Assembly: GCF_032062105.1 (NCBI RefSeq)
Contig: NW_026918422.1
Coordinates: forward strand, 62,001-126,000
Length of the DNA stretch: 64,000 nt
DNA from: Saccostrea cucullata
Taxonomy: Eukaryota
Direction of reading: 5' to 3'
Under the pieces are notes generated by a model that saw nothing but the letters and a program-made list of their open reading frames with translations, made no database searches and was not told the origin of the DNA. The position numbers and the translations under genes are program-made. This document shows, piece by piece, positions 1 through 64,000 of this stretch (position 1 is its first letter; every line of letters begins with the position of its first letter).

Positions 1-11800: not shown

Positions 11801-12491
11801 TAATATTGCAATATATCGCGATACTATTTTTCCGTCGCGATACCCAGCTCTATTCATTATATGAATAAATTTTTACTTTGCAGTATTTGATTTATTTCAT
11901 TATGTCTAATGTTAAAATGTTTCAGGGATTGGATACCGATCACTTGGTGATTGAACACATTATGGTGAATGCTGCACCCAAAATGAGGAGGAGGACATAC
12001 CGTGCTCATGGTCGAATCAATCGTAAGTACACCTTGTAGCATTTCATTTGTCCTGTTATGAGGTCAATCAATGACGTACCAATTAAACACAAAATATTGT
12101 TAAATTACCATGATAAAAATGATTGTACATCTGACTTTTCAACTGCTTGAGAGGGATTTCAATTAATTACTTAAGAATGTGGTACCTCTAAGATTACAAC
12201 CTACACCATTAATTTTCATGAAGGCTGCAAGATTTAAAATATTATTTTGGCTTGCAAAGTGACATTTTGTGTTGAAGTTGTAGATTGTTTCATTTAAAAG
12301 AATGTAAATATTTATAAACTACTCCCTGCTTTGTAATTGCAGCTTACATGAGCAGTCCCTGCCACATTGAGCTTATCCTGGCCGAGCGGGAGCAAGCTGT
12401 TCCACGACCAGGTGCCACTGATGATGAACCAGTGAAGAAGAAAGTTTCTCAAAAGAAACTTAAAAGACAGAAAATGATGATGAGGGATTAA
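5422..12491 (+). CDS. RPL17: 60S ribosomal protein L17 (uL22); coding exons 5422-5461, 5552-5592, 5774-5908, 6916-7014, 11926-12022, 12343-12491
   Basis: Spliced translation [37 protein letters not shown]...[10 protein letters not shown]...[13 protein letters not shown]...[22 protein letters not shown]...[12 protein letters not shown]; all introns GT-AG and in phase; AATAAA overlaps the stop. Confidence 0.98.
6182..6623. mobile_element. Non-autonomous TIR element, 7-bp TSD (P-element-like)
   Basis: TIR CAGACTTGTCG / CGACAAGTCTG; CCATAAA on both flanks. Confidence 0.75.
7246..8856 (+). mobile_element. Helentron-associated non-autonomous element (HINE) with ~8 internal ~167-bp satellite units
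   Basis: Starts TTTTAGCTCACCTGAG with a subterminal inverted repeat and a (CCGT)n microsatellite; AAATCTTCTTCTCAAGAAC recurs every ~160-170 bp from ~7503 to ~8652; ends CTCAGGTGAGC plus the hairpin GGCCCATGGGCC. Confidence 0.85.
8987..9062 (+). ncRNA. SNORD82: Box C/D snoRNA, SNORD82/U82-type (guide for the 18S Am1678-equivalent), copy 1
   Basis: C box ATGATGA 8999-9005; guide GGGACGTAAT 9014-9023, antisense to 18S GAUUACGUCCC; D' CTGA 9025; D CTGA 9048; terminal stem ATCAGCA/TGCTGAT. The D+5 rule points to the A of GAUU[A]CGUCCC. Confidence 0.85.
9587..10779. mobile_element. Non-autonomous DNA transposon with TTAA TSD (Kolobok-like)
   Basis: TTAA|ACACCCAATTTT ... AAAATTGGGTCT|TTAA; 12-bp TIR with one mismatch. 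Confidence 0.6.
11242..11322 (+). ncRNA. SNORD82: Box C/D snoRNA, SNORD82/U82-type, copy 2
   Basis: C box 11255-11261; same guide GGGACGTAAT plus D' CTGA 11284; D CTGA 11307; stem CATCAGCA/TGCTGATG. Boxes and guide are conserved with copy 1 while spacers and flanks diverge. Confidence 0.85.
11345..11852. mobile_element. Non-autonomous hAT element
   Basis: TAGTGCTG...CAGCTCTA termini; perfect 8-bp TSD TTCATTAT; CGATA-rich subterminal motifs. Confidence 0.8.
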
Positions 12492-13215
12492 ATAAATTAT
12501 TGTTCACTGGTGTTTTATCTTCTTTTTTATGATGTGAATTGCTCGGGAATTTGGAACAGTTAGAAAAAAGAATGTTGGACATAGGTTTTTTATGCAGTAC
12601 ATAAATATTGAAGTGTACGATAAAATATAGGGATAACATTCATTAAATATGTTTTAAACACAGAGAGCCAACACTGATCTCTGAAAATGCAAGCAAGATG
12701 AGGAGCCATGGGAATGCAAGGTCACTCCTATGCTCCTTGTCATTTGATAAAAAAATAATTTGTATAAAAGACCTCTACCTTGCACCTGGCAATGGATTAT
12801 ATTTGCAGTTGTATTGACCTTGGAATATGCTAACTGTTGACCTGTATTGTAACATCAACTTGTTCAACAATAGTCTGCGTCAACTTGGAAATTTTGTGAC
12901 ATAGAGCTTGCTTTTGTATATACCAGTTCAAACTAGGAGAAGTAAATAAAAAAGGTAATGGTACAAGGGAAGTTTGTTATTACATTTATATCAGTAGTTT
13001 ATAATGGCAATGCTTGTAGCAAAAGATCAAGATGTAAAGTAAATGTGCTTGCCTCCGAAGTATGTCTCATTCTGAGTTAAATTGGATGTATTGAATGATT
13101 TAAATATTGTTCATTGATAAAACATTATTTCTAGATGTCGAATTGAAGGTCATAGCAAGAGACGTTCTTATTTTAATGTTGAAGTATATGTTCTGCTTCT
13201 AATGATACAAAAATC

Positions 13216-14530
13216 CAGACCTGCCAAGTGACCCGCATTCGGTGGGTCACACCCGCAAAATTGACCTCTCACCCCCCACTCTTAATGACCCGCGGCGTGT
13301 CATAGTTTTCACCCGCAAAATCGATCATCCAAATTTTTTGACCCAATATTAATAAAGCATGTTTGTCCCCACAAGAAAGATCTGAAAATTCATCCTAAAA
13401 TTTCCGATTTGTGTTTTATAAATCAGGATATGAACATCTTGTTTATTCAATGCACACAGATTAGTATCTTTGTTTGCCGAGGTGTTAAAAAAACTGTTAA
13501 TTAGCCACAGGAAATCACTTCACGCTTGATCGCAGACTGACACAGCTGTACAGGTAAATAATATGCCTGGAGCATTTAGGGGATTTTACGCAACCGTTTG
13601 AAGGGGTATATGCATGATGAACCACATAGATTTAGAGGTTAATTAAATATTTTATTAAAAACAGAAATTAATTAATTAAATACAATGATATGATAAACAT
13701 TGGGATCGTTTTTTTAAAAACGAAAGTAAAAAAAACGAAACTACAAAGCATAACTGATGATAACAGCTGATTTTATTAGCTCTCGTATATTGAAATTATT
13801 GTTAAGTGTAGTGGTTAAAAGAAAATGATATTAATTAAGATAAAGCAAAAGAGTCTAAAGTGAAGTATATTGAATTTCTCCCCCCCCCCCTCCCAAAATG
13901 TACTAAGTATTGTACATTGTGTTTCTTTGTTAAATGGCTATGACAAGGGAATACCCACTTGTCAGTCACATCATGACTCTAACGATTTTAAGTTTTGTTT
14001 GGGGTGTTAGGTATTCTTCATAATTTATTTTGTAGTATTTGATTCATTTAATTTTTTTTTTTGTGTGGTATAAAATTAATAATAGGAAATTAGATGGCAC
14101 ATATTTCTTACCACCACCCCCTGCAGCAGCAATTTTTCAATATTAATCTTTCAATGTACAATTTTCTGATTGTGTAATATGTTGAAAATTAATCATTGTA
14201 GAATCTAATAAATGTTTCCCAGAAACTTTTTAAATTTTTAAACCTTTGCAAAAATTCCATTGAACTAAAATTATCTGAATCTTACTAATCCATCTGAAAG
14301 TGTTCTTATACAAGCAATTTTAAGTAACCTGTCCTAAGTAAAAATTAAGTCTGCAATAAAATATAACATATACATGCATGTGTTTGACTGTTTGCATTGA
14401 TGCCTAAAAATTAGGGAGCATTTTGTTACTCAAACTTCAAAAAAATGTCGCCGCGCGCTGTGACCCAACATTTCAATTCTGAATGTTGGGTCATGACCCC
14501 CCACAGCATCAATTTTGGTTGGCAGGTCTG
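13216..14530. mobile_element. Non-autonomous TIR element, 7-bp TSD (P-element-like)
   Basis: TIR CAGACCTGCCAA / TTGGCAGGTCTG; AAAAATC on both flanks; ACCCGC subterminal repeats. Confidence 0.8.
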
Positions 14531-15322
14531 AAAAATCAGATCTGTTAAGAAGGGATTGGAATGCCAGAAAACAAGGGAATATTCCAACTGATTGTTGGAA
14601 GACAGTATAGATGAAAAATACTTCAAATATTTTTGTTAAATAGCAGCTTTGGAGTACTTGTATGTGGAAGCAGAAAGTTTTGCAGAAGACCAAATCACAA
14701 AATATATTACTAGTACTTGCTTATGCACATTCACAAGGTGTATTCTGAAGGGTCGGCCAATATTACTGAATTTTAAATTTGTTTTTATATGGGACAAGGA
14801 TTTAATTTATTTCCCAGAAAAAAGTCAAACTTCCAAGTTCTTGAAGTCCGAAATTCGAGAAACAAAAGAAAATTCTTGTCAAAAGAAAATACAGATTTCA
14901 TTTATAAAAGACAATTCAATTGCTCTCCGATTTTTTCGGCATGTCCACGCAACATATAAAAAATCGGGAAGCTAATGGAAGATCTAATTTTAATTAGATT
15001 GTGATAAAAGACCTGATTTCGACCGTTCAAAAGACCCAATTTAATGTTAAAGTTTTTGAAAAGCTGGCCACAGTATCGCACGGTAAAATACATGTGTATG
15101 TCGAAATATGAATATGCCACTATCTGTTATATCAAAATTAGATTTCTCTATAGACAAACAGATGAACAAAGCAAAATCAATTTGCCACCTAATAATATAC
15201 AGATATGATAAATTAAAAAAATGAAAATTCTATCATTTCTTCATTTGCAATGACAACAAATCATGAAAAAAAACATGCAGAGATATGATAGAGTAGTTTG
15301 CTTAACACATATTTCTTAATAA

Positions 15323-17281
15323 CTAGATGTATCTTTCCTGAGGATACACAACAGTCGAATTATAGTCATGTACTCCAGGCGATTTAACTTCATGCACTGG
15401 GAATGATAACCTGGCCTGTGGGTCGGGCATATTACGAGGTGTGCTAGATATCCGACTGCCGTTTTCTCGTGACGAGGAACTGTAAAGAGATTCGGGACAT
15501 CGTGATTCCTCTGCAGAAGATGTCCTGGAGTACCGTCTATGATGTCCGCCCAGGTATACAGGGGTCAACCTTCTTCTATGCTGGCCTATTGAAGAACTCT
15601 CCCTGGAGGATGAGGATGAGACGTAGTTCCCGGCGCACTGTTCTGTAGGGATTTCGTCAGACTTATCGGGACTCCGTCTAGTCTCGGGGACAAATGAACT
15701 CTGCGTGCTACAGTACTGGGAATTGTGGGAGATTGGAGGAATGGGTCGTGAAACAGACGCCATGCCTCGTTTTCCTGGCGGTTTCTTCAGTACAGAGTCA
15801 TCTGACGCTGCGACAGGTCTGTTGTCTTCGCTTTGGGTTATTACTTTGATTTCTATACTGCTTATCTTCATCCCCATCTGTGACCCCAGTCTTGTTACAG
15901 CTTTTCCTGTGGACTGTAAGCCCGCCTCTTGGGATCTTTGGGTGTACCTGTTGTCGTCCTTTGGTGGGCTACATTTCAATTTTACTTTTTGGTTAAATTG
16001 TTTCCATTCTTTCCATTTGGTTATGTTCATGCGTAGACATATCTTTGAATTCGATAGAAGGAAAAAAGGTTAAATTTTGTGGTTATATCGAAATATCATG
16101 AAATGGTTTTTCAGAAACACTTTTGTGTTACTTACCCCTAACCACACGGAGAACAGAACTAGTAGGAGTATGCCTAGTGTTAGAAGACCCACAAATTCCG
16201 CTCTGTAGGGAGGGTATAAGGATGCGCCGTAAATACACAGGGACACCACTGTTAACGTGGTGGGCGACAAAAGACACAGACACACTATATCAAACACAAG
16301 GCGCCATCTGTCTCCCGCAGTACCAGGGTTGGATAAATACTGAAAAGTTAGAAACCATAAGCTCACATTAGATGTTCTTCGTCAAACCAGTTAATGTCTT
16401 ACTCTCTAATATCTAAATTAATTAGTGTCGATACTGAAAACATAAGATTATTAATGCATGACATGAATTTCTAACTTGACTTACCATATAAAATGGTTTG
16501 GGCCTCCTCTCCATGACGAAGTTGAAGTGACAGAGTTCACACTGGGTTTTGTCTGAGGACCCTAACCATCTCTGTAGACAGGACACGTGCATCAGACCGA
16601 TAGACCCCGCGCAGTAACACAGGGACATCAGCTGCTCCGTGTTAGAGGTCCCGTGACAAATCCGGCATACAGGTTCACTGACAGAGCTGGAACGAGAGTT
16701 TTCTACAAGTTAACTAACCGTTTTGTTAGCTTTTGATTTGAATTATCAAGTACTGTGTAACTAGGCCTACAGAGCTAGACATCAAACTAAATGCAATATT
16801 TTTAAGAAGAGAATATATTATATACAAGTGAAAATACCCTCCTTATTATATAGGTGAATTTCATTACAAAAAATCTTCTTCATCCATGTGACGTTAGGAA
16901 AATATGAATGGATCATACAACAAATAAGAAATTGTGCCATGCCACTCTGTTATATTTTAAACACTAAAAAGATTTTCCTTTCAATTTTTAAAGATACCTG
17001 TCAAGGCTGAAGATTTGTGTGCTTGTATCAGAGATCTGCTGTCGCGGGCTGTTGCCAACGTTTATTGGTAGAGCAGAATTTCTGGACAGTTTTGTCGCCA
17101 ACTGTGACTTAGATTCCATGTAGGGATCGAACTGACCGCGCTGACCTTGAACATGTAACAATGATTGCGGGTCTAATCTAGCCTCACTGTAGGACGGGGG
17201 CCTCTGTAGAGACGACTGAAAGGATGTGGTGCTAACACCACAGGAATTGTGTGTGATGTTAGATATCCCAGCGTCTTCCAT
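15323..17281 (-). CDS. Membrane-associated RING-CH E3 ubiquitin ligase (MARCH2/3-like); exons 17281-16998, 16686-16485, 16339-16136, 16042-15323
   Basis: RING-CH C4HC3: CRICHG...LCYCAGSIGLMHVSCLQRWL...CELC; two hydrophobic helices (LVFDIVCLCLLSPTT..., FVGLLTLGILLLVLFSVWLG); MARCH-typical WKEWKQFNQKVKL after TM2; long Ser-rich tail. Confidence 0.9.
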
Positions 17282-17734
17282 ATCAAGATAAAGTCTGCCA
17301 AATTTAACAATTCAGTCTTTTCCTCGACAAAAACATAGGAAAGCAAGTAAGTAAATTACCGATTTCTGTTATATTTATCGTCTGCAATCATACAGGATGT
17401 GAAAGAGCGAAAGAAAAAGAAAACTATACAAAGTAACTTTTTATTTTCCGAAAAAATAACAACAACAAAATTGTGACAACGTAAGGTAAAAGTGTTGATT
17501 TCCTCTTCTTTTAAATCCTTCATTTCTTTTAGTAAATTCCAAATTGTTGCCATTTATTCCTTCAAATAATTATGTTGATATTTACGGTTGTTAGAGGCAC
17601 ACATGGGCCTCTATATGCATAATTATGGGCCTATCTGTGTCTAGGTGTCATGAATTTAGTTTTCACTTGCTTTCTAGGGAGACATACTATATACTACATT
17701 TCATTTTACATGAATACATTAATGAAACATATAT

Positions 17735-18958
17735 GGAGATAACGAACAGTATTCAAGATCAAAAGTCCATAAAACAATACATAATAGGAGCAGAGCAAAC
17801 GCGGACCTTTAAAACATCAGGTGAGATCAGATGCCGTTGAGGAGTGAGCATTCGCTGCTGAACAGTCACACCCGCCGTGTACTCCTTGTCCTGATCGGAA
17901 AATAACGGAAAATTTCATCGTCAATTCAGTGAATAAATAATGGACTAACAATTAGTTTGAAAAACATCAGTCAGCATTTGACTCAAAATTAATTTGAAAT
18001 TAAGATAAATTGTATTTGCTGATAAGGTCAGATTGGGTCGACTATAGAACTTACGAAATGATGACTTTAAACGAGACTGCTGATAATCTTGTTTCATCAA
18101 CTTGTTTGTCAGTAATTTACCTTGTTTGAGAAATTGTTCATGCATAGAGCATGCTCTTGCGTATCAAATCAACCGAGATACATAAACTCCGTATGCAGGT
18201 GATGGAGGTATATATATATAGGTGCATAAGTAAGGAAGTTGACGATAGAAAAGTTAAAGTCATCACGTTTATCATAGAGCTTGGTTGTTTAGATTACCAT
18301 TAACGTCTTCTTCAAGTAAAACATCTAAATATAAAGATGTGTCAGAACCTGTGGTATCTTATATCTCAAGCTCCCCGGGATATATCGTATTGACATAGGA
18401 AAGGAAATTACCATTGCTAATTGAAAGTACGTCGTAGACATATCTAAATGTCGAGTTGAAGGCCACAATATGTGTTTTCTTCTTTTGACGCACATGATTT
18501 TGCACAAATCCTGCTTCATATGAATACAAAAATGGGTCTGCTAATAACGGGATGCAATTGGTATCCATGGGAATTCCAATAGATTGTTGGAAGACCTGGT
18601 CTCCAAAAAACCACATGCATAGATACGCAATCAGAAACTCAAGCATCTTTTTGATATCGACTTCAGAGTACTGTACAATCAGTCTTTTGTTAACAAAATA
18701 ATTTGGCAAATGACCAATGACAAGATAAGTAAATTTACGAGTTCCCAGTTGTCAATGATATAAAAAATTATAAAGCTGTTGATTTTGGTAAAATCTTGTG
18801 ATTTCAAATTGTGCAAAAGTTCTTTGGAATTTTTAAGTAGCCATATCTGATTTACACTTTTATCCTTCACTACTGTTAATATCATAGTGAGGAGTAACGA
18901 AAGAGGCTTAGTTGAACATCTACTGGAGCCCGTTATGTATCTTTGTTGGTAAGGATTC
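17735..18958 (-). mobile_element. Degenerate Penelope-like retroelement (probably Naiad/Chlamys type), RT C-terminal half plus 3' region
   Basis: Frameshifted RT motifs QQSIGIPMDTNCIPLLAD, FRYVYDVLSI, IYPGELEI, YGVYVS..YARACS, RLKSSFRKFY; no endonuclease after the RT; runs into the assembly gap. Confidence 0.75.
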
Positions 18959-19097
18959 NNNNNNNNNNNNNNNNNNNNNNNNNNNNNNNNNNNNNNNNNN
19001 NNNNNNNNNNNNNNNNNNNNNNNNNNNNNNNNNNNNNNNNNNNNNNNNNNNNNNNNNNNNNNNNNNNNNNNNNNNNNNNNNNNNNNNNNNNNNNNNN
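18959..19097. other. Assembly gap (run of N)
   Basis: Seen directly. Confidence 1.
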
Positions 19098-19123
19098 NTT
19101 CTTTGGGATATTAAATGATATTC

Positions 19124-19376
19124 AGAACCTAACCCGCTTTTTCCTCCAATCAGCAGCTGCTAAATTTTCTATTAAGTTGATCACTTAATTGTTAAGATTT
19201 TCTGTCTATGCAGTAACTCTGCGGGCTGACTAATTAGCCAATGAAAAAGCGCGATTAGGTTCTAAGTTAGTTAGATCATATTAAGTAAAATTTTAGTGGT
19301 TAAGAAGGGGGCTCGGTCGCTTCGCTCCCTCCGCCCCTTCTTAACCACTAATATTTTACTTAATATGATCTAACTG
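19124..19376. repeat. Two adjacent palindromic segments, probably a non-autonomous element
   Basis: AGAACCTAA.CCGCTTTTTC ... GAAAAAGCGCGATTAGGTTCT, then a ~42-bp-arm hairpin GTTAGATCATATTAAGTAAAAT...ATTTTACTTAATATGATCTAAC. Confidence 0.7.
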
Positions 19377-20255
19377 TTACTAAAAACTGACATGATTTTG
19401 AAGAGTTTCCTACTAAGAAAGGGAACTATGAGTATAAATTGGATTAGAGCTTGTAGAATTAAATCCAAGTTCTTCTAAAAAAACAATTTATATAATGAGC
19501 CTTACAAAGACAATGTTAATGTATACAAATTTAATATATTTAACGATTATAAATGTCTTATCCAACTTCCAGCGATTTTCACCTGGCGTGTTTTGAGTTG
19601 TTTTAAAGTAATTATTTATATAAATACATGTACATGCCAATTTTATAAGAAATGCCAGTGTTTGTGACTGTGACAACTATGACATTCTTTGATTTTTTTA
19701 AATACATGTACTTTCCTGCCCCAGTAAACTTTCCTTGTTGAAATGACCAAAGAATCATTTATAATACGTACTGTGTAATGCTTGAAGATTATATACATCC
19801 AAGGCTTCACTCAGCATCATAACCTTCCTCTTTTTCAGTTATTAGTTACGTAGTCTAGACAAAGATTGCACACACCAGAAGTAGGTAGAAAAAAACCTCT
19901 AACGGTACTCATAGCAAATAATTAAACCTTAGTACATATATTGACAATGCTTATCGGTAATGCATACCATCTTTAAGTTTTGAATTTCACTTGTTTGTCC
20001 AGGATTACAGGAAGAAAGGTCCATATATAACCAACATATATCAAGGTTTGGTTCGAATGTTTAAGTGAATAAGCTTTAAGTTTAAATGGACTCATTGCCA
20101 GACGGAGAGAGGAGGAACAGGAAATTAATGGTCACCTGACTGAGACAGATCACCAGGCCACAAAGTTAGACCCGGGTAAGTATTTTATTCACTCAAATAT
20201 TCAATATCTATCATAAATATTAATTGATTTAAACATAATAGCATCAAGGCAAAGA

Positions 20256-20605
20256 GCCGTTCACAGTAGACTAGTTCAGTCGGTATAGCACTCGCTTTGT
20301 GATCGGGAGGTCGTGCGTTCGAATCTCGGCCGCCGCTGACTTAAGTCGAAAAGAAATGGGTAGCAACTATTCCTTCGCCATGCCCTCGACATTTGAAGTA
20401 AAAGTTGTTGATTATTTGGACGAGACAAAAACCGAGTCTCCGTTTCACAACAGGCGTTGTCAGGATAACGATCCTTCACTGCTCCATGGTCCTAAGTGCT
20501 GAATAAAGGTCAAAATTTGCAGTCCTTCACCAGTATAATGGTTACGTCTCTAATATGAATGAAAAATTCTGGAATGGGAGGTAAAACAACCAACATACAA
20601 TCAAG
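20256..20605 (+). mobile_element. tRNA-derived SINE with a V-like central domain
   Basis: A box TAGTTCAGTCGG, B box GTTCGAATC, central GGACGAGAC..AAACCGAG motif, and tail GAAAAATTCT..GGGA.GTAAAACAACC shared with the copy at 45655-45950. Confidence 0.7.
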
Positions 20606-21148
20606 GCTGAGAATGTTAAGGAACATGCATTTCAAATTCTGTTTCCAAACATCAACAGTTGAGTCAACAGCTAAGTAATAATTAAAAATGTTCACAAACA
20701 TGTACATTTCTTTGAATTCACAAAGTAGTAATTAAATAATTATATAGATTTATCCATTTTAACAATTTCAGAAAAATCGAATAAAAGCGCAAGTGTAAAA
20801 ACAAATAATTAAAGCAATATGAGCTGCATTTTTGAAAATTTTATTTTTCTGTTAAAATGTGTTATTAAGATAAATTTGTATGTAACTTGAACCTATATGA
20901 TCAATTAGACTAAAATAACGCAGAAGAAAGACTTTTATATACAATCCATTATGCAGTTTTATATAAGAAATCATTATTGTTAAGGACGACAATAATGTTA
21001 TTTGGATTCAATCGAAGCTTATAAATAGTTCTTTCATAGCAACTATGAACAACAGAAGTTTATAAATGTTTTTTTTCTTTCATTGAAATAGTAATCTGCA
21101 ATTTTGCAATAAAAAATTCCGACATCAAATTTGCAGCTCACATTGTTT

Positions 21149-21392
21149 ACACCACTAGTTATTGTATACGTTGACACCACTACTTATTCTATTAGGTGGA
21201 CACCACCAGTCATTTAATGGTCAGCGCCAGTTATTGTATAAGGTGAACACCAACCATCACTTTATTACGTGAACACCACCAGTCATTGTATTGAGTGAAC
21301 ACCACCAGCCATTTTATTAGACGGACACCGGTCAATGTATTGAATGTATTAAGTGGATACCACCAGTCACTTTTTAGGGGGATACCACCAGA
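21149..21392. repeat. ~26-bp degenerate minisatellite (~9 units) spanning the channel gene's stop codon and 3' UTR
   Basis: ACACCACCAGTCATTGTATTAGGTG-like units. Confidence 0.7.
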
Positions 21393-24300
21393 CATTCCTC
21401 GGTTACTTTCTTAAACAATGTCTTCGTCTTTGAAGTCTTTATAATTTCGCCTCTTTTCATGACGTCAAGACGCTTCCTCTGAAACAGAACAATACATGAC
21501 GAATTATATGGAAAACAGAAGTTGGTGCTGGTGGTGATTCAAATTTCAGTGGAGAAAAAATAATTCTTTGCTGGATTATACCGTGATAAATTTTTCAATT
21601 GAATAAAGAACCCGAATATTATCTCGAATTCACATGACTCTAAAAGTATACTAAATTGAATTTACAACATACATTGTACTGCTTAAGGTTATTGTTTACA
21701 TCATATCGCCTGGTTGAACCCTGAAAGAGAAAAAAAGTTATCCAATCAATTTGTCTGTGATGAATCGTCATGACAATTCAGAGAAACAAACTTAAGCCTT
21801 ATCGTAAAAAAAGTATTAATATTTTGCTGCTTCAAACTTTTTTTTCAGTTCATTTAAGAAATAAAGATTATGCAAGTGATATAATAAATACATCATTTAT
21901 TTGATTTTTTCTTATTGGTCAGTTAACTTACACTGAGAAGGACAATGATCATGAACATGAACTGGATGAAGGCGTACAGGCCACAGAAGGCATAGAAGGC
22001 GTACTGATCAGCCTCACTGAGTGTGTCGTCGTCCGAGATCAGGGCCTCCGATATAGCGTGCCACATCGCCACCAGGTACAGGAATATCGTACTGCCGATA
22101 ATGTATCGATCCTAGAAACATTAAATAAATATAGGTCAAAGGAGAACCATACTGCCGATGATGTACCGATCCTACAAATTATAGATAAATATGTGACAGA
22201 AACAGGAAAATCGTACTGCCGACGATGTACCGATCCTAGAAACATTAAATAAATATATGTCACAGGACAATTGTACTGCAAATAATGTAGCGATCCTAGA
22301 AATTATATGTATTGGCTTAAATGTACTTCAATGATTATCTTCCATGGGAGTATTTCAGGGGTAAAAGGCTTGAGGTAAAGTCCATATGAGAATATCCGAT
22401 GGGATTTTCCTTCGAAGTATCATGAAGATCCTACTGGTTTCTGACTTGAAGCCCATATGTCAATATTCTTAAAAACTTCGAATAGAAATAGTTTGAAGGA
22501 TACAAGATTTAAGATAATCAACAAACAATTAGACTGGGTTCATTTGCAGTATGTAATATTCCATTTTACACTGATACACCCGGTACGACGTCATCTCGTA
22601 CAACTGCAATTCACTTGAAAACCCACGACAATTGGTAGAACTCATGGTAAAAGTTCAAATTTATAATTATATAAGTCATGAGATTAACTTACAACAATGC
22701 ACTAAAATACCAAAAATCTAGACCGTAATTTAAAGACAAGATAAAAGACCATACACAAGTTTCTTTACCATAGATAAAGGTTTTAAAATACATTGTTTAA
22801 ATTTTAAGATGCATACACCGGTTACAGCACTTACCAGATGAGTGGTGTAGGATATTTTTGGGATAACTTGGTTGGTTACGAATTTAAAGGTGACTGTGAT
22901 GAGGACAAGCATAATGGATAGCTGTAGACGATTCTCGATCTTACTCCTAGCCACAGCAAACGTGGACAGAGCCAGGGAACTGATGATAGACTGAAATAGA
23001 TAAATAAATATTATCTCCTTTACCACTCCAAGCTGCAGCTAACGTCACCAGAGTCAGAGGATTGTACCCCTCCTACCATGAGCACAATTACGTTCCACAC
23101 GAAGAATCCGGGCTTCCTTCCGGCACTGCAGAAAACGTACATTCCCGGCTTTTTATACTTGTTGTTGGCATATTCCTGAGTCAATGCCTTTGGAGTAAAA
23201 TGAACAAACTCATATATGTTCCATTCTTGTATTTTTGCAAATGTCTCAGCGTGAACGCTAGATATTTCACGATCGTCTTCTAAAAACTTGACCTCCTCTT
23301 CCGAGAGTTCCGTGGTTATAAAGATGTTAAGATCCTGTCGGATTAAGAAAAAATCACAAATAAAGCAAAGGTTTGAAAATCTTGCATCAAAGCAATAAAA
23401 CTTATTCGTAACATCTTGTGGGATACCTGTCTGCAGATCCTTACCTGTATGTCGAATGGAAAAAGGACCAATTCCATACTTTCAGTAAAGGTTGCCACCA
23501 GACGATTTTTCTCCACGATGTGAGTATCTCCCGATTCATCTGTCTGTAAAACGTACCATTTGGCATGGTCTTTTTGAGCAATGGCGTTTAGAATAAATAT
23601 TTTTGGATTCCAGTATGCAGACCAGTCAATCTCGCCACTTCCCTTGAGAAAGAAATTAGTGTTTTTTGGTATTTTAGAAGTGGTTGGAAAAGAACAAAGA
23701 ATTTAATATTTTTCAGTCAATTGCTTAGACCAAGACGAATTATATCAGTTGCATGACGATACCAATCCGCATATAAAGCTTTTCAATAGGATGAAGCAAT
23801 ACTAGTCATAGGAATGCAAGGACTTTGAAATTAAAATAAAAGTCACCTATAGAATAATCTGCCGGTTTGTGCAGTTAAACAATAATTAAGCATCTTCCCT
23901 TTTATGTTTCACAGATATAATCTACTAAGAAGTACTAGTAAGTAAGAAGAAGTAGTTACTATACCTTGTGTCCGTCAAGTTTAGGCTCTCTCCACCTTGC
24001 CTGGTAAAACACATCCGCTGTAAATGTTTCCTTCAGCGTGTCAATTTCCAGGATTTTCAGAATGGAAACTTTGAGATAAATATTTCTAGTATCTGCATTT
24101 ACAGCTTCCTGGACATAGATCTAAATTTTTTCGAAAAGGTAAGATAATTATTGTGCATTATTACCAAATTATTATAATAAGTCTCAAACAAAAACAAACT
24201 TCATGTACTCAAACTTTAATATATGCTTGATTTGTTTAAATTTTTTTTTTAATTACAAAATTTATTTAGCTTATTCACAAATTTCTTAATGGAAGAAAAC

Positions 24301-24622
24301 ACACAGTCGAAATAGTGTTTCGGCCTTGCTCTACATGTCAAGCAACTATGAAAATTATTTACATGTATAACCCAAAAAACTCTACAAAAGGTCACTCTAC
24401 AAAACAATACGCTCTTTAAGTTCATGGTTAAAATGACAACACAATTATTCAAATTATAAATATCAATACCATCCAGAAATATAAAACTGGTACATTCAGA
24501 TGTATCAATACGAAATTATTCCTTTGAAATCATCAACGAATATATGTAAATGCTTTCAATTTTACTTCCAACATATTATAGATAAATACTGACAAACAAA
24601 CCTTATTGTCCGGCCTCTGCAT
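21374..24622 (-). CDS. Cys-less (Pro-loop) pentameric ligand-gated ion channel subunit, ~373 aa; exons 24622-24602, 24120-23965, 23642-23445, 23334-23077, 22990-22835, 22111-21932, 21720-21673, 21478-21374
   Basis: All introns phase-0 GT-AG, giving one open frame. Motifs: ILEIDTLKETFTADV, WREPKL, WNPKIFILN, loop TESMELVLFPFDIQDL (no cysteines), QEW, pre-M1 RKPGFFVWN, M2 ENRLQLSIMLVLITVTFK, M2-M3 IPKISYTTHLD; four TM helices. The first mini-exon is the least certain part. Confidence 0.9.
22070..22305. repeat. Four ~60-64-bp tandem copies of the splice acceptor plus start of the M3 exon
   Basis: TTCTAG|GATCGGTACATCATCGGCAGTA-like unit (minus strand) at 22111, ~22171, ~22235 and ~22295. Confidence 0.85.
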
Positions 24623-25489
24623 TGTATGATCCACGGTCTGAGGAGAATCCTCCACACAAAAGACAAATATGAACTTCTAGTTGTATGTACCTCTTATGGA
24701 CATTGTTTCATTTTTAATTTCAGTATGAATTTATTGTCCGTATTTAAATCAAAGAAATTAATACATGTGTACTTATATGTAATCTTTCTTAACAATTAAA
24801 TAAAACGTATTCGCTAATCCTCTTATTTGGTCACCCACAGTTAGGGAAATCAGATCTGAGTTTACATAAACTTAAATAACATTGATTTGTAAAGCACATT
24901 CGATTCACTCTGCTGAAAAATAAATGTTGTCACAATCTAACTGCGGCATCCCAAACGCTGCAATATTCTATTTTTTTCACTTCCATTTATGATTTTCCAT
25001 TTTTATTGAACAATTTAAATTTATATTTTTTATAATTTCATTTGTATTTGTATCTTGCATTTATTCCTCACAAATGTGTTGCTTATTTTTTATTGCAGTA
25101 TTACTGCAGGGTCATGTAGCATGGAAAAATTAGAATAGAGGGTGATTTCTTAATGAATCCAGAAAATTAAGCTATAATTAGATTATCCTTATAAGTCAGA
25201 AAAATTATCAATGGGAATCAAACTTTCTATTTTTTTTTATTTTGACACCAAAAATATGACTTCATCCAATCATGTATTTTGCAAAATATTTTCAAACCGC
25301 TTTAATGGGATCTCCAAAGATGACTAAAATATTATATCCTCAAATCATTATATCCAATTAATTGTTTTTATTTTCCAAAACGGAATAAACACAAATATAA
25401 TTGTCTATATGAATATACATTATCTTTGTAGTACTTCAAAAATAAAGGTAGTTTTTTTTTAGATTAAAATCTTGACATTCAACTAGACA

Positions 25490-25810
25490 TTAAGATATTA
25501 TCAATTAAAATGGTTAATTTTTTCATTCATATGTCGACACGATATATCTAGTGAGCTTGGAAAAAAGATACCTCCAAGTCTCTGAAATGTCGGTTTCATA
25601 TTTGGATATTTTACTTAAAAAGACGTTAATGGTAATCTTACAAACAAGCTATATGATAAACGTGATGATTCTTACTTTTCAATTGCCAGCTTTCCTTATT
25701 TATTCAGCGTCTGGCCGACATAAACATTATACATAGGTGATAATTGCGAATTGCAGAATAAATATATGAAGGTTGACAATAGCTAAAGTTGAAGTCATCA
25801 CGTTTATAAT
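25490..25810 (+). mobile_element. Penelope-like RT fragment
   Basis: Degenerate match to 18230-18430 in reverse (SYLDILL, LYDKRDDF-like). Confidence 0.55.
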
Positions 25811-26070
25811 AAAATTTAATAACAGAGAAGCATCAGCATATCAAGATTTTAATTATTGTTTGATAACGTGTTGATATTTTGGTTTATGTACGAAATCAAA
25901 TTTTGTTATTATATTGTTTCAAAAGATTTCAATTTTAATTATTTAATTTACTTGCATATAATGTAAATGTATAACACAATTTTGAAAGCTGTGTTGTGAA
26001 ATGACAAAAAATTGACATGTTTCAGTGATTTTATTGTTTTATTTCAAATCTCATAATTATCTTTTTTGTG

Positions 26071-29000
26071 TCAATACTCGCATGAAGTATTCCTGCATCT
26101 AATGTCGTGCCTTTCTTTAGTTTTTGTGTTGATTTGTATCATCTTTGATGCTACAATTCTAAAACTAATGCATAAAAAATATTTTTAAAAAATATCAGAG
26201 TATTTAAAAATGAACAGCATCTACAAGTCATTTACGATGTTAAAGTTTTACTAATGTCAAAGTGGAAGTATTCTAGCAACTACTTTACAATTTAAAGTAT
26301 TTCAACATTTATATATTTTGATCAACCGAAAACAGCGTGCTTACCTTTCATCGTTATAATTAATCAAGACTGTCGCCATTGGGCGTTGTCGAAGTCTATA
26401 GTTTATTAAATTGTTCACGTGATCGGAATAGTTGACCCAAACTCCGTTGTTGTCCCGCCACTGCCACGATAGATCCCGGCTGACTATAGCTGGTTCAGAT
26501 TTAAAGTTTTTGTTTGATGAATGTTTTTGCGAAATATGTGCAACGTTTGATTCCAAATAAATAGAATTTTCATTTGTTCCTGTTAAACGTAGCTCCGGAT
26601 TTTTATCAGTATTTTTATTAATTGAATTAATAGTTAAGGCGTTTATTCTAGGTTTACCTTTGTTAGCAACAAAGTTTTTGACAGGCGAAAATGAATTTAC
26701 AGAAAAAGAATTCTGATATTCGTTTGGACTTGAAGGTCTAGTATGTTCAGGGTATCCAAATATAGAATCCACTGAGTTGCCTTCTGGACCAGTATCCTGT
26801 CCTTCATCAGTTTCCAGATCGTCCACTGAAACAGCTGTAGAGGAGTGTTCTGTCTGTTTGTCTGTAACATTGGCTCTATCCATACACGTAACCTGCTCCC
26901 GCTGTATCATGGTTGGTCCAATCCCGTTTTGGGTTTGGGCATCCCTTTTCTCTCTGGACACTGTACGTTGAATTTGATTTGATTCTTTACTCCGCGATGT
27001 AGTATTCCCTGCATATTCTGTTTTAACGCCACTGTTCTGTTTGGTTACGTTGGTTCGTATATCCTGTATTTCAGAACTACCTACAAATTACAGACTTAAC
27101 AATACTGAGCTTCTTTAAACCATATAGATCAGAAGCAAGCACATTTTGTTTATCAGCGTTAAAATATGGACATTTCTGAACATATATCATAAACACTGTT
27201 GTTCATTTTTTGCACAGTAAATGTGTATATAAGGAAAGTTATTGATATATAAAAACCTTTTAAATCATTAGAAGTACATCTATAATCATTTTCAGAATCG
27301 GGCTTCTTTGATGCTCTCCATTGTTCCCTAACAGCTTTCATAACTTTCTGTGAGAGCGGATCGCTACAATGCAGAATAAAGTGTTCTGTATTAAGTAAAC
27401 ATTTGTAGAAAACATCATATTTATTAACAGGGAACAGACCTCATTCCAATTTGTAGAAAATTATTGATCCACTTATCTATAAACTTCAAAAGAAGTTTTA
27501 ATAATTCAATAATTAAAATGATAAAAACTACCAAAGTTCAATGTCATATTTTCCATCATATCCAAATCTGTAGTTACTCATTCTTCCACATGGCCATCGA
27601 ACCTTAAATGTAATAGTTGTACACATACATATTCTAATTAATATTCTCAAAACTGATTAATAAAAGTAAAGTAAAAATCCAATATCTCTTAATTAAAAAA
27701 TAATTTAACCTTTTTATGTTGAACCAGGATGTAAAAAAAGTTCCTTAGTCAAATTCAGCATAAAAACAAAACGTTTTATTCGTGCATAGTATAGTTTAAT
27801 TATGAACTAACATAAACGGTGGCATTATCCATAACTCGATAACAAGTCCCGATAGCCTCTTCTCCACCGTCCTGATCTCCCCATTTCCAATCAGGTCCTT
27901 CAAAATAAAAACAAATGCGTAATTACAGTGGAACTCAAAAACATAACATTAAATACTCTATATGAAACATACGGAGATAACGAACAGTATTCAAGATCAA
28001 AAGTCCATAAAACAATACAAAACAGGAGCAGAGCAAACAGAGACCTCCAAACCATCAAAGGTGGGATCAGGTGCCATGGAAGCGCATATGTAGCAGGGAA
28101 CTGTATTGAACATGATTAACGTCGCTTTACCTCTTTTGACTAGACACCCCACAGCGACAAATCCTTCCTTAGGGATTCTGGGCTCTTCACAAACCACAAT
28201 ATCATATGTATTTCCTATTCCATATTTATATACACCGCGACATCCATTATCCCATTCTACGAGTACTATACCAACTGTGAAAAAAAAAGAAAAGTAAAAA
28301 AGAAACAAGTCGATGCAAAGTACCAAATCGGCAACAATATATTCAGCAATGTAAAGATTGTTTACAAAGAGTCTAAAGAAAAAAAAAGTATGTATTTAAC
28401 ATTTTTATTACAGCCGTCGTGTTACAACAAAATTGTTTCCTCCTTTGTCCATGAGGAATTACCCTCCCTCTTTCAGTATTATATGTTCAGTTTGACCAAC
28501 ATTAAATATATATGTATTGCATAAAGAGATTGTGAATATACTGTCTCGAAAAAATATGCAATAAGATGATTGAGTGCATTTGAGACATTTCCTTACATAA
28601 ATCTAATTACCTTTATCCCCATGACCAACTAAAGTTCCGATGCCCTCGCTGTCCTGGTTCCGATAACTCCAGTGTGGACCACGGCGAACTCTCGTACCGA
28701 GCCTAGGAATTGTAGAGTATTTCTCCTTATACCAATGATCATCATCGTCTTCTACCCTTTGCTGGGTCTCCATAATTCCCTCTTTGTTTTGTATTATCTC
28801 GTATATTGTGTCCTTTTAATATAAGATTGAAATTTGAGTTACATTTTCTTTTTATTTCAATTTGGGTAAAAGTGAAAATAAGACAACACAGATATGGTAT
28901 CAAATTTTGGTGATATGTTTGATTAATTTTGGGAATATCAAACAAAAATAAATGCTAAGACAAAAAAAAAAACTTGTCAATGAGTACAAGTCCGTATTTA

Positions 29001-32000
29001 TTTTTCTCAAAATAAATTAATTTTCATTCAATTAACGACTTGGTATTCGATCTGGACAAAATGCCAACATAACTTTTTTGATCTAATTGTACTAAAAGGT
29101 TGTTTTAACAATCACTTTTTAAAATTAAATGAATTTATTTTCAAATAGATAAAATGCCATGAGTATCCAACATACCAAATCGTCTTCATCGTAGGTATGT
29201 CTGAAAAGTACGTTATCTGCCACAGATCTCAAAGCTTCTCTTTCAATGTCATTCTTGTTTGTTACTTTGGATATCAAATCCGCAGATTTCTGTAAAATAT
29301 TGCAATTGTTGACAAGTGGAAATTTAATGTGATAAAAATAAGGAGAGCAATATAGATGTAAACTTAATTACGTAATGTAGTGTATATCGTCCAAAGCACT
29401 TTGCTTCATGAATCTCCAAAACTTTGCCACCTTGAGACACACCTGATATGGTTAGTAATAAAGGCTGAAATAAATAAATAAATATATATATTATTTGATA
29501 TCTTATATATATAACTACATGTATTTTTGCATTTAATTTATGTGTTTTTACTGCCTCACAAAGGGGAAAAAAATCAGTCGGATAAACTCATTACATAGTT
29601 CAATTTAAGACTAAATAATTGCCTTTTAACAATTTTAGTTTTCTTTCAGGCTAACAGGTTCATGACATCTACACTGTGTAGATTCTAATTTTGAACGAGA
29701 GCAGAAGTTCTTTACATAAGTAAGCATTCTCTGTCAACAGGTAGCACCTATAATAAATTCTCTATTGTTTTTTTTTTTTTGACAAGGCATTTTAAGTTTA
29801 CATGGTAAAGAAAATGACTAGAAACTCGCTGTGAATATTGCCATAACAGAACCAAATAAATTCATTGCTTTTTGAAAGGACTGGTGTTCCTTAATATCAT
29901 GTCACCAGAATAGACAAAAGGAGAAAATAATTACTTCTTTTTCTTTAGACTAGGATTATGAAATGACTTCAATATTTCCCTCCAAAACTGGTAAAAATTA
30001 GCTTGTTGGATTTTTCTGAGTTTTAAAAACTTTTTATCATTTTGCTTTTCCTCAGAAATTTTTCCAAGTGTCATTTTTTTTATGGTGTGACAGGTCGGCA
30101 GGGGATGCTTATTCCTCCGTGGCACCTGATCCCACCTAGGATGTTTTGGAGGTCCGTGTTTGCTCTGCTCCTATTTTGTATTGTTAAATGGACTTTTGAG
30201 CTTGAAAACTGTTCGTTATCTCTATATATTTTATACAAAAAAGTTCAATAGGTTATCGAGTAAATGCAGTACCAGTTCACTTTAGAATCAATTTGGATGA
30301 AAAAATAGGGAAACTGATTTAAATAATTCAACTGTGAGAAACTTTCCTTTCGCACAAAAACTGAATAAGTGAATAAAGGGGTAGACATGTGATGGATAAA
30401 GCATTCATCAAAAGAAAACGTTCAAATTGAATTCGAAGTGTATTGCAGGGCTTACATAGTTTGGGTTTTCTCCAACAGGAAAGCAGAAAATTGGATGGTC
30501 TCTTCCTATTTTTTGTGTGATTGCAGAGAGTGGTGCTAATATCTATTCATAAAGAAATAACGAACAAATTTATTTTATTTTTATCTCATATTATTATTAT
30601 TATTATTTTATCTTTAAGTGCCATTTCATTCAAGTTAAAAAATAAGATAAACTTTTAGAAAGAAAAAAGAAATCTTGGTGAGATTACATGTTCATTTGGC
30701 ATTAAATCCATTTCATTCTCAGTGGCCTCTAAATTCTTAAAATCTGTTAGTTTGCCGTCTGTAAATAGAACCACTCTTGGATTGAGATGGAAGTCACCAA
30801 TGCGACTTGTGTGGGCTGTAAAAAATTAATGTTAACATGTTAAACATGTTGATCAAAAGTTTGAACAGTCTGACATTAGAAATAGATTCAACATTAGTGT
30901 GATACATGTGTAGCATTAGATCGTATCTTCAGGGAATCTGTAGAATACACATTTTCTAAGAACTTTGGTTTCTTTTAAATTTTCTTCCATCAACAATAAA
31001 TTTAATACAATATTAAGTTAAAAATGAAAACATAAACGCAATGTATAATATGCAGTTTTTACTTTAGTCCATTTCTATTAAATTTTGATCTGTACAATTG
31101 ATCCTTTTTAAATTTCCCCTCCATCTATACAGACAAAAATTTCTAACTTCCCACTCTTTTGTATTAGTTTCAGAGGCCACGTATCCATCCTTAAGTTTGT
31201 CCTGCATTTCAATGCACCCAGAAGTGTAGAAGATCTGATGACCTCAATGGGCAAAACTTCATGTGACTAAACATGAACAAGACCACTACATGAAAATTGC
31301 CCATCTTAATGTTAGGCACCTAGCTTTATTTAGAATTTTAATAGTTTGGAAGCAGTTGCAGTTTGGAATTTTCTGTAGAATTATCTGTTGGATTATATAT
31401 AGAAAATACTGGGTGTAAATATCGTGGACTGGAGCTTAGCTTATGTTCACTGCATCTATTGCTTTGTTGGAAAAATCAACAGGTTAAAATTGAAAGAACA
31501 AGTACAGGGCTAAAACCATTACCAAAACACCTTAGCTTGTATTCTGTAATTATAGAATCGAATTATGGACTTGCTTAGCTTCTTTAAATAATCCATTCAA
31601 GATTTAAATCCATACATGTAACCATTTCCTCTTGTTCATATTATAATAAATCTACATACCGGCTCCCTCGTACAGCCCCCCGAGGGCCAAGAGAAAGGCG
31701 GCAGTGAGTGGCGAGGGCCCACCACATTCAACCTCCTCTGAAAGAATTTAATAACATCAACAAAATGTGATACATGTAACTAATAATTATATAGCATATC
31801 AAAGTCATCATTTGGAATGAAGTGAAAAATAACAGAAATTTAATTGAGTAAAACACATTTTAATTCTCCATGTCGAATACTATTTACTGAAATTTATATT
31901 TAATCTGTCCACAACTAAAATTTAAAAATAATGAGCTGATATGAATTGTACATCTCTTTGTAAAATATCAATGACTCTTCAAAGAGCACTTTTCTAAACA

Positions 32001-33270
32001 CAATGTTTTCTCTGATATTTTTTGAACTACATGTTTACATGAAATCCAGAGCGAATAAATAAAGTTAGTGTTTTTACCAATGCTTTGTTTTATTGTAGAA
32101 TATTGGTTGGAATAATAATGCAGAAATTTGGTTTCTTGTCCAAAAACAATCACAGATACATTCTCATCAAGATCTGGTTGGTCATCAAACTCTATAAATG
32201 TCAAAAATTGTAGAAGTGTATCATAAAGAAATAGATACTCAGACAGATATCATTTTCAGAACAAATTGGCAACCCTCTAGTATCGCCCCCACTCCTCGCT
32301 TCATCTGCCTTAAAGGTTCCCCTCTCATGCTCTCAGAAAAGTCCAAAATAAAAAGAACACAACTTCCTCTTCCCTTCTGATATCGGAGGGCTTTCTCTAC
32401 AAATAACAGGCAAACGTAAATTGAAATTTGCGTAATGATTTTAGCAATTTGAAATACGAGTATGAATAAATATTATAAAAATGATATTAAAAATGAAAAT
32501 GTGTCTGTGAAACACTAATTATGGTAGCCAATGGCGAGGATTGAAGTTTCTCTGATGCAAGTCAAACTCCAAACGGCAAGGTCAAAAGTCATATTTGTTG
32601 GTATCCAAAGGAATGTCTAGTCAAATAGAATAAAATTGTGAAAGATGAAAGCCCTATTCCAAATTTATGGCCATTATTAGGGTTTTAAAAGAGTTTTAAA
32701 GGTTTTTCTATTAATTGAATACACCTGTGAATGATGAAAGCCCTATAGCTATCTGTTCAAATGTTATGGTCGAGATTAAAGTTTTTTAACAAGGCAAAAC
32801 TCTAAGGTCAAGGTCAAAAGGTAAAAAAATTCTACCGATTGAAAGACCTTGTCACAATAAATACATATGTATTATTTACATTATGTACCATAGTCCCTAG
32901 CACCAACTATTCAAAAATAATGTCCAGGGTTTAAGTCAAGTAATTATTTGTAAACTTTGGATCAAAATCCAAGGTCAAGAGGTCAAATTTGCTGTTATCC
33001 AAAGAAAGGCTTTGTCACAAGTAATATACCAGTAAAATATAAATGCAATAGCCTACCTACTGAAAAGTAATGACCAAGGTCACTAATTTTGCGGACGAAC
33101 AGACAAACAGACAGACGTACGTTCAGGACAAAAACTATATTCCCACGATCTTCGATTACGGGACAAAATAACTGAAGTTTTAGAATATAAAAATAATCAA
33201 CTGACGTACGTTTTACAGAATCAACTTTTGCTTGCGAGAGCCACATACACTCGTACATAGTAGTATCCAT
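26071..33270 (-). CDS. VWA - 2x MIB/HERC2 - WWE protein, subfamily A copy 1 (apparently intact, ~16 coding exons)
   Basis: VWA: CVLFILDFSESM (DxSxS), GGPSPLTAA, VVLFTDG, IFCFPVG, SQGG. MIB/HERC2: LGTRVRRGPHWSYRNQDSEGIGTLV...VEWDNG...YKYG...YDI and VGCLVKRGPDWKWGDQDGG...VRWPCGRMSNYRFGYDGKYDIEL. WWE: WQWRDNNGVWVNYS...FRIVASKMIQINTKTKERHDIR. Splice phases are consistent. Confidence 0.85.
27970..28085 (-). mobile_element. Penelope-like 3'-end fragment
   Basis: GGAGATAACGAACAGTATTCAAGATCAAAAGTCC...GGATCAGGTGCCATGG, shared with 17735-17880. Confidence 0.7.
30085..30225 (+). mobile_element. Penelope-like 3'-end fragment
   Basis: GGTGTGACAGGTCGGCAGGGGATGC...GGCACCTGATCCCACC, the reverse complement of the same repeat. 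Confidence 0.7.
32500..33172 (-). mobile_element. Degenerate HINE/Helentron-like element with AAGGTCAAGGTC repeats
   Basis: Repeated CAAGGTCAA units, (CAGA)n microsatellite and terminal hairpin TCCCACGATCTTCGATTACGGGA. Confidence 0.5.
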
Positions 33271-34269
33271 GTCCTGAAGGAAATTCTGTTATTTACTTTG
33301 AAAGATGAATGTTCAATGGTGATTGTATCTTCGACTTAAACATCAAATTGAATAGCAAGAGTAAGATGAATTATCAGATCAAATATAAAAATCACAAACC
33401 TGTCTTGTTCCTGCTGTTACTTAGTCGAAATCTATACACACTTATTGAGGATACAGGAAGTTTTTCGTATTATGATAATGAAGCAGTCACAAAAATACAG
33501 GAAGGATGATGAATTGTTCAAATGCACTAAAATGCTTTTTGTATAACTCTTAAAAAGAATTTTAAATGCCAAAATGATGTCAAGTTTTTTTTTCTGAGAG
33601 GGACGAAGACAACTTGATTTGATACACAATTATACATCGCACATCACTTTACCAAAAACGATTATTCTCACTTCATGATCAATAAGAAAGCTTACTAGCT
33701 TCCCTTTTGATTTTTTTTCCGAGTTCATCCTTCCAATTTACATCTTTAGAAAACGGATACAGATCTGCAAAATGCGCAAGTTTCTCCTATTTTTTAGATT
33801 GAATAATCGTGCAACATGCTATTTTAAAAATACATTTGTGTAAACAAAAGGCAGGACTATCCTCTATCACCAATTATAACAAAACAGAAATGCTTGAGAA
33901 TAAAAAGCAATGTTCAGTGTTCGCTCAGAAAGAATTCCAATCTGTATCAGCCTTTCTTGGTCTGTAAATGACAATAAGTGTACACAGACAAAAGGTATAT
34001 TTGTCTCATTTTTATTTATCTTATACAGTATTTAAAACTTAAGAACTAGGGGTCCAAGCACCTTGTAATTGTTCCCCTTTGTCATATTGCAATTGGTTCA
34101 GGGGTTCTAGAGAATTGATGTACACAACCGACAGAAAAAAGCGATAGCAAAAGTTCAACTGAGTATCTCACTTAAAGCATAGAAATTAAAGATGTTTAAT
34201 AAATGTAAAAACATATGATATATAATGCAACATGTTTTCTAAATCCTAGAATAATTCCCATTTAAATAA

Positions 34270-34880
34270 AATATATGAAGATAACGAACAGTATTTGAAC
34301 TCAAAAAACCATAAACAATACAAAATTGGAGCAGAACAAAGACCTCCAAAACGTCAGAGGTAGAATCATGTGCCATGGAGTAGTGAGCATCCCCTGTCGA
34401 CCGGTCACACCCGCCGTATGTCACTTGTCATGATCGGGAACCAAAGCCAATTCAGTGTGTAAATAATGGCCTAACACTAAGTATAAAAACATCATGATCA
34501 GTTAGCATATGTCTTAATGGATAAATTGTATTTGCAGATAAGGTCATTGTATCGACCAAAGAACTTGCGCAATGATGACTTTAAACCAAACTGCTAATAT
34601 TCTTGTTTTAGCATTTGTCTGTCAATAAATTACTTTGTTTTAGAAATCGTTTATATAAATCATGCTCTTGCGTATCAGCTGAGAGATATAAACCGTATAT
34701 GCTAGTGATGAAGGTATATTGCTGCATAAGTATGGGAAGTTGATGATTGAAGAAGTGAAAGTCATCACGTATTTTGAATTAAAATATCTAAAAATGAGAC
34801 AGATTTGTCAGACTTTGTAGTATCTTATATTTCAAGCTCATTGGGATATATCTTTATCGACATAAGAATGGAAATAGGAC
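34270..34880 (-). mobile_element. Penelope-like fragment (RT end plus 3' region)
   Basis: Colinear with 17735-18410. Confidence 0.7.
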
Positions 34881-34998
34881 ATGAAAAGTGTATTCAATAA
34901 GTTATAAATAAAATAAATCTGAAAAGCTTAATGTTTTTGTAAGCATTGATGCCAAAAATAGTTTGATTTCAGGGAAACTGCAAATGTTCAGAAAACAA

Positions 34999-37900
34999 TC
35001 AGTGATTTTTTTCACTCTTGAGAAGTCGGATATCAGTGCTTTGTCTTGTTTTAATATCAATCTTCTTCATCTTTGATAAAATGATCCTGTACCTAAAGAG
35101 ATAAACAAAAGTACACCATGGTAAACTCTGACAAGGACAGCTTGGATAGTCAAAAGAGAGAGAACGTTTTAGATAGGCCATTTTTTGTATTGTTCTGGCA
35201 AAGTAATTCATTAAATTTAAAAATCTCTTGACTCATTAATTGGTTTTACAACACTTAAGACTTCTGTTCATCACAAAGTAGTTATAAATGTATAATTCAT
35301 GTAAATGTAAATCAAGACCATTGCTCTTTTAGTATTCGACATTTTCTAGCTGTTCCCTCGGCAATTTTCGTGTCCTTAGGATAAGAAAAAAGAATTGTGT
35401 AGAGAAACTCTGGTAGCTCTCTTAAACAAATCATGGAAGATATATCTGATTATTTCACAAAATAGGTTTTTATTTTAAAATATGTTTTCAGAATACTTTG
35501 CCAATACTTTACATATAGGAGTATGTAAAAGTATATCATACTTGAAGAACCTCTGCAGCTGCAGAAGTAAAATATTTCAAAACAACTGGTCATTTACCCA
35601 GAAAAAAATGTTAATCTTACCAGTTGTCCCGGATGTTAATAAGTACTGTGGCTCTATTATTCTTCCTGTAATCAGTATCGATCTTTTGACTCATTTCTTT
35701 AGGGAAGTTTACCCACTGACCATCTTTGTCTCTATATTGCCAGATATCTGTAGGGGGAGACTTGGCCTCGGCTTCATTCTCATGCTTGTCATCGATGAAT
35801 CCAGAAGTTTTACTATAGTGATAAACATCTCCCGGATCGTCACATTTAGATGTGGTATTTGGATTTTTACCATATGGAAGGACGGGTCCGTTCACGAAAG
35901 GCGTAACAGTCAGACTTCTTATAGAAAGATGTGTTCTCCCTCTTTCCTCCTCTCGAGATTCGATCTCAGGCGCTTGTAAATAAATGCATTAAATGAAAAA
36001 TCACACTCGCCCCTCTCAACCAAACAAAATTATGATTTGAATACATAATGCATAGTAAACAAACTTTTCGTGGATAACACAACGTGGGATTTTTACAGAT
36101 AATTAAAAAAAGCATCTAATATTTTCTTCTACTAATAACTTAACCCCAAATTGAATCATATTCATAGTCAATTAATGAACATACATTTTGTATTGCTGGT
36201 GTCATTTGCTAATTTAGAAGCCATTTCTCCAGCTTCTTGTTTTTGTTGTCTCAATCTCCTAATTACATCCGAGTCAAATGGGTCACTAAAATATCATAAA
36301 CAAAATGCTTTTGAAAATTAAAAAAAAATTAGTTAAAGGTACACTATCAGTATATGATGTTTTTGACTATGGATAGGTACATACCACAGCTTGACATCAA
36401 ACTTTCCATCATAACCAAATCTGTAATTGCTTTTATTTGAATTTGGCCATCTTACCTATAATATTGACAATTTTTTTCAACATACGAGTAATAAATAAGT
36501 TTTTTTCATATCTCTTTCAAATATCAAGTTATTGTTAGAATTATTTACATGAACGACAGCATTCCTTTTCATTTTGTATACCACTCCAATACTTCCTTTT
36601 CCGCCATCTTGATCTTCCCACTGCCAATTAGGGCCTTTAATGGTAAGAAAAAATAACAATGTATCATAAAATATTTTTGTAATATTCCTGCTATCGTCCA
36701 AATGTAACGATAAGAGGTGAGTTAATAAAAATATAAATATGGAAAAAAACACAAAACGATTTTTTTTCTCTAAAACAATCAAATCTTTTTGCCAAGAGTA
36801 AAAGATTTTTGAATAGTTTTACCTCTTTCGACAAGACAACCGACAGCTATTAACTCGTCGTTCAGAATTCTAGGTTCATCACATTCAACCAAGTCAAAGT
36901 TTTCAAACATCCCATTACTACCGTACCGATAAGGAAAATTCAAACCCGCATCCCATACCACGCGTAACCAACCATCTAAGAAAGGTCCAATAATGAGTGA
37001 ATTGAATATAATGAAGCATTCAGACGCTTACCAAAGTTCGAAGTTTTATTAATAAGAAAGATATCTTTAAAAAGGAGCTTTGAGTAAAAGTAAAATAAGT
37101 TAGCTTCGTAAAGTCCCTCCTATAATTATCCTTACACCTTCCGCAGTCGTTGTGGTTAACAACAGTGCCTGGACCGTGACAGTCCTGATCCCCCCACCGC
37201 CAGTCTGGCCCCCGCCGAACCCTTGTACCCACCGGGGGCATCTGTGGATTATATTCATCATTTTCATCATCATCGTCGTCATCATCCACAATACTAGGGT
37301 TGCCTTTGTAAGTGGTTCTTTCACTTATCAGTTCTAAAATATCATTCTGTAAAAATGATTTACATCTTAAACTATAAATATATTGATTGGCACTTTTTTA
37401 AAACAAACATGGGGATTCAGAGCAGTATATGAATTGCATTAAAGTTTAACAAAAAATTAATTTATTGACAACAGATCAATGTTTCCAGTATGTTACCCTG
37501 TCATCGCCTGTTGCTGAATTCATCATTCCAGTAGATATCATGGCTAATTCTAAATCTCCATGAGAAAATCTCTCACCTTTTATAGTCTGCAAAATCTGAT
37601 CCGCTCTTTTCTGAAATTGCATTATGCCAAGCTATAGAGAGGTATATATTAACTATACTATTTATATTATACTATTACTTAACTTAACTATTTATATTAA
37701 CTATTTATCCTTAGGAAATGTTTTCCATGTTTACTTTTGGATTATTTTTTTTGTCTACTGATTGTAGTTCACTGACCATGTTAAGATGGTATCTTCCATA
37801 CTGTCTGGCTTGTTGGGGTTGTATTAGTTTTCCTCATACGCAATCGATCCCAAAAGACACTATATATCAGAGTACAAAAAAAAACAACTTACACCTACTC

Positions 37901-40900
37901 TTCTAAAATCATTCATTTAACAAAGTACAGTGTACAGTATAGAATTTTTATTGGGAAATAATACAATTACACTTTGCAAAGACTTACAAAATCGGGATCC
38001 TTTCCTACGGGGATGCAATTTAAAGAAATGCCTCGTCCGATATCTCCAGTAAGGTTCATTAAAGATTTCCTTGTCTGAAATTAGTTTCTGGGGGCGGTTA
38101 AGGGACCCCATATATGTCACTTATTGAATGTTATTTACAATGTATGACTTAACGAGATTAATCATCAACAAATTTTAAAGCATTAATTTCAGAAGTTAAG
38201 GAAGTATTTGTTTTTAAATATCTAGATTTCTTTATTTTATAAGATTTCATATATCAGGTAAACCTCTACTGGGTCCATGAAATCTTCGTCCTCCTTTCCT
38301 CCTATCATGTTTGAAGTTGTGGGCTTCCCATCAGTGATAAGCACAAGCTTAGCCTCGACTTGGAATGTGCCAATCCTTGTTGTATATCCTGGAATGTAGA
38401 TTGGGTGAGACTTTCTGACTATTGATGAGACATATGGAGATAATGATCAGTAATCAAGATCAAAAGTCCAAAACAATACAAGAAAGGAGAAGAGCAAACA
38501 TGGACCTCCAAAACATCAGATGTGGGATCAGGTGTCATGGAGGAGTGAGCATCCCCTGCCGACCGGTCTCACCCGCCGTGTACTCTTTGTCATGATCGGG
38601 AAATAACAGAAAAAGCCGTCGTTAATTCAGTGTATAAATAATGGATTAACAGTAAGTTTGAAAAGTGTAAGTCAACATATGACTCGATGATCAATTTTAT
38701 TTGCTGACAGAGTCATTGTATCGACCAAAAAACTTACGAAATGATGACTGCTAATATTTTTGTTTCATCAACTTGTCCTTAATTCATCTCGTTTTAGAAA
38801 ATGTTCATAAGTAGAGCATTCTCTTGCGTATCGATTCAACTGAGATACAAAAAATCCGTATGTCGTACGTTTCTAAGCTGTTGATTTTGGTAAAATCTTG
38901 TGATTTCAAATTGTTCAAAAGTTCCGTGGAAGTTTTACAGAATTGATGCAATTTTTTTATATCTTTGTTTCGAATTAATCCTATAACTTAAAGTTTAAAT
39001 TGAGGAAGGTCAAGGTCGTAAATTCATACATTCTGTGAGTATGTAAAATTTTTTTTCTAGGAGAAATCTCAAAAAGCTTTTTGAGCTTTTGCAATTCAAT
39101 TTTATACGATAGTTTTCTATTGCTCTGTCTGTCCTTCTTAAAGTGTCCCCTTTCGATACCGTCCCCCTCTAGATCCACACAAACTCTTCTTTTTTCCTTT
39201 GGCTGGGAACACATATTCTCTGAATTAGCTTGTAAAGTTCTTCAATAACGTTCATCATATTAGAGAGCTCAAATTGAAGTAATTTAAAGTTTGAATTACC
39301 ACTTTTGAAGTTTATATACTATTTGCAAGACAATTAACGAATCTTTCCTTTAAAAGTTGAGAAAAAAATGTTTACCTCCGCCAAAGAGCAATCCAGAGAG
39401 AGAGAGAGTGATGGCAGCCTGAATGGGAGAAGCTCCCTGGCATTCTATATCATCTATCATCATAAAATGTTTTGAAAGATGGCATAAAACAAGCATTGAA
39501 AATAAAAAACACATCACAAACTTTTCCTGTAAATAAGAAAAATTGACCAATAAACGTAAATTTTTTTTACCCAGACATCTTTTCAGTGACTGGTAGTTGT
39601 TGGAGTAATAATGACGAAATCTAACCTCCTCTCCAAAGGTTACAACAGCCACTGTTTCATCCATGGGTCCCTTTGCATACTCTTAAAAAGATGTTTTAAA
39701 GTTGCACAGACACAGATTTAAAGTAAATATTTTCTAAAATTTTCCTATAATTTACTTATATGTTGCAATAGCACTTCACACGAAAATATAATAAAAATCT
39801 TATTTCATCTCCAAGTTATTGAAATTTCAAATTTCTGGACAGGTTTGATTGGCACTCTCTTGCACTTTCACAAATTTTAATTTTATTCTAAATACTTACG
39901 AAAAGTGGCAATTTGTTGTGTATAAATGAAAAATATAAAAACTATAATGCAGAATATTCAGAGTAGAAATGTTCCAAAGTAAAACCACTTTTCTAGTATC
40001 GTCAGTCCGTGCTCTGTGTTCTGTACAGAGTTTAAGAAATAGAATACACCAGTGAAACATAAACTGTTCAGTGTTTCTAACACAGGGCACGTCAATCAGC
40101 TGATATTAGCGTCTCAGGTTGATGTAGGATGTTATAGGAAAAAGGGGATGAACTACTATCTATAATGTTAGATTTGTATAATAAAAATGCAGTACCTTCT
40201 ATGATGTCAATAAAAACCGTCTTCATTTGCTGGAAAGCTTCTCCGGCCATACTTCCTGACGTATCTAAAGCAAACATCACACATGGCCCCTTTCCTTGTT
40301 GGTACTTTAATTTCCTGTCTACATAAATAAATAAATGCTTAAAGCTTTACCTTTTCTTCTTTGAAAATTGCAAGCAACTCATTAGGGGGTGTTGTCTCCT
40401 CCATTGTCAATATCAATTTCGTATATTTCAAATTCATAATGTCAACAATAAAACTCTATTTTGTTCGTTCATGCAATCGTTTTATACTTGTTTTTGAGTT
40501 TGGCTAGAATAAAGGTAGTTAGAAATAGAATATAAAATAACGTTTTTGTTTGGTGAAAAATTTGAAGCGTTCACAATCAACAAAATAACCATTCAATGTT
40601 GATCCAGAATAGTTACATCCCTTGTCTCTTCAGGGTAATTGTCATCAACAATTTTACCATCAATAATTTCTAGCAAAAGTCTCCAAACGCAGTACTTTGT
40701 TAACTGAAGTTCTACTCGATTGCCTAATTATTTTTTAAATTTTTAACAATTTTTATTTTATCGTTATTTTAATCTATAAACAATATAAATCTATGAAGAA
40801 TGCATAAAACGAGGGCCCCTGGAAATTTGTGGGATTAGGTGCTTAGGAGGAGTAAACAACCTTGTGCACACCAATAAGATACAACATTATTCCGTAGTCA

Positions 40901-41418
40901 GATACAGTATAAAACAAAGGCCCAACATTTTAGCCAAAACACGACCCAATGATAGGTTATCATTGCTATCTAGGTTATTATAACTGCCAAGGGGATTTAC
41001 AAAATGTCGAATTTAGAGCATTGTGACATGTCAATTAGGAACTCTAGAATTTATTTATTTATTTTTTATTTTCCAGTGTACTTGTGTGTAGAATCAAAAC
41101 TATAAACTATCAAAGTTATGTCCAAGATTAATCACAAGAAAAATTCTTATTTTTATCTCTTATTTAAAAAGCGGCTGTTTATGATATCAGAAAGCGTTAT
41201 TAACTTTGTTAGCGTTTTTAAGAATTCATATATAATTTTCTTGAATACCGATTATGCTGTAACAAAGCATGTCGGACCTTTCTACTCTACAGCAGTTTTA
41301 AGATATTTTGTTAGGCGTTAATATAGGGCCCATTGTGGAACAATTCAGAATACTTACTTTCCACAGCTTCTTCGTGAGCACGATTTACCCAGTAATTGTC
41401 ATCAACAAATTTGGCCAT
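34999..41418 (-). pseudogene. VWA - 2x MIB/HERC2 - WWE gene, subfamily B copy 1, with a 10-nt frameshift deletion near 37835
   Basis: MAKFVDDNYW..., CVMFALDTSGSM, LVLITDG, VGTRVRRGPDWRWGDQD, GPNWQWEDQDGG, VRWPNSNKSNYRFGYDG, DIWQYRDKDGQWVNF, YRIILSKMKKIDIKTR. The exon at ~37860 reads GCG TAT GAG GAA AAC TAA versus GCG TAC ACG TCG CGG GGA GGT AAA in B2. An assembly error cannot be excluded. Confidence 0.75.
38435..38935 (-). mobile_element. Penelope-like fragment
   Basis: Colinear with the 17735 copy, with an internal deletion. Confidence 0.7.
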
Positions 41419-42342
41419 AACTGAAATACTTCTCGCACAAATCTTCAAATGTAGATAGATTTCGATACTGCAGTTTCCCAAACGAGAAACATTGAATAAA
41501 CTTTCTTATCATTTCTATAAAGTTTGATTGTATCAGGTCCTTCCTGTAAATCTATTATTGCAGTTCCAAAATAAGTATCATTTCAGTAATATTTACACAC
41601 AGGATGGATTATTTAAAAAAAAACCTAATCCATGTATTTATGTTGAATACACTCCAAAGTGATCACAAAATATTAAATATATTATCGAAAAACTGTCAAT
41701 AATCTAGGCAAATTTCATATAATTTCATTAGACTTTGGACATTTCTAAGTTGTCCTATGAATTGAAAATATTCAGGTAATTATAATGTTCCACGTTTAAG
41801 AAGAAAGAAATGCGAAAGAAATATTCAAAAAATTGCAGACGGAGAAAGAAAAGTGGTAAACCTTGATCTTTCAATGTGTGGCCTCAGATAGCAATTTTTT
41901 TTTTAAGTAAAAGAATTTAATGACGAAAAGCTTAGAGAAAACAAAATTTATTTTTCGTAAACTTAGCAAAAACAGTCGTTTTCTGTAAACAGAAATATAA
42001 ATTATGCATATATGCAATATCTTTTTTCAAACTGGAAGGTCACGTCGAAAAAAAAAATATCCAATGAAATGTCTTGTCGCAATGTAATTCTTCGTAAAAG
42101 TGGGTCAAATATTAAGGACAAGAGGTCAAATTTATGGGTACCCAACGACATGTCTTATTAGAAGAAATACAACTGTGAAATATGAATAGCATAACACCTA
42201 CCCACAAAAGTTGTAGGCAGGGTTAAAATTCTTTTGACAAAGAGACTGAGAGAATGACAGACGGGAGGACAGAACAAAAACTATAAACCTTCGAAACTTT
42301 GATTAAGAGGGCATAAAAAAGTTTTTAAAAGTTAACCTAGTG

Positions 42343-43578
42343 AGGTCACCCGAGTAAACCCAGGTGACCTATTGCTATCCCTTTTCGTCTGTCATCGTGC
42401 GGTGTGCGTCGTGCGTTAACATTTGGACATTTTCAGCTTCTTCTCTGCAACTGCTCAACCAAATTCAACCAATCTTGGCATAAAGCATCTATGAGTAAAG
42501 GGGAACAAAAATTATGAATTTCATGGTCCCTGCCCTCCCCCCCCTCCCCCGGGACCTAATGGGTGGGGCCAAAACTACTTAATTTAGTGCAATCTTTAAA
42601 AATCATCTTCTTTACTCCTGGATATCAAGCAGTCAATCTGTTGACATGATTGCAATGAGCATTGAGTCCTCTACCAAAATTGTGAAATTCATGGCCCCAG
42701 GGTCAGGGGTTCTAGTGCTAGGGCGGGGCTATATAGATTATATAGTGAAAATTCATTATTATTTTGAAAATCTTCTTCTCTGCTTTTGGATATAAAAGGA
42801 ACCAACTAAGTACATAGTTATGATGAGCAAGAGCTCCTCTTTCAAAATTGTAAAATTTGTGGCCCCAGGGTCAGGGATTTTGGTGTAAGGGCGGGGCTCT
42901 ATTGATTATAAAAGTGAAAATGCATTGATTCTTAAAAAATCTTCTCTGCTTCTGGGTATTAAATTAACTAAGTACATAGTTATAATGAGCAAGAGTGCCT
43001 CTACCAAAATTGTGAATTTTATGGGCCCAGGGTCAGTGGTTCTGGTGTTAGGGCGGGGCCCTATTGATTACATATAGTGAAAAGGCATTAATTCTTTGAA
43101 AATCTTCTCTGCTTCTGGGTATTAAGTAAACTAAGTACATAGTTATTATGAGCAAGCGTGCCTCTAACAAAATTGTTAATTTGGCCCAAGGGTTCTGGTG
43201 TTAGGGCGGGGCTCAATTGATTATATAGTGAAAATGCATTAATTCTTTGAAAATCTTCTTCTCTGCTTCTGGGTTTTAAATAAACTAAGTACGCAGTTAT
43301 GATGAACGTGAGTGTCCCTAGCAAAATTATGAATTTTATGGCCCAGAGTTAGGAGTTCTGATGTTAGGGCGGGGCTCTATTGATTTATCATATAGTGAAA
43401 ATACAATAAATCTTTGTAACCAAACTAAGCAATTGCTAACTATATAGTTATGATGAGCAATGGTGCCTCTTTCAAAATTTGAATGCCATAGCCTCTAGCT
43501 TAAAACATGAACCAAATTCAATCATTTGAAAGTTGTTGCATGATGCTCAGGTGACCTATAAGGCCAATGGACTTTTTT
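42343..43578 (+). mobile_element. HINE/Helentron-type element (second family) with ~5 internal ~160-180-bp tandem units
   Basis: AGGTCACCCGAG...CAGGTGACCT subterminal inverted repeat, (CGTG) microsatellite, recurring AGGGCGGGGCTCTATTGATT...AAAATCTTCTTCTCTGC, end CTCAGGTGACC plus hairpin and T-run. Confidence 0.8.
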
Positions 43579-44575
43579 TTTTTAAAAATGAAGTTTAATG
43601 CTGATCTCTGAAAATTTCAATTTTTCTTCTTCAGTTTTTGAATTCATATATGATTTACACCACTTCTAAAATATGTTGTAGAAAATTGCATCAGAGGTGT
43701 TTTCTTTAAGCTGAACACGACTCGTAAATAGGCATAAGCCATTTCGATGTCATTATTAACAATACCTCAACACCAGGGTATATATTTTAGATTCGTTACA
43801 CCGTACTGCAATATTGTTACGGGTATTGGCGTGTAATGCGACGTGTTCGTGCTGGTTATCTTGCATTAGGTTTGTTTACATATTTTGCAGTTACATGTAT
43901 CGGTACTGCACTGACCTGTACAACTTTAATTGTAAGTTTCTTTTGTATCTTCCTCTCCTGCATTAGACAACGTATTACTATAATTGTCGCTTCCGAGTGC
44001 TGTATAGCATACGTCCGTCTACACCAGATTACACTAAACAATGACCTGCCCTTTATATAGGGGTATGCAGACGTAGCTTAAACTTAATTATTTTTTCGAT
44101 TTTCATCTTTAGAAAGTGAACTGTATGAATAAGTTTGATTTCTAGAAGTAGAATTAAACCAAGATCATCTAATATTTATAATAATGAGTCTAGCAAACAA
44201 AGACGATATGGTTATAAGAAATGTTGGATGGATCCCTAGCATATTTTCAATTTTGCTAAGTAGTAACAGTATTTTGAATTCAATGGTTTGCATAATGCAA
44301 AATTAGGAAGATTCTTATCATTATTTGATATCATCAACTTATGGTACCAAGATTGTCTGTTTTTTTTATATAAATGAATGATGGATTTTATTTTTTATTA
44401 TGCTGCTTCATTATAAAACGTTTCGACAATTAATTATGTGCAAATCATACAAAAACATTTAAAAACTTTGAAAGCATTTTATCCTTTTATGTTATTAAAT
44501 GAGGAACAGTTTGAAATGTGTAAGAGAAACCCTTGTCCCCCGCTTAGATATATGTCTGCAGTGTCACCAATGGCC

Positions 44576-47500
44576 CTATATTCTCTTGCATCTAATGCTG
44601 TGTCTTTCTTTTGTTTTTGTGTTGATCTATATCATCTTTGATGCAACAATTCTAAAACTGTTAAAGTACAAGTCTGAGAATTAAAAACACTAACTAGATC
44701 TAAATATCACATTTTATGCTTTAGCATTTACTGCACAATCTCCATACATTTTCAGTGTTATACGTGATCAATCGAATACGCTCACCTTTCATCATTATAA
44801 GAAATCAAGACTGTTGCCACGGGGTGTTGTTGAAGCCTGCAGTTGATTAAATTTGTCACGTGATCGGGATAGTCTACCCAAACACCACTGTTGTCCTGCC
44901 ACTGCCAAGATAGACACGGACGTACGTGTGAATTATATGAAGAGACGGAGTTGTCTGTTGAGTGATGTTTCGAAATTAGTGCAGTGTTTATCTCCATTTC
45001 TGAATTTGTTTCCATCTGAACAGTATCTTTATTTGTTCCAGCTACACAAAATTCAGGATTTTTATGAGCATTGGTTGAAGTATTGATGCTAGGTTTTTCT
45101 TTGAAATGAACACAGTTATTTACAATCACAGAGGAATTCACAGTCAGGAGATTCTGATATTCTTCCGGACTTGAGGACCTATTGATATGGTCGGAACATT
45201 TAGATATACCTCCCACTGAGTTGCCTTCTAGACCAGTATCCTGTCCTTCATCAGTTTCCAGATCGTCCACTGAAACAGCTATGGGGGAGTGTTCTTTCTG
45301 CTTGTCTGTTGCATTGGTTCTATCATTACAAGCTACCTGTCCCCGTTGTAAAATCGGTTCATGTGATGTTTTTGTTGACTTTGCATCTGCCGCCTCTTGA
45401 AACACTGTACTTCGACCTTGATTTGATGTTTTACTCTGCCATGTTAGATTTCCTTTATTTTCCTGCATGATGCAATCACTCTGTTTAGTTGTGTTATGTG
45501 GTGTTTCCTTTATAGCAGATTTATCTGCAAAAGTCATGTAATTTATTATCAACCCTATAATTCTATCAATCAAAGGCATGTTGAGTTTGTAAGGGCAATA
45601 TTGAGTTCTGTCGAAATACATAAAATCTTATTACAACGTAAATCTTCATTGAAACGATTGATGGATTGTATTTTTTTAACGTCCCTCTCGAGAATTTTTC
45701 ACTAATATTGAGACGACACCTCCTGCCAGTGGAGAGCTACTATTTTTGTGCTTTACTCGGCACTCTGGTCATTGAGCAGTGAGGGGTTTTTAAGTGCTGG
45801 CACCTACTGCGATACGGGACCTAGGTTTATACGGTCTCATCCGAAGGACCGGTCTCCACTCTCACAGTGGGATTTGAATCCGCGACGAAAGGATCTACTC
45901 CTTTTTTCGCGACCTTAGAGCAGACGCTCTAGCCACTGCGCCATGCGGGAGAGCCATGAAAGAGAAGGAAAGAAAATAAAAAAAAAAATAGAGGAACCTT
46001 TTAAATCATTGGAGGCAACCATGTGTTCTGTAATTGTACCAGACTGGTTTGATGCATTCTGCTGTTCTCTTACGGTTTTTATCACCTCGGGTGAGAACGG
46101 ATCGCTACAATACAAAAAGAAGTATCCTACTTATATACAATATATATAAATAGCCAGACACTGATTATTATAGACAATAAAGGCAAATGTAAAGTTTTAC
46201 AAGATTTATTTTGTTGTTGGCGAACACAGCCACGACCATAGGGCTGCCGGATGATAGATTGGCAAGCCCTAAAATCATTATACATTACATTAAACATTAC
46301 ATTATATGCATCACATTAAACATTATGCCACATTAACAATTTGAGGGCTTATAGTTTTCACCACTGTCCCAACGTGGAGCCCTCAAGGATAACATTATGC
46401 ATTATTCAAACATTGTGGCATCCATTGTTAATGAATATACGAGGGGTTATCAAAAAGTTCGTGGACTGAGGCTATAAAAGTAGTACTATGTAGTCTGAGC
46501 TTACAAAATTTTGAAGGAACATAAAACAATAAAAAATAAAGAAATGTTGAAAATTTTAGCTTCATATGTTCATTATTTCTCGAATTATTATGAAATAAAA
46601 ACGATATTATATCACCACCCGGCGCTGTCGCCGTTTAGTTTTATGACGTCCGACAACGTCATTGTTTTTTCATTGTCTGCTTTTTCTACCTCATACACTA
46701 TTTCTGATGAGATTCCATGGAGCTGAGGAAGGACTTCAATCCGTCTTGTTTATATGACTTTACAATGTCATGAACAGTGGCTTTCAATGCATATAATATT
46801 ACAAATAAGATCTATACAATGGCAGAGATCCTCGCATGATTGTGCCTGCATATTTTGCTTTTTGGAGTTCATTATCTACAATACATTATAAATGTCATTT
46901 TTTGCCGTGATTGATTTTTCACACCTTGACTACAAATCGACATTAACTGTACATTCCTTTTCTCTCTGAATCTATTTTGACATTAAAAACAAGCAATCTG
47001 GATGCACATTATTTCTCCGTAGCTAGTTTAAACATTTCCTAGGTGTATACCATTTTTTTCTACGGGCAAAACGTTATAGAATGTTGGAAAAGGAAACCCC
47101 TCCCCCCTTTTGACGTCATTTTCAAGGCAATATTTGTTTGGATACTCCATGTAAAATTTATGATAAAATTTCATAGAACTTTCAGAATGAGGTAAAAATT
47201 TAACATTTTATGACACAATAGTGTCCCAACACATACCTGAATTAACAGGGTATTTGGATGTCAAATGTTCATATCACAATAGTTTTTCTTAGTTACACTT
47301 AGGTCGAAAAAAAAAACGTCGTTTTCGAGGTTGCGCCGCATGGACATACCATTGCTTACAAAAACATTGCTAATTTATTAAAAAATAAAATTTATAATTT
47401 GTGATTTATTCTATAGATAGAAAAGACAATGATAACTAGATATTTTAAAATTTATTCATGTATCTATAGCGGTTTTAATTTTATGGCGCTAGTCCACGAA

Positions 47501-50500
47501 CTTTTTGATAGCCCCTCGTACATTATTTATTATGCATACATTATGTATTTCATCATTAAACATTATTCATTATGCATACATTATGCACTTCATCATTATA
47601 CATTATGACATTATCATTATACATTATTGGCTTTATAATTGAGAAAGATAGACAAAATTATCTGGTACTGGGAACAGATACATGTACTCAGTATAATAAT
47701 GCTATCAAATCTATGAAAGCCAAAAGCGTCGCGAAATATCGCCACATGGTTGTTCAAGCAAAGGGAGAATATACTATAAAAATAATTTTTAAAAAGTCTG
47801 TTACTATATGTTTATTGGGTATTATTTATTATAGGTATGTACTTAAAATAGATTACCATAGCTCAATGTCGTATTTTCCATCATATCCAAATCTGTAATT
47901 ACCCATCCTTCCACTTGGCCATCGAATCTTAAATGTATTACATCTGCCATTATTTTTTTTCTTAACCTGAACATTTGGGTTTTTAGCAATTTTTAATGCT
48001 CCTAGTCCGATTAAAATCAAATTCAGTTTATTTACAATCAAAAAACCAAACAAAAAATCAAATATTTCTAAATCCAGTAAATATATTCAGTACTTTTTAA
48101 ATCTTTGCTATGGTCGATATAGTGACCTTGTTAGGAAATATGAATAATCAATGAGTCGTATTTTGGCTGAGTTGTTTCATACGAATTGTTAGGCCTTTAT
48201 TTTTATACTGGATTTGAATATGGAATGTTACGTCTACCTAGTCAATACATAGGGCTCACGGCAGGTGTGATCAGACGACAGGGGATGCTTTCTACTACTA
48301 GGCACCTGACTCCGCCACTGGAATTTCCAGAGGTCAGTGTTTTACATACGTGTATTACTGTACATAACTAGATTTTCGTGACACCTAATTTTTGGCGAGA
48401 AAGTCATTGAATCTTGATGAACGAGACAAAATTTTCATGAATTCTGGTTATTGCTCCATATAATTCTAAGGAATGCTATTAAACGCGAAAAATAAATTTT
48501 TGCTAGCAAACTGTCTCCCGTAATTACGCGGAAATAAAGTTCTCGCGAATAAAATGTGATTTACAATATGTACAGATCAATCACTACATGTTTATTATAT
48601 CTGCACCTTTTACATTGGAGCCTTCATTTCCAGACCAAAAGTAAAGCTCAGACTCTTCACATTTGAAAGTATATTAATATATAAATTACTTATATAGATT
48701 TTATTTATATATATGAATCAGAACTAACATAAACGGTGGCATTATCCATCACTCGATAACATGTCCCGATAGCTTGTTCTCCGCCGTCCTGATCTTCCCA
48801 CTTCCAGTCGAGACCTTATTAGAAAATGAATGTTACATCACACGTATGCGCTTTTTAAATGTTATAAAATCGTCTCTTTACATAAAGATAAAAAGATAAA
48901 TTGAACATGTCAAATACATCAAAATTAAATACCTCTCTTAACAAAACAACCAACAGCGACCAATCCATCAAGAGGGATCCTTGGTTCCTCACAAACCACC
49001 ACATCGTACATGTCTCTCATTCCATAGTTGTACACACAGCGCTCTCCATTATCCCACTCTACCAGTACCAGTCCCGCTAGGGATGATAAAGACAAAGTCT
49101 CCTCTTATAAAAGGAGCTCTCTCTACATGACAAATGTCCCATTTGTTCAACCCTCAAAATCGTTACAATAAGAGGCTGTAAGAGGTATTCTAGCGGGTGC
49201 TAGATTGAAAATTGAAAATGAAAATATGGATATGACGAACTGTATTCAAGATCAAAAGTCCACAAAATAATACAAAATAGGAGCAGAACAAACACGGACC
49301 TCCAATACAGAAGAAGTGGAATCAAGTGCCATGGAGAGTAAGCATCCCCTGTCGACCGTTGACACCCACCATGTGTTCCTTGTCAGTATCGGGAAATAAT
49401 GGAAAAATCCGTCGTCAATTCAGTGTATATAAATAATGGACTAACGATAAGTATGGAAAACGTCAGTCAGCAATTGATTCAATGATTAACTGTATTTGCT
49501 ACAAGGGCAATGTACCGACCAAAGAACTTAGGAAATGATTACTTTGAACGAGACTGCTGATATTCTTGTTTCATCAACTTGTTTGTCAATAATTTACCTC
49601 GTTTTAGAAACTGTTCATACGCAGAGCATACTCAATACCGTAAATCTGGAAATTTTTGCTGTAGATAAATTTTTAGCAAATTTGCGAGTTCATTGCATTC
49701 GCAAAAATATTTTTCTTAAAAATAAATTACCAATAGGAAAATGTAAACAAAGTAGTGGTAATTCGCAAAATTTTGAATCGTAAAAATTAATAAACTCCAT
49801 TTTGACCCGATTTCGCAAAATAAAATCGACGTAAACATTTCCAGATTTACGGTAGTATCGAATCAATCGAGATATATAAACTCCGTATGCAGGAGATGAA
49901 GAAATATTGCTGAATAAGTAAGGGAAGTTGATGATAGTAAAGTAAAAGTCATCAAGTTAATCATTGAGTTTGGTTGTTAGATTACAATTAACGTCTTTAT
50001 CAATTAAAATATCCAAATATGAAACAGATGTCTCAGACTCTGTGGTATTTTTTTTTATTTCAAGCTCACCGGGATATATAGTATGGAATAGAAACTACCA
50101 TTGTTAATTGATAAGAGGTCGTTGATATGTCTAAAAGTCGAGTTGAAGGCCACAACAAGTGTTTTACTCTTTTCATGTATAAAAGTTTGCACTAATTCTG
50201 CTGCATATGAATACAAAATAGGTCTGTTAATAACGGGGCGCTGTTGGTACCCATGGGAATTCCAATAGATTGTTCGAAGACATGGTCTCCAAAAACAACA
50301 TAGATATTGTCAATCAGAAACTCAAGCATCTTTTTGATGTCAACTTCAGAATACTTGTGTTTTAAATCAGAATGTTTTTAACAAAATAATTTTGCAAATG
50401 ACCAATGAAAATGTAAGTACGTGTAAATAGACGAGTTTAATTCTTAGAGAAAAAGCAGCTGTCAATGATTAATAAATATCAAATTTGTTTTATTAAGAAA

Positions 50501-53500
50501 CAAGTCTATACAACTCTTACCCACCTTTATCCCCATGGCCCACTATGGTTCCGATGCCCTCGCTATCCTGGTTTTGATAACTCCAGTGGGGGCCCCGGCG
50601 AACTCTCGTACCGAGCCTAGGAATTGCAGAGTATTTCTCCTTATACCATTTTTCATCATCGTCTTCAATTCTTTGCTGGGTGTCCATAATTCTCTCTTTG
50701 TTCCGTATTAATTCGTATATTGCACCCTTTGTAAATGATACATGTATTCAATTTACATAATATCCTTTCAAAAATCTTATCCATTGGTATGTGGTTCTTT
50801 CTCCAAGTCTCTACGTGCGTAAGTATGTCTGTAAGGGTACGGTGTGCCAGGGTGTGTGTGGTGTGTGTATGGTAATGGTAATGGTGGGGTACATGTATAT
50901 TTTTACGTATTGTTTCCTAACTATTTTAAATTCCAGCGTCAAGAGATCAAAGCTATTGATCCCCTAAAACAGATACACGTGTGGAGTGTCATAGCCTTTG
51001 TACCAAGGGTCAGAAAAGGTAAAAAAAAAAAAAAAATAATGGTACCAAAGAAAAAAATGCTCTTAAAATCAGTAAAAAGTAAAAGTCTAAATGTTAATTT
51101 AATATCCAAGGTGAACGACATGAAATAAAAATAAAAAATACTATTAAAGATAAGTCTTTTTACAAGGGATACACACGTGATATACATGTATGTCTATACA
51201 TGTGTATGCAAGAAATTTCTCAAATTTTTAATTACATAAAAAATATTTTATCAAAAGCTAGACAAGATTTTTTATCGAGAGGTGCTATGCGATTGAAATC
51301 TAATTATACAGTGCAGTTTAAGGACATCATCTTATACTTAATGAGTATATATTAGAAGAGTAAGTATGAACGCTTGTTTGAGTTTATTTTCAATTTTATT
51401 AATTTCTTTATATAGATTTACACATACTAGTGTTGGCAACGAGTACCCGGTTAACCGGTTAACCGTCGAACGATGCGAGTATCGGTTAGTAAAACTGCTA
51501 TTCGGTTACTCGGATAAAATGCATCTTATATGGTAAATAACTAAAAAATAAAATGTTAATTTGTTTATAAGCGTACAAATAAACATTTCTCTAATTTTCT
51601 TTACCGTTAGACTTAATGATCTATGGTTTCACTAATACGATTGATTGGTTTTCACACTTAATTGATAGCTTAATTGGATTGCCAGCAGGTTATACAAGTT
51701 TTGAAGACCCAAGTTATAATTCCCTCATTAAATGATTTAAAAAGATGCCGCCAAAGACATGTATAACTTGGAAGTATTTTAAAAGAACAGCTGATTCTAT
51801 ACCTGTAAAATGTAATTAATGTGAATTGGAGTTATCGTGACTTCAAATTTCTTAATAATTATTCTCCTTGATCGTGACATATATCGGGGGTTGAAAAGTT
51901 AAACTGATGAACGCCATTGTAAAATAGCGTGAAACATTGCATATTTATTTTTCTTCTGATTTAATTAATTTTTTGATTATAATTATATTCAAAATTCAAG
52001 ATATTGCGTGCATGTTCTTTATAAGTTTATAAATAAAGTTAATTCACAATACCTTTGTGTTTTATTAGAACCGATGAGTAAAAGATGAGATAAATGATAC
52101 ATATGAATAAATGATCCGAGTAACCGGGTACTCGATCGGAAGATTGAGCGAGTAACCGGTTACTAAAAATCGTCCGATTTGCCAACACTAACACATACGT
52201 AACAAAATTTCTTTTAAATTCTTTCTGAAGAGGTATAGTGGGGACATGACATTTGAATCAATTTCGTGGCGGATCCAATATAGGATGTATTTGTATGGGG
52301 TTTTTTGTTTACATTCGCATAATATTGCGTAAGAGCATTGATCAAGATAGCTAATGTAATTATACGTTTGAAATTTTCCATAAAGAGACAATGAATTAGA
52401 TTAATTTGTCAGTATTGTCAAAATGATTCTGCTCTTATTTTAAATTGTATTATCAACTTATCTGAATTGATATTTATTAAGAAAAATACTATGATCTTGT
52501 AAACATACCAAATCGTCTTCATCATATGTCTGCCATTCCAGTAGAGATTCAGCCACCGATCTCAAATTCCCTCTTTCTATTTCATCCTTATTTGTTACTT
52601 TGGATATCAAATCTGCTGAGTGCTGTAAAATATCGAAAGCGCTGATAAGTAAATAATTATTATTAAAAGAATAGAACAATAAAAAATGATTGTTGATGTA
52701 ACATCAATTACGTAATGGATGGTATATCGTCCAAAACACTTTGCTTCATAAATCTCCAAAACTTTGCCTCCATTAGAAACACTCGATATAGTTTGCAATA
52801 AAGCCTGGAATTAATACAGTTGTGATTAAATACATAAATAAAAAAAATATTCTTTGACATTTCAAAGTTTTTAAAATTTACGTAAAATTATCATCTGAAG
52901 AATGAATTACCCTCATTTCTATTGATAACTAATTTTGAATATGATTCCATTTGAAATAATATTTATGTAATTGTTATTGAACGAAACAGGTATAATGTTA
53001 TTGTGTTATACATTAAATGGCTTACGTAATTGGGGTTTTCTCCGACTGGGAAACAGAAAATCGGATGATCTCTTCCAATTCGTTGTAAAATCGCAAAAAA
53101 TGGTCTTAATATCTATTAAATTAAATGACTTAAATTTTGTATTCTATTCATATTTATATTATTTTCTTAATTGTAAAATATTTCATCAGTCGAACTTGCG
53201 AGACTATAATGATTACACGCTCATTAGGTATTAGATCCACATCACTGTCGGTAGCGCATGAATCTGTGAAGTCTGTAATTCGGCCATCTGTAAATAGTAC
53301 CACTCTGGGATGGAGAAGGAAGTCACCAACTTTGCTAGTATGGGCTGTAAAGGGTAAATTAGAAAAATGTCATGAAAATTTTATTTTATTCTTTCTCAGG
53401 TAGAAAAGTTTCTTAAACCACGGTCAAAATTGCAGTAAAATTTAAAAAAAAAACCCATAAATTGTTATGACAAACATCTATTTAAACTTCAGTAATTATC

Positions 53501-54837
53501 TTTGGTGACATAAAATTGATTATAATAACCAGCTTATTTAATTCATCGGAGAAGCCTTTCCTTACCTGCTCCTTCCAACAGTCCCCCGAGGGCCAAGATA
53601 AAGGCGGCTGTGAGTGGTGAGGGTCCACCACATTCTACCTCCTCTGTAAGAATGACTAACAAGTGGTAGGTTTTTGTTAACTAGTCAAGAAACTAATACT
53701 ACGTATCTTAAAAACCCAATGATGGGCAAAACGACACAATGTTTCAGATTATTAATTCTTTAATATAATTTGAAGTTAATAAACATAATCATCATATTCA
53801 TTATTTTTATATAATATTTTCCCGTTATTTTCCGATGATGACTTGGAGCATGCGGTGGGTTTGACCAGTCGGTTAAGGATGTTCACTCCTCCTTGGCACC
53901 TGATCCCACCTCTGCGGTGTTAGAGGTCCATGTTTGCTCTGCATCTGATTTCTATTGTTTGAATTGTTTTTTTTTTGCGCTTGTATGCTGCTAGTTATTT
54001 CCATATATTTCACATAAAAAATTGCATAATTAAGCCCATATGAAATTCTAGTAACTAACAAAGCCAGGGCTTCCCCCGTCTGAGTCAGTGACTATAGCCA
54101 ATCTCCACTTCTACACTACCACAAAAAGAAATAATAAGGACTGTTTTACAATTCATTGTTGGAGAAAAAAATACAAATAAAAATTATATTACCTATGTTT
54201 TGTTTGATTGCCAAATATTGGTTTGAGTAATACTGCAGGAATTTTGTTTCTTGTCCCATCACTATAACTGAGACATTTTCACCCATACCCGGGTGTTGAT
54301 AGAACTCTGTAAAGGGAATTAAAATACCAGCATTATTACACATCAAATTGTACATTATCACAATGCTCCCACACCCAATATTAATTGACCCACCATCTAG
54401 TATCGCGAAGACTCCCCTTTTCATTTCTATCAGAGGTTCCCCCCTCATGCTTTCTGAACAGTCCAGAATGAAGAGAACACAACTTCCGCTTCCTCTGCCC
54501 CTCTGATGTCTACCAGACCTCTCTACAATACCAAAATGATGGCTACTTCCATCCATGAAGATCATCCGAGAATAACAATAACAATTCAATCCTAGCTGAA
54601 ACAAAGCTGCGGTATATCGTAAGAAAGCTAAATAAAAAAAACAAATACATAAATGACTTACGTTTTCCAGCTTCTAACTTGGCCTGTGAAAGCCACATGT
54701 TTTCATATATAGCAGTTTCCGTGTCCTAAAAATAGGGATTGGTACATTCTAACATGATCAAAAATTATTATCAGAAGCTGATTACTGGAATAAATACTCC
54801 TCATAAAATAAAAGATGAAATCACAAACCTTCATCAT
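44576..54837 (-). CDS. VWA - 2x MIB/HERC2 - WWE protein, subfamily A copy 2; premature TAG (44627-44629) in the last exon
   Basis: Exon-for-exon paralog of 26071-33270 (ILDCSESM, VLFTDG, LGTRVRRGPHW, DWKWEDQDGG, IRWPSGRMGNYRFGYDG, WQWQDNSGVWVDY). The last exon reads ATG ATA TAG ATC AAC where A1 has ATG ATA CAA ATC AAC. Confidence 0.8.
45655..45950 (-). mobile_element. tRNA-derived V-type SINE
   Basis: Minus strand: TGGCGCAGTGG (A box), GATTCAAATCCC (B box), CCTTCGGATGAGACCGTATAAACC (V-domain-like), tail GAAAAATTCTCGAGAGGGACGTTAAA. Confidence 0.75.
46440..47518. mobile_element. Non-autonomous Tc1/mariner element nested in a CATTA-rich repeat
   Basis: TA|CGAGGGGTTATCAAAAAGTTCGTGGACT ... AGTCCACGAACTTTTTGATAGCCCCTCG|TA; the CATTA-type array continues on both sides. 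Confidence 0.85.
48356..48567. mobile_element. Short MITE (TACTGTA/TACAATA termini)
   Basis: Imperfect terminal inverted repeat with TTTTCGCG/CGCGAAAA motifs, inserted into a Penelope-like 3' fragment starting ~48190. Confidence 0.5.
49232..50470 (-). mobile_element. Penelope-like retroelement fragment with a nested MITE (49636-49855)
   Basis: IGIPMGTNSAPLL and other RT motifs colinear with 17735-18760; nested TACCGTAAATCTGGAAAT...ATTTCCAGATTTACGGTA. Confidence 0.75.
51428..52190. mobile_element. Non-autonomous hAT element
   Basis: TIR TAGTGTTGGCAA / TTGCCAACACTA; perfect 8-bp TSD ACACATAC; GGTTAACC subterminal repeats. Confidence 0.9.
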
Positions 54838-55143
54838 TTCTGCTGTTAATTCAAAGTACCCTATACACAATTGAGGTAAAACAAAACAGGAAGATTTAAT
54901 ATATCATATTACTTATACAAATATGGAACTACAGGAAGGAAATTGACAGTAACAGAAATAACATTGCTTGATTTAAACTATATTTATAAACATTTTTCAA
55001 ACAGTTCTGTTGTAAATTTTATTGTGGGCACCATTTGATGAAGAGAAAGATTTATTGATAAAATATTTTGGTTATGACTGGTAAATAATTTATTGAACAT
55101 ACATTCAACAATGTAACCGTTAAAATGAAAGCTGCTATTTGTA

Positions 55144-56207
55144 CGAGGGTCGTTCAAAAAGTTCGTAGACTTTTGTCCTAACTTTTTTATTTAACGTCAT
55201 ATTATATCCAAATTTGGTAAAAATATTTTAACAACAGATTCAAATAATTTGAGTAAAAAAAATTGGAATGTATCTTCCTATTTATCAAAATTACCGAGGA
55301 TTTAGAACAGCAAAAATGGGGTCGCGGAGCACCGTCAAAATTGAGTAATTAACTAATTTCCACTTTATAGTATTTACAGCCATACCTTTAATAAATGGAG
55401 CTGAAATGAAATAAAATTTACATGTTTAAATAAAGTATTGCTGTATTAATTAGAAATTAAATCAAGTTATGTAATATGTCGCTCCATTTAAAGGATATCA
55501 GTTTCTAAATACATATGGACTTGATCAAAAAAAGCAAAAAACCATGACGTTGGAGGACGTCACGGAGCAGCATGTAGCAATAAATCGTACTTTACATTCG
55601 GGAAACTTCTTCTACAAGCTTAAAAATCCGTATAAACCAGGATCTGTATGAAACATAATCTTTGTATTAATTTTGTATTAAATGGAAAATACAATTTTTG
55701 AGTGGTAGCTAGTTTGAATCGGACGATGGATTGTCTGCAAAGACACAAGTTAAAGTTAAAAATATTGTCGAAAGATTAAGGAACGTCGTTGAACGTGTTG
55801 TGTGCTTTACTGTTGCAGAATTAATAGAGTTACATGTTAAATTAAAGAATTTGAAAACATGACATTCTTATTCAAGCTATATTTGTACAATTGTTCGCAA
55901 ACTAGGTTTTAAGTGTTATGGATATGTTTTTTTCAATGGAGAAGACGTGTTTGAAATTAAGAAAATTAGTTGAATTTTGACAAACTTTCTCAACGTTGTC
56001 TTTGACGTTACATTGTTGGTTAACCGTGCTCCGTGGTAACAAAACGTGTTGTTTTGACTAACATGAGTTCTATTTAATCAAATGGAATGAAACTTAACAC
56101 TTCGACAAAATAAATGTTTATGTTTACGAAAATGTGTTGATCTATAATCTTGTAGTAATCAAATGGCGATGAGAAGCATTGTCTACGTATTTTTTGAATG
56201 ACCCTCG
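55144..56207. mobile_element. Degenerate mariner-type element
   Basis: TA|CGAGGGTCGTTCAAAAAGTTCGTAGAC ... GTCTACGTATTTTTTGAATGACCCTCG|TA; related to 46440-47518. Confidence 0.8.
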
Positions 56208-56719
56208 TACTATGACGTTTAATTTTTCAGAGTTTATCGTAAATGCATTTAAAACAAAGACCAATATATTGACGATAAGGTTTAAATCATATGAATTTTA
56301 AAGCACTCTGAAAAAGAGGGTGTTACCCTCTATTTGTATACATACGATGATTATCATGATAGAAATGATATCCTAATAATATCCAAGAACTGCCGTGTTC
56401 AAAATAATTTTTAATCATAAAATTTCTTAGACTGAATAATTTTAAAGTCTGTGTCCATCCTGATTTCGGAAGCATGTGCAGGTTACAACCCACTAGAATA
56501 ATCTAATGGAAATGAACAAAATTAAAAAATAACTTTAGGGCAATTTGCAGCATAGATTTGTAAAGGAAGGATACTCATATTTTGCAGAGCACTAACTGAT
56601 AAAATAAACACACAATGCTTAAAAATATCAAGAGAACTTCAGAAATAGTTTTTCAAGTAGCTAATGGAATCAAGAATATCTTAATATTGCTTGATTTCAC
56701 AGAAATTGTCAAACTGCAG

Positions 56720-59700
56720 TCATTTATCCACGTAACTTCCGCCTCCGAGACATCTGATGTCGGTGACGTGTCGTGTTTTGATATCAATCCTCTTCATCTT
56801 GGATAATACTATCCTATACCTAAAAGATAGACAAAGGAAAAGAAAATAATACTATCCTATACCTAAAAGATAGACAAAGGAACAGAAAATAGTACTATCC
56901 TATACCTAAAAGATATGATACTATCCTATGCCTAAAAGATATACAAGGAACAGAAAAATAATACTATCCTATACCTAAAAGATAGACAAAGGAACAGAAA
57001 AATAGTACTATCCTATCCCTAAAAGATATGATACTATCCTATGCCTAAAAGATATACAAAGGAACAGAAAATAATACTATCCTATACCTAAAAGATAGAC
57101 AAAGGAAAAGAAAATAATACTATCCTATACCTAAAAGATAGACAAAGAAACAGAAAATAGTACTATCCTATACCTAAAAGATATGATACTATCCTATGCC
57201 TAAAAGATATACAAAGGAACAGAAAATAATACTATCCTATACCTAAAAGATAGACAAAGGAACAGAAAAATAGTACTATCCTATACCTAAAAGATATGAT
57301 ACTATCCTATGCCTAAAAGATATACAAAGGAACAGAAAATAATACTATCCTATACCTAAAAGATAGACAAAGGAAAAGAAAATAATACTATCCTATACCT
57401 AAAAGGTAGACAAAGAAATAGAAAATAGTACTATCCTATACCTAAAAGATATGATACTATCCTATGCCTAAAAGATATACAAAGGAACAGAAAATAATAC
57501 TATCCTATACCTAAAAGATAGACAAAGGAACAGAAAATAATACTATCCTATACCTAAAAGGTAGACAAAGGAACAGAAAAATAGTACTATTCTATACCTA
57601 AAGATATACAAAGGAACAGAAAATAATACTATCCTATCCCTAAAGGATTTACAAAGGAACAGAAAAATTATACTATCCTTTACCTAAAAGATAGGCAAAG
57701 GAACAGAAAATAATACTATCCTATGCCTAAAAGATATTATACTATCCTATGCCTAAAAGATATACAAAGGAACAGAAAAAATATTACTATCCTATGCCTA
57801 AAAGATAGACAAAGGAACAGAAAAAAAATACTATCCTATACCTAAAAGATAGACCAAGGAACAGAAAAATAATACTATCCTATACCTAAAAGATAGACAA
57901 AGGAACAGAAAAATAATACTATCCTATAGCTAAAAGATATACAAAGGAACAGAAAAATAATACTATCCTATACCTAAAAGATATACAAAGGAACAGAAAA
58001 TAATACTATCCTATACCTAAAAGATAGGCAAAGGAACAGGAAAATTAGAATGCTACTGGATATTAAAGTTGAAAATTGACTATAACATTTACAATTCAAA
58101 GATATGTTTAAAACGTTTATAATTCTATATGACAATTTTTCAAAATTAATAATGATATAATTTCAAAGAGGAATGGGTGATAAAATATGCACAGCAAAAC
58201 TTCTGACTGGAAGACTAAATAAACAATTTATGAGATTTGGATGTACAAAGTAATATAAAACTTGCTGTTGCCGCCTTGTAGTGTAATTAAGATATTAACT
58301 ACAAAGGAAAAAAAGAATAGCAGCATCCAAAGAAACAAGTTGTCGAATATTAACACATAAAAAATAAGAAAGTTTTTCGAAAATAAGGTCTAACTCAAAC
58401 GTCAGAATCAAACGATTAAAATAATGTGTACTCAGGGAATGAAGATCTTGTCACGAGGAATGTGAAAATGGAACCCCGAGGGCTTTTAAATAGAAAAGTT
58501 TTGGCCAAAGTTATTTTTTTTCAAAAGTTAGTTAAACTCCAAAGTGAAGGCCAGAGAGTCAGAATTGTTGATACCTAAGGAATGTTTTTGTCCGACAGAA
58601 AATATATTGGATATTTGAAAGCCCTCATACCTACTATTCAAAATTAAACTCCAAGGTCAAAGATTTTAAAAAGTTAACCAAACTCATACGTCATTTTCAA
58701 AGGGTCAAAACTGTTGGCATTAAAGGAACAGTTTTGACAAAAGGAATACATCTTTGAAAGTCCTAACATAAAGTTAAACTATTCAAAAAGTGAGAATGTT
58801 TCTTACAGCGAGTCCTGGATGTTAAACAACACTGTGGCTCTATTATTCTTTTTGTAATTTGTATCGATCTTTTGACTCATTTCTTTGGGGAAGTTTTTCC
58901 AATGGCCGTCCTCGCCTTTAAATTGCCAAATATCTTGAGCAGCAGAATCGGTTTCCAATTCACCATCATAATCTTCACCAATAGATTCAGAGCGAGAAAT
59001 GTCTGAAGCATCATATTTTGAAACAGCACTTGTACTTCTATTTGAAGGAGATGAAGTTGGTTCCTTCACGAAGGAATTTCTTGCAGTAGGACAGTTGCAT
59101 TCGGAATTCCTAGATATCCCTTCAGTCGCTTAAAGGAAAACTACATGATTATTTTAAGATAAGAACAGGAGGAAATTAGAAATAAAATGAGTCCCAAATA
59201 TAACATGCTTTGCAGACAACCCTTTTATAGAAAGCAAATCAAGCGGTCACAAAACAATAAAAATTACATTTTAAATTGTTGATCTCTCCATCTGTTTTAG
59301 ATGACAGCATTTCAGCAGCTGCAACTTTTTGTTGTTGCAATCTCTTGACTACATCCGGGTGAAATGGGTCACTAAAAATAAGGGGCTCAAGATCCACAAA
59401 GCTTACCTTTAGTCACTTATGGTCCTGCTCTTCTTCACAACAATTTTGTTTTGGAAAAATGCTCTCTTTTAATTGTGTTTAAAACATTACTCCCTAATAT
59501 AGACATTTATCAAAATTTCGATTTATTCTAAGTTGAAATTTCTAATGTAGTCTCAACCAAATCTCTGGCATCTGATCTTAAAGATTTATCTAAGGAAACC
59601 GAAAATGTTTACGTATTAATATTACTAATCACAACTTGGTGTTCTTGAAAGGAAGATTTTCATCAGATTTTACAATGTATTTACTTGTGTAAAATTTAGG

Positions 59701-62700
59701 TCCCCAGTATCATTATGACTAAACATGGCTTTCCAACAATTTCTGCATTGAACCTGATAGTACCTCTGATACTTGTAGAGGTCGGTGTTTTTAAATAATG
59801 CCATTATTTTTTTTATTCGTTCTTGATTATATCTCCTTTAAAAGGGCTTTGTCTCTTCATTTAAAAAGGAGCTAAATTGCCTTTTCTCTACCATACTTTC
59901 TGGAAAGCTTGGATTCATCTGAACCAGTATTTTTTTTGAAAAGAGGTCAAAAATCTGAAAATCTGTATTTACAGACTGAAAGACACCGAACAAAATATGA
60001 TCAGGAAAGCCCAGGAGCTTTCAGCAAAATGAGGTAAGAAAAGAAAACAAATAAAATCATAATCAATAATATAAAAATAAATAGAAGATATACTTTACAA
60101 CTTTGACGAAAAAACACGTACCAAAGTTGAACATCAAATTTTCCATCAAAACCAAATCTGTAATTACTTTTATTGGAATTTGGCCATCTTACCTGAAATA
60201 TTGATGAATGAAATCAGGCTTCATAATGTAAATTGTTGCTGAATAAATCAATGCTTGAAAATAAGTACGTAAACAATGACGTTGTGTTTCACTTTATACA
60301 CGACACCAATAGTTCCTTTTCCGCCATCTTGATTTTCCCAACTCCAGTCTTCGCCTTTCCAGAAAAATTATGAATAAATTAATAAATGATGAATATCTTA
60401 ATATAACATTTTTAATGTGAAAAAATATAATTAGTAAAAAATATTTTTGGTGGAAAGAAAGTTTTTACCTCTTTCAACAAGACATCCTACATCAATGAGG
60501 TCGTTGTGTAGAATTCTAGGTTCATCACATTCAACCAGATCAAAGTTTTCAAAGAGGCCATTGCTACCATATCGATATGTATAACTTGACCCTGCATCCC
60601 ATACCACGCGTAACCAGCCATCTAAGAAGAGACAATATCAAGTAATAAACAACCTATCATTTCGTAAATTTGCATGCATTTGAAAACTGGAGTTTAATGT
60701 TAACATATGTTGCTCGATCTAACAGAAGTAAAAAAAGAATGATGAAAGGATTCGAAGAGGTGAGAATAATGTAAGAATCCTCAACAATACACCTTTTCAA
60801 AATGTTATTTAATTGTGCTTCTAATACAGTGAAGGATATGGAGATAACACACAGTATTCAACATCAAAGTCCATAAAACAATACAAAATAGGAGCAGAGC
60901 AAGCACGGACCTCCTAAACATGAGAGGTGGGATCTGGTGCCATGGAGGAGTGAGCATCCCCTGCCTACCGGCCACACTCGCCGTGCCTTCCCTGCCATGA
61001 TCGGAAACAACGGAAAAATCCGTAGTCAATTTAGTGTATAAATAATGGACTAACAATTAGTAGGAAAAACGTCATTCAGCATTTGACTCAATGATACAGA
61101 AATACGCACGCTAACTCTCGATTCCCGCCTACATTTTAGAACCATCTAATTCAATATAAGTAGCAATTTGGCCATAAAATCTTTGTTTAATACAAAGAAC
61201 ATTTCAATGGTAATTAATGAATTGTCTTAATACCAGCGCTAATCAGTAAATTATCTATAATTCCAGCTCTTGAAAAAAAAGGGGGGGGGGGGTAGACGAT
61301 ATTTTCCATTGAAATCGAAGTTTCAAGCATCACCATATTTTGAAATAGTCTTGAATATGATAAGATATTCCTTAAATCTTTTCTTCTGTTTTAGGCAAAT
61401 AAATAAAACATAAATATATCAATAAAATATGATGTTTCAGATGTAAATCGCTTGAAATTGGTGGAAATTAAGCATTTTTATCGTTTTTGTCAATAAACAT
61501 GTCTCTTAAAAATTCATCGAATATGTTAACTTTTGAAAATTGACTTGGAGGTAGGCTGGAGAACAATACTATTGTTTGCAATTCTTTATTAGCTGACAAG
61601 GTCATTGTATCGACCATAGAACGTACAAAATGATTAATTTAAACGAGACTGGTTATTTGGGGGGAAATTTTGTTACAAATCTCCATAAAGGTGTTTTGAA
61701 CTACATGTATGTCATTTTATCATGCTCATAAAAATTATGTACATGGCATTGGTTCATTGTGCATTATTGGAGACAATGTCGTCGGTAGAGAAATTAATTG
61801 CAATTAATCTGATAAGATATTTTTTGTCGTTGGCATTTTCAAACTTACTTTGTGATAACCATATTGATTCTAAAACACAAATACTCCGAGATTGATAGGA
61901 AAATTATGCTTTTTTGTATAATTAACATCTTTTAAGTGCTCTTTTGAGACTAGGTATTTCAGTTTTCTGTTGGAATTTCCACTGTATTGGTTTGTCCCTT
62001 AACTAACAGACCTGTTCTTGTATCATTTACAAGAATTCTTTAATGGACTTAAATTGTATGCCTCGTTACTGTCATGGTGGACAATGACAAATCTGGCGTC
62101 TCACATAAACTTACGTTTTCCGTTGTCATTGTGGTTAACAACAGTCCCTGGACCGTGACAGTCCTGGTCCCCCCACTTCCAGTCAGGTCCTCGACGTACT
62201 CTTGTACCTACCGGGGGCATCTGTGGGTTAAATTCACAATTTTCATCATCGTCTTCTTCATCGTCCTCTCCATGCCTGTGTTTGTATGTCCCTCTTGCAT
62301 TTATAATTTCTAATACGTCATCCTAGATAGTAACAAAGTTTGTTCATTTTTAAAAAATAAATTTACAAAGGACTAGAACTAACACTTAACTGTATTGAGC
62401 ATTATACAAAATCTATCATATTTGATATTTACCTTATCCTCCTCTGTTAATTGATTGATTAATCCAGTAGAAGTCATGGCTTGTTCTACATCTTCATGAG
62501 AAAAATTGTCCTTTCGTATATTTTGTAAAACCTCAGCTGCTTTTCTCTGAAATTACAATTTACCAGTGAGCTGCATCAAACTATATTATATACATTTTCA
62601 CATTTTTTATGTTCTGCTTTTCAATTTGTAAGGGAGGTAGATATTTTTTTAAATTTTGAAATCGGGGGAGAGGATGTTGTGGTGAAGACCATTACATATT

Positions 62701-64000
62701 GGTGAACTTTTCATTTCTTCTTCACTGACCATGTTTAAGTGAAATCTCCCGTACTGTCTGGCTTGTTGGGGCTGTATAAGTTTACCTCCCCGCGACGTGT
62801 ACGCAATTGATCCCAGGAGACACTGTAGAAACAAAAAATAACAACTTTGATTAAATCTTTGGTAAAAGAAGAAGAAATACAGCGTGTTGTATTTTAAAAT
62901 TGCCTAGGTCACTAAGGTGTCTGCAACCATGTATATTTTGTCGAAAACTTTTTAACATGTTTCATTTCATTAATCCCTGGATATACTGTAGATTCCTTAT
63001 TTTTGCGAGTACTTATTATCGCGAATGAGCTCTTTCGCGAATGGAGGGTTGGTCAAGAGATTTAACATAGATTTCAGCACCATAAAAATAAAGGCGAGTA
63101 ATTTTATTTCGCGTGTGGTGCTTTTCGCGAAATTACACGATAATTAATTCCACGCGTATATTTAGGAATCTACAGTATACAAAAATGACGTTTTGACGGT
63201 CATGTCTACTTGTAAATGAAATATAAATAGACAATAGACAAAAATACCTTAAATCTAATGTTATCTAATTGTCAATTAGTTTCCAGTATATCCCCTGACT
63301 TACAATATCAGGATCCTCTCCCACAGGGATACAGTTTAAAGGTATGACTCGTCCAATATCTCCAATAAGGTTCATTAAAGATTTTCTTGTCTGTAATCAT
63401 CAAAAATATATATACAGTGTAAAGTATTTCAGCATAAAAATTTATACATGTATATGCAGAAAAATGTCATTAGACATTATCCAGACATAATAAGTATTTA
63501 TATGCTTTATTTGATTGTTAGAAACTTATGAAATTTTTTAATCAAAGAAGAATTTATATATCATTTAAACCTCTACTGGGTCCATCAAATCTTCGTCCTC
63601 CTCTCCCCCTATCATGTCTGATGTCGTGGACTTTCCATCGGTAATCAGTATAAGCTTAGCTACCACTCGGAACATCCCTATCCCTGTAGTGTATCCTGAC
63701 AAAATGATCTTTTATAACTGATTATGATAGTGAGCGATAAACACAACTTCTGATAAGGACCTTTAAGGAAATTTTGTTTACAAATTGATTCAGTCGGCAG
63801 GAGATGCTCACTCCTCCATGGCACTTGATACAACCTGATGTTCTGGAGGTCCGTGTTTGCTCTCCTCCTATTTTTGTATTGTTTTATGGACTTTGATGGT
63901 GCGTACAGTTCGTTATCTCCATATCCTTCATTAATTTCAAAAACAGAAACCTTTGCTTACCTCCACCAAAAGCCAACCCCGATAGACAGAGAGTAATGGC
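56720..64000 (-). CDS. VWA - 2x MIB/HERC2 - WWE protein, subfamily B copy 2 (5' part outside the window)
   Basis: Exon-for-exon paralog of 34999-41418: LILITDG, CLLGSIAYTSRGGK, VGTRVRRGPDWKWGDQD, WEN.DGG, VRWPNSNKSNYRFGFDG, DIWQFKGEDGHWKNF; last exon 56819-56720 YRIVLSKMKRIDIKTRHVTDIRCLGGGSYVDK*. Confidence 0.8.
56803..58045. repeat. Minisatellite, ~31 units (~43 bp and ~26 bp, partly in a ~113-bp higher-order pattern), made of the B2 last-exon splice acceptor
   Basis: Unit on the minus strand: TTATTTTCTGTTCCTTTGTCTATCTTTTAG|GTATAGGATAGTA. Confidence 0.95.
60838..61655 (-). mobile_element. Penelope-like 3' fragment interrupted by an unrelated ~470-bp insert
   Basis: Match to the 17735 copy over 60838-61095, resuming at ~61570. 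Confidence 0.6.
62983..63177. mobile_element. MITE with TA termini
   Basis: TACTGTAGATTCCTTA ... TTTAGGAATCTACAGTA. Confidence 0.75.
63793..63925 (+). mobile_element. Penelope-like 3'-end fragment
   Basis: GTCGGCAGGAGATGCTCACTCCTCCATGGCAC...GTTCGTTATCTCC. Confidence 0.65.

What the first reader, a model, noticed from the sequence alone, without database searches (positions are those of the whole stretch)
21374..24622. Cys-less, ELIC-like pentameric channel with no signal peptide and a charge pattern suggesting inverted topology
Seen: the Cys-loop reads ESMELVLFPFDIQDL with both cysteines absent. M2 to M3 (ENRLQLSIMLVLITVTFKFVTNQVIPKISYTTHLD) resembles bacterial ELIC as I recall it (ERLQTSFTLMLTVVAY...LPRLPYTTVID). 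The M3-M4 loop is short and purely acidic (SEALISDDDTLSEAD), the post-M4 tail is strongly basic (RR...RKR...KR...KTSKTK..KK), the usual M1 proline is missing, and the model starts MQRPDNKIYV with no hydrophobic leader. Established: Cys-less Pro-loop channels are reported in some invertebrates and are largely uncharacterised; canonical pLGICs have a leader, an external N-domain and C-tail, and a cytosolic M3-M4 loop. Inference: by the positive-inside rule this subunit may sit upside-down, with a disulfide-free ligand-binding domain in the cytosol gated by an intracellular ligand.
Basis: partly seen in the sequence, partly recalled or inferred. Interest (0 to 1): 0.75.

Follow-up and report, generated by a model that had tools for sequence, protein, structure and literature searches.

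The report
Leaderless Cys-less pentameric channel subunit
An expressed oyster gene encodes a pentameric ion-channel subunit that, like its many relatives in molluscs, annelids and flatworms, has no secretion signal and a strongly basic tail, so the domain that normally senses ligands outside the cell may here face the cell interior.

Summary
The gene is real. A spliced RNA contig matches the six junctions joining exons 2-8 exactly, and 24 of 27 listed coding differences to it are synonymous. Exon by exon it is a pentameric ligand-gated channel subunit without the Cys-loop cysteines. ELIC is the closest solved sequence. It belongs to the known spiralian 'Cys-less Pro-loop' clade.

RNA favours a 19-codon exon 1 with a short, only moderately hydrophobic stretch.

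The topology idea gains family-wide support from 124 complete relatives (48 clusters):
- 108 of 113 testable have no leader-like stretch before beta1.
- 122 have post-M4 tails of at least 20 residues (median 48.5 aa, net +7.8).
- 121 carry more Lys+Arg after M4 than before it.
- None has the Cys pair, and N-glycosylation sequons are five-fold rarer than in the controls.

Twenty canonical receptors of the same genome show the opposite pattern.

I found no paper proposing this. So this is a known family with a new, testable prediction: the beta-sandwich domain and both termini are cytosolic. It is unproven. There is no experiment and no ligand, flatworm members are ambiguous at M4, and no dedicated predictor was run.

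The parts
24566..24622 (-). Coding part of exon 1 as favoured by RNA. ATG at 24622, 19 codons (MQRPDNKVCLSVFIYNMLE), donor GT at 24565-24564, phase 0.
   Evidence: RNA contig record 2 lies unbroken on 24565-24927 and ends at 24565. The exon1-exon2 junction itself was not seen.
24602..24622 (-). Not supported.
   Evidence: No joint at 24601/24602, and the RNA contig runs through it. This donor is destroyed in the copy L008.
24623..25092 (-). Probable 5' UTR of exon 1, with two small indels and a 100-nt indel relative to the RNA contig.
   Evidence: record 2 covers 24565-24927 and then 25028-25092. There is no coverage at 25100-25499. An in-frame stop lies at 24677-24679 upstream of the ATG.
23965..24120 (-). 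Exon 2: beta1-beta2 of the ligand-binding domain (…IYLKVSILKILEIDTLKE…WREPKLD).
   Evidence: Pfam PF02931 profile positions 23-62, E 0.001. Junction 23642|23965 is seen in RNA, and the RNA contig starts at 24120.
23445..23642 (-). Exon 3: beta5-beta7. It ends in the Cys-less Pro-loop ESMELVLFPFDIQ (23445-23483).
   Evidence: Pfam PF02931 positions 81-138. Translation. Junctions seen.
23077..23334 (-). Exon 4: beta8-beta10, invariant QEW, single conserved Cys, pre-M1 GRKPG and start of M1.
   Evidence: Translation. Invariant columns. Profile search. Junctions.
22835..22990 (-). Exon 5: rest of M1 (no Pro), M1-M2 loop ARSKIEN, M2 (22874-22930), M2-M3 loop.
   Evidence: Pfam PF02932 positions 8-55. 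Best PDB match is ELIC. Junctions.
21932..22111 (-). Exon 6: M3, a 16-residue acidic M3-M4 loop (22004-22051), M4 (21932-22003).
   Evidence: Translation. Charges. Junctions 22111|22835 and 21720|21932.
21673..21720 (-). Exon 7: start of the basic post-M4 tail (GSTRRYDVNNNLKQYN).
   Evidence: Junctions 21720|21932 and 21478|21673. Homologous to the GYQRY… tail of paralogue P0159.
21374..21478 (-). Exon 8, coding part: 34 codons with 10 K+R, plus the stop codon at 21374-21376. The 3' UTR continues to at least 21341.
22078..22307 (.). Tandem repeat in intron 5 (60-nt unit, 3.7 copies). It copies the acceptor and the first codons of exon 6. Only the copy at 22111 is used.
   Evidence: TRF; decoy frames DRYIVGSTIF…; single junction at 22110/22111.

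Best explanation
**What is shown.** The locus is an expressed eight-exon gene on the minus strand. The coding region runs 24622 to 21374, and exon 1 reaches at least 25092. [quoted passage not shown]
- The exon structure and the homology are established.
- A homologue about 57% identical to the window's exons has the pLGIC fold.
- The gene has no Cys-loop pair, no M1 proline and no N-x-S/T sequon in the ligand-binding exons.
- The M3-M4 loop is 16 residues and acidic.
- The tail after M4 is 50 residues with net charge +8.

**What is inferred.**
- The protein starts with a short, mostly hydrophilic N-terminus instead of a signal peptide, as do almost all of its relatives. M1 would therefore be the first signal-anchor and insert with its N-side in the cytosol.
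- Four helices would then place these parts in the cytosol: both termini, the beta-sandwich 'ligand-binding' domain, the M2-M3 coupling loop and the basic helix that continues M4.
- The short M1-M2 loop and the acidic M3-M4 loop would face outside or into a lumen.
- The domain-to-pore coupling geometry is unchanged. Only the side of the membrane differs.
- The channel would then be opened from inside the cell by a cytosolic ligand or ion that is still unknown, in the plasma membrane or in an organelle membrane.
- The pore lining follows the ELIC pattern (R-L-Q-x-S…L…F; my numbering Q2', L9', F16' is recalled). This gene has Glu two residues before the M2 Arg.
For: **The gene**
- A spliced RNA contig matches six junctions.
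- 24 of the 27 listed coding differences to that contig are synonymous.
- Nearly all family-invariant residues are kept (searches compared).

**Family membership**
- Pfam hits exon by exon.
- 598 relatives at E<=0.001.
- NCBI-named 'cys-loop ligand-gated ion channel-like' proteins from molluscs, annelids, nemerteans, a brachiopod and flatworms.
- AF2 model of P0184: pLDDT 86.8, pTM 0.79. It hits GABA-A and other pLGIC chains at E 1e-21.
- The family profile hits ELIC best, at E 1e-29.

**Topology**
- Hydropathy before beta1:
  - 108 of 113 members are below the lowest of 20 canonical leaders in a 12-residue window.
  - 116 of 120 are below it in an 8-residue window.
  - 47 of 48 clusters at 60% identity are below it.
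  - 34 of 36 proteins from transcript-sized contigs are below it.
- N-terminal extensions of 5-194 aa are hydrophilic.
- Flatworm orthologues share a conserved true start, MSINFNKLF…, followed by about 150-230 acidic residues. 10 of 11 have no hydrophobic segment before M1.
- The post-M4 tail is at least 20 aa in 122 of 124 members, with median 48.5 aa, 13.5 K+R and net +7.8.
- K+R in the 15 aa after M4 versus before M4:
  - family: 5.17 versus 1.57, with 121 of 124 having more after;
  - canonical controls: 0.30 versus 2.00, with 17 of 20 having more before.
- All 20 controls have C-tails of 12 aa or less.
- K+R on the LBD side averages 13.0 against 3.6 on the opposite side, and is higher in 123 of 124 members.
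- The M3-M4 loop has mean net charge -1.6.
- The Cys pair is present in 0 of 124 members and 20 of 20 controls. Only one LBD column is a conserved Cys.
- Sequons: 0.28 per 100 aa in the family against 1.38 in the controls.
- AF2 draws M4 and the basic tail as one helix, residues 296-351.
- General rule: N-cytosolic multipass proteins have an even number of TMDs in 89% of cases, and net positive flanks are cytosolic (PMC13220792, passages).
Against: - No experiment bears on the topology.
- No dedicated predictor (SignalP, DeepTMHMM) was available. My hydropathy and charge counts are crude.
- Most N-termini come from gene models whose first exon can be missed. I could not inspect upstream stops in the transcript contigs.
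- Five family members do have a hydrophobic N-terminal stretch: P0204, P0215, P0268, P0214 and P0256.
- The likelier exon 1 of this very gene contains VCLSVFIY.
  - Its 8-residue hydropathy is 2.49, above the control minimum of 2.33.
  - Its 12-residue value is 1.55, below the control minimum of 1.72.
- The exon1-exon2 junction was not seen. A 60-nt RNA contig joins 24283-24310 to exon 2 instead.
- Flatworm members have an M3-M4 loop of about 115 aa with a basic stretch directly before M4 as well as after it.
- M1-M2 and M2-M3 loop charges do not discriminate (+1.08 versus +1.02).
- Pre-M1 basic residues also occur in canonical receptors.
- The positive-inside bias of single TMDs in eukaryotic multipass proteins is weak (PMC13220792).
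- The RNA contig is only about 96% identical, so it comes from an allele, a copy or a close relative.
Confidence: 0.62

Rival explanations
1. Canonical orientation. The beta-sandwich domain is extracellular or luminal as in every characterised pLGIC. It would get there through a 5' signal-peptide exon missed by the models, through a weak uncleaved leader such as the VCLSVFIY stretch of exon 1 in this paralogue, or with M1 acting as a reverse (N-exo) signal-anchor. The basic tail would then be an extracellular or membrane-surface element.
For: - All solved and characterised pLGICs have the domain outside (PDB hits are all such receptors).
- Authors who described the clade assumed an extracellular domain (PMC9874803, text read).
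- Exon 1 of this gene reaches the lower range of real leaders in an 8-residue window.
- 5 of 113 relatives show a hydrophobic N-terminal stretch.
- Flatworm members have basic residues before M4, like a canonical MA helix.
- Rare proteins translocate long N-domains without a cleavable signal (recalled, e.g. neuregulin-1).
Against: - 108 of 113 relatives, 47 of 48 clusters and 34 of 36 transcript-derived proteins lack any leader-like stretch.
- Many relatives carry 50-230 residues of charged, disordered sequence ahead of the domain.
- The hydrophobic stretch of this gene's exon 1 is not conserved in paralogues. Their exon 1 encodes MEEENPTAPNEDINEVVEK, MK… or MTDQDKKITPK.
- Moving a tail of about 50 residues with net charge +8 across the membrane is unfavourable, and 121 of 124 members have the M4 charge bias reversed relative to canonical receptors.
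- There is no Cys pair, and sequons are five-fold rarer.
Confidence: 0.28
2. Exon 1 is only MQRPDNK (donor after 24602), giving a purely hydrophilic N-terminus.
For: - AAG|GTTTGT is an acceptable donor and keeps the frame.
- The resulting start would resemble the short hydrophilic N-termini of relatives.
Against: - The RNA contig is unbroken across 24602 and stops at 24565, next to another in-frame donor.
- The short-exon donor is lost in the copy L008, while the 24565 donor is kept in all three copies.
- Neither junction was seen directly.
Confidence: 0.2
3. The window copy is a decaying, non-functional paralogue of the family, and its odd features mean nothing.
For: - It departs from the family consensus at a few positions: M2 SIMLVL versus SFTLVL, loss of the Pro before M2, and F to I in beta1 (one search compared).
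- Two near-identical copies exist on short contigs, one of them damaged.
Against: - The frames are open in all eight exons and the transcript is correctly spliced.
- 24 of 27 listed coding differences to that transcript are synonymous.
- All eight invariant columns of the family alignment, and nearly all of the near-invariant ones, are kept (searches compared).
- The odd features are those of the whole family.
Confidence: 0.03

Closest known systems
Metazoan (mostly lophotrochozoan) Cys-less 'Pro-loop receptors' of Jaiteh, Taly & Henin 2016 (PMC4795631; abstract and passages read)
   Same: - Animal pLGIC genes with the FPFD Pro-loop but no flanking cysteines.
- Found in molluscs (bivalves and gastropods), annelids and platyhelminths.
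- Uncharacterised.
- The window gene's relatives carry the same NCBI names and the same taxa.
   Different: - That paper does not discuss signal peptides ('signal peptide' occurs 0 times). It used TMHMM only to validate hits.
- The leaderless N-terminus, the polybasic post-M4 tail and the implied inverted topology are not in the passages I read.
- I built no tree, so placement inside their clade rests on similarity.
Schistosome 'Cys-less' LGICs and planarian gabrg1/gabrg2 (Johnson et al. 2023, PMC9874803; first third of the text and passages read)
   Same: - Same family. Schistosoma proteins are among the hits of my searches (P0038, P0224, P0225).
- Same FPxD loop without Cys.
- Glu before M2, as in the window gene (ENR).
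   Different: - The authors describe the beta-sheet domain as extracellular.
- Flatworm members have N-terminal extensions of about 150-230 aa and a long M3-M4 loop. The window gene has neither.
- The planarian knock-down phenotype (sensory neurons, seizure-like movement) is known to me only from their citation of Ross et al. 2018, which I did not read.
ELIC, the Erwinia (Dickeya) ligand-gated ion channel
   Same: - Closest solved sequence, both for exon 5 alone (E 0.004) and for the family profile (E 1e-29).
- No Cys pair.
- Short M3-M4 loop.
- Shared M2/M2-M3 pattern: RLQ.S..L.L…F……LP+.xYTT.
   Different: - ELIC is bacterial. As recalled, it has a signal peptide and a periplasmic domain, no long basic C-tail and a proline in M1.
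- The window gene has seven introns at positions shared with its paralogues, so it is an old animal gene and not a recent transfer.
- By fold search, eukaryotic GABA-A chains score as well as ELIC.
Canonical Cys-loop receptors (nAChR/GABA-A type), including more than 150 loci in the same genome
   Same: - Same subunit fold and domain order: beta-sandwich, M1-M4, Pro-loop, pre-M1 Arg, Leu in mid-M2.
   Different: In the 20 controls from this genome:
- all have a hydrophobic leader;
- all have the Cys pair;
- all have an M1 proline;
- all have C-tails of 12 aa or less;
- 17 of 20 have more K+R before M4 than after.

The family is the reverse on each count.
Channels gated from the cytosolic side (cyclic-nucleotide-gated, IP3/ryanodine receptors); a functional analogy only, recalled
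   Same: If the prediction holds, the ligand-sensing domain sits in the cytosol and opens a membrane pore.
   Different: There is no homology and the architecture is different. No pLGIC is known to work this way.

Membership tests
pLGIC superfamily (Pro-loop receptors) | N-terminal beta-sandwich ligand-binding domain homologous to Pfam PF02931 | tested here: met
   - Exons 2 and 3 hit PF02931 at collinear positions 23-62 and 81-138. Each is below the gathering score on its own (19 and 18.3 bits against 26).
- Full-length relatives carry PF02931.
- The AF2 model of P0184 has the strands.
pLGIC superfamily (Pro-loop receptors) | Four transmembrane helices M1-M4 following the domain (PF02932) | tested here: met
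   - Exon 5 hits PF02932 positions 8-55, E 0.04.
- Exons 4-6 hold four hydrophobic segments.
- Relatives carry PF02932.
- The AF2 model has helices 207-229, 235-259, 268-290 and 296-351.
pLGIC superfamily (Pro-loop receptors) | Pro-loop with the F/Y-P-x-D motif and its conserved proline | tested here: met
   - FPFD is present in exon 3.
- A [FYW]PxD motif is found in at least 123 of 124 relatives.
- P127 is nearly invariant in the family alignment.
pLGIC superfamily (Pro-loop receptors) | Assembles as a pentamer and conducts ions on ligand binding | not testable with these tools
   Only a monomer of a homologue was modelled. No functional data exist for the clade, according to the passages read (PMC4795631, PMC9874803).
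Cys-loop receptors in the strict sense | Two cysteines flanking the loop, about 13 residues apart, forming a disulfide | tested here: not met
   - The window gene has none.
- 0 of 124 relatives have the pair, against 20 of 20 canonical receptors of the same genome.
- Only one conserved Cys column lies in the domain.
Cys-loop receptors in the strict sense | Cleavable signal peptide, extracellular ligand-binding domain, short extracellular C-terminus | tested here: not met
   - Leader-like hydropathy is absent in 108 of 113 relatives and present in 20 of 20 controls.
- Family tails have a median of 48.5 aa against 12 aa or less in the controls.
- For the window gene itself the leader test is borderline. 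Exon 1 scores 2.49 in the 8-residue window against a control minimum of 2.33, and 1.55 in the 12-residue window against 1.72.
- These are hydropathy counts only, not SignalP.
Cys-loop receptors in the strict sense | Conserved proline in M1 | tested here: not met
   There is no Pro in the window's M1. A Pro is present in 2 of 124 relatives and 20 of 20 controls.
Spiralian Cys-less clade (Jaiteh 2016; Johnson 2023) | Cys-less loop plus close sequence kinship with clade members from molluscs, annelids and flatworms | tested here: met
   - The exon-4 profile hits 260 proteins at E<=1e-10.
- The window's exons are 54-57% identical to P0183-P0186 and to the P0159 group.
- Named hits span Mollusca, Annelida, Nemertea, Brachiopoda and Platyhelminthes.
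Spiralian Cys-less clade (Jaiteh 2016; Johnson 2023) | Groups with that clade, apart from Cys-loop receptors, in a phylogenetic tree | not tested
   No tree was built. The joined protein of the window was not assembled, by rule.
ELIC-type bacterial channels | Prokaryotic gene, periplasmic domain behind a signal peptide | tested here: not met
   - The gene has seven spliceosomal introns at positions shared with paralogues.
- It sits beside animal genes.
- It is the closest solved sequence only.

The most novel reading that the evidence does not exclude
A whole, ancient spiralian clade of pentameric ligand-gated channels (molluscs, annelids, nemerteans, brachiopods, flatworms) is inserted N-in/C-in. 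Its 'extracellular' beta-sandwich domain, its M2-M3 coupling loop and a basic helix continuing M4 would all lie in the cytosol. These would be the first pLGICs gated from inside the cell. Loss of the Cys-loop disulfide would be a consequence of life in a reducing compartment.
Probability: 0.6. Interest if true: 0.9.

Novelty: new variant of a known kind. Interest (0 to 1): 0.78.

Why it matters
Every characterised pentameric ligand-gated channel, from bacteria to the human brain, senses its ligand on the outer (periplasmic or extracellular) face.

- **A new class of channel.** A conserved animal clade with the sensor domain in the cytosol would add a new class of intracellularly gated channel. 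It would also give a simple reason for the missing disulfide and the scarce glycosylation sequons.
- **A practical consequence.** Deorphanising these receptors by bathing oocytes in candidate transmitters would fail by design. Inside-out patches or organelle recordings would be needed.
- **Drug-target relevance.** The flatworm members have been put forward as antiparasitic drug targets (PMC9874803), so drug access would depend on which side the binding site faces.
- **Testability.** The prediction can be tested with standard tagging, protease-protection and glycosylation-mapping assays.

Tried and rejected
**Leads that went nowhere**
1. I looked for the window gene's own annotated protein by searching with the same-genome paralogue P0159. 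None of the 120 listed of 155 hits was flagged as encoded by the window, and the best full-length relatives are only 54-57% identical. The 5' end therefore could not be taken from an annotation.
2. I looked for cytosol-only marker domains fused to long family members (Pfam on 10 proteins). Only PF02931/PF02932 were found. Two of the long proteins are tandem fusions of two subunits.
3. Mitochondrial presequence idea: a few N-termini are basic and Ser-rich (P0184, P0186), but most are acidic (listing). Rejected by inspection.
4. Extra N-terminal anchor helix (TM0): the 19-residue hydropathy before beta1 has a median of 0.22. Only the exceptions named above rise high.
5. The 'Cys-less' clade of the MolluscaGenes preprint (PMC13174522) is defined by loss of the YxCC loop-C motif inside the nAChR superfamily (passages). 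It is a different thing.
6. The intron-5 repeat has no sequence likeness to the splice-site minisatellite noted at 56720-58045.
7. Earlier findings of the scan held nothing on this gene.
8. RNA data: only one run held part of the stretch, so expression rests on one study. The exon1-exon2 junction stayed unseen.

**Literature**
- Seven searches found no paper proposing a cytosolic domain or a missing leader for any pLGIC.
- Supplements are closed. The supplementary sequence sets and TMHMM tables of PMC4795631 and the extended data of PMC9874803 could bear on that claim, and I could not see them.

**Rows dropped**
- Of 272 fetched proteins, 148 were left out of the family counts. These were fragments, fusions, proteins without a Met start, or proteins whose exon-6 equivalent is split. 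The last group includes most flatworm members, which I examined apart.
- No tree, no dN/dS and no SignalP/DeepTMHMM were run.

Full report
**The gene.**
- The stretch 21374-24622 holds a multi-exon gene on the minus strand.
- I set the exon borders from frames and splice signals:
  - E2 24120-23965
  - E3 23642-23445
  - E4 23334-23077
  - E5 22990-22835
  - E6 22111-21932
  - E7 21720-21673
  - E8 21478-21377, with the stop at 21374-21376
- The single public run that holds part of the stretch (X1) contains a 1367-nt contig. It lies on exactly these pieces and skips exactly the six introns between them, all with CT..AC ends on the plus strand.
- Intron bins have no depth, so the run is RNA.
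- The contig is about 96% identical to the window. Of the 27 differences listed inside coding exons, 24 are synonymous third-position changes.
- The gene, or its allele or orthologue in a close relative, is therefore spliced as drawn and is under purifying selection.
- By rule I never joined the exons. Everything below on the window's protein is exon by exon, and the joined step is left out.

**What it encodes.**
- Exons 2 and 3 hit Pfam Neur_chan_LBD at profile positions 23-62 and 81-138. Exon 5 hits Neur_chan_memb at 8-55. Each is below the gathering score alone, but they are collinear.
- The loop that is the Cys-loop in other receptors reads ESMELVLFPFDIQ|DL, without cysteines.
- Exon 5 alone finds ELIC as its best match among all PDB chains.
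- A profile of exon 4 and its five paralogous copies (A1) found 598 proteins at E<=0.001 and 260 at E<=1e-10 among 1.84 billion representatives.
- Full-length hits are named by NCBI 'cys-loop ligand-gated ion channel-like', or misnamed as glycine, GABA or ACC subunits. They come from molluscs, annelids, nemerteans, a brachiopod and flatworms.
- The nearest complete relatives are 54-57% identical to the window's exons.
- One of them, P0184, folds with the family alignment to a confident pLGIC subunit (pLDDT 86.8, pTM 0.79). It matches GABA-A and other receptor chains at E 1e-21.
- The family profile scores ELIC highest among solved sequences (1e-29), just ahead of GABA-A subunits.
- This is the clade of metazoan Cys-less 'Pro-loop receptors' described by Jaiteh et al. 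2016 (PMC4795631, passages) and seen again in schistosomes (PMC9874803). The family itself is known.

**The genome and the paralogues.**
- The genome (1.17 Gb) has more than 150 canonical receptor loci, but only a handful of this type:
  - the window gene;
  - two near-identical copies on short contigs (L007, L008);
  - paralogues on four other contigs, one of which carries a tandem pair.
- All are Cys-less, and all have introns at the same positions.
- The paralogue on C16456 equals an NCBI protein named from Saccostrea cucullata, on a contig of the same length. I therefore take the organism for that oyster.

**The 5' end.**
- A second contig (depth 6.5) covers 24565-24927 and 25028-25092 without a break at 24602. 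It stops at 24565, where an in-frame GT donor lies. The main contig starts exactly at 24120.
- In a de Bruijn assembly such ends mark branch points, so the likeliest exon 1 ends at 24566 and encodes MQRPDNKVCLSVFIYNMLE.
- That donor is kept in all three copies.
- The junction itself was not seen. A 60-nt contig that joins 24283-24310 to exon 2, with non-canonical ends and an in-frame TAA, remains unexplained.
- The next RNA-supported exons upstream (from 26164) belong to a separate gene with WWE and MIB_HERC2 pieces.
- The longer exon 1 holds eight fairly hydrophobic residues.
  - In an 8-residue window they score 2.49. The leaders of 20 canonical receptors of the same genome score 2.33-3.27.
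  - In a 12-residue window they score 1.55, against 1.72-2.86 for the leaders.
- The stretch is not conserved. Oyster paralogues have exon 1 products such as MEEENPTAPNEDINEVVEK, MK… or MTDQDKKITPK.

**The topology question, asked of the family.**

From the 272 proteins fetched I kept the 124 that start with Met and hold the equivalents of exons 2-6 in order. They form 48 clusters at 60% identity. As controls I took 20 canonical, intron-free receptor ORFs from the same genome.

| Measure | Family | Canonical controls |
|---|---|---|
| Leader-like hydropathy before beta1, 12-residue window | 5 of 113 reach the lowest control value (4 of 120 in an 8-residue window) | 20 of 20 have a leader |
| Same, by cluster at 60% identity | 47 of 48 lack it | n/a |
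| Same, proteins from transcript-sized contigs | 34 of 36 lack it | n/a |
| C-terminal tail after M4 | at least 20 aa in 122 of 124; median 48.5 aa, 13.5 K+R, net +7.8 | 12 aa or less in 20 of 20 |
| K+R in 15 aa after versus before M4 | 5.17 versus 1.57; 121 of 124 have more after | 0.30 versus 2.00; 17 of 20 have more before |
| Cys pair around the Pro-loop | 0 of 124 | 20 of 20 |
| Conserved Cys columns in the domain | one | n/a |
| N-x-S/T sequons per 100 aa of domain | 0.28 | 1.38 |
| Proline in M1 | 2 of 124 | 20 of 20 |

- The region before beta1 is 5-194 residues long (median 40).
- The five exceptions with a hydrophobic N-terminal stretch look like doubtful first exons or poly-Ala runs.
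- Longer N-termini are charged and low in complexity.
- Flatworm orthologues share a conserved start, MSINFNKLF…, followed by about 150-230 acidic residues. 10 of 11 have no hydrophobic segment before M1.
- Lys+Arg on the domain side (pre-M1, M2-M3 loop, first 25 tail residues) averages 13.0 against 3.6 on the other side. It is higher in 123 of 124 members. The M3-M4 loop has mean net charge -1.6.
- The window gene fits the family:
  - 0 K+R and 6 D+E in the M3-M4 loop;
  - 13 K+R and 5 D+E in the 50-residue tail;
  - one Cys and no sequon in exons 2-4.
- AF2 draws M4 and the basic tail as one helix, residues 296-351. This mirrors the basic MA-M4 helix of canonical receptors (recalled), but on the other end of M4.

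**Reading.**
- Without a signal peptide, a 190-residue folded domain preceded by charged sequence is expected to stay in the cytosol, with M1 inserting N-in.
- With four helices the C-terminus is then cytosolic too, which is where a net +8 tail belongs.
- In the human census, N-cytosolic multipass proteins have an even number of TMDs in 89% of cases, and positive flanks are cytosolic (PMC13220792, passages).
- The positive-inside and charge-difference rules themselves are recalled from von Heijne and from Hartmann et al.
- I put the probability at about 0.6 that the family, this gene included, has the beta-sandwich domain in the cytosol.

**Against.**
- These are counts, not experiments, and not even dedicated predictors.
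- Gene models can miss first exons.
- This gene's own exon 1 is borderline.
- Flatworm members have a long M3-M4 loop with a basic stretch before M4 as well as after it.
- The two short loops do not discriminate.
- The positive-inside bias of single helices in multipass proteins is weak.
- What ligand would act, and in which membrane, is unknown.

**Novelty.**
- The family is known and named.
- Seven literature searches and the texts read show no mention of a missing leader, a basic tail or an inverted orientation. The schistosome paper speaks of an extracellular domain.
- Supplements were closed and could hold topology tables.
- I therefore class this as a new variant of a known kind: a known clade with a new, specific and cheaply testable structural prediction.

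Noticed in passing
window 22078-22307: Intron 5 holds a 60-nt tandem repeat (3.7 copies). It duplicates the polypyrimidine tract, the AG and the first codons of exon 6 (decoy frames such as DRYIVGSTIF…). RNA uses only the copy at 22111. It has no sequence likeness to the splice-site minisatellite noted at 56720-58045 of the same window.
   Followed up: partly
window 21149-21319: A 26-nt tandem repeat (6.8 copies, unit ACACCACCAGTCATTGTATTACGTGA) lies just past the stop codon, in or beside the 3' UTR. The RNA contig stops matching at 21341 and runs on for 233 unlike letters.
   Followed up: no
window 24283-24310 joined to 24120: A roughly 60-nt RNA contig (depth 4) joins these 28 letters to the start of exon 2. 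Its ends are non-canonical (AT..AG on the gene's strand) and it has an in-frame TAA two codons upstream. It could be a deletion allele of intron 1 read from pre-mRNA, or a non-coding alternative 5' exon. Unexplained.
   Followed up: partly
window 26164-28773, minus strand: The upstream neighbour is a separate gene with WWE and MIB_HERC2 domain pieces (an E3-ligase-like protein). RNA-supported junctions are 26164|26345 and 27078|27255.
   Followed up: partly
window 25500-25699: RNA contigs pile up here at a summed depth of about 197, against 4-16 on the genes around. Several loose ends occur here too. It looks like an abundant repeat or mobile-element transcript between the two genes.
   Followed up: no
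L007 (G000:C11101:1-10000) and L008 (G000:C23174:1-10000): Two more copies of the gene sit on short contigs, 94-100% identical in exons 3-8. Both carry about 3 kb more in intron 2. L008 also has a 2-bp deletion in exon 1, an exon 2 only 44% identical, and an exon 4 match split over two frames. They are uncollapsed haplotypes or a decaying duplicate.
   Followed up: partly
family proteins P0024, P0026, P0028, P0054, P0070, P0084, P0094, P0103, P0123, P0146 (N-terminal extensions): Members with long N-termini share an amphipathic helix-like motif (roughly L-x-x-A-L-x-x-L-R-x-x-I-x-x-N-T) some 25-40 residues ahead of beta1. Flatworm members share the very N-terminal MSINFNKLF(L/I)Q. Neither has a Pfam match.
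   Followed up: no
family proteins, just after M4: The tail begins with a conserved motif (K/R-R-R-R-x-M-x-x-K-D-x-x-Y in many, G-Y-x-R-Y/W…E-x-K-Y-x-E-K in the oyster and mussel group) that AF2 models as a continuation of the M4 helix. It is a candidate binding or assembly element.
   Followed up: partly
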